A program made the translations under genes and the position numbers. A stretch of 64,000 bases of DNA from an uncultured Candidatus Saccharibacteria bacterium (GTDB lineage: Bacteria; Patescibacteriota; Minisyncoccia; Phycocordibacterales; UBA918): positions 27,280-91,279 of the forward strand of contig CAYOAM010000002.1 in assembly GCA_964402035.1 (NCBI GenBank), given 5' to 3'. Positions within the stretch are counted from its first letter, which is position 1. The number at the start of each line of letters is the position of its first letter. Under the pieces are notes generated by a model, which was not told where the DNA came from, made no database searches, and was given only the letters and a program-made list of their open reading frames with translations. Below are positions 1-64,000 of this stretch, in pieces.

Positions 1-2907
1 TGGGCTAACAGTACCCCCGCCACTCACCACCACGTCAGTTGCAGCACTTTGTATCACTACATTTATGGTCTGTTGATTAAGCGCGCTTTCAGTGACATCA
101 AGTACGGTATAGACACACATGGTAGCTGTGGTTGTAATCGTGACCGTGCCGTTAAAGGTAGCCGTGCCATCCGCACTCGTAAAACCACTCGTGCTCGTTG
201 CACCATACTGGAGTTCATTGCCATTATAGACTTCACTTGAACAATCATACGGGGCTGACGTATCAAGATCGTACAGCAAACGCACGTTACTGATCCCAGT
301 TGAAGCATCAATTGAACCATCTTCCGTTATCGTAATACCTGTCACATTACGCGAACCAGAGTTTTCCGTTATCACATACGCTCCACCAATATATACCGTT
401 GTTGTCGGGACATCTGCACTTAAAATTTGCGAAGAAGTTGCAGTCACCGATACATCAGCCGCGATTGATGCGCGAGGATACAAAGAGTACGTTCGCAAAA
501 CATTACCCTTGTCGGTCAAACGAAAACAGTAGGTATTTCCTTCAGCGGCAGTTGTTGACGCAACAATAGAGTATTCCAATTCTATAAATTGTGTGGATGT
601 TGCCGTGATGGCACTAGTCTGTGACGATGTATCTTTTACAGCTGCATTGGGTGTAATAAAACTTATATTTCCATCACTCACCGCGCCATTTACGGCAAGC
701 GCAATATTGGTGGTGTTGTCCCCATCAGTAAGATTTGCCGTATTGTACATATCCCACTCATCAGCCACAGACCCAACATCCGTCCACAGATACGCTACAT
801 CACAGGTGGATGTTGCAATACTATACTCAAGTCGATATGAAATAGCTGCGGATGTTGTTCCCCCTTCATTTGAGACTTCAAGACGCAAGCGCACTGGCGT
901 ACTCTGTTGCAGTGACGTTAAACTAGTGTCTTCCACACTACTTGTCCTTGATGTTGCTGTTGTCTCTGTGCCATCGTCATTGCGCCAGTGAAAATGTAGA
1001 AGGGTGAGGTTGTCATTTTTGACGGTTGTCGAACCCACCATATCGAGCAAAGTTGTCGGAGCAACATCACCGGTCGTGGCCACAACATTCACCGACGGAG
1101 CATTCATAAAAATGTTAATGGTGTCGCCATCGTTTGCGCTCTCCAAGATATCCATGACCGGATACACACAAAGCGCACTACTGGTCCCTACGGTAGCAGA
1201 GCCGGTAAATGTCGACGATCCATTGGCACCGGTAAAAGAAGTACTGGTTGCCCCAAATTGTAGTTCAGTTCCATCGTATGAAACACTATTACAATCATAG
1301 GGGAATGTGGTATCACTCTCATACAAAAGTCTAATATTACTGAGATCATTTTGAGCATCAATCGAACCGTTTTCTTCGATCATAATGTCGGTGACCGTGC
1401 GGTTACTGATGACACTTTCATCAAATACAAACGCACTCCCGATATAAAAATTGGTCGTACTTGCCATTATCTCTGCTACCTGTGAACTTGATGTCGATAC
1501 AATAATACCGGGCACAAGATCAAACAGGGTATCACCGTACAGATCGTCTGCCGTCACGTCATCCCAGCTCATAAAGAGACGTTGGTCTGAAATTAGATTT
1601 AGATCAATAGCATACAGATCACTGGTTGTCGCATTACTGGGACCAGCCTCACTTGTCCAAGAGCTCATACTCGTCGTGCTCATTTTCCAGTACACATTTC
1701 CCGTCGCAGCAGTCAAAGGTGTAGTGCGTGCCGTGTATGCAACATAAACATTACTGGTATCTTTTTCCATGCCGATCGCGACATTTGTGATGCCTTTGGC
1801 GTCGTTATTAGTAACATTTACGGTACTCGTTGCCGCGCCTGTAGTCGATGTAGCCCAACGCCCGTCACTATAGCGCGCAGTGCGGATGTCGTTAGTGGTA
1901 CCCAGTGTGGCATTTTCCGCAGTATAGACAAGCAATGTCGTCGTTGTTGCGACCGATGTTGACGATGCAGTCACCGCAGCAAGCCCCACGTCATAGGTAG
2001 TGTTATCGGCTGCACCGGCATCGATAAGTGTCCATGCAGCCGTCCATGTGGCATTGTTCCAGATTTTAGATCGAATATCTTCAGCACTAATATCGCGATT
2101 AATGAGCATAATATGCCCGTTAATGAGCGGCTGAAGAATGCTGTAGTCATTGGCGAGATCTTGAGGACGTGACATGGCTTCACTCCAATCTGTCGTTGAA
2201 CCACAACTTGTCGAAGTAGCCGAACACCTGACCACAAATGAGTCACTAGTATCATCGGCCGAAATATACAGCGTTCCATCAGTCCCTCTTGTAATAGATG
2301 GGTAGTTGGCACCAGCGACATAGGTACCAACTTGCAGCGTGCTCGTACTTGCACTGATCGCTGTCGATCCACCGAGCCGCGTATCACTATTTGCCGTATC
2401 AACACGGTTATAGAGCACGTCTTTTGACGACATAGTGGCTACATGAATGTACGCCTGCCCTGATGTCGCGTTTGGTGTCCATTGGTCATACCACACGGCG
2501 ATACCGACACAATCAACAGCATTTCCACGATCATCCACCAACACTGCCGCACCCCAACTACCGCCAGCATTCGATGTCTTCGAATATACGCACTCACCCG
2601 AGCTGTCACGATAAAAACGGTACCCAATGAGATCTGTCGTGAAAACAGTCTGCGGACCCGCATGAAGATTTCCAAGGGCAGTGGTATCAACGGTTGCATC
2701 TATCGTGCCGTTTGCCGCCTCTGCAGCAGGTGGGACTAGAAAATCAAATGTGCCGGTAAAATCACCAAATACTATCGAGAACATAACGACCGACACGAGA
2801 GCGCGGTGTGCAAAACGGATGTATCGTCTTCTAGCTCGCAGAGAAAAAATAGACCGCATCAAGCGCCACATCACGTTACTTATTCCTTCTCCATTTGGAC
2901 GCTTCAT
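1..2907 (-). CDS. Large secreted surface protein, N-terminal ~968 aa (C-terminus runs off window start); T/S/G/A/N-rich beta-type repeats with Asp-box/BNR-like S-x-D/N-x-G-x-W motifs
   Basis: Hand translation of the - strand gives one stop-free frame from ATG at ~2905-2907 (MKRPNGEGISNVMWRLMRSIFSLRARRRYIRFAHRALVSVVMFSIVFGDF...AAEAANG, signal-peptide-like) down to nt 1. Examples: SKTSNAGGSWGAAV, YSDGRWATSTTG, repeated xxSxYDGTELQFGATSTS segments. It is absent from the ORF track because it has no in-window stop. The + strand ORFs 593..991, 1004..1300 and 1451..1747 are its antisense shadows. Confidence 0.55.
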   Translation of the reverse strand, partial: MKRPNGEGISNVMWRLMRSIFSLRARRRYIRFAHRALVSVVMFSIVFGDFTGTFDFLVPPAAEAANGTIDATVDTTALGNLHAGPQTVFTTDLIGYRFYRDSSGECVYSKTSNAGGSWGAAVLVDDRGNAVDCVGIAVWYDQWTPNATSGQAYIHVATMSSKDVLYNRVDTANSDTRLGGSTAISASTSTLQVGTYVAGANYPSITRGTDGTLYISADDTSDSFVVRCSATSTSCGSTTDWSEAMSRPQDLANDYSILQPLINGHIMLINRDISAEDIRSKIWNNATWTAAWTLIDAGAADNTTYDVGLAAVTASSTSVATTTTLLVYTAENATLGTTNDIRTARYSDGRWATSTTGAATSTVNVTNNDAKGITNVAIGMEKDTSNVYVAYTARTTPLTAATGNVYWKMSTTSMSSWTSEAGPSNATTSDLYAIDLNLISDQRLFMSWDDVTADDLYGDTLFDLVPGIIVSTSSSQVAEIMASTTNFYIGSAFVFDESVISNRTVTDIMIEENGSIDAQNDLSNIRLLYESDTTFPYDCNSVSYDGTELQFGATSTSFTGANGSSTFTGSATVGTSSALCVYPVMDILESANDGDTINIFMNAPSVNVVATTGDVAPTTLLDMVGSTTVKNDNLTLLHFHWRNDDGTETTATSRTSSVEDTSLTSLQQSTPVRLRLEVSNEGGTTSAAISYRLEYSIATSTCDVAYLWTDVGSVADEWDMYNTANLTDGDNTTNIALAVNGAVSDGNISFITPNAAVKDTSSQTSAITATSTQFIELEYSIVASTTAAEGNTYCFRLTDKGNVLRTYSLYPRASIAADVSVTATSSQILSADVPTTTVYIGGAYVITENSGSRNVTGITITEDGSIDASTGISNVRLLYDLDTSAPYDCSSEVYNGNELQYGATSTSGFTSADGTATFNGTVTITTTATMCVYTVLDVTESALNQQTINVVIQSAATDVVVSGGGTVSP

Positions 2908-2928
2908 GTCGCTCGTTCACACATCGCA

Positions 2929-4644
2929 TTATTCTATCGCATCCGCAGGTGTTGTCGTGCCTACAAATGCAGGGATAACCACATCGGGAATATCGACTGC
3001 TATCTCTTCCACAACGGTGGTGGACGCTACACTCATATCAATGACATCAATATGCGTCGGCACGACAGCAACAACGTCTGTTGTCGCCGTCGTGCTTGCG
3101 ACAATGAGATCAAAGCCGCTCAGCATGGGATCCTCGGGTGGCGGTGGAACGTCGCCACCTACGTCGGTTGAAGTCGCTACATCGTCATTTTGAACTTCAA
3201 TATCATCTTTCAGTGTCGGATTCGTTTGCACAAAGGCACTCTCTTCATTGGTTCCGTCTGGTTCCGGAATATTTTCTGGTACGGCGCGCGGAATAGCTCC
3301 GAGGGGTACTGATACGCCTTTATCCATGTCGTAGCCGACCGTCTGTACATCCCCATTCTCATCAATGCTGTCGTAGACGAGCAAATACCGAGGGTTCGTC
3401 GCACTCATGCCATCTCCATCATTAATCTGCTCAGTCTCTTGCGTTGCGAGATCATATACCTTGATGTGCCACACATCGCCATCGAGAAATTGCCATGACA
3501 ATACATCACCGCGTATATTTGGATCAATGTCGTGTGTCGTATTGCTGGTGAGCTGTGTGCGAGCACCATTAACATCCATCACGATCTCCCAATTGTCATT
3601 AATCCACGATTGCCACACGACTGCATCGCCGCGCACTACAGGCTCCATACTATTAAAATTATCATCGGTCAGCTGCGATTGTGATTCGTTTTTAAAATCG
3701 TACATCATAATCTGGTAGCGATCATTGATGAGGGCATGCCACACCATCCTATCTGCCTCCGCATCATAGTACGGGGCTGTATCATCATAGAGATTGTGTG
3801 TGAGCTGTACCACCACACCTCCCTTGCGCACAAAAATCTCAAGATCACCGTCTTGATCCTGTGCAGCATAGACTCCATCTTCTTCGACCGAAGCAGACGT
3901 GTCCTTTGTACAATAGAAAAAACCATTTTCTACCGTCACACAATCATCAACACCAAATTGGAATCGATTACTGTCATTTTCAACTAAGGTGTACCCTGGC
4001 TCTAACACCTCGGTTGTGCTTGCGAGATTATCAGTCGTAGTTGCAATCGTCTCATCAATAGCCGTTGACGTTGCCACCGGATCTACAAGCGGCACTTCAT
4101 CGTCGAGCAGAGGAGCATCTACTGTATCGGTTGCTGTTGATGATGCCGCGCTATCTTCAGCAGATGATGTTCCCATTTCATCAACCCCCAGATCAATAGC
4201 TTCGGTTGATGTTGCGACCTCCAAGTCCTCACTAGGTTCAGACTCATTTTGATATGGTGTCTCTATAGCCTCATCGGTGGTTGATCCGACAGCAGAAGTG
4301 ACTGCTGTACTATCGTCAATCACGGCATCTACGTCCGTTGTGTCCGCTGGCACTTCATCTGCACTTACCGGCACAACAGGAAGCTCTTCATCCACCACTC
4401 CGTTATCTAAAACATCTGCAATTGCAACGGTAGGCTCTGGTACTGGTTCTTCGACAGGTATAGAAACCGACGGTATAGAGACCGACTCTTCTGATACCTC
4501 GCTTGAAGCATCTACTACTGCTGCCTCCTCGTCTGCAGCTGACACTCGCACCACTGGTTGGAGAAGAATGATACCAACAAGCAACACCGAAAGCACCTTT
4601 GCCAATTTCGAAAAAGGCAGCGCCTGAGGCTCTGGATATTGCAT
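2929..4644 (-). CDS. Secreted or membrane-anchored acidic protein with three tandem W-rich ~40-aa repeats and a long D/E/T/S-rich low-complexity region
   Basis: ORF track 2929..4917. Start placed at in-frame MQYPEPQALPFSKLAKVLSVLLVGIILL (hydrophobic N-terminus) by arithmetic on the track. Tandem repeats DRMVWHALINDRYQIMMYDF / DAVVWQSWINDNWEIVMDV / DVLSWQFLDGDVWHIKVYDL. Confidence 0.45.
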   Translation of the reverse strand: MQYPEPQALPFSKLAKVLSVLLVGIILLQPVVRVSAADEEAAVVDASSEVSEESVSIPSVSIPVEEPVPEPTVAIADVLDNGVVDEELPVVPVSADEVPADTTDVDAVIDDSTAVTSAVGSTTDEAIETPYQNESEPSEDLEVATSTEAIDLGVDEMGTSSAEDSAASSTATDTVDAPLLDDEVPLVDPVATSTAIDETIATTTDNLASTTEVLEPGYTLVENDSNRFQFGVDDCVTVENGFFYCTKDTSASVEEDGVYAAQDQDGDLEIFVRKGGVVVQLTHNLYDDTAPYYDAEADRMVWHALINDRYQIMMYDFKNESQSQLTDDNFNSMEPVVRGDAVVWQSWINDNWEIVMDVNGARTQLTSNTTHDIDPNIRGDVLSWQFLDGDVWHIKVYDLATQETEQINDGDGMSATNPRYLLVYDSIDENGDVQTVGYDMDKGVSVPLGAIPRAVPENIPEPDGTNEESAFVQTNPTLKDDIEVQNDDVATSTDVGGDVPPPPEDPMLSGFDLIVASTTATTDVVAVVPTHIDVIDMSVASTTVVEEIAVDIPDVVIPAFVGTTTPADAIE

Positions 4645-4920
4645 TTGATTTATCCCCACCACAATAGGAGAAAACTCTGGCGAACGTATTCGCTTTCCTC
4701 CAGATTTCCTGCTTTTTATAATTTTTGGTGTTCTTTTCACAAAAACTATATTTATAGCCATTTCTCGACCATCGAGATTATTTTCTCGATGGTCGATATG
4801 TACTTCGTACCTACCTATAATAGCTCTGTTCACAGTTTTAATCACAGAGTTATCAACAGTTTGTTCTAAGGTGACTACAAATTTGTTTCTAGTTTTTCTA
4901 GTTCTACCTACCCACACAGC

Positions 4921-5784
4921 GTGAGGAGAAAATTACTCAAAGCCATGTATGCTAGTGAGATGCTACCTCGTCACCTTACACTTGAAAAAAATGTCGGGGA
5001 GACTCCCTTGCAGGTGCTGGAGCGAGCACGTACACTCCACCACATCCCCACCGACGTCGCTTTAGCCTACGCTGGCCGTCTTGATCCTATGGCTTCGGGC
5101 AAACTACTTATTCTCATAGGTGACGAATGTAAGGTGCAGGAGCAGTACCATTCTTTTGATAAGGAATACGAATTTGAAGTACTTTTTGAAATAGCGACCG
5201 ACTCTGGAGATATCTTGGGTCTCCCTACCTATACCCCCCACATCGGTTCACTTCGCGAATTGGACATCAAAGAGACAGCCCGAACACTCGAAAACACTGA
5301 GATAACTCTCAAATACCCTGTTTTTTCATCTAAAACGGTCAAAGGCAAGCCCTTGTTTATGTGGGCGCTCGAAGACAAGCTCGATCATATAGAGATACCT
5401 ACCGCGACAACAAAGCTCTTTAAGCTCACCTACCATCACAGTAGACAATTTCCACCGGATAAAATACGAAAGTATGTGCACGAGCGCATCAATCTGGTAC
5501 CGCGAGTCACCGAAGAAAGTAAACTGCTTGGAGCAGACTTCAGAAGAGTAAAAACGCTCAAGGCGTGGGACGAGGTATTGCGTACGACCGATGCAAGCAC
5601 CTTTCTTGTCGCGCGGTTTACCTGTATCTGTTCGTCAGGCACCTATATCCGCTCGCTTGCTCCGCACATTGCCTCCCTCCTCGGCACCACAGGACTCGCT
5701 TTCTCTATCCACCGTACCAAAATCGGCAAGTACTTCCCACTTCCGATTTTTAAGAGACACGGCGTCTGGTTTAAACAATTTTAA
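4921..5784 (+). CDS. truB: tRNA pseudouridine synthase, TruB family
   Basis: The motif AYAGRLDPMASGKLLILIGDE matches the TruB catalytic HTGxLDPxAxG region and SGTYIRSLAPHIASLLG matches the TruB KGTYIRSL segment. Listed start is GTG; internal ATGs at ~4945 and 4960 are alternatives. Confidence 0.6.
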   Translation: MRRKLLKAMYASEMLPRHLTLEKNVGETPLQVLERARTLHHIPTDVALAYAGRLDPMASGKLLILIGDECKVQEQYHSFDKEYEFEVLFEIATDSGDILGLPTYTPHIGSLRELDIKETARTLENTEITLKYPVFSSKTVKGKPLFMWALEDKLDHIEIPTATTKLFKLTYHHSRQFPPDKIRKYVHERINLVPRVTEESKLLGADFRRVKTLKAWDEVLRTTDASTFLVARFTCICSSGTYIRSLAPHIASLLGTTGLAFSIHRTKIGKYFPLPIFKRHGVWFKQF

Positions 5785-6557
5785 TACGGGGATAGCCCTT
5801 CAATGTTTCCTTTTGGGCTGTAGTGACACACCCAAATTTCTTTGCGCTCATCTGAAAGACAAAGACTTTTGGCACAGCCAACCTCGGTAGTGTTCGCCCA
5901 CATAATCTGTGTGTAATGTCCGCACACTTCGCCGGTCACACACGCATTAGTTGCGTGATCGTAGAACGTCTCTTCCGCTAGAAACGAATCCATGATTTCT
6001 GCTGGCTTGCGTGGTGTCTGTCCTGCTCCGTATTTACGACTATAGTAGATATTCTCTCCATAGGTCTTACCGCTATGAGCAAGTGTGCACCCGCGCGAAG
6101 CCAAAGTATCTGCCCATGCAGTGGCACTTTTTTCTAACACGGGTGACCATGAGAGCGGCGCAACACCGTGTGCAGCACGCGCTTTGTTATGCAGCATCAA
6201 AAGAGTATCGTTTTCAAGGGTTAGCACAGCCTCAACAACAGGAACCGGCACGATTATCTTTTCCTGAGCAGAGGTGGTGGACATCGTATCCAAAACAACT
6301 CTGCTTGATGTCGCACGGTCTACGGTAGGCGCTTCTGTGACAAGCATAGTTGTAGTTGCTTCTGGAGTTTCAACGGCAGTCACCAGTGCAGCTGCCTGTG
6401 GGCCAGGAGTAGTATTTTTATGATTCCGCTCAAAGACTAGCGTGTTTGGCACATGGATCGAGATACGCATCTGCAAAAGACTCGGTCCCAAAAGTGCGAT
6501 ACATCCAATAATTGATGCTACCGAACCAATAATGCCGAAATCACGCCATGCTTTCAT
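5781..6557 (-). CDS. CAP/SCP/PR-1 family secreted protein with N-terminal membrane anchor
   Basis: HNKARAAHGVAPLSWS...LAHSG...GENIYY...HYTQIMWANTTEVGCA...VCHYSPKGN are the CAP-domain signature blocks. Start at MKAWRDFGIIGSVASIIGCIALL is derived from the ORF track (listed ORF begins at a TTG). ATGA overlap with the upstream gene; 4-nt 3' overlap with truB. Confidence 0.65.
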   Translation of the reverse strand: MKAWRDFGIIGSVASIIGCIALLGPSLLQMRISIHVPNTLVFERNHKNTTPGPQAAALVTAVETPEATTTMLVTEAPTVDRATSSRVVLDTMSTTSAQEKIIVPVPVVEAVLTLENDTLLMLHNKARAAHGVAPLSWSPVLEKSATAWADTLASRGCTLAHSGKTYGENIYYSRKYGAGQTPRKPAEIMDSFLAEETFYDHATNACVTGEVCGHYTQIMWANTTEVGCAKSLCLSDERKEIWVCHYSPKGNIEGLSPY

Positions 6558-6904
6558 AGATCTTTTTTTATTACCCGACTCAACAATATACGATCGGTAC
6601 CAAACAATGCTACATTCCAATCAAACTGCGATTCAACGTCCTTGATAAAGGTACTGCGCGAGGCGACATCACCACAACTAAAAGCGAGGGATTCGATAGC
6701 TTCATCTGCGACAGCGACGACTATGGTCGACGCACATGCCGGCAAAGCAGGTGCGGTAAGACCAGCGCCATCCCCCACGCGGTACGCCTCGTACGAATCA
6801 CGATCGGCAAACTCTATGACCTCATCGCTTGAACCAAAGAAAAAAAGACCAGCGCCAGAGAGGACTAGGAGTACGGTCAAAGCGATGATGACTTTTTGCA
6901 TCAT
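6554..6904 (-). CDS. Small secreted hypothetical protein (signal peptide)
   Basis: MMQKVIIALTVLLVLSGAGLFFFG hydrophobic N-terminus; translationally coupled (ATGA) to the CAP-domain gene. Confidence 0.45.
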   Translation of the reverse strand: MMQKVIIALTVLLVLSGAGLFFFGSSDEVIEFADRDSYEAYRVGDGAGLTAPALPACASTIVVAVADEAIESLAFSCGDVASRSTFIKDVESQFDWNVALFGTDRILLSRVIKKDL

Positions 6905-6962
6905 ATAGCCATATTCTACCCCAAAGTAGCCTAAAAGCCGCTATATGTTTGCTAGTATTGCC

Positions 6963-6991
6963 TTGACGGTAGGCCCTCTCTCTGCTATGCT
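6963..6991 (+). promoter_or_regulatory. Sigma70-like promoter for rpmG: TTGACG-17 nt-TATGCT
   Basis: Hexamers read directly at 6963-6968 and 6986-6991; ATG follows 10 nt after the -10. Confidence 0.4.
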
Positions 6992-7001
6992 TTAGCCCAT
7001 T

Positions 7002-7175
7002 ATGTCACAAGATAGACTCATAAAACTCGTGTCCGTAGGCGACGAAAAAGGCCTGGGCAAGGGCCACGTGTACTACACCACCAAGAACCGCAAGAAGCTC
7101 GCGGACCGAAAATTTGCGTTTAAAAAATTCAATCCCGTCTCGAAGTCCCACACGGTCTACAAAGAAAAGAAATAA
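7002..7175 (+). CDS. rpmG: 50S ribosomal protein L33 (non-zinc type), 57 aa
   Basis: Below the ORF-track size cut-off and found by hand translation: MSQDRLIKLVSVGDEKGLGKGHVYYTTKNRKKLADRKFAFKKFNPVSKSHTVYKEKK. This aligns with E. coli L33 ([21 protein letters not shown]...[22 protein letters not shown]). Confidence 0.8.
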   Translation: MSQDRLIKLVSVGDEKGLGKGHVYYTTKNRKKLADRKFAFKKFNPVSKSHTVYKEKK

Positions 7176-7176
7176 C

Positions 7177-7209
7177 AAAAAAGACCCTCACATTGAGGGT
7201 CTTTTTTAC
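7177..7209. terminator. Bidirectional intrinsic terminator between rpmG (+) and the membrane-protein gene (-)
   Basis: AAAAAAGACCCTCA-CAT-TGAGGGTCTTTTTT: 10-bp perfect stem flanked by an A-run and a T-run. Confidence 0.65.
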
Positions 7210-7221
7210 CAACCAACCATC

Positions 7222-7587
7222 CTACACTCGCTCAGTGCTAGAATTTGAGGCAGACTTGCGAGAAAAAATTTTTTTGATAGAAAAGTAAATTGCGCCAAGA
7301 AATAAGCCAAGAAAACTGTAGAGCAGTAGATTTATTACGAAGACGACAAGATAGAGTTCTCCCATGCCATCCTTACAATAATCTGGCACCCCTAATCCAC
7401 CCATGCACGCAAACAAGATAAGACCTCCTGGGTAAGTTGCTATAGATTCGATAAACCCCGTCAAACGATACAGCCATGGGAGTGTATAACCAAAATTAAT
7501 ATCAAGAGAGTTAACAAAACCAGAAAAAACAGAAGCCGCAATCAACGTATATCCAACCCCAAAATACATTGCTGATTTATAAAGCAT
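7222..7587 (-). CDS. Hypothetical polytopic membrane protein
   Basis: 121-aa ORF with 3-4 hydrophobic segments; directly downstream of fba (2-nt gap). Confidence 0.45.
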   Translation of the reverse strand: MLYKSAMYFGVGYTLIAASVFSGFVNSLDINFGYTLPWLYRLTGFIESIATYPGGLILFACMGGLGVPDYCKDGMGELYLVVFVINLLLYSFLGLFLGAIYFSIKKIFSRKSASNSSTERV

Positions 7588-7588
7588 A

Positions 7589-8614
7589 CTAGATATAGAT
7601 GTCTTCCTCTGGTTTATATTTCCCCACAGCAGCGAGACTATTCATCTGTGCACGTTTGAGCAACACTTCCTGTGCTTTTGCTTTGTTGGCATCATCTCCC
7701 TTCCATGTCGCGATCACTGGCTCCTCAATAGCGCGCGAGTATGAATACGTGATTACCCATGGCTGACGCCCGAGCATTGAAATCGCTTGTAGGTTTTCTG
7801 TCGAGCGTTTTGGTGACTGTCCACCCGAGAGAAAGACGATACCAGGTACTTCATGCGGCACTGAAAGATGGAATGTACGCAATGTCGCATTGGCGACTTC
7901 TTCTGGAGACGTTTGCTGTGGAGCGCCATCACTTGCCAAGACCATACTCGACTTGAGGATCAAACCCTTGAGATCAACCTTGTACTCCTTAAGAGCTGCA
8001 AACAACATCTGGAGAACCCGCATCGTCACTTCTTCAGATCGTTGCACGGAATGTGTACCGTGCAATATCACTTCCGGTTCGACGATTGGTACCATGCGCG
8101 CATCCTGTACGAGTGCCGCATAGCGCGCAAGCAAGAATGCATTTGCTTTGATACACGCATCGGTCGGCACGCTATCACCATCAATGGTGAAGACACCACG
8201 CCACTTCGTGAAGCGTGCTCCTTGCTCATAGTATTTTGCAAGACGTTTTCCAAGACCATCGAGTCCTTCGGTCACTACTTCCCCCTTAAAATTCTGAAGC
8301 GGTACGGTGCCAAGATCGACTTTAATACCAGGGATGATCCCTCGTGAAGCTAGAACATCGGGAAATGGTATCCCGTCTGTGGTCGCATCACGCATCGAAC
8401 TATCATAGAGGATCACTCCTGAAAGGTATTCTTCTATGCCTGGAGCGGTAAAAAGTAACTCACGATATGATCGCTGCATTGCATCAGTTTCTGCAATACC
8501 TGCATCCTTAAAATGCGAAAACATCGTGCGCTCACTTTCGTCCGCCGCCAACAACCCTTTCCCCGGCACTAATAAAGCGGCCGCTATAGCGTAGAGATCT
8601 GCATTATCTTTCAT
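7589..8614 (-). CDS. fba: Fructose-bisphosphate aldolase, class I
   Basis: LLVPGKGLLAADESERTM, GIIPGIKVDLG, PIVEPEVIL and GIVFLSGGQS are the class I (Schiff-base) FBA signature blocks. Confidence 0.8.
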   Translation of the reverse strand: MKDNADLYAIAAALLVPGKGLLAADESERTMFSHFKDAGIAETDAMQRSYRELLFTAPGIEEYLSGVILYDSSMRDATTDGIPFPDVLASRGIIPGIKVDLGTVPLQNFKGEVVTEGLDGLGKRLAKYYEQGARFTKWRGVFTIDGDSVPTDACIKANAFLLARYAALVQDARMVPIVEPEVILHGTHSVQRSEEVTMRVLQMLFAALKEYKVDLKGLILKSSMVLASDGAPQQTSPEEVANATLRTFHLSVPHEVPGIVFLSGGQSPKRSTENLQAISMLGRQPWVITYSYSRAIEEPVIATWKGDDANKAKAQEVLLKRAQMNSLAAVGKYKPEEDIYI

Positions 8615-8737
8615 ACACTCTAGTGTACCGTATTAGAGCCGAACCAAAATCTCAAAAAATATAATTCTGTGCACAAGGTATCTCTAGAGACAGTATGGGA
8701 GACGCATCGCAAAAAATTTTGAGATACAAGGCGTCAA

Positions 8738-8785
8738 AGCGTAAAGGCTTGAGACGTATAAGTATACGACGAGATCCTTTACGCT
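8738..8785. repeat. Hairpin (10-bp perfect stem AGCGTAAAGG/CCTTTACGCT) whose loop carries the near-palindrome GACGTATAAGTATACGACGAG; the motif recurs at ~16089-16110 and 16230-16250
   Basis: Read directly; the motif copies are 18-21/21 identical. Confidence 0.45.
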
Positions 8786-8822
8786 GCAGACAACGCAGTA
8801 GATCAGATTTTTGGCATGCGTC

Positions 8823-9584
8823 TTAGGGGCGAATACGCCAACCAGTAGCAAAAAGATGTACAACCAACCATCCTAAACCAAAAACAAGTCCCAGAATCAT
8901 CAAAAGCCCTATACTGGTATTCGCTTCACTAATGCCGATCATGCTTGAACGAATGCCATCAACAAAATAGAAAAACGGATTGGCGTACGTAATAAATTGC
9001 ACGCTCGGTGGAAGCATGTGTACTGAATAGAAAATACCTCCAAGATACGTGAGCGGCGTAATAACAAAGATATTAATAGCGCCAAGCTGCTCAAAACCTT
9101 TTGCCCATAGCCCCACCAAAATACCCAATAGCGAAAAGACAACTGCGACAGCGACAACGTAAAAAATAAAGAGTGGCAGACTTGCGAGCGTCACTGCCCC
9201 AAAGAGAAGTCCAACGATCAAGATACCAAATGCAACCACGAGCGCTCGTGCAATGCCTCCAGCAACATACCCAATCACAATTTCAATATAGGAGAGCGGT
9301 GACACTAAGATCTCCTCAATACTTTTTATAAACCGCGCAAAGTAAATCGAGCTCGAACTTTGCGCAAACGACGATGCGATGATATTGAGCATCAGAATTC
9401 CTGGAAATACAAAGGTGATATAGGGAGCTCCAGCAATGGTGTCAATACGTCCACCCACCACGTGACCAAAGATAAAAATATAGAGCGATGCAGAAATCAG
9501 CGGCGAGAGAATAGTCTGCCCAGGTATACGAAGCATCCGTTTTATTTCCCTGCGTACAATCGTGTAAAGACCTATCCAATTCAT
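8823..9584 (-). CDS. ABC-2 type transporter permease
   Basis: Six hydrophobic segments, ABC-2 family architecture; start at MNWIGLYTIVRREIKRM. Overlaps the end of the upstream ATPase gene by 1 nt. Confidence 0.7.
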   Translation of the reverse strand: MNWIGLYTIVRREIKRMLRIPGQTILSPLISASLYIFIFGHVVGGRIDTIAGAPYITFVFPGILMLNIIASSFAQSSSSIYFARFIKSIEEILVSPLSYIEIVIGYVAGGIARALVVAFGILIVGLLFGAVTLASLPLFIFYVVAVAVVFSLLGILVGLWAKGFEQLGAINIFVITPLTYLGGIFYSVHMLPPSVQFITYANPFFYFVDGIRSSMIGISEANTSIGLLMILGLVFGLGWLVVHLFATGWRIRP

Positions 9585-9585
9585 A

Positions 9586-10314
9586 TTATTCTGTTTTTCC
9601 TTTAGTGATTTCCAAATAGCGCTTCTCAAGTGTTTTGCCGTCTTTTATAAACTCATCTTTACTCCCCTGTGCCACTATATTGCCCTTATTGATGATTGCA
9701 ATCTCATTGCACAAAAGTTCCACTTCCTCGAGGTAGTGTGATGTCAAAATAATCGTCTTTCCAGCAGCATTGAGTTCCTTAAAATATTTCCAAAGCTCAT
9801 GCCGTTGCTCAACATCGACTCCCGCCGTCGGCTCATCGAGTATTAACAGCTCGGGGTCATTGACGAGCGCTCGCGCGAGGATGACGCGACGCTTGAGTCC
9901 GCCCGAAAGTTCATTAAATTTTTTCGAGCGATGGTTCGTGAGTTCAAATCGTTCTATCAGGGCGTCCGTGCGCTCTTTTCGCAGCTTTTTTGGCACACCA
10001 TAGTATCCTGCCATACCATCGATGATATCTTCCGGTTTTCCAAAAAAATCAGTGTTGAATTCTTGTGGCGAAATGCCAATCTGTCGGCGTGCTTCTTTAT
10101 AATCCTTGACTACGTCAAAACCATTTACCGTAATGGTGCCTGACGTAATACGCGCAACACCAATGATGCAGTTAATCGTGCTTGATTTCCCTGCGCCGTT
10201 TGGCCCCAAAAAACCGAAAAAACCGCCGCGGGGTATCTCGAGAGAAATGTCGTCAACAGCATTCGCTTTGCCATACGACTTCACTAGATTTTTGATAGAG
10301 AGAATTGAGTCCAT
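9586..10314 (-). CDS. ABC transporter ATP-binding protein
   Basis: Walker A GPNGAGKSST, signature LSGGLKRRVILARAL, Walker B LLILDEPTAGVD. Start placed at MDSILSIKNLVKSYG (listed ORF has an extended N-terminus). Confidence 0.85.
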   Translation of the reverse strand: MDSILSIKNLVKSYGKANAVDDISLEIPRGGFFGFLGPNGAGKSSTINCIIGVARITSGTITVNGFDVVKDYKEARRQIGISPQEFNTDFFGKPEDIIDGMAGYYGVPKKLRKERTDALIERFELTNHRSKKFNELSGGLKRRVILARALVNDPELLILDEPTAGVDVEQRHELWKYFKELNAAGKTIILTSHYLEEVELLCNEIAIINKGNIVAQGSKDEFIKDGKTLEKRYLEITKGKTE

Positions 10315-10330
10315 GAAAGAGTAGTATACC

Positions 10331-10367
10331 GTACCAATCAACCAAAAGAAAAACCGTCGATCCCGAG
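10331..10367 (-). terminator. Intrinsic terminator after the GC-rich gene
   Basis: CCGTCGATCCC-GA-GGGATCGACGG: 11-bp perfect stem followed on the - strand by TTTTTCTTTTGG. Confidence 0.6.
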
Positions 10368-10386
10368 GGATCGACGGTGTTGTTGC

Positions 10387-10845
10387 TCAAGCGCCGGCGG
10401 TTTCCCGCACAAGCTCCTTGAGCGGGAGCCTGGCCTGGGCGCAGTTCTCGATGAATACGATGAGGAAAAGCTTCCCATCTTCATCGGCTTCGACTTCCGC
10501 CGAAAACTGACGTCCGGTCTGCTCGAGAGCGACGAGATCATGAAGCGAACCGAAGTTCCCCCACTTCTCGAAATCCGCATCCTCGAGAATGACCTGCCGC
10601 AAGCGTTCCCATCCTTTTGGGTTGTTGAGGAGTGACGGCGCCGGTACGGTGCTGTCGAAGTCAGACCCCGACACCCTGTCGCCGCCGCCTTCGAACTCGA
10701 CATACGCCAAGACGAAGAGGAGTCCGTCCTTCGATTCGACGTAGAAGTCGGTCTCCGGGTGCCTGAGTTCACATTCATCAGCCGCGAGTGCCTTGTGGCA
10801 GAGATCGGTAATCTTAATCCGAGCTGCCTCGAAAACGTAAGTCAT
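10387..10845 (-). CDS. Hypothetical acidic protein (~152 aa) in an atypically GC-rich gene with a strong Shine-Dalgarno sequence
   Basis: Start at MTYVFEAARIKITDL with GGGAGGATGG immediately upstream. The codon third positions are visibly G/C-rich, unlike neighbouring genes. The listed 236-aa ORF over-extends upstream. Confidence 0.5.
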   Translation of the reverse strand: MTYVFEAARIKITDLCHKALAADECELRHPETDFYVESKDGLLFVLAYVEFEGGGDRVSGSDFDSTVPAPSLLNNPKGWERLRQVILEDADFEKWGNFGSLHDLVALEQTGRQFSAEVEADEDGKLFLIVFIENCAQARLPLKELVRETAGA

Positions 10846-10988
10846 GCCATCCTCCCTGAGGATCCACGGTACGGCGTGGTCCGTTTGAGCATATGCTCGT
10901 CTATTCAGATTATACCATATATAAAGTACTGTTGTCAACCGTCTAAAAACGGCTTTACAACGACTATTTTTGGGAGCATAGTCTTGCC

Positions 10989-11789
10989 ATGGAATCGTTT
11001 GATAGTGAGGTAGCATGGCTACTGAAAGAGAAATATGGAGGCGAAAAAACCGACGGTTTTTTCGCCGATTGTGCTCGACTAGAGGCCGGAGAACCACTCG
11101 CCTACCTTATAGGACATGTGCCATTTCTAGACACCAAAATCTACTTAGATTCGCGTCCTTTGATACCACGGGCAGAAACTGAATATTGGGTGGAGCATGC
11201 TATCCACGATATTCGCATTAATATACTAAGTGCGATGAGCAGCCCCAAGGGTAACCCTTGGCGTGGCCAAGGGTTACCCTTGGGGATTCGTATCCTCGAT
11301 CTCTGTGCTGGTTCGGGCTGCGTTGGGATCGCCGTACTCAAACATATTCCCGAGACCCACGTCGACTTGATCGAGATTGATACTGATCACCACCCTACTA
11401 TTTTAAAAAATGTATTAAAAAACAACATTGAAAAATCACGCGCAAGGATCGTCGGAGGTGACACCTTCAAAGAAGCAGATGGCCCGTACGACTACATACT
11501 TACTAATCCGCCATACATTGATCCGACACTTTCGGGGCGCATAGAAAAAAGTGTACTCGAACACGAACCTCGCCTAGCGCTATTTGGCGGCAAACAAGGT
11601 CTCTACACCATCAATCGCATCGTCGATCGAGCTCCCGCTTTTCTGACTCCCGGCGGTACGATGTTTCTTGAACATGAACCCGAACAAACTGAAGCGATAA
11701 CTGCCTATGCACGACAATGCGGCTACAAAGAAGTCACCACGCATAAAGATCAATACAACGTTGATCGCATGACGATGCTAAAAGTGTAG
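10989..11789 (+). CDS. prmC: Release factor glutamine N5-methyltransferase PrmC/HemK, carrying a 15-aa in-frame palindromic insert
   Basis: EPLAYLIGHVPF...RPLIPRAETEYW; ILDLCAGSGCVG SAM motif; ILTNPPY catalytic NPPY motif. Confidence 0.8.
   Translation: MESFDSEVAWLLKEKYGGEKTDGFFADCARLEAGEPLAYLIGHVPFLDTKIYLDSRPLIPRAETEYWVEHAIHDIRINILSAMSSPKGNPWRGQGLPLGIRILDLCAGSGCVGIAVLKHIPETHVDLIEIDTDHHPTILKNVLKNNIEKSRARIVGGDTFKEADGPYDYILTNPPYIDPTLSGRIEKSVLEHEPRLALFGGKQGLYTINRIVDRAPAFLTPGGTMFLEHEPEQTEAITAYARQCGYKEVTTHKDQYNVDRMTMLKV
11243..11285. repeat. 43-nt near-perfect palindrome (two 17-nt palindromic units CCAAGGGTAACCCTTGG / CCAAGGGTTACCCTTGG) inserted in-frame in prmC
   Basis: CCCCAAGGGTAACCCTTGG-CGTGG-CCAAGGGTTACCCTTGGGG read directly. 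It encodes SPKGNPWRGQGLPLG just upstream of the SAM-binding motif, and the mirror peptide PKGNPWPRQGLPLG appears in antisense ORF 11141..11341. Confidence 0.7.
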
Positions 11790-11863
11790 CGGATTTACGG
11801 AAGTGACTGCAGCAACCCCAACTACACATAGAGTCCGACCTAAAACTATGCAACAATAGTCCT

Positions 11864-12067
11864 ATGCAGCTTTCGATTGGAGTCAACATGTTTCTTCAGG
11901 GTACTTTTTTCTTTCTGCTATTTATATTTACCATATACACCGTCATCCTTGGTTACCATTGGTATACGTACGGTAGATCAAAAAAGACGACAACAACCCT
12001 CCTTGCGACATACCTCATCGGCGGTATTTTCTGCTTTGTCCTCATGGGCACCTTTCTTATTACATGA
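11864..12067 (+). CDS. Small hydrophobic membrane protein (67 aa)
   Basis: Two predicted TM segments; its stop overlaps the start of the next gene (ATGA). The overlapping alternative-frame ORF 11877..12080 is less protein-like. Confidence 0.4.
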   Translation: MQLSIGVNMFLQGTFFFLLFIFTIYTVILGYHWYTYGRSKKTTTTLLATYLIGGIFCFVLMGTFLIT

Positions 12068-12642
12068 ATACGCAGGCTGAACAACTAAAACTCGATGACG
12101 ACGAGAGTATTGTCCGCGTCGTGCGCAAGCACTGGTTTATTCTTATGGTACAAATAGTGAGTATCATCTTTCTTGCACTTGCTCCTTTTTTTCTGCTTGG
12201 CGTCATGTGGGTTTCTGGCGTCACCGCGACGCTCCCGCTTGATTTTTCTATGTGGTATAGCGCCGCAGGATTCCTGGGCGCAGCGTGGCTATTGATCTCG
12301 TGGATGCTCCTCTTTAACATCCTCACTGACTACTACCTCGACATGTGGATCATCACCAACAAACGCGTGATCACCATCGACCAACGTGGTTTTTTTAATC
12401 GCTCTGTTGCAAGCTTCCGCCTTGAGCGTCTCCAGGACATCACCGTTGAGATCAAAGGTATTATCGCTACCATGCTCGACTTTGGGACTATCAAGGCCGA
12501 CACCGCAAGCCATACCGATGCTTTTGTGATCTTTGGTATCCCCAATCCTCGCGAAATCAAATCATTGATTCAAGAAAATGCGGACCGTATGCTTGAAAAC
12601 CCAAGCCCAAACAATGTTGGTTCATACCGTACCGGCGTGTAA
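12064..12642 (+). CDS. Membrane protein with bacterial PH (bPH_2/YdbT-like) domain
   Basis: N-terminal paired TM segments followed by ...DYYLDMWIITNKRVITIDQRGFFNRSVASFRLERLQDITVE..., typical of DUF304/bPH_2. Confidence 0.5.
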   Translation: MNTQAEQLKLDDDESIVRVVRKHWFILMVQIVSIIFLALAPFFLLGVMWVSGVTATLPLDFSMWYSAAGFLGAAWLLISWMLLFNILTDYYLDMWIITNKRVITIDQRGFFNRSVASFRLERLQDITVEIKGIIATMLDFGTIKADTASHTDAFVIFGIPNPREIKSLIQENADRMLENPSPNNVGSYRTGV

Positions 12643-12649
12643 CAGCCTA

Positions 12650-12670
12650 CTTGGGAGTTCGACTCCTAAG
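12650..12670 (+). terminator. Hairpin CTTGGGAG-TTCGA-CTCCTAAG, 8 nt after the stop codon; member of a recurring hairpin family
   Basis: Read directly; the 12-nt flank CTACTTGGGAGT is shared with the copy at 15957. Confidence 0.45.
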
Positions 12671-12708
12671 TATTGCTTAAAACGAAAGCGACGTAGGATT
12701 TGTGGGTT

Positions 12709-12738
12709 TTGACACATGCTCTCAAAAAAGCGTACAAT
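12709..12738 (+). promoter_or_regulatory. Sigma70-like promoter TTGACA-18 nt-TACAAT, 6 nt upstream of the hisS ATG (leaderless-type arrangement)
   Basis: Hexamers read directly. Confidence 0.45.
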
Positions 12739-12744
12739 CAAGAC

Positions 12745-13998
12745 ATGGAAAAGTCAGAAAAACTAAGTACCGATTCATATAAAGGAGTGCGTGATTTCTA
12801 TCCGCATGACATGGCAATACAGCGCTATATTTTTGATACGTGGGCAAAAACTGCTGAGTCATTTGGCTTTGAACGCTATGATGCATCGGTTCTTGAACCT
12901 TCCGAACTCTATAAGGCAAAAGGCGCGCAGAATGAGGAAATTGTAAACGACCAAACATACACCTTCATCGACAAAGGTGAGCGTGAAGTGACCTTGCGTC
13001 CCGAAATGACGCCGACCGTAGCGCGCATGGTCGCAGGACGTCGCCGCGAGCTCACCTTCCCGCTTCGCTGGTACTCGATTCCCAATCTATTTCGGTACGA
13101 ACGCCCACAGCGCGGTCGTGTCCGAGAACACTGGCAACTCAATGCCGATATTTTTGGTACCCAATCTGAAATGGCAGATGTTGAAATTATTCTTCTCGCG
13201 TCAGCAGTTCTTAAATCTTTTGGCGCGACACCCGCTGATTTTGAAATACACATCAACAACCGCTTAGAGATGAAGGCACTCTATACGAATGTAGGTATTG
13301 TCGATGAACAGGTGATGTCCGAAATCACCCGCCTCAATGATCGTAAAAATAAAATTTCAGGAGAAGAGTACCGTAACGCGCTCCAGGAAATAACCCGTGA
13401 CCCAGAAAAGACCGATGCTATCATCACAATGCTCACACAAACAGAATCAGAGCATCCACTTCAGAAACAGCTAGCATCCCTCGGCGTATTAAATGTTGTC
13501 GTTGATCGTACCATTGCACGCGGCTTCGACTACTACACCGGTACTATTTTTGAAATCTTTGATACGAATCCCGACAATCGACGATCGCTACTTGGTGGTG
13601 GACGCTATGACAACCTCACAGGTCTTTTTGGTGGCGATCCTATTCCAGCCGTCGGTTTTGGCATGGGTGATGTCACCATGCGCGATTTCTTGGAGACACA
13701 TGACTTGTTGCCGCAAAATCTCCAAAGTATCGATGTTGCAGTAATTCCCATGAAACAAGAATTTCAAGTCGAAGCAGAAAAAATAGCACAAACGATCCGT
13801 GCCGCAGGAAAAAAAGTGTATGTATCTCTAGCAGATAAAAAAATTGGTGATCACATCAAGCAAGCCGAGGCACGCAACACAAAAGCGATCATCGTCATCG
13901 GCGAAGAAGAACTCGCTTCCGGCACCTGCACTCTCAAACGCCTAAGCGACGGGACAGAGACGACAGGAACGATTGAGGAGTTGATCCAGACTATATAA
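12745..13998 (+). CDS. hisS: Histidyl-tRNA synthetase
   Basis: RPEMTPTVARM, ARGFDYYTGTIFE and LLGGGRYDNL are HisRS class II motifs. Start at MEKSEKL after the promoter. Confidence 0.85.
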   Translation: MEKSEKLSTDSYKGVRDFYPHDMAIQRYIFDTWAKTAESFGFERYDASVLEPSELYKAKGAQNEEIVNDQTYTFIDKGEREVTLRPEMTPTVARMVAGRRRELTFPLRWYSIPNLFRYERPQRGRVREHWQLNADIFGTQSEMADVEIILLASAVLKSFGATPADFEIHINNRLEMKALYTNVGIVDEQVMSEITRLNDRKNKISGEEYRNALQEITRDPEKTDAIITMLTQTESEHPLQKQLASLGVLNVVVDRTIARGFDYYTGTIFEIFDTNPDNRRSLLGGGRYDNLTGLFGGDPIPAVGFGMGDVTMRDFLETHDLLPQNLQSIDVAVIPMKQEFQVEAEKIAQTIRAAGKKVYVSLADKKIGDHIKQAEARNTKAIIVIGEEELASGTCTLKRLSDGTETTGTIEELIQTI

Positions 13999-14043
13999 GT
14001 TTCGATTACATTTTTTTGAGCCTCCTGTTACAATAGTGCCACT

Positions 14044-14619
14044 ATGCGGTACATTGTCTTTGATTTAGAGACCCAAAACCTCTTTAGCGATATTGGGAAA
14101 AATGATCCTGCGCTTTTGGATATTTCGGTCGCTTCACTCTATGACTCGGAGACGCAGTTGTACCACACCGTCGCAATCGATGAGCTCGAGACATTGTGGC
14201 CGCACTTCGAACACGCCGATGCGCTTGTGGGCTACAACAGCAATCATTTCGATATTCCCCTTTTAAATAAATACTACCCGGGCGATCTCACACAGATCCC
14301 GAGTATCGATATCCTCGAATCCATACGTCTTTCACTTGGCAAAAGGCTACGTCTCGACTCGATCGCTGAAGCAACACTCGGCACCAAAAAAATCGGGCAT
14401 GGACTCGAAGCTGTTGAATGGTGGAAAAAGGGTGAAATAGAAAAGATAAAAAAGTACTGCCAAAAAGATGTGGAGATCACCAAGAATGTTTTTGAATACG
14501 CGAAGACGCACGGCCATGTGAAATACAAGGATGGTCTCAAACTCCGCGAGATCCCGATTGATACGAAATCATGGGACACAAAAAACGACTCGGCCCTCAC
14601 CCACGCCCTACCGTTTTGA
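14044..14619 (+). CDS. DEDDh-type 3'-5' exonuclease (RNase H-like fold, DnaQ/RNase T superfamily)
   Basis: IVFDLETQ (Exo I) and YNSNHFDIPLL (Exo III, H-x4-D) motifs. Confidence 0.55.
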   Translation: MRYIVFDLETQNLFSDIGKNDPALLDISVASLYDSETQLYHTVAIDELETLWPHFEHADALVGYNSNHFDIPLLNKYYPGDLTQIPSIDILESIRLSLGKRLRLDSIAEATLGTKKIGHGLEAVEWWKKGEIEKIKKYCQKDVEITKNVFEYAKTHGHVKYKDGLKLREIPIDTKSWDTKNDSALTHALPF

Positions 14620-14626
14620 TTACATC

Positions 14627-15232
14627 ATGAACAAAATTTGTGTTTTTGGAGATAGTATCGCTTGGGGTGCAATAGATCCACAGTATGGTGGCTGGGTCGC
14701 ATTGCTCAAAAATTATTTCCAAGACCAGAACATAAAGAACGATACATACATCCAAGTCTACAATCTTGGGGTTTCTGGAGATACAAGTGCTGACCTTCTT
14801 AAACGCTTTGCAAATGAAGTAGATGCTCGCGCACCTGATATCATAATATTTGCAATTGGAATAAACGATACATTGTCTCTCATATCTCTAAAGCACAACC
14901 GTATATTGATCGACGAGTTTACAAAAAATGTAACATCTATGGTAGAGACGACGCTTGGCCAAAAGAGGGCCGTGCTTATCGTGGGTCTTTCAAGAGTGGA
15001 CGAATCAAAAACAAGACCGTGGGACACGGATGTTGAGTATTGTAATGAGGAAATAGAAAAATATGACGCCATTCTTAAAGAAATTTCAAGACAAAACAAC
15101 ATTCAGTACATAGATCTCTCAAAAGTAATTTCACTCACCGACCTTGCGGATGGCCTCCACCCCAACAGCTTAGGGCATCAAAAAATCTTCGAGCTCGTAC
15201 GCGACACACTTGGAGGGCGGACCTCCAAGTAA
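14627..15232 (+). CDS. SGNH/GDSL-family hydrolase
   Basis: MNKICVFGDSIAWG (GDS block), YNLGVSGDTS, IIFAIGINDT, DGLHPN (catalytic D/H block). Confidence 0.65.
   Translation: MNKICVFGDSIAWGAIDPQYGGWVALLKNYFQDQNIKNDTYIQVYNLGVSGDTSADLLKRFANEVDARAPDIIIFAIGINDTLSLISLKHNRILIDEFTKNVTSMVETTLGQKRAVLIVGLSRVDESKTRPWDTDVEYCNEEIEKYDAILKEISRQNNIQYIDLSKVISLTDLADGLHPNSLGHQKIFELVRDTLGGRTSK
15209..15229 (+). repeat. Hairpin CTTGGAGG-GCGGA-CCTCCAAG overlapping the last codons of the SGNH hydrolase gene (family member)
   Basis: Read directly. Confidence 0.45.
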
Positions 15233-15236
15233 TACT

Positions 15237-15596
15237 ATGCCTAAAACTATGCACTATCGGATCGCGGCGGATACTATTTTTGTACTGCATGCTGCCATCT
15301 TTCTTTTCAATGTGTTTGGGTGGGCGATTGCGACACTATGGTGGCCCTACATGACCGTGCTTGTTTTGACATTGCTGTACGACACTATCTTTGATTATTG
15401 CGTTTTGAGTAAATGGGAGTTTGATCTCCGAAAAAAAATCAACCCGTCATTACGGTATGACTACAACTGGGCAACCTACTACACCTACCGATTAACAAAC
15501 CGCCATATTTCTAATCCATTTTTTAAGAAAATATCGATACTATTTCTCACAGTATCAATTGGTATTAATCTCTATTTCAAGTTTTTGTACACATAA
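15237..15596 (+). CDS. Hypothetical membrane protein
   Basis: Hydrophobic segments IFVLHAAIFLFNVFGWAIATLWW and ILFLTVSIGINLYF; start at MPKTMHYRIAAD. Confidence 0.4.
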   Translation: MPKTMHYRIAADTIFVLHAAIFLFNVFGWAIATLWWPYMTVLVLTLLYDTIFDYCVLSKWEFDLRKKINPSLRYDYNWATYYTYRLTNRHISNPFFKKISILFLTVSIGINLYFKFLYT

Positions 15597-15627
15597 TATC
15601 TTAAGACCAAACCTACACGTAAAACCG

Positions 15628-15648
15628 CTTGGAAGCCGGACTTCCAAG
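15628..15648 (+). repeat. Hairpin CTTGGAAG-CCGGA-CTTCCAAG (family member), preceded by the repeat AAACCTACACGTAAAA
   Basis: Read directly. Confidence 0.45.
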
Positions 15649-15697
15649 TCAATCCCATTGATGATATCTTTGATACGGAACTCTAGGGAGATCCCCC

Positions 15698-15916
15698 ATG
15701 GAAAGTAACGATCCGAAACGTCGTGCCGCGTTGCATCTTGTCATTGAACATCGCAAAAAGAATCCTCCCCCACCAGAAAAGGCTGGACCGACATGGCCTC
15801 TCATGCCATGGCGAGGAAATCTTTCCTTGCGTCTAGGGAGAGTACTTACCGCGGAGGCACTGGAGGCGAAGCGCGAAAAGCTGAGAGAAAGACTACGTAA
15901 AGAAGGAAAACTATAA
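15698..15916 (+). CDS. Possible small basic protein (72 aa); weak call
   Basis: AGGGAG motif 10 nt upstream of the ATG; no recognisable domain. Confidence 0.2.
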   Translation: MESNDPKRRAALHLVIEHRKKNPPPPEKAGPTWPLMPWRGNLSLRLGRVLTAEALEAKREKLRERLRKEGKL

Positions 15917-15960
15917 GCACTACAGCAACGATGCTGTGTGCTTTTTTAGTTAAATATCTA

Positions 15961-15981
15961 CTTGGGAGTCAGACTCGCAAG
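15961..15981 (+). repeat. Hairpin CTTGGGAGTC-A-GACTCGCAAG (family member)
   Basis: Read directly; shares CTACTTGGGAGT with the 12650 copy. Confidence 0.45.
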
Positions 15982-16297
15982 TGAAAAACGACAAAAAATA
16001 ACTGATTCTCAAGGTGTCAAGGAACCTAATACGGAGTAAAAGCGCTGAAAATCCCTTGGATGCGAGGCATTGATAAAGTTCGGAGCTAGACGTATGTGGT
16101 ATACGGAGAGTGAGTACTGGACTCAGTAATGAAGCAGGTAAGGATTATTATAACTTCTGAAGAGAAAACCTACACGTAAAAAACATCAAAAATAACTGGT
16201 ATGCGAGGCGCTACCGAGGAGTGCAGCGAGGCGTATAAGAATACGACGAGCAAGCGACGAGAGTAGCAACAAAGCAGATCTTTATTTTTGACGTTTT

Positions 16298-17113
16298 TTA
16301 TCCGAAAAAGACGAGGGCGATGACAAAACAGGCAAGCAAGATCCTATACCAAATAAAAGGCCAAAGGGTATTATTGCGCATAAACTGCATCATAAAATGC
16401 ACCGCGCCTAGCCCCACAAAAAAGGCAGTGATAGCTCCCACAGAAACCATAAGCCACGAGACAGCACCTGGTGGCTCACGTAAAAGATCAAGTAACATTT
16501 TAAGCCCGGCACCCGTCATAACCGGTATTGCCAACAAAAATGCAAAACGTGCAGATTCATAGCGAGAAAGTCCCAAGATCAAACCTCCAGAAATAGCGCT
16601 CCCCGAGCGACTCATACCAGGGATCAATGCCAGCACCTGAAACCAGCCGATCTTCCAGCCCAACCGTGGTGTAATAACCGCGTGTGAACCTCGATGTGCG
16701 TGCACGTATTCCGCATATGCAAATAACATAGAGCCCGCAATCAGTACACCGGCAACAAGAAGCGGTTGTCGAAACACATTTTCCATAAATGTTTTGAGTA
16801 GGATACCCAACACCACAGCAGGCACGGTACCAATCGCGAGTGCAGAAATAATGGCACTATCACGATCATCAACCGGCAACCGTCCGAGCTTGCGCATCAT
16901 GGTCTGGAGCAATATGCCAATGTCGTGCGAAAAGTAAATGACCACCGCGGCTGTCGTCGCGAGATGTAACACGGCATCAAATGCCAACTCATTGGATGTA
17001 TGCTCTGCAGAAAAAAGCTCACGAACCAATATCAAATGCCCCGTTGAAGAAACGGGGAGAAACTCCGTGATTCCCTGGACAAAACCGAGGACTATAGCCA
17101 TTAAAAGGTCCAT
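16298..17113 (-). CDS. uppP: Undecaprenyl-diphosphatase
   Basis: MDLLMAIVLGFVQGITEFLPVSSTGHLIL is the UppP/BacA N-terminal signature; eight hydrophobic segments. Confidence 0.85.
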   Translation of the reverse strand: MDLLMAIVLGFVQGITEFLPVSSTGHLILVRELFSAEHTSNELAFDAVLHLATTAAVVIYFSHDIGILLQTMMRKLGRLPVDDRDSAIISALAIGTVPAVVLGILLKTFMENVFRQPLLVAGVLIAGSMLFAYAEYVHAHRGSHAVITPRLGWKIGWFQVLALIPGMSRSGSAISGGLILGLSRYESARFAFLLAIPVMTGAGLKMLLDLLREPPGAVSWLMVSVGAITAFFVGLGAVHFMMQFMRNNTLWPFIWYRILLACFVIALVFFG

Positions 17114-17187
17114 ACGTGCTTTTAGTATATCATGTGACGAATTGTGCCCACATGCTATACTAGCTGCTATATATCTGTAATTAACAT

Positions 17188-17913
17188 ATGGAAAAAAATT
17201 CATACGCTATCCCAATCGCTATCGTTGTAGCTGCGGGTCTCATTGCTGGAGCTATTTATATGAATGGTTCAAAGAAAGTGGTTGTTGAACCGGGAGCGCA
17301 AAAGAATGAAATCGCAGACACCACAAAGCCCGTCATTCGCCAGGTAGAAGCAAGCGATCACATCCGTGGTAATCCAAATGCACCTATTATGCTCGTTGAG
17401 TATTCTGATTTCGAATGTCCATTCTGCAAACAATTTCACGAGACAATGAAGCGTATCACTGACGAATACGGTACGAGCGGCAAAGTGGCGTGGGTCTTCC
17501 GACAGTTCCCACTTGAACAACTCCATCCCAATGCACCAAAAATCGCCGAGGCGAGCGAATGTGTGGCCGAGCTTGGCAAAAGCGTCGCATTCTGGAAATT
17601 TGCTGATTTGGTGTTTGGTGAAAAACCAATGAATGACTTTACCGAACTCTCCCGACTTCCTGAATTTGCTGAGAAATCTGGTGTTAGCAAAGCAGCATAC
17701 GAGGAATGCATGAAGAGTGGGCGCAATAAAACAAAAGTGACTGACAGCATCAAGGAAGCAGTAGCAGCTGGTGGCCGTGGGACACCACACACGCTCGTAC
17801 TTGTGGGCGACCAGAGTGCTACGATCAACGGAGCACAGCCCTATGAAGTGGTGAAGCAGATGGTTGATAATCTTATAGCACAAATGGAAGGTGGCAACGT
17901 CAAAGCTGAATAG
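17188..17913 (+). CDS. DsbA-family thiol:disulfide oxidoreductase with N-terminal membrane anchor
   Basis: CPFC active site in EYSDFECPFCKQF; thioredoxin fold. Confidence 0.75.
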   Translation: MEKNSYAIPIAIVVAAGLIAGAIYMNGSKKVVVEPGAQKNEIADTTKPVIRQVEASDHIRGNPNAPIMLVEYSDFECPFCKQFHETMKRITDEYGTSGKVAWVFRQFPLEQLHPNAPKIAEASECVAELGKSVAFWKFADLVFGEKPMNDFTELSRLPEFAEKSGVSKAAYEECMKSGRNKTKVTDSIKEAVAAGGRGTPHTLVLVGDQSATINGAQPYEVVKQMVDNLIAQMEGGNVKAE

Positions 17914-17932
17914 AGAGCGTGCTTAAAAGACA

Positions 17933-17966
17933 AAAGGCCTGCAGCGAAGCTGCGGGCCTTTTGTTT
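17933..17966. terminator. Bidirectional terminator between the dsbA-like gene and the helicase gene
   Basis: GGCCTGCAGC-GAA-GCTGCGGGCC followed by TTTTGTTTG. Confidence 0.55.
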
Positions 17967-17976
17967 GATTTACCTC

Positions 17977-20900
17977 CTAACGTGTTTTACTTTTCAAAGC
18001 GGCGACAAGTGCGCACCCTTCCTCACTCCACACCGATGCATCACATGGCGTATCAAAAAAAGATAGCGACATAATTTCACATATCACCCGTCGTATCGTC
18101 GCTTCAAGTTCTTTTATTTCTTCGTGCGTGATTGTAAAAACTTCACGATGATAGTTGCCTTTTTTGTCAGGCTCAATAAAATCAATTACTCCCTCTTCGA
18201 TACGCCACCCCCGTGTCATATCAAGCGAAGCAAGTAGCGCATAAAATACCAACTGTCGCTTGTAATTTCCATTACTACTCTTGGTAGCCCCTTCTATGTC
18301 ATTGCGTGATTTTGGCGCGCCTGTCTTAAAGTCCACGACTCGCACCAATCCATCGCGCACGTGCTCGATGCGGTCAAATTCTCCGCGGAGTTGGATCGGT
18401 GAGGCTCCACTCACACCTATCTCAAACAACACTTTTACTGAGACTCCCGCTTCAACCGGCCGCACACCCACAAGTGGGTACGTTTTAAGATATCCTGTCA
18501 AAGACGCTGCGCCCTTCTTTATATACGCAGCTTTATCTGCTTTTGAAAACGGAGCGCGAGCAAGGAGCCGTTCAAATTCGCTCAATAATTGTTCTTCGGA
18601 TACCATTCCGGTAATAGCTTCTTCTTTGGTCAACCACTTCATCGCGCCGTCAATCGCAGTCCCATAAAACAAATGATTCTCTTTGGGTGTTGGTATTCGA
18701 AGCAAGTTCTGGAAAAAATATCGCCACGGCGATTCGAGGTAGTTGTTGAGCGCCGAGACCGAAAGACCCTGTGCAATAAAGCGCTCGACCAAGTATGCAC
18801 GATCCAATGCCCCCGCACTGCTTGGAAGCATGGTTCTGGGGACCAGTACGTCTTTCGCAGTCACTTGTAGTTCTTGTTCTTCTATATGATCTGCGTTGAT
18901 ATCGGAGAGAAATCGTGAAGGGGTCAACTCTTTGCCATCAGTATTCTGTTTTGCATACGAAAGTGTAAGCGACTTTCGCGCGCGCGTCATCGCGACATAG
19001 AGCAGTCGCCGTTCATCATCCAAATCACCCGCATCTGTCTCACTATAGAGAGGCAACCTGATCTTCGTGCGCGACGCACTACTGCCCCATCTTCCTTCGT
19101 GCATAAATGGGATGTACACGTGATCAAATTCCATTCCTTTTGATTTGTGTACGGTAAAAATACGGACGGTGCCAAGCGCCGCTTTTGTTGTTGTCATAAT
19201 AGACATGCCATAACTCTGCGCAGTATCGAGAGATCGCATGAGATCAGCAAGTCTATAGGTCGGATGCGCTGCTTCCAGGCTCTCAACATAACGAATAAAG
19301 GCTCGCACATATTCAAGTAGTACATACCGATCGTCTCGTTCCATACAATACGCCAATACATGAGCCCGCTCGAGCGCATAGTGGACAGTATTTGATAGCG
19401 ATGTACTTTTTTCAAACTGCGCGATGTCATCAAGTATTAAAAATACCGCATGTACGCCAGCACTATGCTCAATACCATGCTCGTGCAAAAGTTTTTCCGA
19501 CTTCATCATTTCAAACAGCGAAATCTCTTTTCGTTCCGTCAGACGAAAAATATCAAGATTATCGAGTTTCAAAAAAGGAGCGTAGAGCAACGGATAGAGA
19601 TCGACGTCACTTCCAAATGACGCAACTGCGCGCAGTAGCGCCATGAGCGACCGCATGAGCGGGATATCCAAAATCTGTGCATCATTGAGGAGCGCAGTCG
19701 GCACACCACGCATCTTGAGTACCGATGCGACCTGTTCTGCATCGCTATTTCTGCGACAAAGTATCGCTATTTCGTGTGCAGGCACGCCAGCAGCTACATG
19801 CGCCGCAACCTTTTCGGCGAGCGATGCCAGCTCCTCATCCTGTTCTTGAAAGATAGAAAGTTGCACGGGCAAGTGAGTATGCCCTGCGTGAGCTGTCAAA
19901 CGTGGCCGCGCTACGAGCGCGTGTCCTGCGGCAGGAGCGATGACGTCGTGTGCAGCATCGAGGATCACCTGCGTCGAACGATAGTTGTTTGCAAGCTCAA
20001 TACAGAGTGCTGACGGGTAGTGTTCTTTAAAAAAGAGAAAGTTGGCAAGTGACGCACCTTGAAATCGGTAGATGGCTTGCTTCTCATCGCCCACGATAAA
20101 TAAGTTTGGTGACTCGTGGAAGTCAGAGAGGAGTTCTAGGAGTCGGTTCTGCGCACCATTGGCATCTTGGTGTTCATCCGCCAATACATACTGATGCTCT
20201 TCCTGCAACAACAACTTGAGTTCATCATCTTTTTCCATAGCACGCACTGCTTCTAAAATTGTATCCTCAAAATCGTACGTATGCGTTTCAGAAAGGATGA
20301 GTTCGTACGCGCGATATACCGCAGCAAATTCTTCTGCTTTATCAAGTTTTTTGAGTGCATCGACGTAGTGCCCTTTCATTTTTCCTGCATGTGCTCCACG
20401 TGCATGATAGAGATCATCAGAGCTCATAATGGCTTCGCGCTCGCGCACGATACGTGTCCCTAAATCATCGGGACTAATATTTTCACGCTTCACATCAGAG
20501 AGTGCGCCCTTGATATCGCGCACATAAAGATACGGATATCCGGCGGGTCGTAGTAGCTCGTAAAGACCATTATCAAGTATCGTTTCTATATGCCTCAATG
20601 CATCAATCTCAATGAGTGGTACCGCTCCCACAATGCGCGCAAATCGCTCAGGATAGCGACTGATGATCGTATTGCAAAACCCATGAAAGGTATGAATCCG
20701 TACCTCATACCCACGCGCACCAATGAGCGATACAAGACGCGCACGCATAGAGGCGACGCCTGATTCGGTAAAAGTAAGTGCAAGGATAGATGAAGGCGCA
20801 GTATCAGTTGTACGCAAGATGTTGGCAATACGAAGAGCCAAGACCTGTGTCTTCCCCGTGCCTGGGCCTGCGATGATCATCACTGGCCCCTCAATAGCAT

Positions 20901-21000
20901 CCACGGCCCTTTTCTGCTCAGTATTGAGCTTCCCATAAGCAGCCTCAAAAACCCCATTCTGGAGCTCCTTTTGGCCCGTTTTAGAGGCTTTCTCAACCAT
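17977..21000 (-). CDS. UvrD/PcrA-family SF1 DNA helicase fused to a C-terminal RecB-like PD-(D/E)XK nuclease domain
   Basis: IIAGPGTGKTQVLALRIANIL (motif I), FIVGDEKQAIYRFQGA, YRST (motif IV region). C-terminus ...VRVVDFKTGAPK...QLVFYALL... is the nuclease block. Confidence 0.7.
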   Translation of the reverse strand: MVEKASKTGQKELQNGVFEAAYGKLNTEQKRAVDAIEGPVMIIAGPGTGKTQVLALRIANILRTTDTAPSSILALTFTESGVASMRARLVSLIGARGYEVRIHTFHGFCNTIISRYPERFARIVGAVPLIEIDALRHIETILDNGLYELLRPAGYPYLYVRDIKGALSDVKRENISPDDLGTRIVREREAIMSSDDLYHARGAHAGKMKGHYVDALKKLDKAEEFAAVYRAYELILSETHTYDFEDTILEAVRAMEKDDELKLLLQEEHQYVLADEHQDANGAQNRLLELLSDFHESPNLFIVGDEKQAIYRFQGASLANFLFFKEHYPSALCIELANNYRSTQVILDAAHDVIAPAAGHALVARPRLTAHAGHTHLPVQLSIFQEQDEELASLAEKVAAHVAAGVPAHEIAILCRRNSDAEQVASVLKMRGVPTALLNDAQILDIPLMRSLMALLRAVASFGSDVDLYPLLYAPFLKLDNLDIFRLTERKEISLFEMMKSEKLLHEHGIEHSAGVHAVFLILDDIAQFEKSTSLSNTVHYALERAHVLAYCMERDDRYVLLEYVRAFIRYVESLEAAHPTYRLADLMRSLDTAQSYGMSIMTTTKAALGTVRIFTVHKSKGMEFDHVYIPFMHEGRWGSSASRTKIRLPLYSETDAGDLDDERRLLYVAMTRARKSLTLSYAKQNTDGKELTPSRFLSDINADHIEEQELQVTAKDVLVPRTMLPSSAGALDRAYLVERFIAQGLSVSALNNYLESPWRYFFQNLLRIPTPKENHLFYGTAIDGAMKWLTKEEAITGMVSEEQLLSEFERLLARAPFSKADKAAYIKKGAASLTGYLKTYPLVGVRPVEAGVSVKVLFEIGVSGASPIQLRGEFDRIEHVRDGLVRVVDFKTGAPKSRNDIEGATKSSNGNYKRQLVFYALLASLDMTRGWRIEEGVIDFIEPDKKGNYHREVFTITHEEIKELEATIRRVICEIMSLSFFDTPCDASVWSEEGCALVAALKSKTR

Positions 21001-21102
21001 AGCTAATATTATACATCATCCTCCGAAAGTACTTGACAAGATGTATACTAGTGTGCTTTAATCAGCTGAGTTAATGTAAAGACCCACCACTCCATCTCAA
21101 GG

Positions 21103-21354
21103 ATGCACACCATGAAAATTTCTGCGGAACTTTTCTTCGAGAAATTTGGGAACAAGATTGCCTACTACAAAGTCGGCACAGGGTCCCATATTATTCCAAC
21201 AATCGAAAGGGCGATTGGCGAGGCTCTCAGACTCGGGAGCACGGTGCAGGTCCGCCACAGCGAAGTGACAATTGTGGTCAACCCGAAATCGAGTTTCACT
21301 CCGATCTATGAATCGTGGGGAGTGGCAAATCCCGGCGACGTTGTCGGCCCCTGA
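21103..21354 (+). CDS. Small hypothetical protein (about 80 aa)
   Basis: AAGGA 8 nt upstream of the second ATG (MKISAELFF...); followed by a strong terminator. Confidence 0.35.
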   Translation: MHTMKISAELFFEKFGNKIAYYKVGTGSHIIPTIERAIGEALRLGSTVQVRHSEVTIVVNPKSSFTPIYESWGVANPGDVVGP

Positions 21355-21356
21355 TC

Positions 21357-21410
21357 CCCACAAGAAAAGTCCCCCCAAGGGACCTACACTCTTGTGGGGC
21401 TTTTCTTTTG
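21357..21410 (+). terminator. Intrinsic terminator
   Basis: CCCCACAAG...CTTGTGGGG stem followed by CTTTTCTTTTG. Confidence 0.55.
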
Positions 21411-21439
21411 CTTATCAAAACGTCACAGACTGAATTAGA

Positions 21440-21597
21440 GTGAAATGCAATGGTGTAAGAGAGACATTGCACAGCCGCGCGCAGCATGGTGCCTGCCGTC
21501 TTTTGTCGCGAAGCGACTACGGCAGGACCGCGCGGCGAGCATAGTACAATGCACGCAGGTGCATTGATACGCGTCTCTGTCATACTATTGCATTTCC
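21440..21597. repeat. Structured intergenic element, copy A: outer long imperfect helix (GAAATGCAAT...ATTGCATTTC) enclosing conserved core 21474-21541 and a 3' hairpin CAATGCAC-GCAG-GTGCATTG
   Basis: The core is about 90% identical to 39794-39862; internal stems GCCGCGC/GCGCGGC, CTGCCGT/ACGGCAG and GTCGC-GAA-GCGAC were read directly. Confidence 0.7.
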
Positions 21598-21605
21598 TAA
21601 AAAAA

Positions 21606-22880
21606 TTAGTACGACTTCAGCCTTCTTGCCTTATCGTGCAAACGAATCTTCTCTAAAGCTTTGGCTTCGATTTGGCGAATACGTTCACGAGTCACGCCAA
21701 ACTCCTTCCCCACTTCTTCGAGCGTATGGTACGTACCATCAAGAAGACCATGACGCATCTCGAGGATTTTGCGCTCCTTTTCTGAAAGTGTCTCCAAAAT
21801 CTCTTTTACCTGATCTGCGAGGATGCGGTGTGCGACTTCCTGATCCGGAAGCAATATTTTATCATCAGAGATAAAATCAGAAAGCCGTGAACGATCGTCA
21901 TCATCTCCAATAGGTGTTTCAAGTGAAATAGTATCCTGGCTGATTTTCTCAATCTGGTACACCTTCTCTACTTCAATACCCATCTCCGTTGCAATCTCTT
22001 CGGGCATCGGATCACGGCCCAAATCCTGCGACAGACGGCGCGAGACTTGCTTGTACTTTGCCATGGTCTCGACCATGTGTACCGGAATACGGATCGTGCG
22101 CGACTGGTCGGCGAGCGCTCGAGTGATAGCCTGACGAATCCACCACGTCGCGTAGGTAGAAAACTTGAAGCCTTTTGTAAAATCGAATTTATCGACAGCT
22201 TTAAAGAGACCCAAATTTCCTTCTTGGATAAGATCAAGAAGCGTAAGGTCGGGACTTCGTCCGACATACTTTTTTGCAATAGAAACCACCAAGCGGAGGT
22301 TGGCACGCGCCAAGAGATTGCGCGCTTCGGTATCGCCATCGACAATACGTTTTGCAAGATCTCGCTCTTCAGCACCAGAAAGAAGTGGATACTGACCAAT
22401 CTCACGCAGATACATCTGAATAGAATCATACCCGCTTTCACTTCGGCGATAGATGTTGCGCTTGTCCAACAGCCCATCAGAGATCTCATTTCCCAACATA
22501 CCGCCGCTTTCAAGGACATCGATACCCGCAACTGCAAGTCGTTCATAGAGAGACTCCAAAAGCTCTACATTGTTTTCTACCGTCGGAAACGATTTCAAAA
22601 TTTCATCGTAGGTTACGTATCCCTTCTCGCGCGCTTTTGCGATGAGTGAATTTGCCTTGACTTCATTTTGCTTCCCCACCTTGGTCTCAACACCCTTTTT
22701 CACCGGAGCCGCTTTTTTGGGAGCCGCCTTGCGTGCAGGAGCCTTTTTTGCAGACGCACGAGCAGGCGCCGACTTCTTTTTAGGCACCACTTTCTTTAGC
22801 ACCTTTTTAGGTGCTTTCCGCGCAGGTTTCTTTTTTTGTGGAGCAGGCACTTTCTTCTTTTTTATTGTTTTTTTGGCCAT
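21606..22880 (-). CDS. rpoD: RNA polymerase sigma-70 factor RpoD with ~75-aa K/A/P-rich basic N-terminal tail
   Basis: Region 2 ([13 protein letters not shown]), region 3, and region 4 ([21 protein letters not shown]). The N-terminus begins [26 protein letters not shown].... Confidence 0.9.
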
Positions 22881-22887
22881 ATACTCA

Positions 22888-24636
22888 TTATAAATTTTGT
22901 AAAAATGGATTCTGCGCGGACACTTTTTTTAATGTTTCATTGATATCGTTGCATGCGGCAAGTGCTTTTGTGCGGGCTTCTGTATCCTGTGATATTTCGG
23001 CTTCCTTGAGGGTGATTCTCGCAAGGGTGAGGCGTCTCCGGAGCTCTGCCTGGTATAACTCGTAGAGCATTTGGGAACTCTCAGCTTCCAAATCTTCGCC
23101 CCCAGTATACATCGTCTCGACCTTAAAGATAGCCTCATTTTGCCGTTCGAGGGACCAATCGTGGAGCGACTGCATGCTCCCAGGGCCAAGTGCAATTTCG
23201 AGATTTGTACGCAAGCGCTCGACGTTGATCCGTGGCGATGGATCGTGCGCTTGCCACAGCAGCATGCCATAGAGATGCGCAATCAGGTCCTCTTCGCGCT
23301 TCATCACTCGTGGAGCAACTGGTTCCGAGGTGACCGCCTTATCCTTTGAGAGATTGCTCTCTCGTGTGCTTGCTTCTTGAAGCCGAGCGACTTCGTATAT
23401 GATTGCATCTTTGGTCAGGTTAAGCTCTTTGGCGACAACTTCCTCAAAGTGTTCCTGGTCAATCTTGTTCGGCATTAAGACGATAAACGGCAGTACTTCT
23501 TCTTGTACCCGTAGTCGGTATGCTCGTTCATCCTTGCTATTAGTACGTAGGACTGCGAGCAAAAATTCGATCACGTGCGTTGCAGCTCCAACCGATTGTT
23601 TCAAGAGTTTTGGATCTTCACGTACGAGATCTGCAGGATCTTTACCACCCAAAATGCGCGCCACTTTGACGTCCATACCACGTTTAAGCATCACCGTTGC
23701 GCAACGCTTTACGGAGGCGATTCCAGCGGTATCGGCATCGAGCGCTAAGACTACTTTATTTGAAAGTCGTTGTAGTAGCTCGACATGCGCAAGTGACAAT
23801 GCCGTCCCTGAAAGGGCTACCGTATTGGTGTAGCCTGCTTGATGCGAAAGAACAAGATCGAACTGCCCTTCAACAACGAGCGAAAAATCGAACGTACGGA
23901 TGCCATGCTTTGCTTCACTGAAGCCAAACAGTACATGCGATTTTACAAAGAGTTCGGTTTCCGGCGAATTGACGTACTTGGGTGTTGCGGGGTCGCTCCC
24001 CAATGCGCGCCCCGAGAAACCAACGACGCGACCTGCAGTATCTGCTATCGGGAACATGACGCGGTTACGAAATACATCGTACCCATTCTCTGCAGATTCC
24101 TGTTTTTTAAGGAGACCAGAATTGTACAATTCAGCGTCGGTGTACCCCTTTTTCTTGAGGTAATCTTTGAGATTGCGCCATCCCTCCTTTGCGTGCCCAA
24201 TGCGCCACTTTTTGATGGTCTCGAGTCGTAACCCACGGCTTGTGAGGTACTCGATCACGGTTGGTGCCTCCGTCAATGCTGCTGCATAATGAGCAGCAGC
24301 ATCTTCGACGAGTGCAAACAGTCGTTCGCGAATGTCTTTGGTCTTTGGATCAACAGGGACAAGCTCGACACCTGCACGCTCCGCCAATACTTTGAGCGCA
24401 CCCTTAAAATCGACACCTTCCATCTCTTGGATAAAAGTGAACATATCACCACCTTTTCCAGAAGAAAAGCAGTAGTACATTCCACGATCAGGCGAGACAA
24501 AAAACGATGGTGTTCGCTCGTTTGTGAACGGTGACTTTCCTTTATAGTGTTTGCCAACGAGCTTCAACGCCACATACGAACCCACCACATCGACAATCGA
24601 CAGACGTTGTTTAATTTGTTCTATAGGTGTTGCCAT
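22888..24636 (-). CDS. dnaG: DNA primase DnaG (zinc-ligand-depleted zinc-binding domain)
   Basis: TOPRIM block [15 protein letters not shown]. The N-terminal primase block is [37 protein letters not shown], where only one of the four canonical C/H zinc ligands is retained. Confidence 0.85.
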
Positions 24637-24666
24637 ACTTTTTCGGCAACCATCGATGAGATAATC

Positions 24667-27600
24667 CTACGCAGGATTCTCATCAGTATTGCCAACCGAC
24701 TCAATCATCGTATGCTTCTGACTTCCAGGGAACCCTGTTCCTGCAGGGATCAAACGTCCGATGATGACGTTTTCCTTGAGACCGGTGAGCGTATCCTGAC
24801 TGCCACGAACTGCAGCATTGATCAAAATACGGGTCGTGTTTTGGAATGATGCTGCTGAAAGGAAGCTCTTTCGTGAGAGCGAAACTTCCGTAATACCCAT
24901 GATGAGTTTATCAGCACGCGCAAGTTCTTTGCCGGCATCTTTAAGGGCTGCGTTTCGTTCTGCGAGAATCCACTCCTCGACAACATCTCCCACCGTAAAG
25001 GTACTATCTCCAGTATGCGTGATTTTTGCGCGTGAGAGCATCTGCTTCACGATAAGTTCGATATGCTTTCGTGCAATCGTCACACCCTGGAGTTCATAGA
25101 TCTTGCTGGTTTCCGTGATGACATATTCCTGTACCGCTTCTTCCCCACCGTATTTGAAGATTTCTGGAAGTTCAGCAGAACCATCGGTCAAGAGCTGACC
25201 TTGTTTTACTGATTCACCCACCGATACCAAGACCGTACGACGATAGTGTACTGCGTATTCAAGACTGTCTTTTTTCTTTGATGCAGTTTTTGTTCCTGCC
25301 TCTGGTACGATCACAATAATCTTCTCACGACCCTCAGTTCTAATTTCGACAACCATACCATCGGTGTGTGAGACGCTCGCGGGGATCTTTGGTGTTCGCT
25401 TTTCAAACACTTCTTCCACGCGTGGCAAACCTTGCGTCACGTCTCCACCAACAGACGCGGCACCTCCGGCATGTTTCGTATTCATCGTGAGCTGTGTTCC
25501 CGGCTCACCAATAGCTTGTGCAGCAACCGTTCCCACTGCTTCACCGAGGTCAACAAGCTTGTTCGTGGTGAGATCAATACCATAGCACTGCTGACAAACA
25601 CCACGGAGTGTCTCACACGTCATTGGAGAACGCACTACCAGTGAATCCACATCTGATTTTTCAATCGTCATAGCGTCTGCGCGTGAGAAAAGATGCCCTT
25701 TTTTGAAGAGTACTGCTCCTTTCTTATCGACTACATCTTGCGCAACAATACGTCCACGCACCGCCTTTGAGAACGCGATCGCAATACCCGAAGCGCTCAC
25801 ACGATTAATGGTAATACCACGCTTCGTCTTGCAATCAAGCTCAGTGATGATCGCATCTTGCGCAACATCAAAGAGTCGACGGGTAAGGTAACCAGCTTTC
25901 GCAGTTTGTAGAGCGGTGTCGGCCAGACCTTTTCGAGAACCGTGCGTCGTGATGAAATACTCAATCGGGGTCATACCCTCCTTCATTGATGAAATGACAG
26001 GGAATTCAAGCGTCTCTCCACGGGTGTTGACGATAAGACCTTTCATACCGGCCATCTGTGCGATTTGTCCGAGGCTTCCTCGAGCACCTGACTGCCACAT
26101 GTCGTACACTGAACCGCCCTTATCAAGTGTTGCAGGAATCACTTTTTCAAGTTCTGTTTTCGCGCGGTGCCAAATCTCCACAATAAAGCGTCGGCGCTCA
26201 TCGCGAGAAAGGAGTCCTTCACCATACTGCTCCATAATTTTTCGAGCCGATGCACGTCCAGCTTCAATAATGTCACCTTTTTCCTTTGGGACTTTCACAT
26301 CATCAATTCCCCACGTAACTCCCGACTGTGTGGCATACGTAAATCCATGCTTCTTGATCTTGTCGACAATAGCAGGCACCGCATCGGTTCCTTCGCGATC
26401 AATAACATCGACAACAATGTTGAAGAGTGTACGCTGTGTCACCACATCGTTAATGAAAGCAAAGTCAGACGGCAAGACAGAGTTAAAGAGCAGTCGGCCA
26501 ACCGTCGTCTCAAACACTTTCCCTTCAAAGATACGGTACTTTGCGGTATCGGTCGCCATCACTTTGATCTTTGCGCGGAAATCAATAGCGCCAAAGTCAT
26601 ACGCTGTAATAGCAGCATTTGGTGATGGGAAATAGTTTCCTTCACCCTTTTCATTTTCTACCATCTTGGTCATCCAATAGCATCCGAGTGCCATGTCAAG
26701 AAGTTTTTCAGATACGACTGGCTCACCACTACCAGGCTTTAGGATATTTTTGTTTGCAGAAATGATCTCACGCGCTTCCATCTGTGCTTCGGGAGTGAGT
26801 GGTACGTGTACGGCCATTTGGTCTCCGTCGAAGTCGGCGTTGAAGGCACGACACACAAGTGGATGCACCTGGATAGCATTGCCTTCAATCAAGACCGGGC
26901 GAAATGCCTGGATACCTTGTCGGTGCAACGTCGGAGCGCGGTTCAAGAGTACGTGCTTGTCCTTAATAATATTTTCAAGAATTGCCCACACTTCAGGAAC
27001 ACCGTCTTCAATCAGACGACCTGCTCCACGAATATTGTATGCAAGCTCCTGTCGCAAGAGTTCAGAAATAACAAACGGACGGAAGAGCTCAAGCGCCATG
27101 TGTTTTGGAAGGCCACATTGATCGAGCTTGAGTTCAGGACCAATAACGATCACCGAGCGACCAGAATAATCAACACGCTTTCCCAAAAGGTTTTGACGGA
27201 AGTACCCCTGCTTTCCCTTGAGGTAATCTGAAAGAGATTTCAAAGGTCGGCGCTGTGCCTGGCTCATCACTGAGTATGCAGTGTTGCCGTGACGGATCGA
27301 GTTGTCGATAAGCGCGTCAACCGCTTCCTGCAAAATACGCTTCTCGTTGCGGAGAATAACGTCTGGTGCATGAATATCGATCAACTTCTTGAGACGATTG
27401 TTGCGGTTAATCACGCGACGATAAAGGTCATTGAGATCAGACGAAGCATGACGACCACCTTCAAGGGCAACCATCGGACGAAGCGCCGGTGGGATGACAG
27501 GAATACGTGTGAGGAACATCCACTCAGGACGTACTTGCGCCGAGATCATACCCTTGGTAAGCGAAAGTCGTTTGTCGAGTTTTGCGCGCTCAGCTGCGCC

Positions 27601-28323
27601 TGCAGTCTCACGTTCTTTCTCAAGACGGGTCAAAAGCGCCGCCATATCAAGCTGCTTGAAGAGTGCAAAGATAGACTCAGCACCAATCTGTGCCTCAAAG
27701 AGTGTACTGAACTTTACCGAGAACTTGTGATAGTGCATTTCATCGAGCACGGTACCTACCTTGATGCGTTCAATATCGTGTTTGGTTTCATCAAGACGCT
27801 CACGAAGTTCTTCGCGTGCTTTTTCGGTTGCTAGATCCTTGAGTTTTGATTTGTACTCTGCATCAAGTTCTTTGAGTAATCGCGTACGTACTTCTTCACT
27901 GACTTTTGTGACAATGTATCCGGCAAAGTACACAACCTTTTCAATATCTGCAGCAGAAATACCGAGAATGAGCGCAATGCGGCTTGGTACTCCACGCAAG
28001 AACCAAATGTGTGACACGGGCACACAGAGTTCAATATGTCCCATGCGCTCACGACGTACGATTGCGCGTGTTACTTCAACACCACATTTTTCACAGACGA
28101 TACCCTTGTAGCGAATTCCGCGATACTTTTTACACGCACATTCATAGTCCTCAACCGGTCCAAAAATTCGTTCATCAAAGAGACCGTGCTTTTCAGGGCG
28201 CTGGGTACGATAGTTGATCGTCTCGGGCTTCGTAATCTCACCATATGACCATTCGAGAATCTTTTCGGGACTCGCGAGCTTGATGTTTATGAGATCGAAA
28301 TTGTGTGGCGTTCGATTTTTCAT
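24667..28323 (-). CDS. rpoC: DNA-directed RNA polymerase subunit beta'
   Basis: NADFDGDQMAVHVPL catalytic motif; N-terminal zinc finger CKKYRGIRYKGIVCEKCGVEV. Confidence 0.95.
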   Translation of the reverse strand: MKNRTPHNFDLINIKLASPEKILEWSYGEITKPETINYRTQRPEKHGLFDERIFGPVEDYECACKKYRGIRYKGIVCEKCGVEVTRAIVRRERMGHIELCVPVSHIWFLRGVPSRIALILGISAADIEKVVYFAGYIVTKVSEEVRTRLLKELDAEYKSKLKDLATEKAREELRERLDETKHDIERIKVGTVLDEMHYHKFSVKFSTLFEAQIGAESIFALFKQLDMAALLTRLEKERETAGAAERAKLDKRLSLTKGMISAQVRPEWMFLTRIPVIPPALRPMVALEGGRHASSDLNDLYRRVINRNNRLKKLIDIHAPDVILRNEKRILQEAVDALIDNSIRHGNTAYSVMSQAQRRPLKSLSDYLKGKQGYFRQNLLGKRVDYSGRSVIVIGPELKLDQCGLPKHMALELFRPFVISELLRQELAYNIRGAGRLIEDGVPEVWAILENIIKDKHVLLNRAPTLHRQGIQAFRPVLIEGNAIQVHPLVCRAFNADFDGDQMAVHVPLTPEAQMEAREIISANKNILKPGSGEPVVSEKLLDMALGCYWMTKMVENEKGEGNYFPSPNAAITAYDFGAIDFRAKIKVMATDTAKYRIFEGKVFETTVGRLLFNSVLPSDFAFINDVVTQRTLFNIVVDVIDREGTDAVPAIVDKIKKHGFTYATQSGVTWGIDDVKVPKEKGDIIEAGRASARKIMEQYGEGLLSRDERRRFIVEIWHRAKTELEKVIPATLDKGGSVYDMWQSGARGSLGQIAQMAGMKGLIVNTRGETLEFPVISSMKEGMTPIEYFITTHGSRKGLADTALQTAKAGYLTRRLFDVAQDAIITELDCKTKRGITINRVSASGIAIAFSKAVRGRIVAQDVVDKKGAVLFKKGHLFSRADAMTIEKSDVDSLVVRSPMTCETLRGVCQQCYGIDLTTNKLVDLGEAVGTVAAQAIGEPGTQLTMNTKHAGGAASVGGDVTQGLPRVEEVFEKRTPKIPASVSHTDGMVVEIRTEGREKIIVIVPEAGTKTASKKKDSLEYAVHYRRTVLVSVGESVKQGQLLTDGSAELPEIFKYGGEEAVQEYVITETSKIYELQGVTIARKHIELIVKQMLSRAKITHTGDSTFTVGDVVEEWILAERNAALKDAGKELARADKLIMGITEVSLSRKSFLSAASFQNTTRILINAAVRGSQDTLTGLKENVIIGRLIPAGTGFPGSQKHTMIESVGNTDENPA

Positions 28324-28344
28324 AGTAGTTAGATGATGAGATTA

Positions 28345-31300
28345 TTAATGACTATCCTCGCGACGCTTGAGGTCTACATCAAGGACAAGACCACGAAGCT
28401 GATTGACAAGAACGTTGAACGAGGCCGGTGTGTGTGGTGGATTGATACGTTCACCGCGGACAATAGAATCAAAGGCGGCTGAACGACCAACAATGTCGTC
28501 TGACTTAATGGTGAGCATTTCACGAAGTGTGTGAGCGGCTCCATAACCCAAGAGCGCCCAGACTTCCATTTCTCCAAAACGCTGACCTCCAACCTGTGCC
28601 TTTCCTCCAAGCGGCTGCTGAGTGATGAGCGAGTAGGGCCCAATTGATCGCATGTGGATTTTGTCCTCCACCATGTGATGCAGCTTCAAGATGTACATGT
28701 ATCCCACTGCGATTTTCTGTCCAAATCCTTCACCAGTGCGTCCATCACGGAGCGATAGTTTTCCATCCTCTGGAAGTCCTGCAAGCTTAAGTTCCGCCTT
28801 AATCTCTTCTTCAGTTGCTCCAGCAAATGGCGGCACAATAGCCTGATAGCCCAATGTGTGTGCAGCCATACCAAGATGGAGTTCCAAAATCTGTCCGAGG
28901 TTCATACGGCTAGGCACACCAAGTGGTGTAAGAATCACGTCAATAGGACGACCATCTTCGGTGTATGGCATGTCTTCTTCTGGAAGAATGCGGGAGATAA
29001 CACCTTTGTTTCCGTGACGTCCTGCAAGCTTATCTCCCACCGAGACGTTGCGGACCTGTGCAATCGTAATACTAATCTTTTTAATAACACCGCTTTCGAG
29101 TTGATCTCCCTGTTCACGCGAAAATACCTTGACGCCAATAATGCGTCCACGCTTTCCTGCTTCTAGACGGAGTGAAGTATCTTTTACGTCCTTCGCTTTC
29201 TCTCCAAAGATCGAACGGAGGAGTCGCTCTTCAGGAGTCAATTGTGTCTCACCTTTTGGCGTCACCTTTCCAACTAAAATATCGCCGGGACGTACTTCAG
29301 CACCAATGCGGATGATACCCTGCTCATCGAGGTTGCGGAGTTTGAGCTCACTGACGTTTGGAATATCGGGAGTCGTGACCTCGGGACCAAGTTTTGTGTC
29401 ACGAACCGATACTTCAAGCTCATCCATGTGGATGGTTGAAAACTTGCTGTCTTTTACGAGTCGTTCAGAAATAATAATAGCGTCTTCATAGTTTGCTCCA
29501 CTCCAGCTCATAAAGGCGACAAGCGCATTTTGTCCCAAAGCCATCTGTCCGTCGGCAGTTGACGAAGTATTTGCAAGTACATCACCGCGCTTCACGGTAG
29601 CGCCGAGTGATACTGCAGGGCGATGATAAAACGCAGAAAAGTCGTTTGTGCGCTGGAAGGTGATCAGCGGGTATTCTTTTTTCTTTCCCTCTTTATTTTT
29701 GACAACGATATGACGTGCATCAACCTCCACCACTTCTCCTGCTTCATCAGCAACAATCAGTCGTCCAGTGTCGCGTGCTGAAAGCTCTTCAATACCGGTC
29801 GCAACAAGCGGCACCTCCTGCACGATGCACGGAGTAGCCTGTTTCTGCATGTTACTACCCATGAGTGCGCGGTTTGCATCGTCATGGTTTAGAAACGGAA
29901 TCATGGATGTCGCAACCGAAAACGCTTGGTTCGTGGCAATGTCCATAAAGTCCACCGCATCGCGTGGTACCACGAGTGGATCACCGGCCTTTCGCACTTC
30001 GACGAAATCCTGCATGATTTTCCCCTCTGCACTCATCTCGGTTGCTGCGTGAGCGATGTTGTATTTTTCTTCTTCGTGGGCATTGAAATAGATAATCTCA
30101 TCGGTAAGTACACCCTTCTTTACCTTTACGTATGGGGTCTCGATAATACCAAAGTGGTTTACGCGAGCATACATAGCGAGACGAAGAATAAGTCCGATGT
30201 TTGGTCCTTCAGGCGTATGGATCGGACAGAGTCGTCCGTAGTGACTTGGGTGCACATCGCGCACTTCAAAACCTGCGCGTTCTCGTGTGAGTCCACCGGG
30301 TCCAAGCGCTGAAAGCGTACGCAAACCTTCGAGTTCTGCAAGCACGTTTTGCTGCTGCATAAACTGTGAGAGCTGGTTCGTGGTGAAAAACTCTTTAATG
30401 ATCGCTTGGAGCGGTCGTGGGTTAATGAGCTGCATTGGAAGACTCGTCTCCGACTCAATGGTCGACATACGATCTTGAATATTGCGCTTCATGCGGGTCA
30501 ATCCCACACGAACACGCTGCTGGAGCATTTCTCCAAAGTAACGCACGCGACGGAAACCAAGGTGGTCAATGTCGTCAGGAAGTGCGCCGGGTGTGTGATT
30601 TTGTTCAATAATGTGGCTGATGATTGTCACCAAATCCTCAAGTGTCACCACCTTGCGTGCAATATCCTTTGCGCCTGTCGCGCGGTTAAATCGCTCATTG
30701 AAGTGATGACGACCAATCTCGGAGAGGTCATAGCGTCCTTCACTGAAAATTGAGTTTACAAACTCACGAGCATTTTCAACGGTCGCCAAATCGCCATCGC
30801 GAAGTCGCTTGTATATTTCAATATATGATTCGTTGAGGTCCTTTGCGGGATCTTTTTCAATAGTGAGCTTCATCGTGTCTTTGCCATGCGGTACTTTCTC
30901 AAATAGTGAGAGGATATCCTTGTCGAACTTAGCACCCATGACACGCAAAAGAGATGACGCAGGGAATTTGCGCTTTCGGTCGATTTTGACGTAGATAACG
31001 CCGTCTGATTCAGATTCAATTTCAACCCACGCACCTCGTGCAGGGATGATCTTTGCACCAAAATATACCTTTCCTTTTGATTCAGCAGTCGTAAAGAAAA
31101 TACCGTATGAACGCGCAAGCTGAGGGACAATCACGCGCTCAACACCATTGATGATGAAGGTACCGTGATCGGTCATAACCGGAAGGTCGGTGAGGAAGAT
31201 CTCTTGCTCCTTCTCTCCACCGATGATTTTGTTCTTGAGAGAAACGGTAGCGCGGAGTGGTGCGTCGTAGGTCAATTTGTTTTCCTTAGCAAACTCAGGC

Positions 31301-31533
31301 TGCACCTTTGGCTTACCCAATTCGTACTTCTTGATATGCAATTCAAACTTCTTCTCTGAATAGTCAGAGATCGGAGAAAACTCCTTAAACACTTCCTTGA
31401 TACCTTCCTCGACAAGCCACGTAAACGAATGTCGCTGGGGTTCAATCAAATCAGGCAAGGGTACGAGTGCCTTGCGATATTTCTTGAATTGCTTCTTCGG
31501 TAACGATGCCTCCACACCGTGCGCTTTTGACAT
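28345..31533 (-). CDS. rpoB: DNA-directed RNA polymerase subunit beta
   Basis: Conserved RpoB blocks across 1062 aa (GPGGLTRERAGFEVRDVHPSHYGRLCPIHTPEGPNIGLI; C-terminal LGGQRFGEMEVWAL). Confidence 0.95.
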   Translation of the reverse strand: MSKAHGVEASLPKKQFKKYRKALVPLPDLIEPQRHSFTWLVEEGIKEVFKEFSPISDYSEKKFELHIKKYELGKPKVQPEFAKENKLTYDAPLRATVSLKNKIIGGEKEQEIFLTDLPVMTDHGTFIINGVERVIVPQLARSYGIFFTTAESKGKVYFGAKIIPARGAWVEIESESDGVIYVKIDRKRKFPASSLLRVMGAKFDKDILSLFEKVPHGKDTMKLTIEKDPAKDLNESYIEIYKRLRDGDLATVENAREFVNSIFSEGRYDLSEIGRHHFNERFNRATGAKDIARKVVTLEDLVTIISHIIEQNHTPGALPDDIDHLGFRRVRYFGEMLQQRVRVGLTRMKRNIQDRMSTIESETSLPMQLINPRPLQAIIKEFFTTNQLSQFMQQQNVLAELEGLRTLSALGPGGLTRERAGFEVRDVHPSHYGRLCPIHTPEGPNIGLILRLAMYARVNHFGIIETPYVKVKKGVLTDEIIYFNAHEEEKYNIAHAATEMSAEGKIMQDFVEVRKAGDPLVVPRDAVDFMDIATNQAFSVATSMIPFLNHDDANRALMGSNMQKQATPCIVQEVPLVATGIEELSARDTGRLIVADEAGEVVEVDARHIVVKNKEGKKKEYPLITFQRTNDFSAFYHRPAVSLGATVKRGDVLANTSSTADGQMALGQNALVAFMSWSGANYEDAIIISERLVKDSKFSTIHMDELEVSVRDTKLGPEVTTPDIPNVSELKLRNLDEQGIIRIGAEVRPGDILVGKVTPKGETQLTPEERLLRSIFGEKAKDVKDTSLRLEAGKRGRIIGVKVFSREQGDQLESGVIKKISITIAQVRNVSVGDKLAGRHGNKGVISRILPEEDMPYTEDGRPIDVILTPLGVPSRMNLGQILELHLGMAAHTLGYQAIVPPFAGATEEEIKAELKLAGLPEDGKLSLRDGRTGEGFGQKIAVGYMYILKLHHMVEDKIHMRSIGPYSLITQQPLGGKAQVGGQRFGEMEVWALLGYGAAHTLREMLTIKSDDIVGRSAAFDSIVRGERINPPHTPASFNVLVNQLRGLVLDVDLKRREDSH

Positions 31534-31582
31534 AGGGCAAATCGATTATTGACAATAGGCGCCTGGGGATAAACATGAGCAC

Positions 31583-31606
31583 GAAAAAACCCTCGCGTGC
31601 GCGAGT
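31583..31606 (-). terminator. Terminator/attenuator hairpin in the rpoB leader
   Basis: CTCGCG-TG-CGCGAG palindrome followed on the - strand by GGTTTTTTCG, about 60 nt upstream of the rpoB ATG. Confidence 0.45.
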
Positions 31607-31723
31607 ATAACCCCAAAACTGCCCTATTGAGCTTGTAAATACGACACTATAGAAATGTTACTACTCCGCAGTATGAAAATCAGTCAGTCAAAACACAATC
31701 AGTGCAGTCATTTGCGTCTCCAC

Positions 31724-31752
31724 ATACTACCAGAACCCCCATTTTCCGTCAA
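31724..31752 (-). promoter_or_regulatory. Sigma70-like promoter TTGACG-17 nt-TAGTAT on the - strand, about 190 nt upstream of rpoB
   Basis: Hexamers read from the reverse complement. Confidence 0.4.
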
Positions 31753-31800
31753 CAAAACAGACTCACATCTGTGGAGAGGAGAATTTGGGCACAATAATAG

Positions 31801-31860
31801 CCGCAAAGTGTACCCTTTGCGGCCTTGCCCAGAGGCTGCGCTTAGTGCGCAGCCTCTGGG
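31801..31860 (-). terminator. Tandem hairpins (CCGCAAAG...CTTTGCGG; 14-bp perfect CCCAGAGGCTGCGC...GCGCAGCCTCTGGG) downstream of the 111-aa gene
   Basis: Read directly; T-rich tract follows on the - strand. Confidence 0.5.
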
Positions 31861-31875
31861 CCCTGATTTCTCTTG

Positions 31876-32211
31876 CTAGGAGAGCGTAAAGGTGACTTCC
31901 GTGCAAGTCACTAACCATTTGACCCCGACTCCTTTCTCCTTTTTTTCATAAAAAGAGAACTGATTTGTGACGAATCGTGAGCAGAATTCCCCAAAAGTGC
32001 TCCCCAATGCGTCCAGTGCCTCATCGGAGATCTCACCGAGTAAAAGGTAGATTCTGCTATCAGTTGTCTTGAACACCCAGCGTCGGGTAGACCGTGTGTA
32101 GATTTGTACACGATGTGGATCCTCGAAATGTTTGAGGCCCCGGACAATCACCAAAGTTCGTGACTGCTCATCGCCCCAAAATCCATCGAAATTCCGGAGT
32201 TCGTGAACCAT
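31876..32211 (-). CDS. Hypothetical protein (111 aa)
   Basis: ORF with no recognisable motif; flanked downstream by the tandem hairpins at 31801-31860. Confidence 0.35.
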   Translation of the reverse strand: MVHELRNFDGFWGDEQSRTLVIVRGLKHFEDPHRVQIYTRSTRRWVFKTTDSRIYLLLGEISDEALDALGSTFGEFCSRFVTNQFSFYEKKEKGVGVKWLVTCTEVTFTLS

Positions 32212-32274
32212 GCTTCTCTCCCTGATGAACGAACAATCGTAACTGGTGAAGCCTATACTACGATTTCATTGCCG

Positions 32275-32946
32275 TCAATGAAATTTCATATCTCGCCACT
32301 GTTCTATTTTCTTATGATCTCCAGTTTTGAGGACTTCAGGTACTTCATATTTCTTCTTTTTCCAGACCAGCGTCTCGGGACGAGTGTAAGCGGTGCCATT
32401 GGTGATCCTTGATTCTTCTATCGAATCGCTCTCGCCAAGCACTCCTGGGACATGTCTCGCTATCGCATCTATGAGCGTGAGCGCTGGCAGCTCTCCCCCA
32501 GTAAGTACGTACTCGCCCACCGAAATTTCTTCTGCTTTCAAAATCTCTTTGACTCGGGCATCAATGCCTTCATAGCGCCCCGAGATGAGTACTATATCTT
32601 TTTCTTTCGCCAGCTTCTTTGCTATCTCTTGAGTAAAAAGCGTCCCACGTGGCGACATAATAATAATCTTCGGTTTTGTTTTCTTTTTTCCGACAGCCTT
32701 CGCTACCGCAGCCAACACCGGTTCTGGCTTCATCACCATCCCCGGACCACCTCCGTATGGACGATCATCGGCTTTATTGTGCTTGTCGCCAGCAAAGTCT
32801 CGAGGGTTGTAGTAGGAGACTTCAATTTTCTTGCCCCGCACTTTTGCCCCCTTTCCCTTGTCAGTCTTCTGAGCACGCCCCAAAACCGAAGCGTCTGTGT
32901 ACGCCTTACAAACCTCCGGAAACAGTGTGACTACATGAAAATGCAT
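32275..32946 (-). CDS. trmD: tRNA (guanine37-N1)-methyltransferase
   Basis: MHFHVVTLFPE, RPYGGGPGMVM and ISGRYEGIDARV are TrmD signatures. The palindrome ATTTCATTG-CCGT-CAATGAAAT overlaps its stop codon. Confidence 0.85.
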   Translation of the reverse strand: MHFHVVTLFPEVCKAYTDASVLGRAQKTDKGKGAKVRGKKIEVSYYNPRDFAGDKHNKADDRPYGGGPGMVMKPEPVLAAVAKAVGKKKTKPKIIIMSPRGTLFTQEIAKKLAKEKDIVLISGRYEGIDARVKEILKAEEISVGEYVLTGGELPALTLIDAIARHVPGVLGESDSIEESRITNGTAYTRPETLVWKKKKYEVPEVLKTGDHKKIEQWRDMKFH

Positions 32947-32977
32947 AAACGCAGTATGCCACAAAGGAACATGAATC

Positions 32978-33001
32978 AAAAAGCCCCTTGCGGGGCTTTT
33001 T
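32978..33001 (-). terminator. Hairpin plus U-run between the KH gene and trmD (possible attenuator)
   Basis: AAAAAGCCCC-TTG-CGGGGCTTTTT. Confidence 0.5.
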
Positions 33002-33004
33002 GAT

Positions 33005-33352
33005 TCACATCTTCAAATCTTCGATGGCTTCATCAAGAGACTTTGGTTCGCGATTGTCTGCGATCTGCGCTTGGGTCATCGAGGTACCCATGCCCGGTCC
33101 ACGACCACCTTCAGGCTCATTGATCTTGAGGTTTACGCGTGCATCATACTTCATCCCAACAACACGGAGGAGTGTGCGAATGGCTTTTGCGGTATTGCCC
33201 GAACGACCGATGATCTTGCCCATGTCCGCCGGATGCACATCGAGAAGGAGGAGTACTCCCATCTGATCCACCGTACGACTAACTTTTACTGATTCTGGAT
33301 TATCGACAAGTTCTTTCACTACGTACTCGAGGAATTGCTGATCTCGTTCCAT
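33005..33352 (-). CDS. KH-domain RNA-binding protein (UPF0109/YlqC family)
   Basis: MERDQQFLEYVVKELV...GKIIGRSGNTAKAIRTLL (GxxG KH motif); conserved position between rpsP and trmD. Confidence 0.7.
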   Translation of the reverse strand: MERDQQFLEYVVKELVDNPESVKVSRTVDQMGVLLLLDVHPADMGKIIGRSGNTAKAIRTLLRVVGMKYDARVNLKINEPEGGRGPGMGTSMTQAQIADNREPKSLDEAIEDLKM

Positions 33353-33447
33353 AAATAGAATTACTGTTTTAAAGGATGCTGATAGTCTGCATGACCTCCT
33401 CAATCGTACTTTATCATTGATACCTAAGTCAACGCCGCACTCTTGAT

Positions 33448-33480
33448 AAAAAGGCGGGGACCTTTGGTCCCCGCCTTTTT
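33448..33480. terminator. Hairpin AAAAAGGCGGGGACC-TTTG-GTCCCCGCCTTTTT
   Basis: Read directly; A-run and T-run flank an 11-bp stem. Confidence 0.55.
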
Positions 33481-33501
33481 ACAGATCTTTTTTCTTTCCC
33501 G

Positions 33502-33855
33502 TTACGCCGCAACTTCTGCAGTCACTTCTCCCGCTGCAACCTCAGCCGGAGCTTCCGCTTTCTCTTCTTTCTTAGTCTCTACCACCTTCTTTGGAGCTTG
33601 TACGGTAATCTTTGGTGCATTGATCACTTTCTGTGATACAAGCATGTTGTGGACGGTAGGAGACGCTTGTACGCCCTTTGAGAGCCATGTCTTTGCCTTC
33701 TCGCCATCAATCTTAATGGTACCTGACTTTGGCTCGTAAAAACCAAGCATGTCGATAAACTTGCCGCTTTTAATACCCTGGCGTGAATCAACAACTACCA
33801 CTCGGTATGAGGGGCTGTTCTTTCTTCCTATCCTCTGTAGTCGCATTGTAATCAT
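33502..33855 (-). CDS. rpsP: 30S ribosomal protein S16 with K/E/A-rich C-terminal extension
   Basis: M(ITM)RLQRIGRKNSPSYRVVVVDSRQGIKSGKFIDMLGFYEP matches S16. Listed ORF 33502..34203 over-extends into the rnr gene on the opposite strand. Confidence 0.8.
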   Translation of the reverse strand: MITMRLQRIGRKNSPSYRVVVVDSRQGIKSGKFIDMLGFYEPKSGTIKIDGEKAKTWLSKGVQASPTVHNMLVSQKVINAPKITVQAPKKVVETKKEEKAEAPAEVAAGEVTAEVAA

Positions 33856-33915
33856 TGTGCCCAAAAGAGTACCAGAATTACCTATACTGGTCAAATGTGG
33901 TAGGCTCATAGAATC

Positions 33916-35847
33916 ATGGAAACAAAAACACATACACTCGAAGGCGTTATTATGGTGCGTGGAAAAGGCGTAGGGTACGTCAACCTGCCGCAGTTTGAGG
34001 ACGATGTCGTCATAGCGCCCGATGCTGTGGGTACGGCTCTTGATGGCGATATCGTCCTTCTTGAAATGGGTACCAAATCTCCTATGGGTCGCGAGACGGC
34101 TAAGGTCGTCAATATCATTTCTCGCGCCCGCAGCGAATACATCGGCACGATCACCCTTCTCGATGGCGTTCCCCACCTCCACCCGGACAATAGACGCATT
34201 CACGTCTCATTTGTACTCCCTCAATCAGCCTCAGAATCAGTCGGTATGAAAGCAGTCGTCACGATGACCGAATGGACTGATCCAAAAGTGAAGCCGCAAG
34301 CAAAAGTCCTCGAGATCCTAGGAAAAGCAGGAGACCACGAGACCGAGATGCAAGCCATCATACGTGGTGGCGGTTTCGCCGTTGACTTTCCCGAGCAAAT
34401 TGCAAAACAAGCGGAGGAGCTCCATGCAACAAAAGAGCAGATTTTTAAGGATGCTCTTCTCGATCCGAAACGCAAGGATTATCGCCACGTACCCACCTGC
34501 ACCATCGACCCAAAGACTGCAAAAGATTTTGATGACGCACTTTCGATTCTAAAGATCTCTGATGATACATATGAGATCGGCGTGCACATTGCTGACGTCT
34601 CACACTACGTCATTGAAAACGATCCTATCGATAAAGAAGCACAAGAACGCGGCACCTCGATCTATCTCGTGGATCGCGTAATTCCGATGTTGCCAGAGAT
34701 TCTCTCAAATGATCTCTGTTCACTGCGACCCAACGAAGACCGACTCGCTTTTTCAACCATATTTACCATTAAGAAGGACGGTACCGTCACCAACACATGG
34801 TATGGCAAAACGGTGATTCATTCCAACCGTCGTTTCTCATACGAAGAAGCACAAGAAGTACTCGACCTTGGTCATGGTGACATGCACGACGATCTTCGCG
34901 TCATGATGGACATCTCTCGCTTTTTGCGTGCCAAACGACAGCAAGAAGGAGCTATCGCTTTTGACCAACCTGAAGTCGTATTCGAACTCGATGCCGCAGG
35001 GAAACCGATCGACATCCGTCTCAAGACGCGAACAGAGACTATGCTCATGATTGAGGATTTTATGCTTTTGGCAAATCAAAGTGTCGCGACCCATATCTAC
35101 AATCTCTCAAAAGCAAATCACCAGGACATGGCATTTGTCTATCGCATACATGATGTACCAAATCCGGACAAGATTGTGGAACTTGGCATTTTCTTGCGTG
35201 CCCTTGGGTACGAACTCAAAAATGAACGTGGCATGGTCACCGGAAAAAACGTCAATGCACTGCTGAAGGAAGTGACAGGTACTCCGGAGGAAGCACTCAT
35301 CAAGACCGCCACCATACGCTCGATGGCAAAAGCAGTGTACTCAACAAAAAATATCGGGCACTTTGGACTTGCATTCAAATTTTATACACACTTCACTTCC
35401 CCGATCCGTCGATACCCCGACCTCATGGTGCATCGCTTACTCTATAAGCATCTAAATGGCACACCGATTGGGAGTGCAGAACATGCACGGTACGAGCGAC
35501 TCTCAGTGCAATCATCTGCGCGAGAACTCAATGCTGTCGATGCAGAGCGCACCTCGATCAAGTACAAGCAGGTAGAGTTTATGCAATCAAAAGTTGGACA
35601 AGTATTTACGGGCACAATTACCGGTACCGCAGACTGGGGTCTCTATGTTGAAGACAAAGCAACAAAAGCAGAAGGATTGGTCCGTCTCGCATCGATGCGC
35701 AAAGATTTCTTTGTCCACGAAGGAGCGAAATACCAAGTGCGCGGACAGAAATCATCGCAGACATACCGCCTCGGCGACACCGTACAAATCAAACTCATCC
35801 GCGCAAACTTAGAAGAACGCACACTTGATTTTGAGCTAGTGGCATAG
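33916..35847 (+). CDS. rnr: Ribonuclease R (RNB-family 3'-5' exoribonuclease with C-terminal S1 domain)
   Basis: RNB catalytic blocks (DPKTAKDFDDALS, HIADVSHYV) and a C-terminal S1-like segment. Confidence 0.85.
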   Translation: METKTHTLEGVIMVRGKGVGYVNLPQFEDDVVIAPDAVGTALDGDIVLLEMGTKSPMGRETAKVVNIISRARSEYIGTITLLDGVPHLHPDNRRIHVSFVLPQSASESVGMKAVVTMTEWTDPKVKPQAKVLEILGKAGDHETEMQAIIRGGGFAVDFPEQIAKQAEELHATKEQIFKDALLDPKRKDYRHVPTCTIDPKTAKDFDDALSILKISDDTYEIGVHIADVSHYVIENDPIDKEAQERGTSIYLVDRVIPMLPEILSNDLCSLRPNEDRLAFSTIFTIKKDGTVTNTWYGKTVIHSNRRFSYEEAQEVLDLGHGDMHDDLRVMMDISRFLRAKRQQEGAIAFDQPEVVFELDAAGKPIDIRLKTRTETMLMIEDFMLLANQSVATHIYNLSKANHQDMAFVYRIHDVPNPDKIVELGIFLRALGYELKNERGMVTGKNVNALLKEVTGTPEEALIKTATIRSMAKAVYSTKNIGHFGLAFKFYTHFTSPIRRYPDLMVHRLLYKHLNGTPIGSAEHARYERLSVQSSARELNAVDAERTSIKYKQVEFMQSKVGQVFTGTITGTADWGLYVEDKATKAEGLVRLASMRKDFFVHEGAKYQVRGQKSSQTYRLGDTVQIKLIRANLEERTLDFELVA

Positions 35848-35851
35848 AAAA

Positions 35852-35875
35852 ATGGCGCTCCCAAGGGAGCGCCAT
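35852..35875. terminator. Bidirectional hairpin between rnr and the 129-aa gene
   Basis: ATGGCGCTCCC-AA-GGGAGCGCCAT, 11-bp perfect stem. Confidence 0.5.
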
Positions 35876-35880
35876 GCGGA

Positions 35881-36270
35881 TCAAGCGCGGATGAATGCTG
35901 AGGTTCTGCTGATAATACTCCGCTGCATAGCCTCAACTGCACATACGATGAGGTCGTAGTGCTCCCTTTCGCTCGCCGGAATGCGAGGTTCAATACCATT
36001 CGTCATTTCCATCACTGCACTTCGGATAGGCCCATCCTTCAAAAGCATACCGCGCATGAAGTCCCCCGATGGCATGCGATACGGCACATTTGCTTTGGCA
36101 ATCTGACTGCGACAGATCATGAACATCGAAAATGTGGACTCCAAGACACCATCCAGTCGTGCCGCTGACGCCCAAAGATAATTGGTGCCGTGGATAACAC
36201 ATTGTTCTTCTGGCGTAGTGCCAAAAATGCAAGGGAACGTCACGAACTCAAGACGATCTTGATTGCTCAT
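35881..36270 (-). CDS. Hypothetical protein (129 aa)
   Basis: ORF with typical composition; no recognisable motif. Confidence 0.35.
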   Translation of the reverse strand: MSNQDRLEFVTFPCIFGTTPEEQCVIHGTNYLWASAARLDGVLESTFSMFMICRSQIAKANVPYRMPSGDFMRGMLLKDGPIRSAVMEMTNGIEPRIPASEREHYDLIVCAVEAMQRSIISRTSAFIRA

Positions 36271-36330
36271 CTTTCACCCCTTCTGGTTGTACTGAACCCA
36301 GCTAACGGTACACCCGAGTGTGACCTCCTG

Positions 36331-36807
36331 TCAAAAAAATGTATCAATACCCAGTAAGAAATAAACAAAAAATAGTATCGGGAAAAGTGCCGCGTAACAA
36401 AGGAAAGTTCTCCATTCACTTTTTCCAAAACGGTTTGGCAGCAGTCTTTCAGCAAAATAGATAACTACAAGTAACCATGCTAGCTCCACAATCAGTCCCA
36501 GAGACTTAAACACATTTAGCGCAAACAGAGCGCACAAGAATAATGATAATATTAAAAAATAACCTACAGATTCCTCTTTTTTTGATATATTCACCTTATT
36601 TCTGTTCAAGTATTCCACAAGCAAAAGTGTAATAATGGAAATTCCTATAATGCTTGGGCTAAAACCAAAAAAAACATACGCAACAGATACTAAAATATCA
36701 ACACCATAAGCAGAGGGATCAAAGTAAGCTGCGACATAAAAAGTGACAATAAAACAAGCAGCCAAAAATATTGACTTGACCAATGCTCGACTAAAAATAT
36801 CTAACAT
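36331..36807 (-). CDS. Hypothetical polytopic membrane protein in a conspicuously AT-rich gene
   Basis: Start at MLDIFSRAL; four or five hydrophobic segments; base composition visibly more AT-rich than the flanks. Confidence 0.4.
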   Translation of the reverse strand: MLDIFSRALVKSIFLAACFIVTFYVAAYFDPSAYGVDILVSVAYVFFGFSPSIIGISIITLLLVEYLNRNKVNISKKEESVGYFLILSLFLCALFALNVFKSLGLIVELAWLLVVIYFAERLLPNRFGKSEWRTFLCYAALFPILFFVYFLLGIDTFF

Positions 36808-36808
36808 A

Positions 36809-46300: not shown

Positions 46301-46556
46301 AATACCTGTGGTTGTTGCCGGCATCATTGAAGTCTCACGCGAAATCATGACCAAAAAAGGTGACCGCATGGCATTTGTGACAGTCGGTGACGCAACAGGA
46401 AGCATTGAGGTCGTCCTCTTCCCAAGCGTACTTGAAACCAAACGCGAACTCGCACTTCCACAGACCTGTGTGGCCATCAAGGGCCGCCTCTCGCACCGCA
46501 ATGGTGAACCAAGCATCGTCGCCGAAGCGATCAAAGCGCTTGAGAAAGATGTTTGA
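43365..46556 (+). CDS. dnaE: DNA polymerase III alpha subunit
   Basis: PHP domain FTHLHTHSHYSLLNALP; polymerase core and OB-fold regions across 1063 aa. Confidence 0.9.
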   Translation: MSDIPFTHLHTHSHYSLLNALPTIDELVAAAKKEGMTTLALTDNGNLYGAIEFYQTCMAEGIKPIIGIDAYLAPRTLFDKEPNDKPHARLVLLALNTDGYKALIQLVTDSYVHGFYYRPRLDREHIKAQSKNLIAIIPSFSGETSHALKNDDQEKTHAALSWYKDVFGDRLYLELTHHPEIPGHMELMRKIAALGKETNTPCMAAHDVYYLEKGDHRARETLQKIQTGATIDTTSGFDEQTEDFSFISTKLAHTYFKDNPEALLNTHNIAERCSITIELKKWYFPNFIIASGRTPDEELRQLAENGLRWRGLAGTEDEMTRLNYELDIIKMKGYSKYFLVVADLINEARKRKILTTIRGSVAGSLVTYSLGITTVNPLDYKIPFERFLNPERPSAPDIDMDFADNRRDEMIDYVRQKYGKDNVAQIGTFGTMMARAAVRDVARALGHPYGTGDRIAKLIPMGSQGFPMTIEHALEIEPDLKKLYKQDADTKDIIDLAKKIEGKARHISVHAAGVVIAPTPLVNFVPVQPDPKGGKMITQYDMHAVGEDGVGLLKFDFLGIRNLSILADAVKRVSKIHGIDIDIENVPVDDTKTFEILARGETMGLFQLGGSGMTHFLKELKPSSIHDINAMVALYRPGPMESIPQYIERKHNPRLITYLDPRLKDVLNRSYGVVTYQDDVLMISIKLAGYSWLQADTLRKAMGKKIPAVMEAEKAKLLKGFAEFGKLPTEKAEKLWSLIEPFAAYGFGKAHAASYGRVAYQTAYMKANYPIEYMSAVLTAESGDVETVSMIIDECERMKISILPPDINESFSDFSVVPNTNTIRFGLASIKNFGEGVAEAIIDERKAHGPFTTLEDFLGRIPIKSFNKKSLEALIMTGALDRYGERSVLLHNTETLLSYIKEMQAQKLAAQDSLFGGAETSSVRSINLEQIPPVSVAQKLLWEKELLGVYVSGHPLDAYKEALKKRPTILSVRNDEREGIPVVVAGIIEVSREIMTKKGDRMAFVTVGDATGSIEVVLFPSVLETKRELALPQTCVAIKGRLSHRNGEPSIVAEAIKALEKDV

Positions 46557-46564
46557 CATTGTCT

Positions 46565-46775
46565 CACTACGCGTTAGGATAGTGGGTACCAGAGATTGTG
46601 ACGGGCACCAACCGTCAGCGCTTCGCGCGTAGCAATACCTAATTTGGTAAGAGAGTGCTGAGCCCTAAAACCTAACGGTTCGGGCAAGGAAACTCGGTGG
46701 AACCGCGGCTTACCACAGTAAGATCGTCCGAGTAAAAATGTGACTTGTTCATATTTTTACTCGGACGTTTTTTGT
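46565..46775 (+). promoter_or_regulatory. T-box riboswitch leader (Thr specifier ACC) with terminator, upstream of thrS
   Basis: T-box sequence AAACTCGGTGGAACCGCGG (46690-46708) against consensus AAUUAGGGUGGUACCGCGG; AGAGA in Stem I; specifier region GGGCACCAACC. Terminator CGTCCGAGTAAAAAT...ATTTTTACTCGGACG plus TTTTTTG (46725-46773). The T-box 3' half can pair with the 5' side of the terminator. Confidence 0.7.
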
Positions 46776-46801
46776 TTATTTTTATTAGAAAACCAAAACA
46801 T

Positions 46802-48547
46802 ATGAATCTCGAAAATTTGCGTCACACCCTTGCCCACCTTTTAGCTTCTGCAGTACTCGAACACTACCCACACGCGAAGCGGACTATAGGTCCCGTTATT
46901 GATAATGGTTTTTACTACGACTTTGATTTTTCAGGCGGAGAAAAGCCGGGCGACGATGATCTAAAGAAAATCCAGACAACGATGCGCAAGACGTTTTCTT
47001 CGTGGACTGATTTTGCTCATGAAGTAGTGACTCCCGAGAAAGCGCGGGAAATTTTCAAAGACAATCCGTACAAGATAGAGCTCGTGAACGAGCTCGCGGA
47101 GAAAGGCGAAACAATCACCCTCTACACATCAGGAAAATTCACCGACCTTTGCCGTGGCGGACACTTGGAAAACCCCGCGCGTGAAATAGATCCGAGTGGT
47201 TTTAAACTCACAACCGTTGCGGGTGCCTATTGGCGAGGTGATGAAAAAAACGCGATGCTCACCCGCATCTATGGACTTGCATTCGCGACCGAAGCAGAAC
47301 TCACTGCGTACCAGACACAAGTTGAAGAAGCGAAGAAACGCGACCACCGAAAACTTGGCAAAGAACTTGACCTCTTTACCTTTTCTGAACTCGTTGGACC
47401 AGGACTTCCCCTCTGGACACCAAAAGGTACTGCCATGCGCCACCTCTTGGACCAGTACGTGTGGGAACTCAGGAGCAAGTACGGCTACGAGCGCGTCACA
47501 ATCCCTCACATCACCAAAAAGAATCTCTATGAGACGTCGGGTCACTGGGAAAAATTTGCCGACGAACTTTTCCGCATCAAAACACGCGAAGATAAAGAGT
47601 ATGCGTTGAAGCCCATGAACTGCCCACACCACACACAGATATTTGCGCGACAGCCACACAGCTATCGCAATATGCCGCAGCGCTACGCAGAGACGACCAT
47701 GGTATATCGCGACGAACAATCAGGTGAACTCGGAGGTCTCACTCGCGTACTTTCGATCACGCAGGACGACTCGCATGTCTTTTGTCGACATAGCCAAGTG
47801 AAGGATGAATTTTTTGCGATCTGGGACATCATCGATACCTTCTACGGCACCTTTGGATTTACCCTCAAGGTCCGTCTCTCTTTCCATGATCCCAAAGAAA
47901 TGCAGAAATACCTTGGTACACCTGAGATTTGGAAAAATGCCGAAGATGCACTCCGTGAGATCGCGATTGCGCGAAAAGCAGATTACTTTGAAGCGCTTGG
48001 TGAAGCAGCGATGTATGGTCCGAAGCTCGACTTTATGGCGATGGATTCGATTGGACGTCAACATCAAGTCGCCACGATCCAACTCGATATGAACATGCCG
48101 GAACGATTTGATCTTGAGTGCACCAACGAAAAAGGTGAAAAGGAGCGTATCGTGATGATCCACTGCGCAATCATGGGATCTATCGAACGCTTTTCTGCAG
48201 TACTCATCGAACACCTGGGTGGCAACTTCCCTCTCTGGCTTTCTCCTGAACAAATCCGTATCGTCACCGTGAGCGAAAACCAGCGCGCGTATGCAGAAAA
48301 TGTACAGAAGACTCTAGCAGCTGCAGGCATCCGCGCTGTACTAGATCAGAGCGATGAATCAATGGGCAAGAAAATCCGTCTTGCAAAGCAGGCACGCATC
48401 CCCTACTTTGCCGTCATTGGAGATAAAGAAGTTGAAGCGCAGGAGATCACGCTCGAAACTCGCGGCGTAGATGCGCCAGCGAAGCTATCACTTGCGGCGC
48501 TGACTGAACGATTGGTGCGAGAAAACAAAGAGCGAACACTCACATAA
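46802..48547 (+). CDS. thrS: Threonyl-tRNA synthetase lacking the N-terminal TGS domain
   Basis: Begins in the editing-associated domain (MNLENLRHTLAHLLASAVLEHYP...GPVIDNGFYYDF); class II core and anticodon-binding domain. Listed ORF starts 57 nt earlier, inside the T-box terminator U-tract. Confidence 0.85.
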   Translation: MNLENLRHTLAHLLASAVLEHYPHAKRTIGPVIDNGFYYDFDFSGGEKPGDDDLKKIQTTMRKTFSSWTDFAHEVVTPEKAREIFKDNPYKIELVNELAEKGETITLYTSGKFTDLCRGGHLENPAREIDPSGFKLTTVAGAYWRGDEKNAMLTRIYGLAFATEAELTAYQTQVEEAKKRDHRKLGKELDLFTFSELVGPGLPLWTPKGTAMRHLLDQYVWELRSKYGYERVTIPHITKKNLYETSGHWEKFADELFRIKTREDKEYALKPMNCPHHTQIFARQPHSYRNMPQRYAETTMVYRDEQSGELGGLTRVLSITQDDSHVFCRHSQVKDEFFAIWDIIDTFYGTFGFTLKVRLSFHDPKEMQKYLGTPEIWKNAEDALREIAIARKADYFEALGEAAMYGPKLDFMAMDSIGRQHQVATIQLDMNMPERFDLECTNEKGEKERIVMIHCAIMGSIERFSAVLIEHLGGNFPLWLSPEQIRIVTVSENQRAYAENVQKTLAAAGIRAVLDQSDESMGKKIRLAKQARIPYFAVIGDKEVEAQEITLETRGVDAPAKLSLAALTERLVRENKERTLT

Positions 48548-48616
48548 AAACTGAAAGAAATTGTCACACTGTGCGTACTAATAAGTGGACGTACATGTAG
48601 CAAGCTTATATACAAC

Positions 48617-48693
48617 ACAAACACCGCGCGCCTCATGAGGCGCGCGGTGTTTGTGTAGAAAAATCCTCACCAGCAATATAGCTGACGAGGATT
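48617..48693. terminator. Two consecutive hairpins between thrS and the 179-aa gene (the second overlaps the 179-aa gene stop)
   Basis: The first is ACAAACACCGCGCGCCT-CATG-AGGCGCGCGGTGTTTGT with a 17-bp stem; the second is AATCCTC...GAGGATT. Confidence 0.55.
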
Positions 48694-49183
48694 ACAAACT
48701 CTCAAAATAAAACCGTGAACCCTTTGTCCACATCCAAGACGATTCCAAAGCCAAGGGGGTATAGTCCCATATACACCAGCCGGTCGGGGTACTCCAGATA
48801 TCATAAAAAAGAGCAAGTGGGTAGGTTTTGTCATCCAATAAACGCATCATGAAAAAATTTGGCCTGCCATCCACCAGCAGAAACCCTTTTTCCCCATGAC
48901 CCTGTAGTGCAATGAGATAGTGTACGTAGTAGAGAGACCGAATGGTACCGCGTACAGTATTAACTACTTCAGTATGTGACAGATCTTTTACAGTCACGAC
49001 ACACCGTATCGTACAACTGTGTGGCTGCGTATGGTCTGCAACACGAACCCTCTCACGAAACCAAGGGTTCAAAGAAGCGATGTATAATATGTTATCGTCA
49101 AAATTCACCCGAAAACGTTCTTCTGGAACGAACAATGCTTCGGCACCTGGAATCCAAATTTCTTCCTTTGGAAGAAATAACAT
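48692..49183 (-). CDS. Hypothetical protein (about 163 aa)
   Basis: Start at MLFLPKEEIWIP; no recognisable motif. Confidence 0.35.
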   Translation of the reverse strand: MLFLPKEEIWIPGAEALFVPEERFRVNFDDNILYIASLNPWFRERVRVADHTQPHSCTIRCVVTVKDLSHTEVVNTVRGTIRSLYYVHYLIALQGHGEKGFLLVDGRPNFFMMRLLDDKTYPLALFYDIWSTPTGWCIWDYTPLALESSWMWTKGSRFYFESL

Positions 49184-49257
49184 AATCTTCCTCCAGCTGA
49201 GAACGAGAGACTTCTGAGGTAACAAAACCATGTATTAGCATTATGCGCAAGCAAAAC

Positions 49258-49290
49258 ACAAAACCGCCCAAAAAGGACGGTTTTGTTTGG
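49258..49290 (-). terminator. Hairpin ACAAAACCG...CGGTTTTGT downstream of the giant surface-protein gene
   Basis: Read directly. Confidence 0.4.
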
Positions 49291-49454
49291 ATTTGAGATG
49301 TGTCTCGGCGTCTCCAAGAGTGCTCAAAAATCAGAGATATGCGCGGCGCGAGCGAGGAGTGAACCGAGCCATATTTGATATATGGTGAGGGAACACCGGG
49401 GCTCGCAACAATGCAAATCTCGATTTTTGACACTCGCCCAGGATTTTAGAATGT

Positions 49455-52400
49455 TTAGGAAATAGCTTTGAGTGCCTTAATAACAGCCAAACGAACAGCC
49501 GCAACCTCATCACTATATGTACCATCAATAGCAGATACAAGTGCAAGTACCGCAGCCTTCAACTTTTCGTCAGAAATGTGTGCTGATGCACGTACGAGCA
49601 TATCAGAAGTATTATTTCCTGCATGACGAGCACGTACAACGCCATCGAGCGCTTCTGCAGCATCTGCGATAGCAATCATGGGATTGTTTCCAAGAAGTGC
49701 GTATGCGAGTGCAGTGTTGCCAGTCACTATGGCTTCAGCAAGCGTCGTTGCCCCTACTTCCTCCACAACCGGCGAAGCTTCAATTGAAGCAACTGCAGCT
49801 GATGTTGTCTGTGGGAAAAGCGCCATCACACGCTCACGATTAAGGATGATCCATCCATCTTCACGTGGGTACGATGCCTTAGCTCGCTCAATAAGATCCT
49901 GAAGCATGGTTGATGCCTCTTCAGTTGTATCACTTTGATCAATCATGAGACGCAGTGCATCGCTTGAGAGCAATACATTGTGACCATGTGCGATATTTTC
50001 CAAATGAGAAATGGCATCCTGCATATCTCCTTCCGGAGCTTCCTCATCGTTTTCATTTTCTTCCTCATCACGATCAACATCTTCGTCATCATGCGCAGCA
50101 GTAACTACCTGATGTGCATATGATCCTGTTGGAAGATTTGATGGAACCTCTGCATGTACCGCTTTTACCTGTGTGGCACCAGGAGCACTAAAGGCAACTG
50201 CAGCTGCGGTATGCACAGGTGCCGGTGTCGCTACATGAGTATGCGCATGATATTCATCATGTGGGATCATCGAACCAAACGTATAATTTGATGCAGCTGC
50301 TTGCGATGCGGGAAGTGTGAACCCAAATACTGAGCCACGCTTGATAGCCAGCACATACGCGATCGCGAGACTCCAGAGAGTAAGCAGTGTGTAGAAGAGA
50401 CCGGTGAGGAATGGACCTGCGTCAAATCCCGTGTACGGGATATCGGTAAATGAAAGCGAACTCAGTTGATTACGATCAGTAAGTACCGTAAACCCACCCA
50501 CCTTCACCTCAACTGTACAGGTATCCTTGCGGCTTCCCTTTGACACGGTGAGCGTGTACTTGGTCGTCTTTGTCGGCTTCACGGTCACTGATCCTTCATC
50601 AGTCTTGTCATCGTTGGTGGTTTCATAGACATCGTTTGGACCAATCTTGAGCTCAGATCCACGACGAGTTTTCCATGAAAGTTTTACCGAATCACCAGCA
50701 CTGATAGTCTTTTTAGATGCTGTGAAAGCCGAACAGACAGGCTTATTTGAACCACCGCCCCCACCTCCTCCACCACCGCCACCAGTTTCTACACTGACTG
50801 AAGCATTACAACTTACCGTCTCGCTTCCACGCTTTGCAGTGAGGACGTAGGTCTTGTTTTCATTGACAGTAATACTCTGTGTCCCATCAGGAGTCACGGT
50901 ACCAATACTATTGTCGATCGTTACTGAGTCAGCATTGGTGGTATTCCAAGTCATCGTTGCAGTATTCCCTTTTGAAACTGAACTTGGTGAAATACTGAAT
51001 GCATCACAGCTAAGTTTTGGCGTTTCAGAGGGATTAATATCGACAAATACGTTACAGGTCGCACTCTGGTTTCCTTTTGTCGCAGTGAGGACAAACGTCG
51101 TGTCCGAAGTAACATTCTTTGATGTAGACCCATCGACTGCTACAGCACCAACACCGTTGTTGATTGATACTGAATCAGCGTTTGAGGTATTCCATGTGAA
51201 TACAACATCACCGGCTGCAGTCAAAACATTTGGTGATGCGGTAAAGCTGTCACAACTTGGTGCGGCTGTTTGTGTTGCAACCGTAATCGTCTGTACACAT
51301 TGTGTACTCTTATTACCTTTTGTAGCGGTGAGAATATAGGTCACCGTTTGCTGTACGTTTACTGAAAGTGAACCATTGAGCGCGACTGATCCGTTGCTAT
51401 TATCAAGAGTCACTGAGTCGGCATTGCTCGTCGTCCAATTGAGGGTAGAATTTCCACCACCAAAACCATGGCTTGCAGGCGTTGCCGAGAGTGCACATAC
51501 AGGTGCTGGATCTGCGACTGGATTCACGACTAGCAATGCTTCACAGTTCACGGTACCACCTGCTCCGGTAAAGCTTCCTTTGTAGGTATGTGTTGAAGCA
51601 ACCTCAGGAATGACCACAAATGAGCCAGTGCCTGCTGTCGTTTGTTCAACAATACTCTCCACACCGTTTACGACTTTCTTTAATACGATATTTGAAACAT
51701 TTTCAGAAGTCCAATTGACACGTGATGATCCTCCGAGCGTGATAGCTGACGGAGAAACCGTGAGCGTACATGCGGGAGCAACAGCGCCACCAACAGTGAC
51801 TGCTGCATTACAATTTACCGACCCACCAGGACCTGTTGCGGTAAGCGTAAAGGTCTTGCCACTAGAAACTGATACCAAGTGTGATCCATCAAGCACGACT
51901 GATCCAACACCCTCACTAATAGAAACCGCAGTTGCATTGTCGGTCGTCCAAGAAAGTATCGTATTTCCTCCACCAAATGGAAGACTGTTGGGTGACGCAA
52001 CAAGTGTACAGGTTGGTGCAAGTGGTGCCGCAGCAACGGTAACCGGAGCTGAACACGAAGCGCTACCACCCGGACCAGTGACGGTCAGTGTGAATGTTTT
52101 AGAAGAAGCGACAAATATAGATCGTGAACCATTCGTTGCTACTGATCCAATAGTCTGGTCAATCGTTGCAGCGGTAGCATTGTTTGAAGTCCACGAAAGG
52201 TTGGTGTTGCCACCAGAGTGTGAGAAAGAAGAAGGGCTCGCCGAAATAGCACAGGTCGGAGCCGGTGTGAGTACGACATCTTCATGAGGACCACCTACAT
52301 CGAGGTTGGGGCCATTGTCGATGGGAGAGTTGTCGGGTGCGTCAGTGTTGGTATCGTCAGGGTTGCTATTTCCGCCACCCTCTCCAGCACCGGGACCATC

Positions 52401-52682
52401 ACCGCAGCAACCGCTATCATTTCCACCACCATCTCCTCCAGTAGAAGGACCACCCCCTGAGTCGCTATTACCACCACCCTCACCGCCGCCGGCATCTCCT
52501 CCGCCGTCACCGCCTCCATCGCCATCCGCAAGAGAAATAGCAGCGGAGAGACTTACCACAGACACATCGGTGTGCACTTGTGGCATAAGGGGTAATACGA
52601 CAAAAACTGCGAGTGCAATAAGTGCAATCACAATAACAGCGTATCCGATTTTTCCACCAAAAGATTTTATAATGTTATTCAT
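49455..52682 (-). CDS. Giant membrane-anchored surface protein (1075 aa): N-terminal TM, Gly/Asp low-complexity region, about 9 tandem ~90-aa Ig-like repeats, poly-Gly tract, second TM and a ~300-aa C-terminal domain
   Basis: Repeat consensus C-x-L-x-ASP-x-S/T-x-x-GGN-T-x-L-S/N-WTT-x-NA-x-x-V-x-I-x-x-G-x-G-x-V...TFTLTATG-x-GGS-x-x-C-x-A-x-VTV, read about nine times. Run GGGGGGGGGGGS; second hydrophobic segment GPFLTGLFYTLLTLWSLAIAYVLAI. Confidence 0.6.
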   Translation of the reverse strand: MNNIIKSFGGKIGYAVIVIALIALAVFVVLPLMPQVHTDVSVVSLSAAISLADGDGGGDGGGDAGGGEGGGNSDSGGGPSTGGDGGGNDSGCCGDGPGAGEGGGNSNPDDTNTDAPDNSPIDNGPNLDVGGPHEDVVLTPAPTCAISASPSSFSHSGGNTNLSWTSNNATAATIDQTIGSVATNGSRSIFVASSKTFTLTVTGPGGSASCSAPVTVAAAPLAPTCTLVASPNSLPFGGGNTILSWTTDNATAVSISEGVGSVVLDGSHLVSVSSGKTFTLTATGPGGSVNCNAAVTVGGAVAPACTLTVSPSAITLGGSSRVNWTSENVSNIVLKKVVNGVESIVEQTTAGTGSFVVIPEVASTHTYKGSFTGAGGTVNCEALLVVNPVADPAPVCALSATPASHGFGGGNSTLNWTTSNADSVTLDNSNGSVALNGSLSVNVQQTVTYILTATKGNKSTQCVQTITVATQTAAPSCDSFTASPNVLTAAGDVVFTWNTSNADSVSINNGVGAVAVDGSTSKNVTSDTTFVLTATKGNQSATCNVFVDINPSETPKLSCDAFSISPSSVSKGNTATMTWNTTNADSVTIDNSIGTVTPDGTQSITVNENKTYVLTAKRGSETVSCNASVSVETGGGGGGGGGGGSNKPVCSAFTASKKTISAGDSVKLSWKTRRGSELKIGPNDVYETTNDDKTDEGSVTVKPTKTTKYTLTVSKGSRKDTCTVEVKVGGFTVLTDRNQLSSLSFTDIPYTGFDAGPFLTGLFYTLLTLWSLAIAYVLAIKRGSVFGFTLPASQAAASNYTFGSMIPHDEYHAHTHVATPAPVHTAAAVAFSAPGATQVKAVHAEVPSNLPTGSYAHQVVTAAHDDEDVDRDEEENENDEEAPEGDMQDAISHLENIAHGHNVLLSSDALRLMIDQSDTTEEASTMLQDLIERAKASYPREDGWIILNRERVMALFPQTTSAAVASIEASPVVEEVGATTLAEAIVTGNTALAYALLGNNPMIAIADAAEALDGVVRARHAGNNTSDMLVRASAHISDEKLKAAVLALVSAIDGTYSDEVAAVRLAVIKALKAIS

Positions 52683-52755
52683 ATATATTTTTGTCTTCTA
52701 AATACTCACACCTACATAAATAAGTTTTTAACCTTATGTACGCAAGAGTATCGAA

Positions 52756-52800
52756 AGAAAAAAAGTAAGGAGGAGCGACGGCGGCAATTGCCACCGTCGC
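52756..52800 (-). terminator. Terminator closing the GC-rich island operon
   Basis: GCGACGGCGGCAA/TTGCCACCGTCGC stem (one mismatch) followed on the - strand by a U-run. Confidence 0.5.
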
Positions 52801-52818
52801 ACTCCAGTCTTGAAGAAC

Positions 52819-53433
52819 TCATGAACTTCGTCCTCGACAATCGAAGAAGAAGTGAAGCGAGTACCGCGGATATGGCTCCCGATTCGCGGTAGCCCGTTTT
52901 AGGTACTCTTGTACCTCATTTACCCCATCCCCGTTGCGGAGACGAGTGTCGACTCGGTTGCTCCGACCCGGAGCGGGGTAGACGAGCGTGCACGTCGGTG
53001 GGACCTGTACGCTCACCCCGAACTGTGGGTCCGCTGCCGACATGACGTCTGCAATGGCCACATCCCACGTGTAGAACGTGAGCTCAGGGTTCTTGGTAGA
53101 CTTCCCCGGTGTCGAGGTGAATGTCATCACCCCACGATGTGGGATGACGGCCGCACCAGAGACAGCGACAGGCGAGCCTCTCGCCGTACCGCGCTGCCAT
53201 TCAGCCATGATCGCTGGATGCAGCTTGCCAACCCGATCGTCAAATGCGTACCTCGCATTCGACTCGCGGACTGCAGTCTCGCGGATCTGCTGCTGCAGAC
53301 CCGGCGAGAAAGTGGTCACATCCCAGAACATGGCCTGGAACGTGATTTTGGTCGCACACGGAGGAATTCCGCACGCGACCGCATTGCTTATGATGCCGCA
53401 AAGCACCACAAGTACGGAACAGAAAGCCTTCAT
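52819..53433 (-). CDS. Secreted protein (signal peptide ending in ...NAVAC), high-GC gene
   Basis: MKAFCSVLVVLCGIISNAVAC; GAGGAG about 9 nt upstream of the ATG; third positions G/C-rich. Confidence 0.5.
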   Translation of the reverse strand: MKAFCSVLVVLCGIISNAVACGIPPCATKITFQAMFWDVTTFSPGLQQQIRETAVRESNARYAFDDRVGKLHPAIMAEWQRGTARGSPVAVSGAAVIPHRGVMTFTSTPGKSTKNPELTFYTWDVAIADVMSAADPQFGVSVQVPPTCTLVYPAPGRSNRVDTRLRNGDGVNEVQEYLKRATANREPYPRYSLHFFFDCRGRSS

Positions 53434-53502
53434 GCTATTACTCCTCTGTTTTATTGGTGGGCAGATCGGCTAGACACTCGCGCATCTAGCCGATCGACGG
53501 GA

Positions 53503-54138
53503 TCACTCCTTCTCAGCAGGACGCTTGGAAAAGTTGTCACACCCTTCAAGGTCCTTCGGCGGAAGGAAGAGGACGTGCTTGTACCCGCCCTTTCTCGCCG
53601 TGTAGATGTAGCCGGGCAGATCGCGACCAATCGACTGACGGACATTCCGCCAGAGGACGTGCTTGCCACCCGAGGTGTATACCTGCTCTTCGTAGAGCGT
53701 GCCATCCGGCATCGTGGCCGAAACGCCACGATTCCCGACGACCTGATCCCTCCACTGAGCCTTGATGTCTGGATCGGCGGAAGAAAGCGCAAGGTACTCG
53801 TCGATCCCCTTCACACTCGATCCCTTCGGAGTGAAGGGTGACCGCCCGACGTGACGCCAACAGTTCTCCCCCGCCTTGCAGAAGTTCTGCTTGGCGGGGG
53901 ATGCCGCTGGCTTCGCAGGCGGCGGAGCTACGGTCTTGCGCGGAGCAGGCGTTGCTGCCTGCTGTTGCGCAGGGACCGGTGCCGGTGTTGCGACCTGCGG
54001 CGCCGGAGCCATCACCATCACTGGTGCGGGCTGCGCGGGCCGGATTGCGTCCGCAATATCCTGCCGCATGCCACCGCATGCGGCGAGCGTGTTGGTGATA
54101 CCCAAAAGCATCGCCAGATTGAGAAGAAAGCGCTTCAT
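53503..54138 (-). CDS. Lipoprotein with P/A-rich linker, high-GC gene
   Basis: Signal MKRFLLNLAMLLGITNTLAAC with a classical lipobox L-A-A-C; AAGGAGA 7 nt upstream of the ATG; the other frames over this region give R-rich junk. Confidence 0.55.
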   Translation of the reverse strand: MKRFLLNLAMLLGITNTLAACGGMRQDIADAIRPAQPAPVMVMAPAPQVATPAPVPAQQQAATPAPRKTVAPPPAKPAASPAKQNFCKAGENCWRHVGRSPFTPKGSSVKGIDEYLALSSADPDIKAQWRDQVVGNRGVSATMPDGTLYEEQVYTSGGKHVLWRNVRQSIGRDLPGYIYTARKGGYKHVLFLPPKDLEGCDNFSKRPAEKE

Positions 54139-54154
54139 CGTCTCGTCTCCTTGT

Positions 54155-54340
54155 TTAGGGTTTCGTCTTGCTGTGAAAGAATGTAAATGAACCCGTATTT
54201 GGGTCCACGTACACTATCCCTTGCCGAGACTGGATGTCCCAATAGGCCCATCCAGTCATCCCGATCACTATGAGGAGCACAAATGCTCCCCACCGGATGA
54301 CCGACCAAAATAGGTCGTCGAGCGGATCTTTTTTAGACAA
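54155..54340 (-). CDS. Possible small single-TM membrane protein (about 62 aa, TTG start), first gene of the island operon
   Basis: GAGGAGG 5 nt upstream of TTG. The track's longer ORF over-extends across an upstream hairpin GTGAGAGAGA-ATT-TCTCTCTCAC (about 54396-54424). Confidence 0.3.
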   Translation of the reverse strand: MSKKDPLDDLFWSVIRWGAFVLLIVIGMTGWAYWDIQSRQGIVYVDPNTGSFTFFHSKTKP

Positions 54341-54602
54341 ATCTACCTCCTCTCGTATCTCCTTCAGTTTGAAATGAACTTTCCTCCCATCCGCACGATC
54401 GCGGTGAGAGAAATTCTCTCTCACGCGAAATTGCGATGAGTTTGCTGTGTAAAAAACTTTCGCACAAAAAACCAACCACAATGTGACTTTGTACACTCGA
54501 GTGAGCGTACGTTCTGTCCTGAAAAGAAGAGCTACCTGTACTTACATATTACACCAAAATTATACTTTTGTCAACACCCTCTGGAGTCACCCCAAAACGG
54601 CT

Positions 54603-55259
54603 CTATAGAGCCTCTTTTTCTATGAGTTCTGCTTCGACCACGAAGCGATCATCTTTGCTACCAAAGGAGTTGCAGGTCACCAAAATGAGCATATTTTCCT
54701 TATGCGAAAGTGCGACTGATGCTGCACTTGCCTGCGCTTTGTACACTTTCTTCACACGATAGATATACGCAGTGTCTCCCGACTCCACACGCACCATATC
54801 GCCCCAGATGAGTTTCTGAATACCGTTAAAGGCTTGATAGTTGCGGTTGTGCACCGTTGGTAAGTAGCTCGAATGACCAAAAAGCACCATCGTACCTGTC
54901 TCGCTAAAGTCCGCAGAGTCGGGATGGCGCACCACACCCTTGAGAAGCGCCTCATCGAGCACTGCTATTTCCCTGCTCTCCGGATTTAATACCAAAATAT
55001 CGGTACCAAGTGATTCTATTTTTAGACGCACTGGATGTGGATCGACTTTGGCTATAGTTGCGGGAGCTACTTCGGGAGTAGAACTTGCTGAGACCACTTC
55101 AGTAACCACTGTGAGGTCACCTTCTGGAGCTTCAGGAATAAAATCAATGGCAAAAAGAATGCCGTACGAAATGGAAAATACAACAAAAAAGATCCCCAAA
55201 AAGGCTCCTTTTCGTTTCCACACCTCGTCAAATGCCTTTAGAATGATTGATTCCTCCAT
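54603..55259 (-). CDS. Sortase-family transpeptidase
   Basis: N-terminal TM; catalytic His block GTMVLFGHSS; active-site MLILVTCNSF (TLxTC-type Cys). Confidence 0.7.
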   Translation of the reverse strand: MEESIILKAFDEVWKRKGAFLGIFFVVFSISYGILFAIDFIPEAPEGDLTVVTEVVSASSTPEVAPATIAKVDPHPVRLKIESLGTDILVLNPESREIAVLDEALLKGVVRHPDSADFSETGTMVLFGHSSYLPTVHNRNYQAFNGIQKLIWGDMVRVESGDTAYIYRVKKVYKAQASAASVALSHKENMLILVTCNSFGSKDDRFVVEAELIEKEAL

Positions 55260-55360
55260 AGCGGCTTAAAATATAGCATAAATACGATACATCATATTAG
55301 CTTGTTTGTCAAATGATGGTGCTTGACAAGGGATTTCATGTATGGTAGCATTTTCCTACT

Positions 55361-56401
55361 ATGGAACAGAAATCAACAAATGTCAGCGAGGAGTCAAAGA
55401 CTAGTGCAATTAAGTTTTTAGCAATTATTGGTTTTATCACCGCGATTATTTTTGTCGTATGGGCCTCCGTTCAAGTCATTCGTTTCATTCCTTCGGCGTT
55501 TAGTTCTCTCGCCTCTATGGCCGAGATTGTCTACAACAAAAAGGATGCAGGACTTGTCATCTCGATGGATAAAAACATCGTCAACTCTGGCGAACCGTTT
55601 GTGGTCAATTGGACCAAGATGCGCAAAGACGGTACCTACACGTTCTTGTATAGCTGTACTGATGGTGTCGCCGCAGAAGCGCGCAACGCAGACGGCGATA
55701 TCACGTCGGTTGTCTGCGACGAGGTACTTACTCTTCCCTTCAACACCCAATCGCTCGACCTAATGTTTACGTCAGAAAAAAAGCGTTTCGTTGATGTACC
55801 ATTTACCCTGCGCTACACACCTGACGGCGCTACCGCACCGACCGTGGAAACTCATGAGCTTGTGACCGTGGTCAATGCAACCATAGCTCAAGTAGAGAAT
55901 GTCGACGAAACTCCGGTGCTTGAAAATCCGACTAAAGCTGAAACACCAACGACTCCAGCAACGCCTGTGGTAACAAAACCAAAACCTCCAACACCGGTTG
56001 CGGTTACGACCTACCCTGTATCAAATCCAAATGGCTATGTTGATCTTGCTGCGACCTACCTTGGCATCGGTACCTTCAACGAAGCAACAAAAATCTTTTC
56101 TCCAAAGAGTGAACTTGATACAAGTAAGCGTAACGCGGTGAAGTTTGAGGTCAAAAATATCGGCACCAAGACGTCTGAGACGTGGACCTACAGCGTCACC
56201 CTTCCCGGGAAAGATGGTGATACCTACACATCTCCATCACAAGTAGCGCTCAAACCTCAGGAGCGTGCCGTGATCACGCTCGCCTTTAGCGACATTGTGA
56301 AAGATGAAAATACTGATACGATCAAAGTTGAAGTTAAAACAAAATCTGACCGCAATGATAAGAACAATGACTTCAGCAAGAGCATAAAGGTGGTTGAATA
56401 A
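55361..56401 (+). CDS. Membrane-anchored extracellular hypothetical protein
   Basis: N-terminal TM FLAIIGFITAIIFVVWASV; T/P-rich linker; no LPXTG-like C-terminus. Confidence 0.45.
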   Translation: MEQKSTNVSEESKTSAIKFLAIIGFITAIIFVVWASVQVIRFIPSAFSSLASMAEIVYNKKDAGLVISMDKNIVNSGEPFVVNWTKMRKDGTYTFLYSCTDGVAAEARNADGDITSVVCDEVLTLPFNTQSLDLMFTSEKKRFVDVPFTLRYTPDGATAPTVETHELVTVVNATIAQVENVDETPVLENPTKAETPTTPATPVVTKPKPPTPVAVTTYPVSNPNGYVDLAATYLGIGTFNEATKIFSPKSELDTSKRNAVKFEVKNIGTKTSETWTYSVTLPGKDGDTYTSPSQVALKPQERAVITLAFSDIVKDENTDTIKVEVKTKSDRNDKNNDFSKSIKVVE

Positions 56402-56428
56402 CAGATCTTAAGAATCACATTACAGAGC

Positions 56429-56466
56429 AATAGGCCGGCGCCCAAAGCGCCGGCCTATTGTGTTTT
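56429..56466. terminator. Bidirectional terminator
   Basis: AATAGGCCGGCGC-CCAAA-GCGCCGGCCTATT followed by GTGTTTT. Confidence 0.6.
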
Positions 56467-56479
56467 ATATTCAGTTTCA

Positions 56480-56935
56480 TCATTGCGATTTTGGTGATGC
56501 ACGTTGAATAGAGATTTCCTTTGTTATGCAATCAATCTGTACCGATTCCCCTCTTTTCAGTGTGATTGGTTCTATTTGTAGGCCCAACGCTCGTTTACAA
56601 AAATAGGGGACAAAATTAGCAATCCACTCCCCTTTTGTAAAAACAATGACATTGTCGTCTATCTTATTAAGAAATTCATATGCAGACTGGTAGTAGACTG
56701 ACTCATCTGCGTTTGAGTTCGATCCAAAGTGTTCAAAGGCTTCACTTTGTTTCCCTATACCCGCAGCGATAATATGGGCACTCTCTTTTGCGCGGGGACC
56801 AACCGATGAATACACCAGTGGGTCTTGATGTCTAATCGAGACAAGAACGCTGTTCATCTGCGCAATGCCCACAGCGTTCAATTTTGCCTCTCCTGCTGTA
56901 AATTCTCCGTGCCGAACAATGGTTAGATGCTTCAT
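56480..56935 (-). CDS. Histidine phosphatase superfamily protein (SixA/PGM-like)
   Basis: LTIVRHGE (RHG catalytic motif). Confidence 0.6.
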   Translation of the reverse strand: MKHLTIVRHGEFTAGEAKLNAVGIAQMNSVLVSIRHQDPLVYSSVGPRAKESAHIIAAGIGKQSEAFEHFGSNSNADESVYYQSAYEFLNKIDDNVIVFTKGEWIANFVPYFCKRALGLQIEPITLKRGESVQIDCITKEISIQRASPKSQ

Positions 56936-56990
56936 AAATTCGCAGTGGATGTTAAAATGACCAGTTTCATTCTGTCACACATATACTATT

Positions 56991-57722
56991 TCAAATCTTG
57001 CACTCAAGAACCAACGCCTTATGATCAGAGGCAATATCGTCTAATACTTTAAAGTCAGTCACTTCTATGTCAGGGCTTGTAAAGATATAGTCACAGACTT
57101 CGATTTTGTGTGTCAACGGCGTTCTCGTCGTCGCTACCCCTCTTTCTTTAGCATGATTGGTAAGTTTTTTGTTTATCTGCATGAGTGATGCGCTTTCTGG
57201 AGCAAGATTAAAATCTCCACACAGTATTATCGGTCCTTCCAATTTTTCTATATACTCAACAATCATCGCACACTGCCGCATTGTTTCATCATCACCGTTT
57301 TTATGACTTTTTATGTGATGCCCATGATGATTTAGTATGTGAAGATTTTTTCCGTTACTCTCGATGGTTACATGCTGTAAATTACGAATATTAAAATCCC
57401 CATCAAGCATATCTTGCGTTTCAATATATTGCTTCCGAGTGAATACGGCATCCGTTTCCAAAAAAGGAAATCGACTTAATATCGCATTGCCAAATTCTGC
57501 CTTTTGATTCATGTAGGTAAATCCAAACACGGGCGAGTAGAACGAATGTTCAAATCCTCCCTTTTCTTGAAATTTCCTCAGAGTACTGAAAAATAGATCC
57601 CCTATAGCAGGAAATACCACCGCTTCTTGAAAACAAACAACATCTGGTTTTTCTCTTTCAAGAATCTCTAGAATATTTTTTCCTAATTTTCCTCCCCAGA
57701 TATTGAGTTGCAATATTTTCAT
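56991..57722 (-). CDS. Endonuclease/exonuclease/phosphatase (EEP) family protein
   Basis: LNIWGG, DVVCFQE, GNAILSRFP, CGDFN, SDHKAL. Confidence 0.65.
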   Translation of the reverse strand: MKILQLNIWGGKLGKNILEILEREKPDVVCFQEAVVFPAIGDLFFSTLRKFQEKGGFEHSFYSPVFGFTYMNQKAEFGNAILSRFPFLETDAVFTRKQYIETQDMLDGDFNIRNLQHVTIESNGKNLHILNHHGHHIKSHKNGDDETMRQCAMIVEYIEKLEGPIILCGDFNLAPESASLMQINKKLTNHAKERGVATTRTPLTHKIEVCDYIFTSPDIEVTDFKVLDDIASDHKALVLECKI

Positions 57723-57744
57723 ATCAAAAGAGGTTCAAGGGACC

Positions 57745-59814
57745 TTAAATATCCAAATTCGCCAGACGAGCGTTTGATTGGATAAAGGATTTGCGGCTCG
57801 CTACATCGGTCCCCATCAAGATATCAAATACCTTATCAGCTTCAAGCACATCCTCTACACTCACACGCTTTAGAATACGATTGCGTGGATTCATCGTAGT
57901 TTCCCAGAGTTCTTCGGCATTCATTTCTCCAAGACCCTTGTAGCGCTGAATGCGAACTTTTGATGATTTTGAAGCTACCTCCTCAGTTTCCTCTTCTTCT
58001 CCGCCGACTGGCAGATCCTCATCCCCTTCGCCAATCTCAACAACGGCCGGAGCATCTACCCCAACAATTTTATTTTTTTCTTCATCGGTATACGCATACT
58101 GCACATCTTTACCTTTTTGGATTTTGTAGAGTGGTGGCTGTGCGATATAGAGAAACCCGCCGTCGATAATTGGTCTAAAGTACCGGTAGAAAAGCGTAAG
58201 TAAAAGAGTACGAATGTGTGCACCATCAACGTCGGCGTCGGTAGCGATGATGACTTTGTGGTAACGTAGTTTCGCTAAATCAAACACATCGCCGATTGCG
58301 GTTCCGAGCGCAATGACGAGATTCTTCACCTGTTCTGATTCGAGCATACGATCAAGGCGGGCACGTTCTACGTTGAGGATTTTTCCTCGGAGTGGCAGGA
58401 TCGCTTGTGTTCTTCGATCACGTCCCATCTTTGCTGATCCTCCGGCAGAATCTCCCTCCACAATAAACAGCTCCGACTCCTCGGCACTCTTGGTCTGACA
58501 GTCAGCAAGTTTTCCAGGAAGCGCCATACCTTCGAGCGCACCCTTGCGCAATACCGAATCCTTCGCGGCTTTCGCAGCCTTGCGCGACTTGAGCGCCAAG
58601 ATCACTTTGTTAATAATTGCACGTGCATCATCAGGATGCTCCTCAAGGAACATATTGAAACTTTCAGAAAACACCGACTCAACAGCACCACGCGCCTCAA
58701 CGGAACCCAACTTCGCTTTCGTCTGTCCTTCAAACTGAATCTCCGGCATTTTGACCGATACTACGGCGGTGAGTCCTTCGAGTACATCTTCACCGGTAAA
58801 GTTTTCTTCACCCTCTTTTACTAATTTATTTTTACGCGCATATGCATTGATAGAACGCGTGAGTGAAGTTTTGAAACCCGTAATATGCGTACCTCCTTCA
58901 GGTGTATGAATATTATTTGCAAATGCCGTAATGCGCGCACTAATGTCATCAACATACTGGAGCGCAATCTCGACCGACATTACCGCGGAGTCAATATCAT
59001 TTTTTTCCGTATAAAAAATGTTCTTATGCACGGATTCTTGGTACTGGTTGTAAAAAGCAACCAATGAACGAAGACCACCTTCAAAATAGAAATTCTGCAT
59101 CGGTGCTTCGATGTCTGTATCACCCATATAGCACACACCATCGAGATCTGGAAGCTTTGCGACCTGACGTGCATCAATCACCGTTATGCGAAGCTTCTTT
59201 ACCAAATACGCTTGCTGACGCACATGACTGACAATCCTATTCCAATCAAATGATATTTCTTTGAAAATCGTTATATCGGGTTCAAACGTGATGATCGTTC
59301 CCTGCTCACGCGACGCCCCCACACGCTTCACCCGCGCTTTTGGTTTGCCAATGACATATTCCTGCACAAAGTACCCATCATCACGATGCACTTCTGCTTT
59401 GGTATAAATAGAAAGTGCGTTCACCACAGAGACTCCCACACCATGGAGTCCTCCCGAGACTTTGTAGCCTTCCCCACCAAATTTTCCTCCGGCATGGAGC
59501 GTCGTCATGATCGTCTCAAGTGCAGATACTTTGGTCTGCTTGTGAGTATCGACAGGGATACCGCGTCCGTTGTCCGTGACACGAATTCGATTGCCGGGAA
59601 GAAGTGCAACTTCAATGCGATTGGCAAAACCTCCCATGGCTTCGTCGCGTGAGTTGTCGAACACTTCCCAGATCAAATGATGGAGACCTTCTGTGCCCGT
59701 TGTACCGATGTACATACCCGGACGCTTTCGCACAGGATCAAGTCCCTCAAGAACACTGATCGATGAAGCATCGTATGTTCCCTTTTTTGCAGTTTTTTCT
59801 TCTTTTTTAGCCAT
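57745..59814 (-). CDS. gyrB: Type IIA topoisomerase B subunit (DNA gyrase B or ParE)
   Basis: GLHHLIWEVFDNSRDEAMGG (GHKL ATPase), TOPRIM EGDSAGGSAK; start at MAKKEEKTAKK. Confidence 0.8.
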   Translation of the reverse strand: MAKKEEKTAKKGTYDASSISVLEGLDPVRKRPGMYIGTTGTEGLHHLIWEVFDNSRDEAMGGFANRIEVALLPGNRIRVTDNGRGIPVDTHKQTKVSALETIMTTLHAGGKFGGEGYKVSGGLHGVGVSVVNALSIYTKAEVHRDDGYFVQEYVIGKPKARVKRVGASREQGTIITFEPDITIFKEISFDWNRIVSHVRQQAYLVKKLRITVIDARQVAKLPDLDGVCYMGDTDIEAPMQNFYFEGGLRSLVAFYNQYQESVHKNIFYTEKNDIDSAVMSVEIALQYVDDISARITAFANNIHTPEGGTHITGFKTSLTRSINAYARKNKLVKEGEENFTGEDVLEGLTAVVSVKMPEIQFEGQTKAKLGSVEARGAVESVFSESFNMFLEEHPDDARAIINKVILALKSRKAAKAAKDSVLRKGALEGMALPGKLADCQTKSAEESELFIVEGDSAGGSAKMGRDRRTQAILPLRGKILNVERARLDRMLESEQVKNLVIALGTAIGDVFDLAKLRYHKVIIATDADVDGAHIRTLLLTLFYRYFRPIIDGGFLYIAQPPLYKIQKGKDVQYAYTDEEKNKIVGVDAPAVVEIGEGDEDLPVGGEEEETEEVASKSSKVRIQRYKGLGEMNAEELWETTMNPRNRILKRVSVEDVLEADKVFDILMGTDVASRKSFIQSNARLANLDI

Positions 59815-59901
59815 AAAAATACCATCCGTGTTTAAAACACTATTGCCACAGTATAGCAAAAACAAGATGATTTGACGACTGTTTTTAGATCTATCTGTGA
59901 G

Positions 59902-61824
59902 CTATCGGACAGTACCTCCCTTCGCTACAAGTGCCTCGGCAATAGTACTCATTACACCGTTTATTTCGGTATCCGTCAAAGTGCGTTCGTACGAAATAAA
60001 GACAAGGCGAAATGCGTAGGAAGTCTTCCCATCTTTTGAAAAGGTATCAAAGAGTGAGAGACGCGTGAGGAGTGGACCGGCATTAGTTGTGAGGATCGAT
60101 GCTGCAGCTTCTACTGTCATCCCCTCCGGTGCCCAAAAGGCAATGTCGCGCGACATATGGGGGTATGGTGAAAATGGCACATAGGCTACATCAGCCTTCT
60201 TTTCAAATGGAGCATATGCGGTTGGTTTTGGAAGTGTTGCAATTACTGATGTAAGAGCCGCCTCCGTAACACCTTTCTCTTGATTCCACGACAGCGATGT
60301 GCCGAATATTTTTTCTACAGCAGCTTTCCCTGCTGATAAAAGGGGATCGTCCGTTTTTGGACGATATTCACTTCCGCTCTGGGCACCGAGCGCAAGAGAA
60401 AGATGTTCGCCGTCTTTCGTAAAGACTGTACCAATTTCAAAAATCTGGATTGCGCGTACACCGACAAGGTCCGCGAGTGGTACGTTTTTTGCCAATGCTT
60501 CCCCGATGTTTGGTGTGAGTGAACTGCGCAGATATCCTTTATCTGACGCAAGCGCATTTTTGATTTTAACACTATCCTTTTCTCGGAATGAACTCGTAAA
60601 GACTTCCGAAAAACCTATCTCCGTAAGCGACGTACGCACCGCATCACTATAGAAAAACGTTGTATTCATCTCTGAGACAGGGATAGCAGACGGCACAACC
60701 GACACCACATGGTCATATCCATGCATACGTCCCACTTCTTCGATAAGATCTTCAGCGATCACCAAATCGGGGCGCTCAAACGGAGGGGCAACCAAGACTG
60801 TGTCACCTTCCCAACTATGCACATACCCAAAACGAGTAAAAATATCTGAGACCATCGCGACCGAAAGTGAAAGGCCTAATACGCTATTGATTTTTGATAG
60901 AGATACCGAAACTGGATTTTGGGTAGGAAGATTCTCTCCGGTATCAACAAAACCCACGAGTGTCCCACCACCATCCGCCAGCTGGCGGATCGGACTTTCG
61001 ACACCTTCTGTAATAAACTTTACGGCATCACGGATAGCGTACGCGGTCATGTCGGACACAATGCAATTTTCAAAACGTTGTGATGCATCGGTACGCAATT
61101 TCAAACGCTGTGAGGTTTTGCGGATAGCAATCGGATCAAAGTGTGCGGATTCGATAATAATCTCAGTAGTACTCTGGTCAACTTCCGCTACCTTCCCACC
61201 TTTCACTCCCGCAATACCGATAGCTACGTTATTGCCGCCATCAACAATAACAGTATCCGTTGCTGTAAGAGTGTATGTCTCTCCCGTGAGCGAGGTGATC
61301 TTCTCTCCCTCAACTGCTTGCCGCACACCGATCTTCAATGTCGAAAGTTTTCGGGCGTCAAAAGCATGGAGTGGCTGACCAATGCCGAGCATCACATAGT
61401 TGGTGATATCGACGATGTTGTTGATCGAGCGTTGACCAAGTGCAACCAACCGCTTTTGAAGCCACTCTGGCGATGGAGCAATCTTGATCCCCGTGAGGTG
61501 TGCTGCGATATACCGTGTACATACAGGGGTTGCGATTTCAATTGAAAGATTTTTTGAGAGTGGTTCAAGGATCGGAAGATGTCGCAGTGGATCGCGTTCT
61601 AACGGAACATTCAAAATAACCGAAAGATCTTTTGCGATACCGCGATGCGAGAGTGCCCATGCACTTTTGTCAGGCAATACTTTAATATCAAAAACGGTGT
61701 CGTTATCCTTTTCAACAACCTCCTCTACTTCCCATGCATGGAAGGTAAAAGCTTCTTCCACCTTTGCAGGAGATGGGAGTGTGCCGTTAAAAAATTCGTT
61801 GAGGCTATTATAAGAAATTTTCAT
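59902..61824 (-). CDS. pheT: Phenylalanyl-tRNA synthetase beta subunit, short form without the N-terminal tRNA-binding domain
   Basis: MKISYNSLNEFF start; B3/4, B5 and C-terminal core domains over 640 aa. Confidence 0.75.
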   Translation of the reverse strand: MKISYNSLNEFFNGTLPSPAKVEEAFTFHAWEVEEVVEKDNDTVFDIKVLPDKSAWALSHRGIAKDLSVILNVPLERDPLRHLPILEPLSKNLSIEIATPVCTRYIAAHLTGIKIAPSPEWLQKRLVALGQRSINNIVDITNYVMLGIGQPLHAFDARKLSTLKIGVRQAVEGEKITSLTGETYTLTATDTVIVDGGNNVAIGIAGVKGGKVAEVDQSTTEIIIESAHFDPIAIRKTSQRLKLRTDASQRFENCIVSDMTAYAIRDAVKFITEGVESPIRQLADGGGTLVGFVDTGENLPTQNPVSVSLSKINSVLGLSLSVAMVSDIFTRFGYVHSWEGDTVLVAPPFERPDLVIAEDLIEEVGRMHGYDHVVSVVPSAIPVSEMNTTFFYSDAVRTSLTEIGFSEVFTSSFREKDSVKIKNALASDKGYLRSSLTPNIGEALAKNVPLADLVGVRAIQIFEIGTVFTKDGEHLSLALGAQSGSEYRPKTDDPLLSAGKAAVEKIFGTSLSWNQEKGVTEAALTSVIATLPKPTAYAPFEKKADVAYVPFSPYPHMSRDIAFWAPEGMTVEAAASILTTNAGPLLTRLSLFDTFSKDGKTSYAFRLVFISYERTLTDTEINGVMSTIAEALVAKGGTVR

Positions 61825-61838
61825 AGATTCTATTCAAA

Positions 61839-62567
61839 TCAAAATTGAGATACAACCCTTAAATCACCATTATAGAAAAGTCGTACATCATCGACGCCGT
61901 ATTTCATCACGGCCAAACGATCAATGCCCATCCCAAATGCAAAACCTTGGTACACCGCAGGGTCGATACCTGCATCACGAATGACATTGGGGTGCACCAT
62001 CCCTGCCCCCATGATCTCTATCCAACGATCTTTGAGTTTTGCCGGTGCACCTTCGCCCGTAAGTCTCATATCAACTTCAAGCCCGGGCTCCACAAAGGGG
62101 AAGAAACTTGGTCGAAGCCTCACTTCTACATTGCCACCAAAAAATCGTTTGAAGAAATACTCAAGCGTACCTTTGAGATGCCCGAGCGATACATCACGAT
62201 CAATCATAAGTCCCTCAAGTTGGTAAAACTGCGCCTCATGCGTCATATCGGTCGCTTCATTGCGAAATACTTTCCCCGGGACAATGACGCGGATTGGTTG
62301 ACCTTCACGTGGCGGATGTGTTTCCATGTAGCGTACTTGCACGGGACTTGTGTGCGTACGCAAGACCATGTCGTCCTTGTTTTCAATATAAAACGTATCC
62401 TGCATGTCGCGTGATGGGTGATCTTTGGGGACATTGAGTTTGTCAAAATTGTATGAGATGAGTTCCATCTCCGGCCCCTCAGCAAACACAAAACCAAGCT
62501 CACTAAAAATCGCGTTGATCTCGCGAATCATGAGTGAAATAGGATGCGTATGTCCTTTGTTTTCCAT
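61839..62567 (-). CDS. pheS: Phenylalanyl-tRNA synthetase alpha subunit, short form
   Basis: FRNEATDMTHEAQFYQLEG, FPFVEPGLEVD and GMGIDRLAM are class II motifs 2 and 3. Confidence 0.85.
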   Translation of the reverse strand: MENKGHTHPISLMIREINAIFSELGFVFAEGPEMELISYNFDKLNVPKDHPSRDMQDTFYIENKDDMVLRTHTSPVQVRYMETHPPREGQPIRVIVPGKVFRNEATDMTHEAQFYQLEGLMIDRDVSLGHLKGTLEYFFKRFFGGNVEVRLRPSFFPFVEPGLEVDMRLTGEGAPAKLKDRWIEIMGAGMVHPNVIRDAGIDPAVYQGFAFGMGIDRLAVMKYGVDDVRLFYNGDLRVVSQF

Positions 62568-62576
62568 AGACTAATA

Positions 62577-63743
62577 CTACTCGAACATCACCTCATAAAA
62601 AAGTGTACCATCGTACACGACAACGTGCCCGTTATACACGCGAGCTTCGAGCCCTTCGCCCTCTATAATAGGCTGCGCATTTTGCCACGAGCGATCATCA
62701 ATCTCGACGACATACACACCACTATCAAGAACCACCATCACAAGATCACTGCTACCCGGGAAAAAATCAAAATATTTTACGCTCTGTCCTTTTCGATCAA
62801 TCAATATTTCTGGTGTACATTCCTCATCAGCGGGCACTGTCTGAACTGGCGGATTGAGGAGGGCATCCATTTTTTCCTTTTCAATTTTGTTTTGAATGAT
62901 CGGTATCGCAGCCTGCTTGTCGCCATCGAGCATACTCACATCTCTTGCTGGTAGTGCCTCAAACTCTTTTGCACAGTAGTAATATGGCATTCCTTCTCGG
63001 GTACCAATCCATGTAGCCATAACATCGTCACCACGTTCGCTTAATCGAACACTGTTGTATTCCTTTGCTGTCGTTGCAACTGACGACGAGGATGTGAGTG
63101 AACCTGCCGTACCCAATGTCGTTTCAATACGCTCTACGACGCCGCGTGTTTTTGGAATGATGACCTCTTCGATACCGAATACTTTTCTAAGATCGGTATA
63201 TTCTTGATTGGCAACAAGTGTCGACGTAGCTTTGGTTGTTGTCGCTGTCAACGCTTCTGTTGACGACGCATACCGGAGGAGCGGAATATCAATCATTTTT
63301 GCAAAAACTACGGGCGATCCTGTCGCCGTCTCATACTGCGCCATCGGTCGCACGTTTGGTACCAACGGCAGGTTAAATGACTGCACCTCCGTAACCAAGT
63401 ATGAGTACACCGGTAGCTCCTTTACCCATGTATGGAAACCTTCCTTCTGTACATGCACACGATGCGTCCCCGGATTAATATTCTGCGCATAAAATGCTTT
63501 TCTAAATACTCGCGTCTCTCGCACCAGTGCATCATCAATATAAATCTCAACGCCCGTCTCATCGGCTGCAATAAAAAGACCTCCGGTTGAGACAAAGTTC
63601 ATGTTTTCGCTCCATGCAAAGCGATATCCTGTTGCGTATAAATACAACAATGGAATCGCTACAACAAACAAAAACAGGAGCAACCAAAAAAAATTGCGGC
63701 GTTTCTCTTTGGCAAATGGTTTTATGTCGGGTTCTCCATTCAT
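62577..63743 (-). CDS. Hypothetical membrane-anchored extracytoplasmic protein (PEGA-like)
   Basis: N-terminal TM FFWLLLFLFVVAIPLLYLY; THRVHVQKEGFHTW resembles the PEGA motif. Confidence 0.4.
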   Translation of the reverse strand: MNGEPDIKPFAKEKRRNFFWLLLFLFVVAIPLLYLYATGYRFAWSENMNFVSTGGLFIAADETGVEIYIDDALVRETRVFRKAFYAQNINPGTHRVHVQKEGFHTWVKELPVYSYLVTEVQSFNLPLVPNVRPMAQYETATGSPVVFAKMIDIPLLRYASSTEALTATTTKATSTLVANQEYTDLRKVFGIEEVIIPKTRGVVERIETTLGTAGSLTSSSSVATTAKEYNSVRLSERGDDVMATWIGTREGMPYYYCAKEFEALPARDVSMLDGDKQAAIPIIQNKIEKEKMDALLNPPVQTVPADEECTPEILIDRKGQSVKYFDFFPGSSDLVMVVLDSGVYVVEIDDRSWQNAQPIIEGEGLEARVYNGHVVVYDGTLFYEVMFE

Positions 63744-64000
63744 ATTGATACACCTCCTTTTACACTACGATGTTTTGGTGTCACCCAGAACCCCATATAC
63801 TTGCCGAGCATCAGACGTGTTTGAGCATCAAGTCCCGGGAGGGCACTAAACACGATCATCGTCACAGGTATAAGAAGCCATTGTAGCGCCATCATAACGT
63901 AGTGTAAACGACTCTTCTTTTCAGGGCGTTTTGGAATAAGCGTAAGTGAGATGAGTGACGAGATCACCAAACCAAACATCGCAAAGATGAGAAGATTGCG
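63740..64000 (-). CDS. C-terminal part of a polytopic membrane protein (continues beyond window end)
   Basis: Frame remains open to nt 64000; hydrophobic segments LISLTLIPKRP and WLLIPVTMIVFSALPG. Confidence 0.4.
   Translation of the reverse strand, partial: RNLLIFAMFGLVISSLISLTLIPKRPEKKSRLHYVMMALQWLLIPVTMIVFSALPGLDAQTRLMLGKYMGFWVTPKHRSVKGGVSI

Follow-up and report, generated by a model that had tools for sequence, protein, structure and literature searches.

A palindrome read in frame within prmC as a probable REP-type doublet of a Patescibacteria-wide repeat family

A 43-nt palindrome at positions 11243-11285, located inside the prmC reading frame of a 64-kb window (the whole stretch of 64,000 nucleotides analysed here), is probably an intragenic REP doublet (REPIN-like). 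It is best explained as a member of a Patescibacteria-wide repeat family that is tied to an HUH/Y1 transposase of the IS200/RAYT type, about 220 aa in length, and that is tolerated here in a surface loop of the encoded protein. Patescibacteria genomes are tiny and gene-dense, and are usually thought to be repeat-poor.

Results

Anatomy of the palindrome

Direct reading of the window gave the sequence CCCCAAGGGTAACCCTTGG-CGTGG-CCAAGGGTTACCCTTGGGG for positions 11243-11285, which was identified by a repeat finder and by folding as a perfect inverted repeat with 20-bp arms and a 3-nt GTG loop. This agrees with the original prediction, except that pairing takes in one more base at either side of the spacer, bringing the arms to 20 bp. 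The palindrome is built from two inverted 17-nt units, CCAAGGGTWACCCTTGG, a pattern that can also be written CCAAGGGT(A/T)ACCCTTGG, and each unit alone forms a 7-bp hairpin with a 3-nt loop. Unit 1 (CCAAGGGTAACCCTTGG, 11245-11261) has a TAA loop on its 7-bp stem and is read as KGNPW. Unit 2 (CCAAGGGTTACCCTTGG, 11267-11283), inverted relative to unit 1, is read as QGLPL and has TTA at its centre; the opposite orientation would put a TAA stop in the prmC frame. The two are separated by the 5-nt spacer CGTGG (11262-11266), of which C11262 and G11266 lengthen the stem and GTG (11263-11265) forms the loop; no strand is assigned to the doublet, its units or the spacer. Folded as RNA, the element reached -45.8 kcal/mol, compared with -20 +/- 2.9 kcal/mol for shuffled sequences (z = -8.9), and none of 200 shuffles folded as well.

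A search of the window for the 17-nt unit returned four matches, these being the two units seen on both strands, where 0.06 would be expected. No further copies were found in the 64 kb, even when 3 mismatches or looser patterns were allowed, and no direct repeat of the target-site type was seen at the edges of the 43-nt element. The same DNA is present in the window's own record, in ERZ3430525 and in SRR7369912, and ERZ3430528 carries a 99%-identical prmC allele encoding the same 15 residues. As the palindrome is found in the window record and in three other assemblies, it is not an assembly artefact. Other long palindromes of the window (48615-48656, 43242-43284, 31827-31861, 56428-56460 and more) all differ from it in sequence and were for that reason rejected as members of the same family; those checked against the ORF list lie between long ORFs.

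The host gene and its extra segment

The host gene, prmC/hemK, is an intact ORF of 266 aa on the plus strand (10989-11789), with LDLCAGSG and NPPY motifs and assignment to Pfam MTS (PF05175). Its catalytic motifs all align with those of its homologues in an alignment of 34 sequences. These homologues come from Patescibacteria, with labels including Minisyncoccia, Paceibacteria and Kaiserbacteria, and the closest of them outside the protein's own cluster is 57-59% identical. Together with its flanks, the element occupies 45 nt, or 15 codons (11241-11285, plus strand), which are read as SPKGNPWRGQGLPLG at residues 85-99 without a frameshift and form an extra linker segment that is predicted to be coil. 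The earlier claim of 15 in-frame residues placed before the SAM motif of an intact gene was thereby borne out. The accompanying claim, that the same peptide is read on both strands, is nearly correct, the opposite strand of 11241-11285 reading PKGNPWPRQGLPLG, which is almost, and not fully, equal.

The segment maps to a length-variable linker just before (V/I)LDLCAGSG in the alignment of 34 homologues. Measured from ETExW to LDLCAGSG, this linker is 35 aa long in the window PrmC, compared with a mode of 16-22 aa among 121 homologues, of which 20 have linkers of at least 27 aa and about 80% have short ones. The neighbours of the window PrmC in a neighbour-joining distance tree built without the linker have linkers of 16-18 aa, and the linkers of the nearest PrmC relatives are about 15 residues shorter than that of the window PrmC. 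Since the window protein is placed among proteins of this kind, its long linker was derived in this lineage. At the place where the window PrmC has 27 residues, E. coli HemK (2b3t) has 7, query residues 72-100 corresponding to 2b3t residues 103-111. An AlphaFold2 model of the window PrmC (mean pLDDT 91) has a helix at residues 62-84, a coil at 85-99 and a strand at 100-105, with pLDDT lowest over the coil (77 and 63 in 10-residue blocks), so that the 15 palindrome-encoded residues coincide exactly with the modelled loop. Judged from the alignment and the model, the segment looks like an insertion with putative boundaries, as had been proposed, and its predicted position in a loop between helix and strand fits the same proposal. 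An empty-site allele was not found in the protein collection and databases searched, where the closest insert-free PrmC is 57-59% identical.

A dispersed repeat unit in Patescibacteria

A scan for exact CCAAGGGTWACCCTTGG across one genome per species matched 113 stretches, about 80 of which are labelled Patescibacteria and derive from at least 41 assemblies. For the 596 Gb scanned, chance would give about 70 matches if base frequencies were equal (our own calculation), and the small Patescibacteria genomes probably make up a minor share of these bases. The single copy noted in the original prediction holds for the 64-kb window only; across Patescibacteria, the 17-nt unit is dispersed and multi-copy. 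Lineages carrying the unit include Saccharibacteria, Paceibacteria and Kaiser-, Adler-, Zambryski-, Nomura-, Ryan- and Tagabacteria, and exact copies reached about 12 in the MAG Modern_marine.mb.145, 8 in UBA910, and 7 each in H41-bin017_1 and Adlerbacteria C4_bin-407. A flank profile of 84 CPR copies showed T at position -1 and A at position +1 in 70%; a GTAG or CGTC tag at the hairpin end was absent from this profile. Such a tag defines two described REP superfamilies, and not REPs as a whole. The remaining matches, about 35 from outside CPR, have no T/A flank consensus and look like chance occurrences.

When genes were assigned by simple ORF calls, 12 intergenic CPR copies fell between convergent genes, 1 between divergent genes and 25 between tandem genes, and many are found 6-30 nt 3' of a stop codon. 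Doublets of inverted units were also found at other CPR loci, and many intergenic family members were seen to have A/T-rich flanks. When 18 CPR loci carrying the unit were compared with Rfam at gathering thresholds, only tRNAs and no hairpin family were returned. Viral contigs gave 8 unit matches, about the estimated chance number, with no sign of a phage vector.

Units in frame within other genes

A single unit brings a stop codon in only one of the six combinations of frame and orientation, and the doublet leaves two of three frames open on either strand. Units or doublets were found within long ORFs encoding an RluD-like synthase, Tgt, SufS, PheT, RseP, Dus, a MurD-like ligase, LigA, RNase HII and others, and an in-frame copy in DnaE is common to two Adlerbacteria. 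The doublet of the RluD-like protein coincides with a 10-aa gap relative to PDB 11wx, and the copies in Tgt and SufS lie in regions with about 11 and about 5 extra residues, respectively, compared with solved structures. Wherever the unit is in frame, the peptide that it encodes is KGNPW, QGLPL or PRVTLG. Some matches within ORFs may be native, examples being the 'GNPWF' motif of GH15 proteins and the 'QGLPLG' motif of reverse transcriptases.

Association with a Y1 transposase gene

All-against-all clustering of the ORFs neighbouring the repeats, within 8-kb loci around the repeat matches, yielded one family present in 13 loci, with proteins of about 220 aa (approximately 215-230) carrying the motifs LMPNHFHLL and YIHLNP. 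A second cluster of neighbours, AAA+ ATPases of the RuvB, RarA and HolB types, was set aside; it seems to group unrelated genes through a common domain. The proteins of the 13 loci matched Pfam Y1_Tnp at 32-38 bits (cut-off 23), and their best NCBIfam match was NF047646, REP-associated tyrosine transposase, at 34-44 bits, which is below its curated cut-off of 80. Of 120 close homologues, 119 contain HFH and YIHLNP. In the protein collection, the enzyme family comprises 7,506 members, with the top matches at 64-80% identity; wherever a member carries a source name, it is annotated just as 'transposase', and almost all such names are CPR taxa.

At 10 of the 13 loci, the unit, either exact or with 1-2 mismatches, was located no more than about 80 nt from the Y1 gene, mostly on both sides of it. 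The usual layout consists of an upstream terminator, a unit, about 28 nt, an inverted unit, a promoter-like TATAAT and the Y1 gene, followed by one or more units at or shortly past its stop. Repeat-flanked Y1 genes were found at loci L121, L129, L101, L127/L130, L035, L059, L112 and L097, the last with a variant unit. The flanking repeat varies by locus: L097 has CCGAGGGTTACCCTCGG on both sides, L112 has CCAAGGGTAGCCCTTGG, and L029 has another palindrome. In REP-RAYT systems, a Y1 gene bordered by its own repeat, in variants that differ by locus, constitutes the 'REPtron' signature. The 64-kb window itself contains neither a Y1 gene nor a second copy of the unit, which counts against the explanation favoured here.

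Occupation of the same linker in PrmC orthologues

Syntenic orthologues share a neighbourhood of ABC transporter, small ORF, prmC, small ORF, bPH_2 and hisS. Eight orthologues, mostly picked for their long linkers, were read as DNA, and a hairpin, strong or decayed, was present at the PrmC linker in seven of these (the window, L116, L117, L118, L140, L141 and L142); the sole short-linker orthologue read in this way, L119, had no hairpin. The linker of L140 contains, besides a third unit, a perfect doublet of variant sequence (CCGAGGGTAGCCCTAGGG aaat CCCTAGGGCTACCCTCGG). Three paired changes distinguish this doublet, and the palindrome at the doublet level is still perfect. Doublets of the same family, partly decayed in L142 and strongly decayed in L141, were also found. 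The palindromes of L116 (about 78 nt), L117 (41 nt) and L118 (two GTAG-headed hairpins) are perfect or near-perfect and unrelated to the unit, and lie at the same linker.

The distance tree places the window lineage apart from L140-L142, which is most simply read as a sign of independent gains at a permissive loop; it is possible that the L140/L142 group shares one older insertion. The original prediction had held that a homologous, non-palindromic segment in relatives, combined with a lack of other copies, would speak against an insertion. A homologous, decayed segment is indeed present in some orthologues, yet many other copies of the unit exist, and the insertion reading therefore stands. 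The perfect palindrome of the window and the perfect, differently sequenced doublet of L140 could instead reflect selection on structure.

Discussion

Proposed route into prmC

The events that led to the present gene may be pictured as follows. Either a complete doublet or a single unit, with inverted duplication following later, would have entered prmC as DNA, probably through single-strand hairpin cutting and joining by the Y1 enzyme, by analogy with IS200/IS605 and RAYT enzymes (PMC6006769, PMC5581495). The landing site would have been the linker that joins the last helix of the N-terminal part to strand 1 of the methyltransferase fold. Survival of the gene would have been favoured by the 45 nt making up 15 whole codons, by two of the three frames of the doublet being open on each strand, and by a loop that tolerates additional residues. 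Selection would then keep only those inserts that preserve the frame, avoid the stop-containing frame and fall in a tolerant loop, and the encoded peptide would be a passenger rather than a designed part of the enzyme. We infer mobilisation by the Y1 enzyme, as well as the time of insertion and the neutrality of the insert. A mixed history, in which one inserted unit underwent local inverted duplication, is possible and is counted within the same explanation.

Relationship to known systems

The closest parallels are the REP/REPIN-RAYT systems, such as REP/BIME with TnpA-REP in E. coli, the REPINs of Pseudomonas fluorescens, and 'REPtrons'. Like these (PMC3733652, PMC5581495), the CPR unit is a short GC-rich hairpin, forms doublets of inverted units that give a longer hairpin, occurs as dispersed copies mainly past the 3' ends of convergent or co-directional genes, and accompanies a Y1 HUH transposase gene flanked by a repeat that varies by locus. 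It differs in having a Patescibacteria host, a perfect-palindrome unit of 17-21 nt that lacks a GTAG/CGTC tag, and a copy number of tens rather than hundreds per genome, far below that of classical REP-rich genomes. The enzyme, at about 220 aa, also scores under the NCBIfam RAYT cut-off, and the copy in the window is intragenic. The unit length lies at the lower end of the 20-40 nt span reported for REPs (Di Nocera et al. 2013, PMC3733652), and the same study reports placement near gene 3' ends, as is seen for the CPR unit.

REP and REP-dimer copies within genes were described in that work for Opitutus terrae, Rickettsia conorii and others; intragenic REPs were a minority, with a high share of dimers among them (PMC3733652). 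As in prmC, these dimers are in frame in genes of known function whose proteins tolerate them. In contrast to the present case, they are GTAG/CGTC-tagged, occur in other phyla and give inserts of 20-30 aa, whereas the prmC doublet is untagged and adds 15 aa; and, unlike those cases, the same linker of one gene, prmC, is occupied in several distant orthologues. With IS200/IS605 elements, the CPR system shares the enzyme superfamily (Pfam Y1_Tnp) and the recognition of subterminal DNA hairpins (PMC6006769). However, IS200/IS605 elements have distinct left and right ends and move as a unit, whereas the CPR hairpins mostly stand alone, with no gene, and where a Y1 gene is present, copies of a single unit lie on either side of it.

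Alternative explanations

The main rival to an intragenic REP doublet, which we regard as unlikely, is that the hairpin is a selected element of prmC mRNA or DNA (a pause site, an RNase III site or a protein-binding site tuning expression) and that its REP origin is merely historical. A stem that is perfect over 20 bp would be explained in this way, as would the three paired changes that preserve the palindrome at the same site in L140 and the presence of hairpins in seven of the eight orthologues read as DNA, mostly picked for long linkers. Selection on structure is, however, difficult to reconcile with the short linkers of about 80% of the 121 orthologues and the hairpin-free short linker of L119, with the decaying copies of L141 and L142, and with a unit scattered over unrelated genes and intergenic sites; in addition, no U-tract follows the hairpin and a terminator scan does not call it. 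An intrinsic terminator was rejected as a candidate in its own right, as the hairpin was not called in a scan of 10700-12100 and is followed by the tail GGGGATTCGTATCC, which has no T-run.

A more far-reaching version, which is speculative and to be viewed with doubt, would have Patescibacteria keeping a perfect hairpin in the linker of prmC, an essential gene of translation termination, either by selection at the level of structure or by enzyme-driven replacement from the resident REP pool. The doublet would then be no passive passenger, and the highly conserved Y1 enzyme and its repeats would be a domesticated system by which hairpins and short peptide loops are written into housekeeping genes throughout the phylum.

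Perfect palindromes are known to arise by inverted duplication, and the arms of the present element are exact inverted copies. The palindrome could be supposed to have formed in place, from native prmC sequence that underwent template switching or hairpin-primed inverted duplication, with no mobile repeat involved. This appears quite improbable, given that each arm contains an exact 17-mer which recurs in dozens of CPR genomes and flanks Y1 genes there, and that at this position the nearest relatives offer nothing that could have been duplicated.

The original prediction likened the element to the palindromic elements of Rickettsia (RPEs). The likeness holds for behaviour, as RPEs are also palindromic repeats lying in frame within ORFs that stay functional and, here too, the palindrome is tolerated in a loop; it does not extend to family, the element being of the REP/REPIN type with a Y1 (RAYT-like) transposase. 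Membership of an RPE family, or direct relationship to one through horizontal transfer, is judged very unlikely. RPE-4 and RPE-6 are themselves REP-type repeats, assigned to the CGTC type, for which no dedicated transposase is reported (PMC3733652). The prmC doublet, however, differs from RPEs in host (a Patescibacterium, not Rickettsia), length (an insert of 43-45 nt) and sequence; its unit has no CGTC tag and flanks a Y1 gene in CPR. The unit is CPR-specific, with non-CPR and viral matches at about the chance number, and none of the 113 stretches with the exact unit carries a Rickettsia label.

That the segment is a native, functionally selected peptide loop whose palindromic DNA is coincidental is highly improbable: an orthologue clade does have 'G..LPLG'-like linkers without a hairpin (GGATLPLGL in P0063 and P0081, for example), but chance would produce perfect inverted repeats of 20 bp with loops of 3-8 nt only about 3e-7 times per 64 kb (our own calculation), the same peptides (KGNPW, QGLPL or PRVTLG) are read from the unit whichever gene contains it, and the loop is modelled as a low-confidence coil.

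Scope and significance

A literature search yielded no relevant paper that connects RAYT or REPIN to Patescibacteria. The host phylum, the untagged 17-nt unit, the enzyme subfamily of about 220 aa and the repeated occupation of one PrmC loop appear to be new; intragenic REP dimers, RPEs and in-frame tolerance are already known in other phyla. As both this kind of genomic parasite and its tolerance in frame have been described elsewhere, the advance is one of scope and not of principle. An intragenic REP doublet in prmC points to a phylum-wide REP-type repeat, accompanied by a Y1 transposase that name-bearing public records call just 'transposase', and to the recurrent in-frame writing of this repeat into essential genes, including the same PrmC loop in distant lineages. 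It would also provide an identifiable origin for some unusual short insertions in CPR proteins, a strain-typing marker, and a simple pair of enzyme and hairpin with which the movement of REP-type repeats could be studied.

Several other classes of element were considered for the unit or the doublet and rejected. MITEs carry the terminal inverted repeats of a parent IS and a target-site duplication, and measure 70-300 bp; the prmC element is 43 nt, consists of a hairpin only and has no direct repeat at its edges. A parS- or operator-like site, that is, a palindrome kept at a few copies per genome, was rejected on the 12:1 bias towards convergent over divergent gene pairs, the position directly downstream of stop codons and the presence of the unit on the flanks of Y1 genes. 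A DNA-uptake sequence was rejected on copy number, with tens per genome rather than thousands. Tandem copies of the unit in L059, L067 and L120 were considered as possible CRISPR arrays, which was rejected since the sequences between the units are identical; these arrangements are therefore tandem duplications.

Copies of the repeat in transposase and DnaE genes

An in-frame copy of the 17-nt palindromic REP unit was found within the gene of the Y1 enzyme itself, the IS200/RAYT-like tyrosine transposase whose gene is flanked by the unit in loci of CPR genomes. The DNA at L101:2396-2412, a locus of another genome, is the exact 17-mer of the unit, which together with T/A flanks translates to the peptide IQGLPLD. 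This peptide corresponds to a conserved segment of the Y1 family at approximately residues 52-58 (homologues P0122-P0241), being present in exact form in 30 of the 120 top homologues and as close variants in most of the others. The copy in the transposase gene could be an ancient REP insertion that became fixed there; alternatively, this segment of the gene could itself be the origin of the repeat.

Between CPR classes of different names, the Y1 enzymes among these 120 homologues share 64-80% identity, whereas PrmC orthologues from the same kind of genomes (P0002-P0120) are only about 50-59% identical. Comparison of the two protein sets suggests either strong constraint on the enzyme or its horizontal spread. 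This would also account for the identical repeat sequence across CPR classes.

The unit was also observed at an identical position of DnaE in two Adlerbacteria species (L076:7704-7720 and L091:6291-6307), where it reads THD-[I/S]QGLPLD-Q directly ahead of the conserved IRFGL segment. As the position is shared by both species, the in-frame copy has outlasted a speciation.

Sequence context of the unit

Short tandem arrays of the unit plus its flank, which look like slippage duplications, were seen with a period of 34 nt at L059:2376-2426, 41 nt at L067:2688-2745 and L124:372-429, and 30 nt at L120:1855-1901 and L123:11786-11832. The 30-nt arrays lie within a Dus ORF and translate to STKIPRVTLG, two times. 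At several loci, a perfect DnaA-box-like nonamer, TGTGGATAA, is situated about 10-35 nt or less from the unit, namely at L029 (approximately 2150-2165), at L052 (approximately 7570-7580) and downstream of the Y1 gene in L121 and L129, where it immediately follows the downstream unit.

Other palindromes in prmC and in the window

Unrelated GC-rich palindromes occur in frame in the same PrmC linker, before LDLCAGSG, in three other CPR orthologues (L116:3001-3885, L117:14-802 and L118:258-1055). These comprise a hairpin of about 78 nt in L116, a perfect palindrome of 41 nt in L117 and, in L118, two hairpins, GTAGGGGT-nnn-ACCCCTAC, with a GTAG head, as in classical REPs. One clade of PrmC orthologues (P0049, P0056, P0063 and P0081) has linkers of 25-26 residues with 'GGATLPLGL'-like peptides, which resemble the unit-encoded QGLPLG; a hairpin was absent from the DNA of this clade at L119:3001-3765. 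These linkers may represent a very old, completely decayed insertion, or a coincidence.

The window prmC also contains a smaller perfect palindrome with 13-nt arms (11040-11066, GGCGAAAAAACCG a CGGTTTTTTCGCC). As it codes for GEKTDGFFA, a segment conserved in PrmC homologues, this palindrome is probably a coincidence at the codon level.

Five further long perfect palindromes, every one distinct in sequence, are present in the window. Comparison with the ORF list placed four of them (48615-48656, 43242-43284, 31827-31861 and 56428-56460) between long ORFs, two of these being between convergent genes, while the fifth (42070-42108) overlaps a 169-aa ORF. These palindromes look like ordinary terminators bearing no relation to the REP unit.

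What the first reader, a model, noticed from the sequence alone, without database searches (positions are those of the whole stretch)
21440..21597. Conserved ~68-nt core with covarying outer and side helices, copy A of two, between convergent genes
The core 21474-21541 (GCCGCGCGCAGCATGGTGCCTGCCGTCTTTTGTCGCGAAGCGACTACGGCAGGACCGCGCGGCGAGCA) recurs at 39794-39862 with about 90% identity. Both copies fold the same way: P2 GCCGCGC/GCGCGGC, P3 CTGCCGT/ACGGCAG, and apical hairpin GTCGC-GAA-GCGAC. In copy B the P2 stem is GTC(AC)GCGC/GCGCGAC, so a C-G pair is replaced by U-A, which is a compensatory change. Each copy also has a 3' side hairpin in the same position but with unrelated sequence: CAATGCAC-GCAG-GTGCATTG here and CAGCACCC-TGCT-GGGTGCTG in copy B. 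Each is enclosed by a long outer helix of unrelated sequence (imperfect, about 30 bp here; 23-bp perfect in copy B). A conserved core with sequence-divergent but structure-preserving peripheral helices is the signature of a structured RNA family, or of a REP/BOX-like modular element. In copy A the outer helix needs two G-T pairs on the + strand, which would be C-A mismatches on the - strand, hinting at a + strand RNA. Both copies sit between convergent 3' ends: small ORF / rpoD here, and Nudix / rnc for copy B. Nothing like it is annotated in the ORF track apart from spurious ORFs sharing the peptide PAVVAS.
Basis: seen in the sequence. Interest (0 to 1): 0.78.

Follow-up and report, generated by a model that had tools for sequence, protein, structure and literature searches.

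The report
Conserved branched hairpin downstream of rpoD
A ~155-base three-armed fold sits just after the stop codons of rpoD and the RNase III gene in an uncultured Parcubacteria-like bacterium, and two relatives keep the same fold after rpoD with different sequence, so it is probably a small new structured-RNA family of unknown function.

Summary
Two ~155-nt elements (21442-21596 and 39763-39917) share a core that is about 90% identical. Their closing helices (24 and 23 bp) and side hairpins are unrelated in sequence but keep their pairing.

No Rfam family matches. No other copy was found in the window, in about 90 kb from relatives, in the two large public contig collections, or among phages and plasmids.

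The same architecture does occur directly after the rpoD stop codon in two related Patescibacteria contigs, L036 and L048 (covariance-model E-values 3e-7 and 4e-5). Across the four sequences, all 147 modelled pair cells form standard pairs, and 24 of 45 pairs show changes on both sides. L036 and L048 are 85% identical in the element, but only 56% identical at rpoD third codon positions. That points to purifying selection.

The best reading is a lineage-restricted structured RNA: a three-way junction closed by a long helix that is long enough for RNase III. It lies in the 3' region of rpoD and rnc and probably acts in 3'-end processing, stability or insulation. The strand, transcription and function are all unproven.

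It is not an intrinsic terminator and not a REP, BOX or MITE-type repeat. An excised trans-acting small RNA, or a module nested in terminator hairpins, remains possible. Interest is moderate.

The parts
21442..21596 (+). Copy A, whole element. It lies 9 nt from the rpoD stop codon (21606-21608) and 87 nt from the stop of the 83-aa ORF. The strand given is the better-folding one and is not proven.
   Evidence: (154 bits)
21442..21465 (+). Copy A closing helix P1, 5' arm (GAAATGCAATGGTGTAAGAGAGAC). Only the inner GAGAGAC is shared with copy B.
   Evidence: (I7: 24 nt, 83% complementary)
21573..21596 (+). Copy A closing helix P1, 3' arm.
   Evidence: I7
21466..21473 (+). Junction J1 (ATTGCACA; the next base, G at 21474, opens P2). 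The consensus is TTGCRCAG, and L036 has TTTGCAG. Its TGC pairs with the GCA at 21539-21541.
21474..21536 (+). Conserved arm. P2 is 21474-21481 paired with 21529-21536. The 5' bulge CAGCATGGTG (21482-21491) carries the GCAYGGT motif. P3 is 21492-21499 paired with 21519-21526. P4 is 21505-21509 paired with 21513-21517, with loop GAA.
21547..21566 (+). Side hairpin P5 (CAATGCAC-GCAG-GTGCATTG). Its sequence is unrelated to P5 of copy B but the pairing is kept.
   Evidence: 7 of 10 pairs changed on both sides
39763..39917 (+). Copy B, whole element. It lies 5 nt from the rnc stop codon (39923) and 61 nt from the NUDIX stop codon (39701).
   Evidence: (162.5 bits); identical on L015 and L017
39763..39785 (+). 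Copy B closing helix, 5' arm. With 39895-39917 it forms a perfect 23-bp helix.
   Evidence: I3
39895..39917 (+). Copy B closing helix, 3' arm.
   Evidence: I3
39794..39857 (+). Copy B conserved arm. P2 is 39794-39801 paired with 39850-39857 and has one unpaired position. P3 is 39812-39819 paired with 39840-39847. P4 is 39825-39829 paired with 39834-39838, with a GGAA loop and one U-G pair.
39868..39888 (+). Copy B side hairpin P5 (CAGCACCC-TGCTG-GGGTGCTG).
21352..21417 (.). Separate hairpin region between the 83-aa ORF and copy A. It scores as terminator-like on the + strand (21383-21398 plus a T-run) and on the - strand (21385 to 21367 plus a T-rich tail). An rpoD transcript would therefore cross copy A before reaching it.
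   Evidence: (I13)
39711..39732 (+). Canonical hairpin plus T-run terminator of the NUDIX gene, upstream of copy B.
21606..22880 (-). rpoD (primary sigma factor). Copy A and its orthologues in L036 and L048 sit next to its stop codon.
39923..40615 (-). rnc (RNase III). Copy B sits next to its stop codon.

Best explanation
The element is a lineage-restricted structured RNA of a small Parcubacteria-like (Patescibacteria) clade. It is a three-way junction. A long closing helix (P1, 22-25 bp) encloses two arms. One is a sequence-conserved arm (P2-P3, plus P4 in this genome) with a conserved 5' bulge, GCAYGGU. The other is a side hairpin (P5) whose sequence is free to vary.

It has been inherited at the 3' end of rpoD, and in this genome it is duplicated at the 3' end of rnc.

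The proposed mechanism has three steps:
1. The element is transcribed as part of the convergent 3' regions, because no terminator separates it from the rpoD or rnc stop codon.
2. The closing helix is long enough (at least two helical turns) to be an RNase III substrate or a block to 3' exonucleases. It would therefore set or protect the mRNA 3' end and insulate the two convergent transcription units.
3. The conserved junction and bulge nucleotides are a recognition module for a trans-acting factor.

**Shown here:** the fold, the covariation, the position next to the stop codon, conservation above the neutral expectation, and the absence of any known family.

**Inferred only:** that it acts as RNA, on which strand, RNase III cleavage, and any effect on expression.
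For: **Shared core and fold**
- The core is shared at 90.8% identity (E 1e-16), and it is the only real intergenic repeat in the window.
- Both copies fold far better than shuffled sequence, with z-scores of -7.2 and -5.2.

**Members in relatives**
- A covariance model built from A and B finds one strong hit in about 58 kb of relatives: L036 4860-4973, 39 bits, E 3e-7. It starts 6-14 nt after the rpoD stop codon.
- The refined model also finds L048 directly after rpoD, E 4e-5. That hit is truncated by the contig end.

**Covariation**
- Across the four sequences, all 147 pair cells form standard pairs, against 34-47% when the partners are slid.
- 24 of 45 pairs changed on both sides, and 0 of 500 shuffles reached the observed values.

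**Selection**
- L036 and L048 are 85% identical over 96 nt of the element, including 24 of 25 positions of the closing arm.
- rpoD third codon positions in the same two contigs are only 56% identical, and DnaG is 69% identical at the protein level.
- A and B show a mosaic of conserved islands (inner P1, J1, P2-P4, CGAGCA, TGAT) and saturated but compensated segments (P5, outer P1). That pattern fits selection better than a single recent copying event.

**Linkage to rpoD**
- The neighbour on the far side differs: an 83-aa ORF in the window, an unrelated 265-aa gene in L036.
- The rpoD stop-codon junction is kept in both.

**RNase III**
- rnc is present in the genome.
- The helices of 23-25 bp meet the known length requirement of RNase III. 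This last point rests on established knowledge and was not tested here.
Against: - No transcript data were available.
- Paired inverted repeats look the same at the DNA level, so covariation alone does not prove RNA.
- The strand evidence conflicts. Energies favour the strand antisense to rpoD and rnc by 3.5-9 kcal/mol, and G-U pairs outnumber A-C mismatches about 7 to 1. The position next to the stop codon favours the sense strand.
- There are only four instances from three genomes, and the alignment was fitted to the model.
- The element is absent from the same site in several relatives. L037, L038, L042 and L043 have a simple hairpin after rpoD. L046 has a 66-nt rnc-NUDIX spacer.
- The L036/L048 core differs from the A/B core in the sequences of P2 and P3 and lacks P4.
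Confidence: 0.45

Rival explanations
1. The element is a stand-alone or excised trans-acting small RNA made from the + strand, antisense to rpoD and rnc. The unconserved closing helix would be a processing stalk cut by RNase III, as for rRNA precursors. Cutting would release the conserved ~110-nt core, which binds a protein. An RNA-polymerase- or sigma-associated, 6S-like role is conceivable given the rpoD linkage.
For: - The + strand folds better in A, B and L036 by 8.1, 3.5 and 8.9 kcal/mol, with balanced G+T content.
- That preference runs against the window's overall trend. GC skew is -0.075, and many spacers fold better on the - strand.
- The modelled pairs contain 6 G-U and 0 A-C.
- The core sequence is conserved between A and B while the closing helix is free to vary.
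- Size (135-155 nt) and layout are loosely 6S-like: a closing stem, an open junction with a hairpin on its 3' side, and a terminal stem with an asymmetric loop.
Against: - No promoter-like site lies upstream on the + strand.
- No 6S match, or match to any other Rfam family, appears even at E up to 10.
- The fold is a three-way junction rather than a rod with a central bubble.
- L036 lacks P4 and is only about 135 nt.
- The constant feature across genomes is the junction with the rpoD stop codon, which points to a role in cis.
- The model alignment was built on the + strand, so the G-U count leans that way.
Confidence: 0.2
2. The core is a non-autonomous mobile or selfish module that inserts into the apex of long terminator hairpins. 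The core would be the element, and each closing helix would be the pre-existing hairpin of the target site.
For: - Two copies about 90% identical sit at unrelated loci in one genome.
- Both lie in 'safe' spacers between convergent genes.
- Distribution among relatives is patchy.
- This genome has many long intergenic palindromes that could serve as targets. One example is a perfect 42-bp palindrome at 48615-48656. Others have 16-29-nt arms.
- The closing arms are unique to each locus.
- Other closing-helix elements with unrelated interiors exist at 43140-43320, at about 49318-49432 and in L041.
Against: - There are no target-site duplications, and the conserved terminal repeats amount to no more than a covarying 7 bp.
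- P5 differs completely between A and B, with compensating changes, while flanking islands are conserved. A recent transposition of the whole block would not produce that pattern.
- No transposase gene lies nearby.
- No further copies were found in the window, in about 90 kb of relatives, in the public collections scanned by pattern, or among spurious-ORF peptides.
- L036 and L048 keep the element, including its arm, at the same site under apparent purifying selection.
Confidence: 0.13
3. The element is a DNA-level feature: nested palindromes that form cruciforms or single-strand hairpins. They would either be bound by a DNA-binding protein or be neutral products of template-switch 'palindrome growth', with no RNA role.
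For: - The pairing is symmetric, so both strands fold.
- Copy B's perfect 23-bp arms, and other perfect palindromes in the window, look like products of template switching.
- No transcript evidence exists.
Against: - Mismatches in the helices are almost all G-T on one strand, which matters only for RNA.
- Unpaired junction and bulge nucleotides are conserved across genomes.
- Sequence is conserved above the neutral expectation in L036 and L048.
- Neutral palindromes would not persist at the rpoD stop codon across lineages whose DnaG is only 69% identical.
Confidence: 0.1
4. One reading: this is just a duplicated intergenic intrinsic terminator.
For: - The element lies between convergent genes.
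- Relatives carry a simple terminator hairpin at the same place.
- In A and L036 the ends of the closing helix read GGAAA...UUUCC, which is faintly terminator-like.
Against: - No T-run follows the closing helix on either strand. The terminator scan flags only the neighbouring hairpins, plus one marginal 5-pair hairpin inside copy B's core, and does not flag the closing helices.
- A simple terminator does not explain the 110-nt branched interior, with its conserved unpaired nucleotides and covariation across genomes.
Confidence: 0.07

Closest known systems
RNase III-cleaved 3' hairpins and processing stalks (phage lambda sib retroregulator; rRNA precursor stalks)
   Same: - A long, near-perfect helix of more than 20 bp is formed by sequences flanking a functional region.
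- It lies in a transcribed 3' region.
- Its sequence is free to vary as long as it pairs.
- rnc is present in the genome, and copy B sits directly next to it.
   Different: - Cleavage has not been shown.
- The enclosed RNA is a small ~110-nt three-way junction, not an rRNA.
- sib is a simple hairpin with no conserved branched core.
REP/BIME, ERIC, BOX and Correia (nemis) intergenic repeats
   Same: - They are structured, about 100-150 nt long, and sit in transcribed spacers at gene 3' ends.
- Correia element hairpins are RNase III substrates.
- The layout looks modular.
   Different: - Those families have conserved terminal inverted repeats and tens to hundreds of copies.
- Here the arms are unique to each locus and only the interior is conserved.
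- Only two copies were seen in 64 kb, and none elsewhere.
Bidirectional intrinsic terminators
   Same: - The position is the same: between convergent genes, directly after a stop codon.
- Relatives have a plain terminator hairpin at that site.
   Different: - There is no U-tract after the helix.
- The interior is 110 nt, branched and conserved.
- Separate canonical terminators lie beside both copies.
6S RNA
   Same: - The size is 135-155 nt.
- It has a long closing stem, an open junction and a terminal stem with an asymmetric internal loop.
- It is genetically linked to the primary sigma factor gene.
   Different: - There is no Rfam 6S match.
- The fold is a three-way junction, not a central bubble.
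- Two copies share a core but have unrelated closing stems.
- The terminal stem is short in L036.
Retron msr-msd non-coding RNA
   Same: Outer inverted repeats (a1/a2) of variable sequence enclose several hairpins.
   Different: There is no reverse transcriptase gene next to either copy. The neighbours are rpoD, an 83-aa ORF, NUDIX and rnc.

Membership tests
Any Rfam 15 family | A covariance-model score at or above the family's gathering threshold | tested here: not met
   There are no gathering-level hits in the whole window. At E up to 10, only generic hairpin matches appear, 12-18 bits against thresholds of 35-70.
Intrinsic (Rho-independent) terminator | A G+C-rich hairpin followed within 0-2 nt by a U-rich tract | tested here: not met
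   The scan flags the neighbouring hairpins at 21383-21398, 21385-21367 and 39711-39732, plus a marginal 5-pair hairpin inside copy B's core (39806-39819). It does not flag the closing helices. By reading, the sequences after the helices are CTAAAAAAA / ACTCTAATTC for copy A and GATTGTCACC / TACCTCACGC for copy B.
REP/BIME, ERIC, BOX or Correia-type repeats and MITEs | Terminal inverted repeats conserved between copies | tested here: not met
   The arms of A, B and L036 are not significantly similar (shuffle p 0.03-0.35). Only the inner 7 bp are shared between A and B, and one of those pairs covaries.
REP/BIME, ERIC, BOX or Correia-type repeats and MITEs | Many dispersed copies per genome, and target-site duplications | tested here: inconclusive
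   There are two copies in 64 kb and none in the public collections searched by pattern. No direct repeats flank the conserved block. The rest of the 281-kb source contig could not be fetched.
6S RNA | A match to a 6S covariance model, and a rod-like fold with a large central bubble | tested here: not met
   No 6S hit at E up to 10. The predicted and covarying fold is a three-way junction.
6S RNA | Binds the sigma-70 holoenzyme and templates product RNA | not testable with these tools
   This needs biochemistry.
Retron msr-msd | An adjacent reverse transcriptase gene | tested here: not met
   Pfam on the neighbours gives sigma-70, NUDIX, RNase III and a UvrD/PD-(D/E)XK helicase. The 83-aa ORF has no family match.
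Hammerhead ribozyme | A three-way junction with the conserved CUGANGA and GAAA core motifs and a cleavage triplet | tested here: not met
   Copy B contains CUGAUGAG at 39885-39892, but copy A has UUGAUACG and L036 has nothing comparable. There is no Rfam hammerhead hit.
RNase III substrate (sib-like retroregulator or processing stalk) | An intramolecular helix of about 20 bp or more in a transcript | tested here: met
   Copy B has 23 bp, all perfect. Copy A has about 24 bp with two G-U pairs. L036 has about 23 bp with three G-U pairs. Transcription is inferred from the absence of a terminator between the stop codon and the element.
RNase III substrate (sib-like retroregulator or processing stalk) | Cleavage by RNase III, with an effect on the 3' end or on stability | not testable with these tools
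   This needs RNA end mapping or an in vitro cleavage assay.
Integron attC site | RYYYAAC / GTTRRRY core sites at the ends, within a cassette array beside intI | tested here: not met
   By reading, the arms lack these boxes. The flanking genes are core housekeeping genes.

The most novel reading that the evidence does not exclude
The conserved core is a previously unknown small RNA specific to the candidate phyla radiation (CPR). It would be excised by RNase III from a variable processing stalk, and it is genetically tied to rpoD. It could be a functional analogue of 6S RNA that binds RNA polymerase or sigma factor, or a new catalytic or protein-scaffolding RNA, present in two paralogous copies in this genome.
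Probability: 0.15. Interest if true: 0.75.

Novelty: new member of a known kind. Interest (0 to 1): 0.5.

Why it matters
Patescibacteria have tiny genomes and almost no characterised regulatory RNA. The element is a noncoding structure kept under selection next to the primary sigma factor gene, and it is duplicated next to the RNase III gene. It could therefore be a handle on how these organisms form or control mRNA 3' ends, or it could be a new small RNA.

The practical value is modest. The family is small (four instances in three genomes), and its function is not yet testable without transcript data from uncultured organisms.

Tried and rejected
**Searches that found nothing**
- Pattern scans for P3 and its flanks (GGTGCCTGCCGT N8-28 ACGGCAGGA). 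GTDB representative genomes gave 14 hits and JGI metagenome contigs gave 18. All were chance matches without core-like flanks. Viral contigs gave 0.
- blastn against phages and plasmids found nothing.
- I concatenated the six-frame translations of both cores and searched 5.8 billion proteins, hoping to catch spurious ORFs called over other copies. Nothing scored at E <= 1.
- Exact look-up of the window's RpoD failed twice, so the rest of the 281-kb source contig could not be read.
- The literature search returned nothing relevant.

**Ideas rejected or left open**
- The weak third hit at 51627 lies in coding sequence and is chance.
- Hammerhead: CUGAUGAG occurs only in copy B.
- A loop-junction pseudoknot: no pairing is conserved in all members.
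- Homology of the closing arms between A and L036: not significant.
- Homology between this element and the L039/L040 block after rpoD, or the L041 element: not alignable and not found by model R2.
- L041 against L042 as a filled-site/empty-site pair: synteny breaks at the stop codon, so the comparison is uninformative.
- Replication-strand mutation bias as the cause of the G-U excess: not supported by the spread of strand preferences across spacers, but not excluded.

Full report
**1. What is in the sequence**

Reading the window confirms the finding. Copy A spans 21442-21596 and copy B spans 39763-39917.

A 19-nt and an 18-nt probe from the core each hit exactly these two places, against chance expectations of 0.01 and 0.05 hits. 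A third, 3-mismatch hit at 51627 lies in coding sequence and is unrelated. An all-against-all blastn of the window's spacers finds this pair (65 nt, 90.8% identity, E 1e-16) and nothing else of note.

It runs for about 115 nt, from GA(G/A)AGAC to GTCT(C/T)T, and so includes the inner 7 bp of the closing helix.

Outside that block the closing arms are unrelated in sequence:
- Copy A has 24-nt arms that are 83% complementary, with two G-T pairs, one A-C mismatch and one G-G mismatch.
- Copy B has 23-nt arms that are perfectly complementary.

Both copies fold as described:
- a closing helix, P1
- a short TGC/GCA pairing
- a P2-P3-P4 arm with a 10-nt bulge on its 5' side
- a side hairpin, P5

The minimum free energies are -83.1 and -73.6 kcal/mol, with z-scores of -7.2 and -5.2. 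RNAalifold on the two copies gives 45 pairs, 10 of them changed on both sides.

**2. Context**

- The RpoD and RNase III homologues are named as coming from Patescibacteria, Parcubacteria or Kaiserbacteria MAGs.
- The window comes from a 281-kb MAG contig that I could not retrieve.
- Pfam confirms rpoD, rnc, NUDIX and a UvrD/PD-(D/E)XK helicase as neighbours. The 83-aa ORF beside copy A has no family match.
- Both copies end 5-9 nt from the stop codon of the minus-strand gene: the rpoD stop at 21606 and the rnc stop at 39923.
- The plus-strand neighbours have their own hairpin plus T-run terminators between themselves and the element, at 21383-21398 and 39711-39732.
- The closing helices are not followed by T-runs on either strand, and the terminator scan does not flag them.
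- A hairpin that looks like a terminator in the rpoD direction lies beyond copy A, at 21385 to 21367. An rpoD transcript should therefore cross the element.

**3. Known families**

Rfam 15 gives no gathering-level hit anywhere in the 64 kb. Around copies A and B and the L036 element, it gives only generic sub-threshold hairpin matches. There are no tRNA genes in the window. Phage and plasmid collections have no match.

**4. More members**

Pattern scans of GTDB representative genomes, JGI metagenome contigs and viral contigs returned only chance matches. I therefore reached relatives through the flanking proteins instead.

A covariance model built from A and B (R1) scores 154 and 162 bits on its own training sequences. 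Its next-best score in the window is 20.6 bits. In about 58 kb from relatives it gives one clear hit: L036 (GCA_021733405.1), 39.1 bits, E 3e-7, starting 6-14 nt after the rpoD stop codon.

L036 has the same architecture but mostly different sequence:
- a closing helix of about 23 bp
- junction TTTGCAG
- P2 GGCAAACG/CGTTTGCC, with the bulge GCATGGT
- one hairpin, CCCGAGC-TTTA-GCTCGGG, standing in for P3
- junction CGAAAC
- a 12-bp side hairpin

The refined model (R2) also recognises L048 (Logan SRR23592399). That hit again lies directly after rpoD and is cut off by the contig end (32 bits, E 4e-5).

On the four-sequence alignment:
- All 147 pair cells are standard pairs, against 34-47% when the partners are slid by 1-3 columns.
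- 24 of 45 pairs changed on both sides.
- None of 500 shuffles reached the observed values.
- The caveat is that the alignment was fitted to the model and holds only four sequences.

Nucleotides that do not vary in any sequence that has them (at least three sequences) include CAG in J1, GCA.G.T in the bulge, GA after P2, and the inner GA/GTC of P1.

**5. Selection**

L036 and L048 are no closer to each other than either is to the window. DnaG is 69%, 69% and 66% identical across the three pairs, and RpoD is 88-90% identical. Even so, their elements are 85% identical over the 96 nt that can be compared, including 24 of 25 positions of the closing arm. rpoD third codon positions in the same pair are only 56% identical.

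P5 differs between L036 and L048 by compensated changes. This is the signature of purifying selection on a noncoding element.

The gene on the far side of the element differs between the window and L036, so the element travels with the rpoD 3' end.

Between A and B the pattern is a mosaic: conserved islands separated by segments that are saturated but still pair. That fits old paralogues under selection better than one recent copying event. Partial gene conversion cannot be excluded.

**6. Absences**

The element is not universal.
- After rpoD, L037, L038, L042 and L043 carry only a simple hairpin.
- L039 and L040 share a different conserved ~110-nt structured block followed by a bidirectional terminator.
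- L041 has a 29-bp closing helix with an unrelated interior.
- The closest retrievable rnc relatives (76-77% identical) lack copy B. L046 has a 66-nt spacer with a plain terminator.
- R2 finds nothing further in about 87 kb of relatives or in the window.
- A six-frame peptide search for spurious ORFs over other copies found nothing.

**7. Strand**

The strand antisense to rpoD and rnc (window +) folds better:

| Element | Advantage of the + strand (kcal/mol) |
|---|---|
| Copy A | 8.1 |
| Copy B | 3.5 |
| L036 | 8.9 |

- G+T content is balanced in all three.
- The modelled pairs contain 6 G-U and no A-C. My tally over the full helices is about 7 to 1.
- The window as a whole does not favour the + strand. 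GC skew is -0.075, and many spacers fold better on the - strand.
- Against this, the constant positional feature is the junction with the stop codon of the minus-strand gene.
- I regard the strand as unresolved. Both strands are probably transcribed, since the element lies between convergent genes.

**8. Mechanism**

My best explanation (confidence 0.45) is a lineage-restricted structured RNA element of the rpoD and rnc 3' regions.
- The closing helix is at least two helical turns long, and the genome encodes RNase III. The helix would act as an RNase III site or a block to exonucleases. That would define or protect the 3' end and insulate the convergent transcription units.
- The conserved junction and bulge would be recognised by a trans-acting factor.
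- The fold, the covariation, the position and the selection are shown here. RNA-level action, cleavage and any effect on expression are inferred.

The rivals are:
- an excised or independent trans-acting small RNA made from the + strand, possibly 6S-like (0.20)
- a selfish module nested in terminator hairpins (0.13), which this genome's many long palindromes make plausible
- a DNA-level palindrome (0.10)
- a plain duplicated terminator (0.07)

**9. Comparison and verdict**

The element works most like RNase III-processed 3' hairpins or processing stalks. In its location it resembles REP, ERIC and Correia repeats. It fails the defining tests for those repeat families (conserved terminal repeats; copy number was inconclusive), for intrinsic terminators (a U-tract), for 6S RNA, for retron RNAs, for hammerhead ribozymes and for attC sites.

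It is best filed as a new, small candidate structured-RNA family of a Parcubacteria-like clade. Interest is moderate, at 0.5.

Noticed in passing
window 43140-43320: A third long-closing-helix element: 28-nt arms enclosing two hairpins with 19-nt arms (one perfect, one 89% complementary). It lies between rnhB (42511-43128, -) and dnaE (43365-46556, +). MFE is -96.7 kcal/mol on the + strand (z -12.3) against -79.1 on the - strand. Its sequence is unrelated to A and B, and models R1 and R2 score it at only 21 bits. It is present on L015 (same species) and absent from L047.
   Followed up: partly
window 31779-31872: A closing helix plus two hairpins (9 bp, and 15 bp perfect) in the 740-nt trmD-rpoB spacer. 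MFE is -62.4 kcal/mol, z -6.6. R2 scores it 23 bits on structure alone.
   Followed up: partly
window 48615-48656: A perfect 42-bp palindrome (21-nt arms, no loop) between convergent genes. Several other intergenic hairpins have 16-29-nt arms. Long palindromes therefore seem to be the normal inter-gene hairpin in this genome.
   Followed up: no
window ~49318-49432 and 16177-16300: Two more spacers with ~19-20-nt inverted arms around 75-86 nt of interior. Both interiors contain CGAGGAGTG. Whether that is a real shared motif was not tested.
   Followed up: no
L039 11318-11440 and L040 3920-4025: These two relatives share a different conserved ~110-nt structured block. It starts at the rpoD stop codon and is followed by a canonical bidirectional terminator. 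It folds better on the strand antisense to rpoD (-52.8 against -44.1 kcal/mol for L040).
   Followed up: partly
L041 5792-5962: A 29-bp closing helix begins right at the rpoD stop codon. It encloses about 113 nt unrelated to the A/B core and is flanked by a tandem GGATTAAAGG repeat. L042 (RpoD 96% identical) has only a simple terminator, but the synteny differs after the stop codon.
   Followed up: partly
L048 3287-3382: The Logan contig ends inside the element. This may be an assembly break at the inverted repeat, in which case such elements could be under-represented in short-read assemblies.
   Followed up: no
window 1-64000: The 64 kb contain no tRNA gene and no Rfam family at gathering score, although several spacers of 200-540 nt are strongly structured (for example 6909-7221 at -96.6 kcal/mol on the - strand).
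   Followed up: no
window 40655-41605 (-): The gene upstream of rnc carries both NusB and NUDIX domains, according to the Pfam hits recorded for the same gene on L015 and L016. This is an unusual fusion.
   Followed up: no
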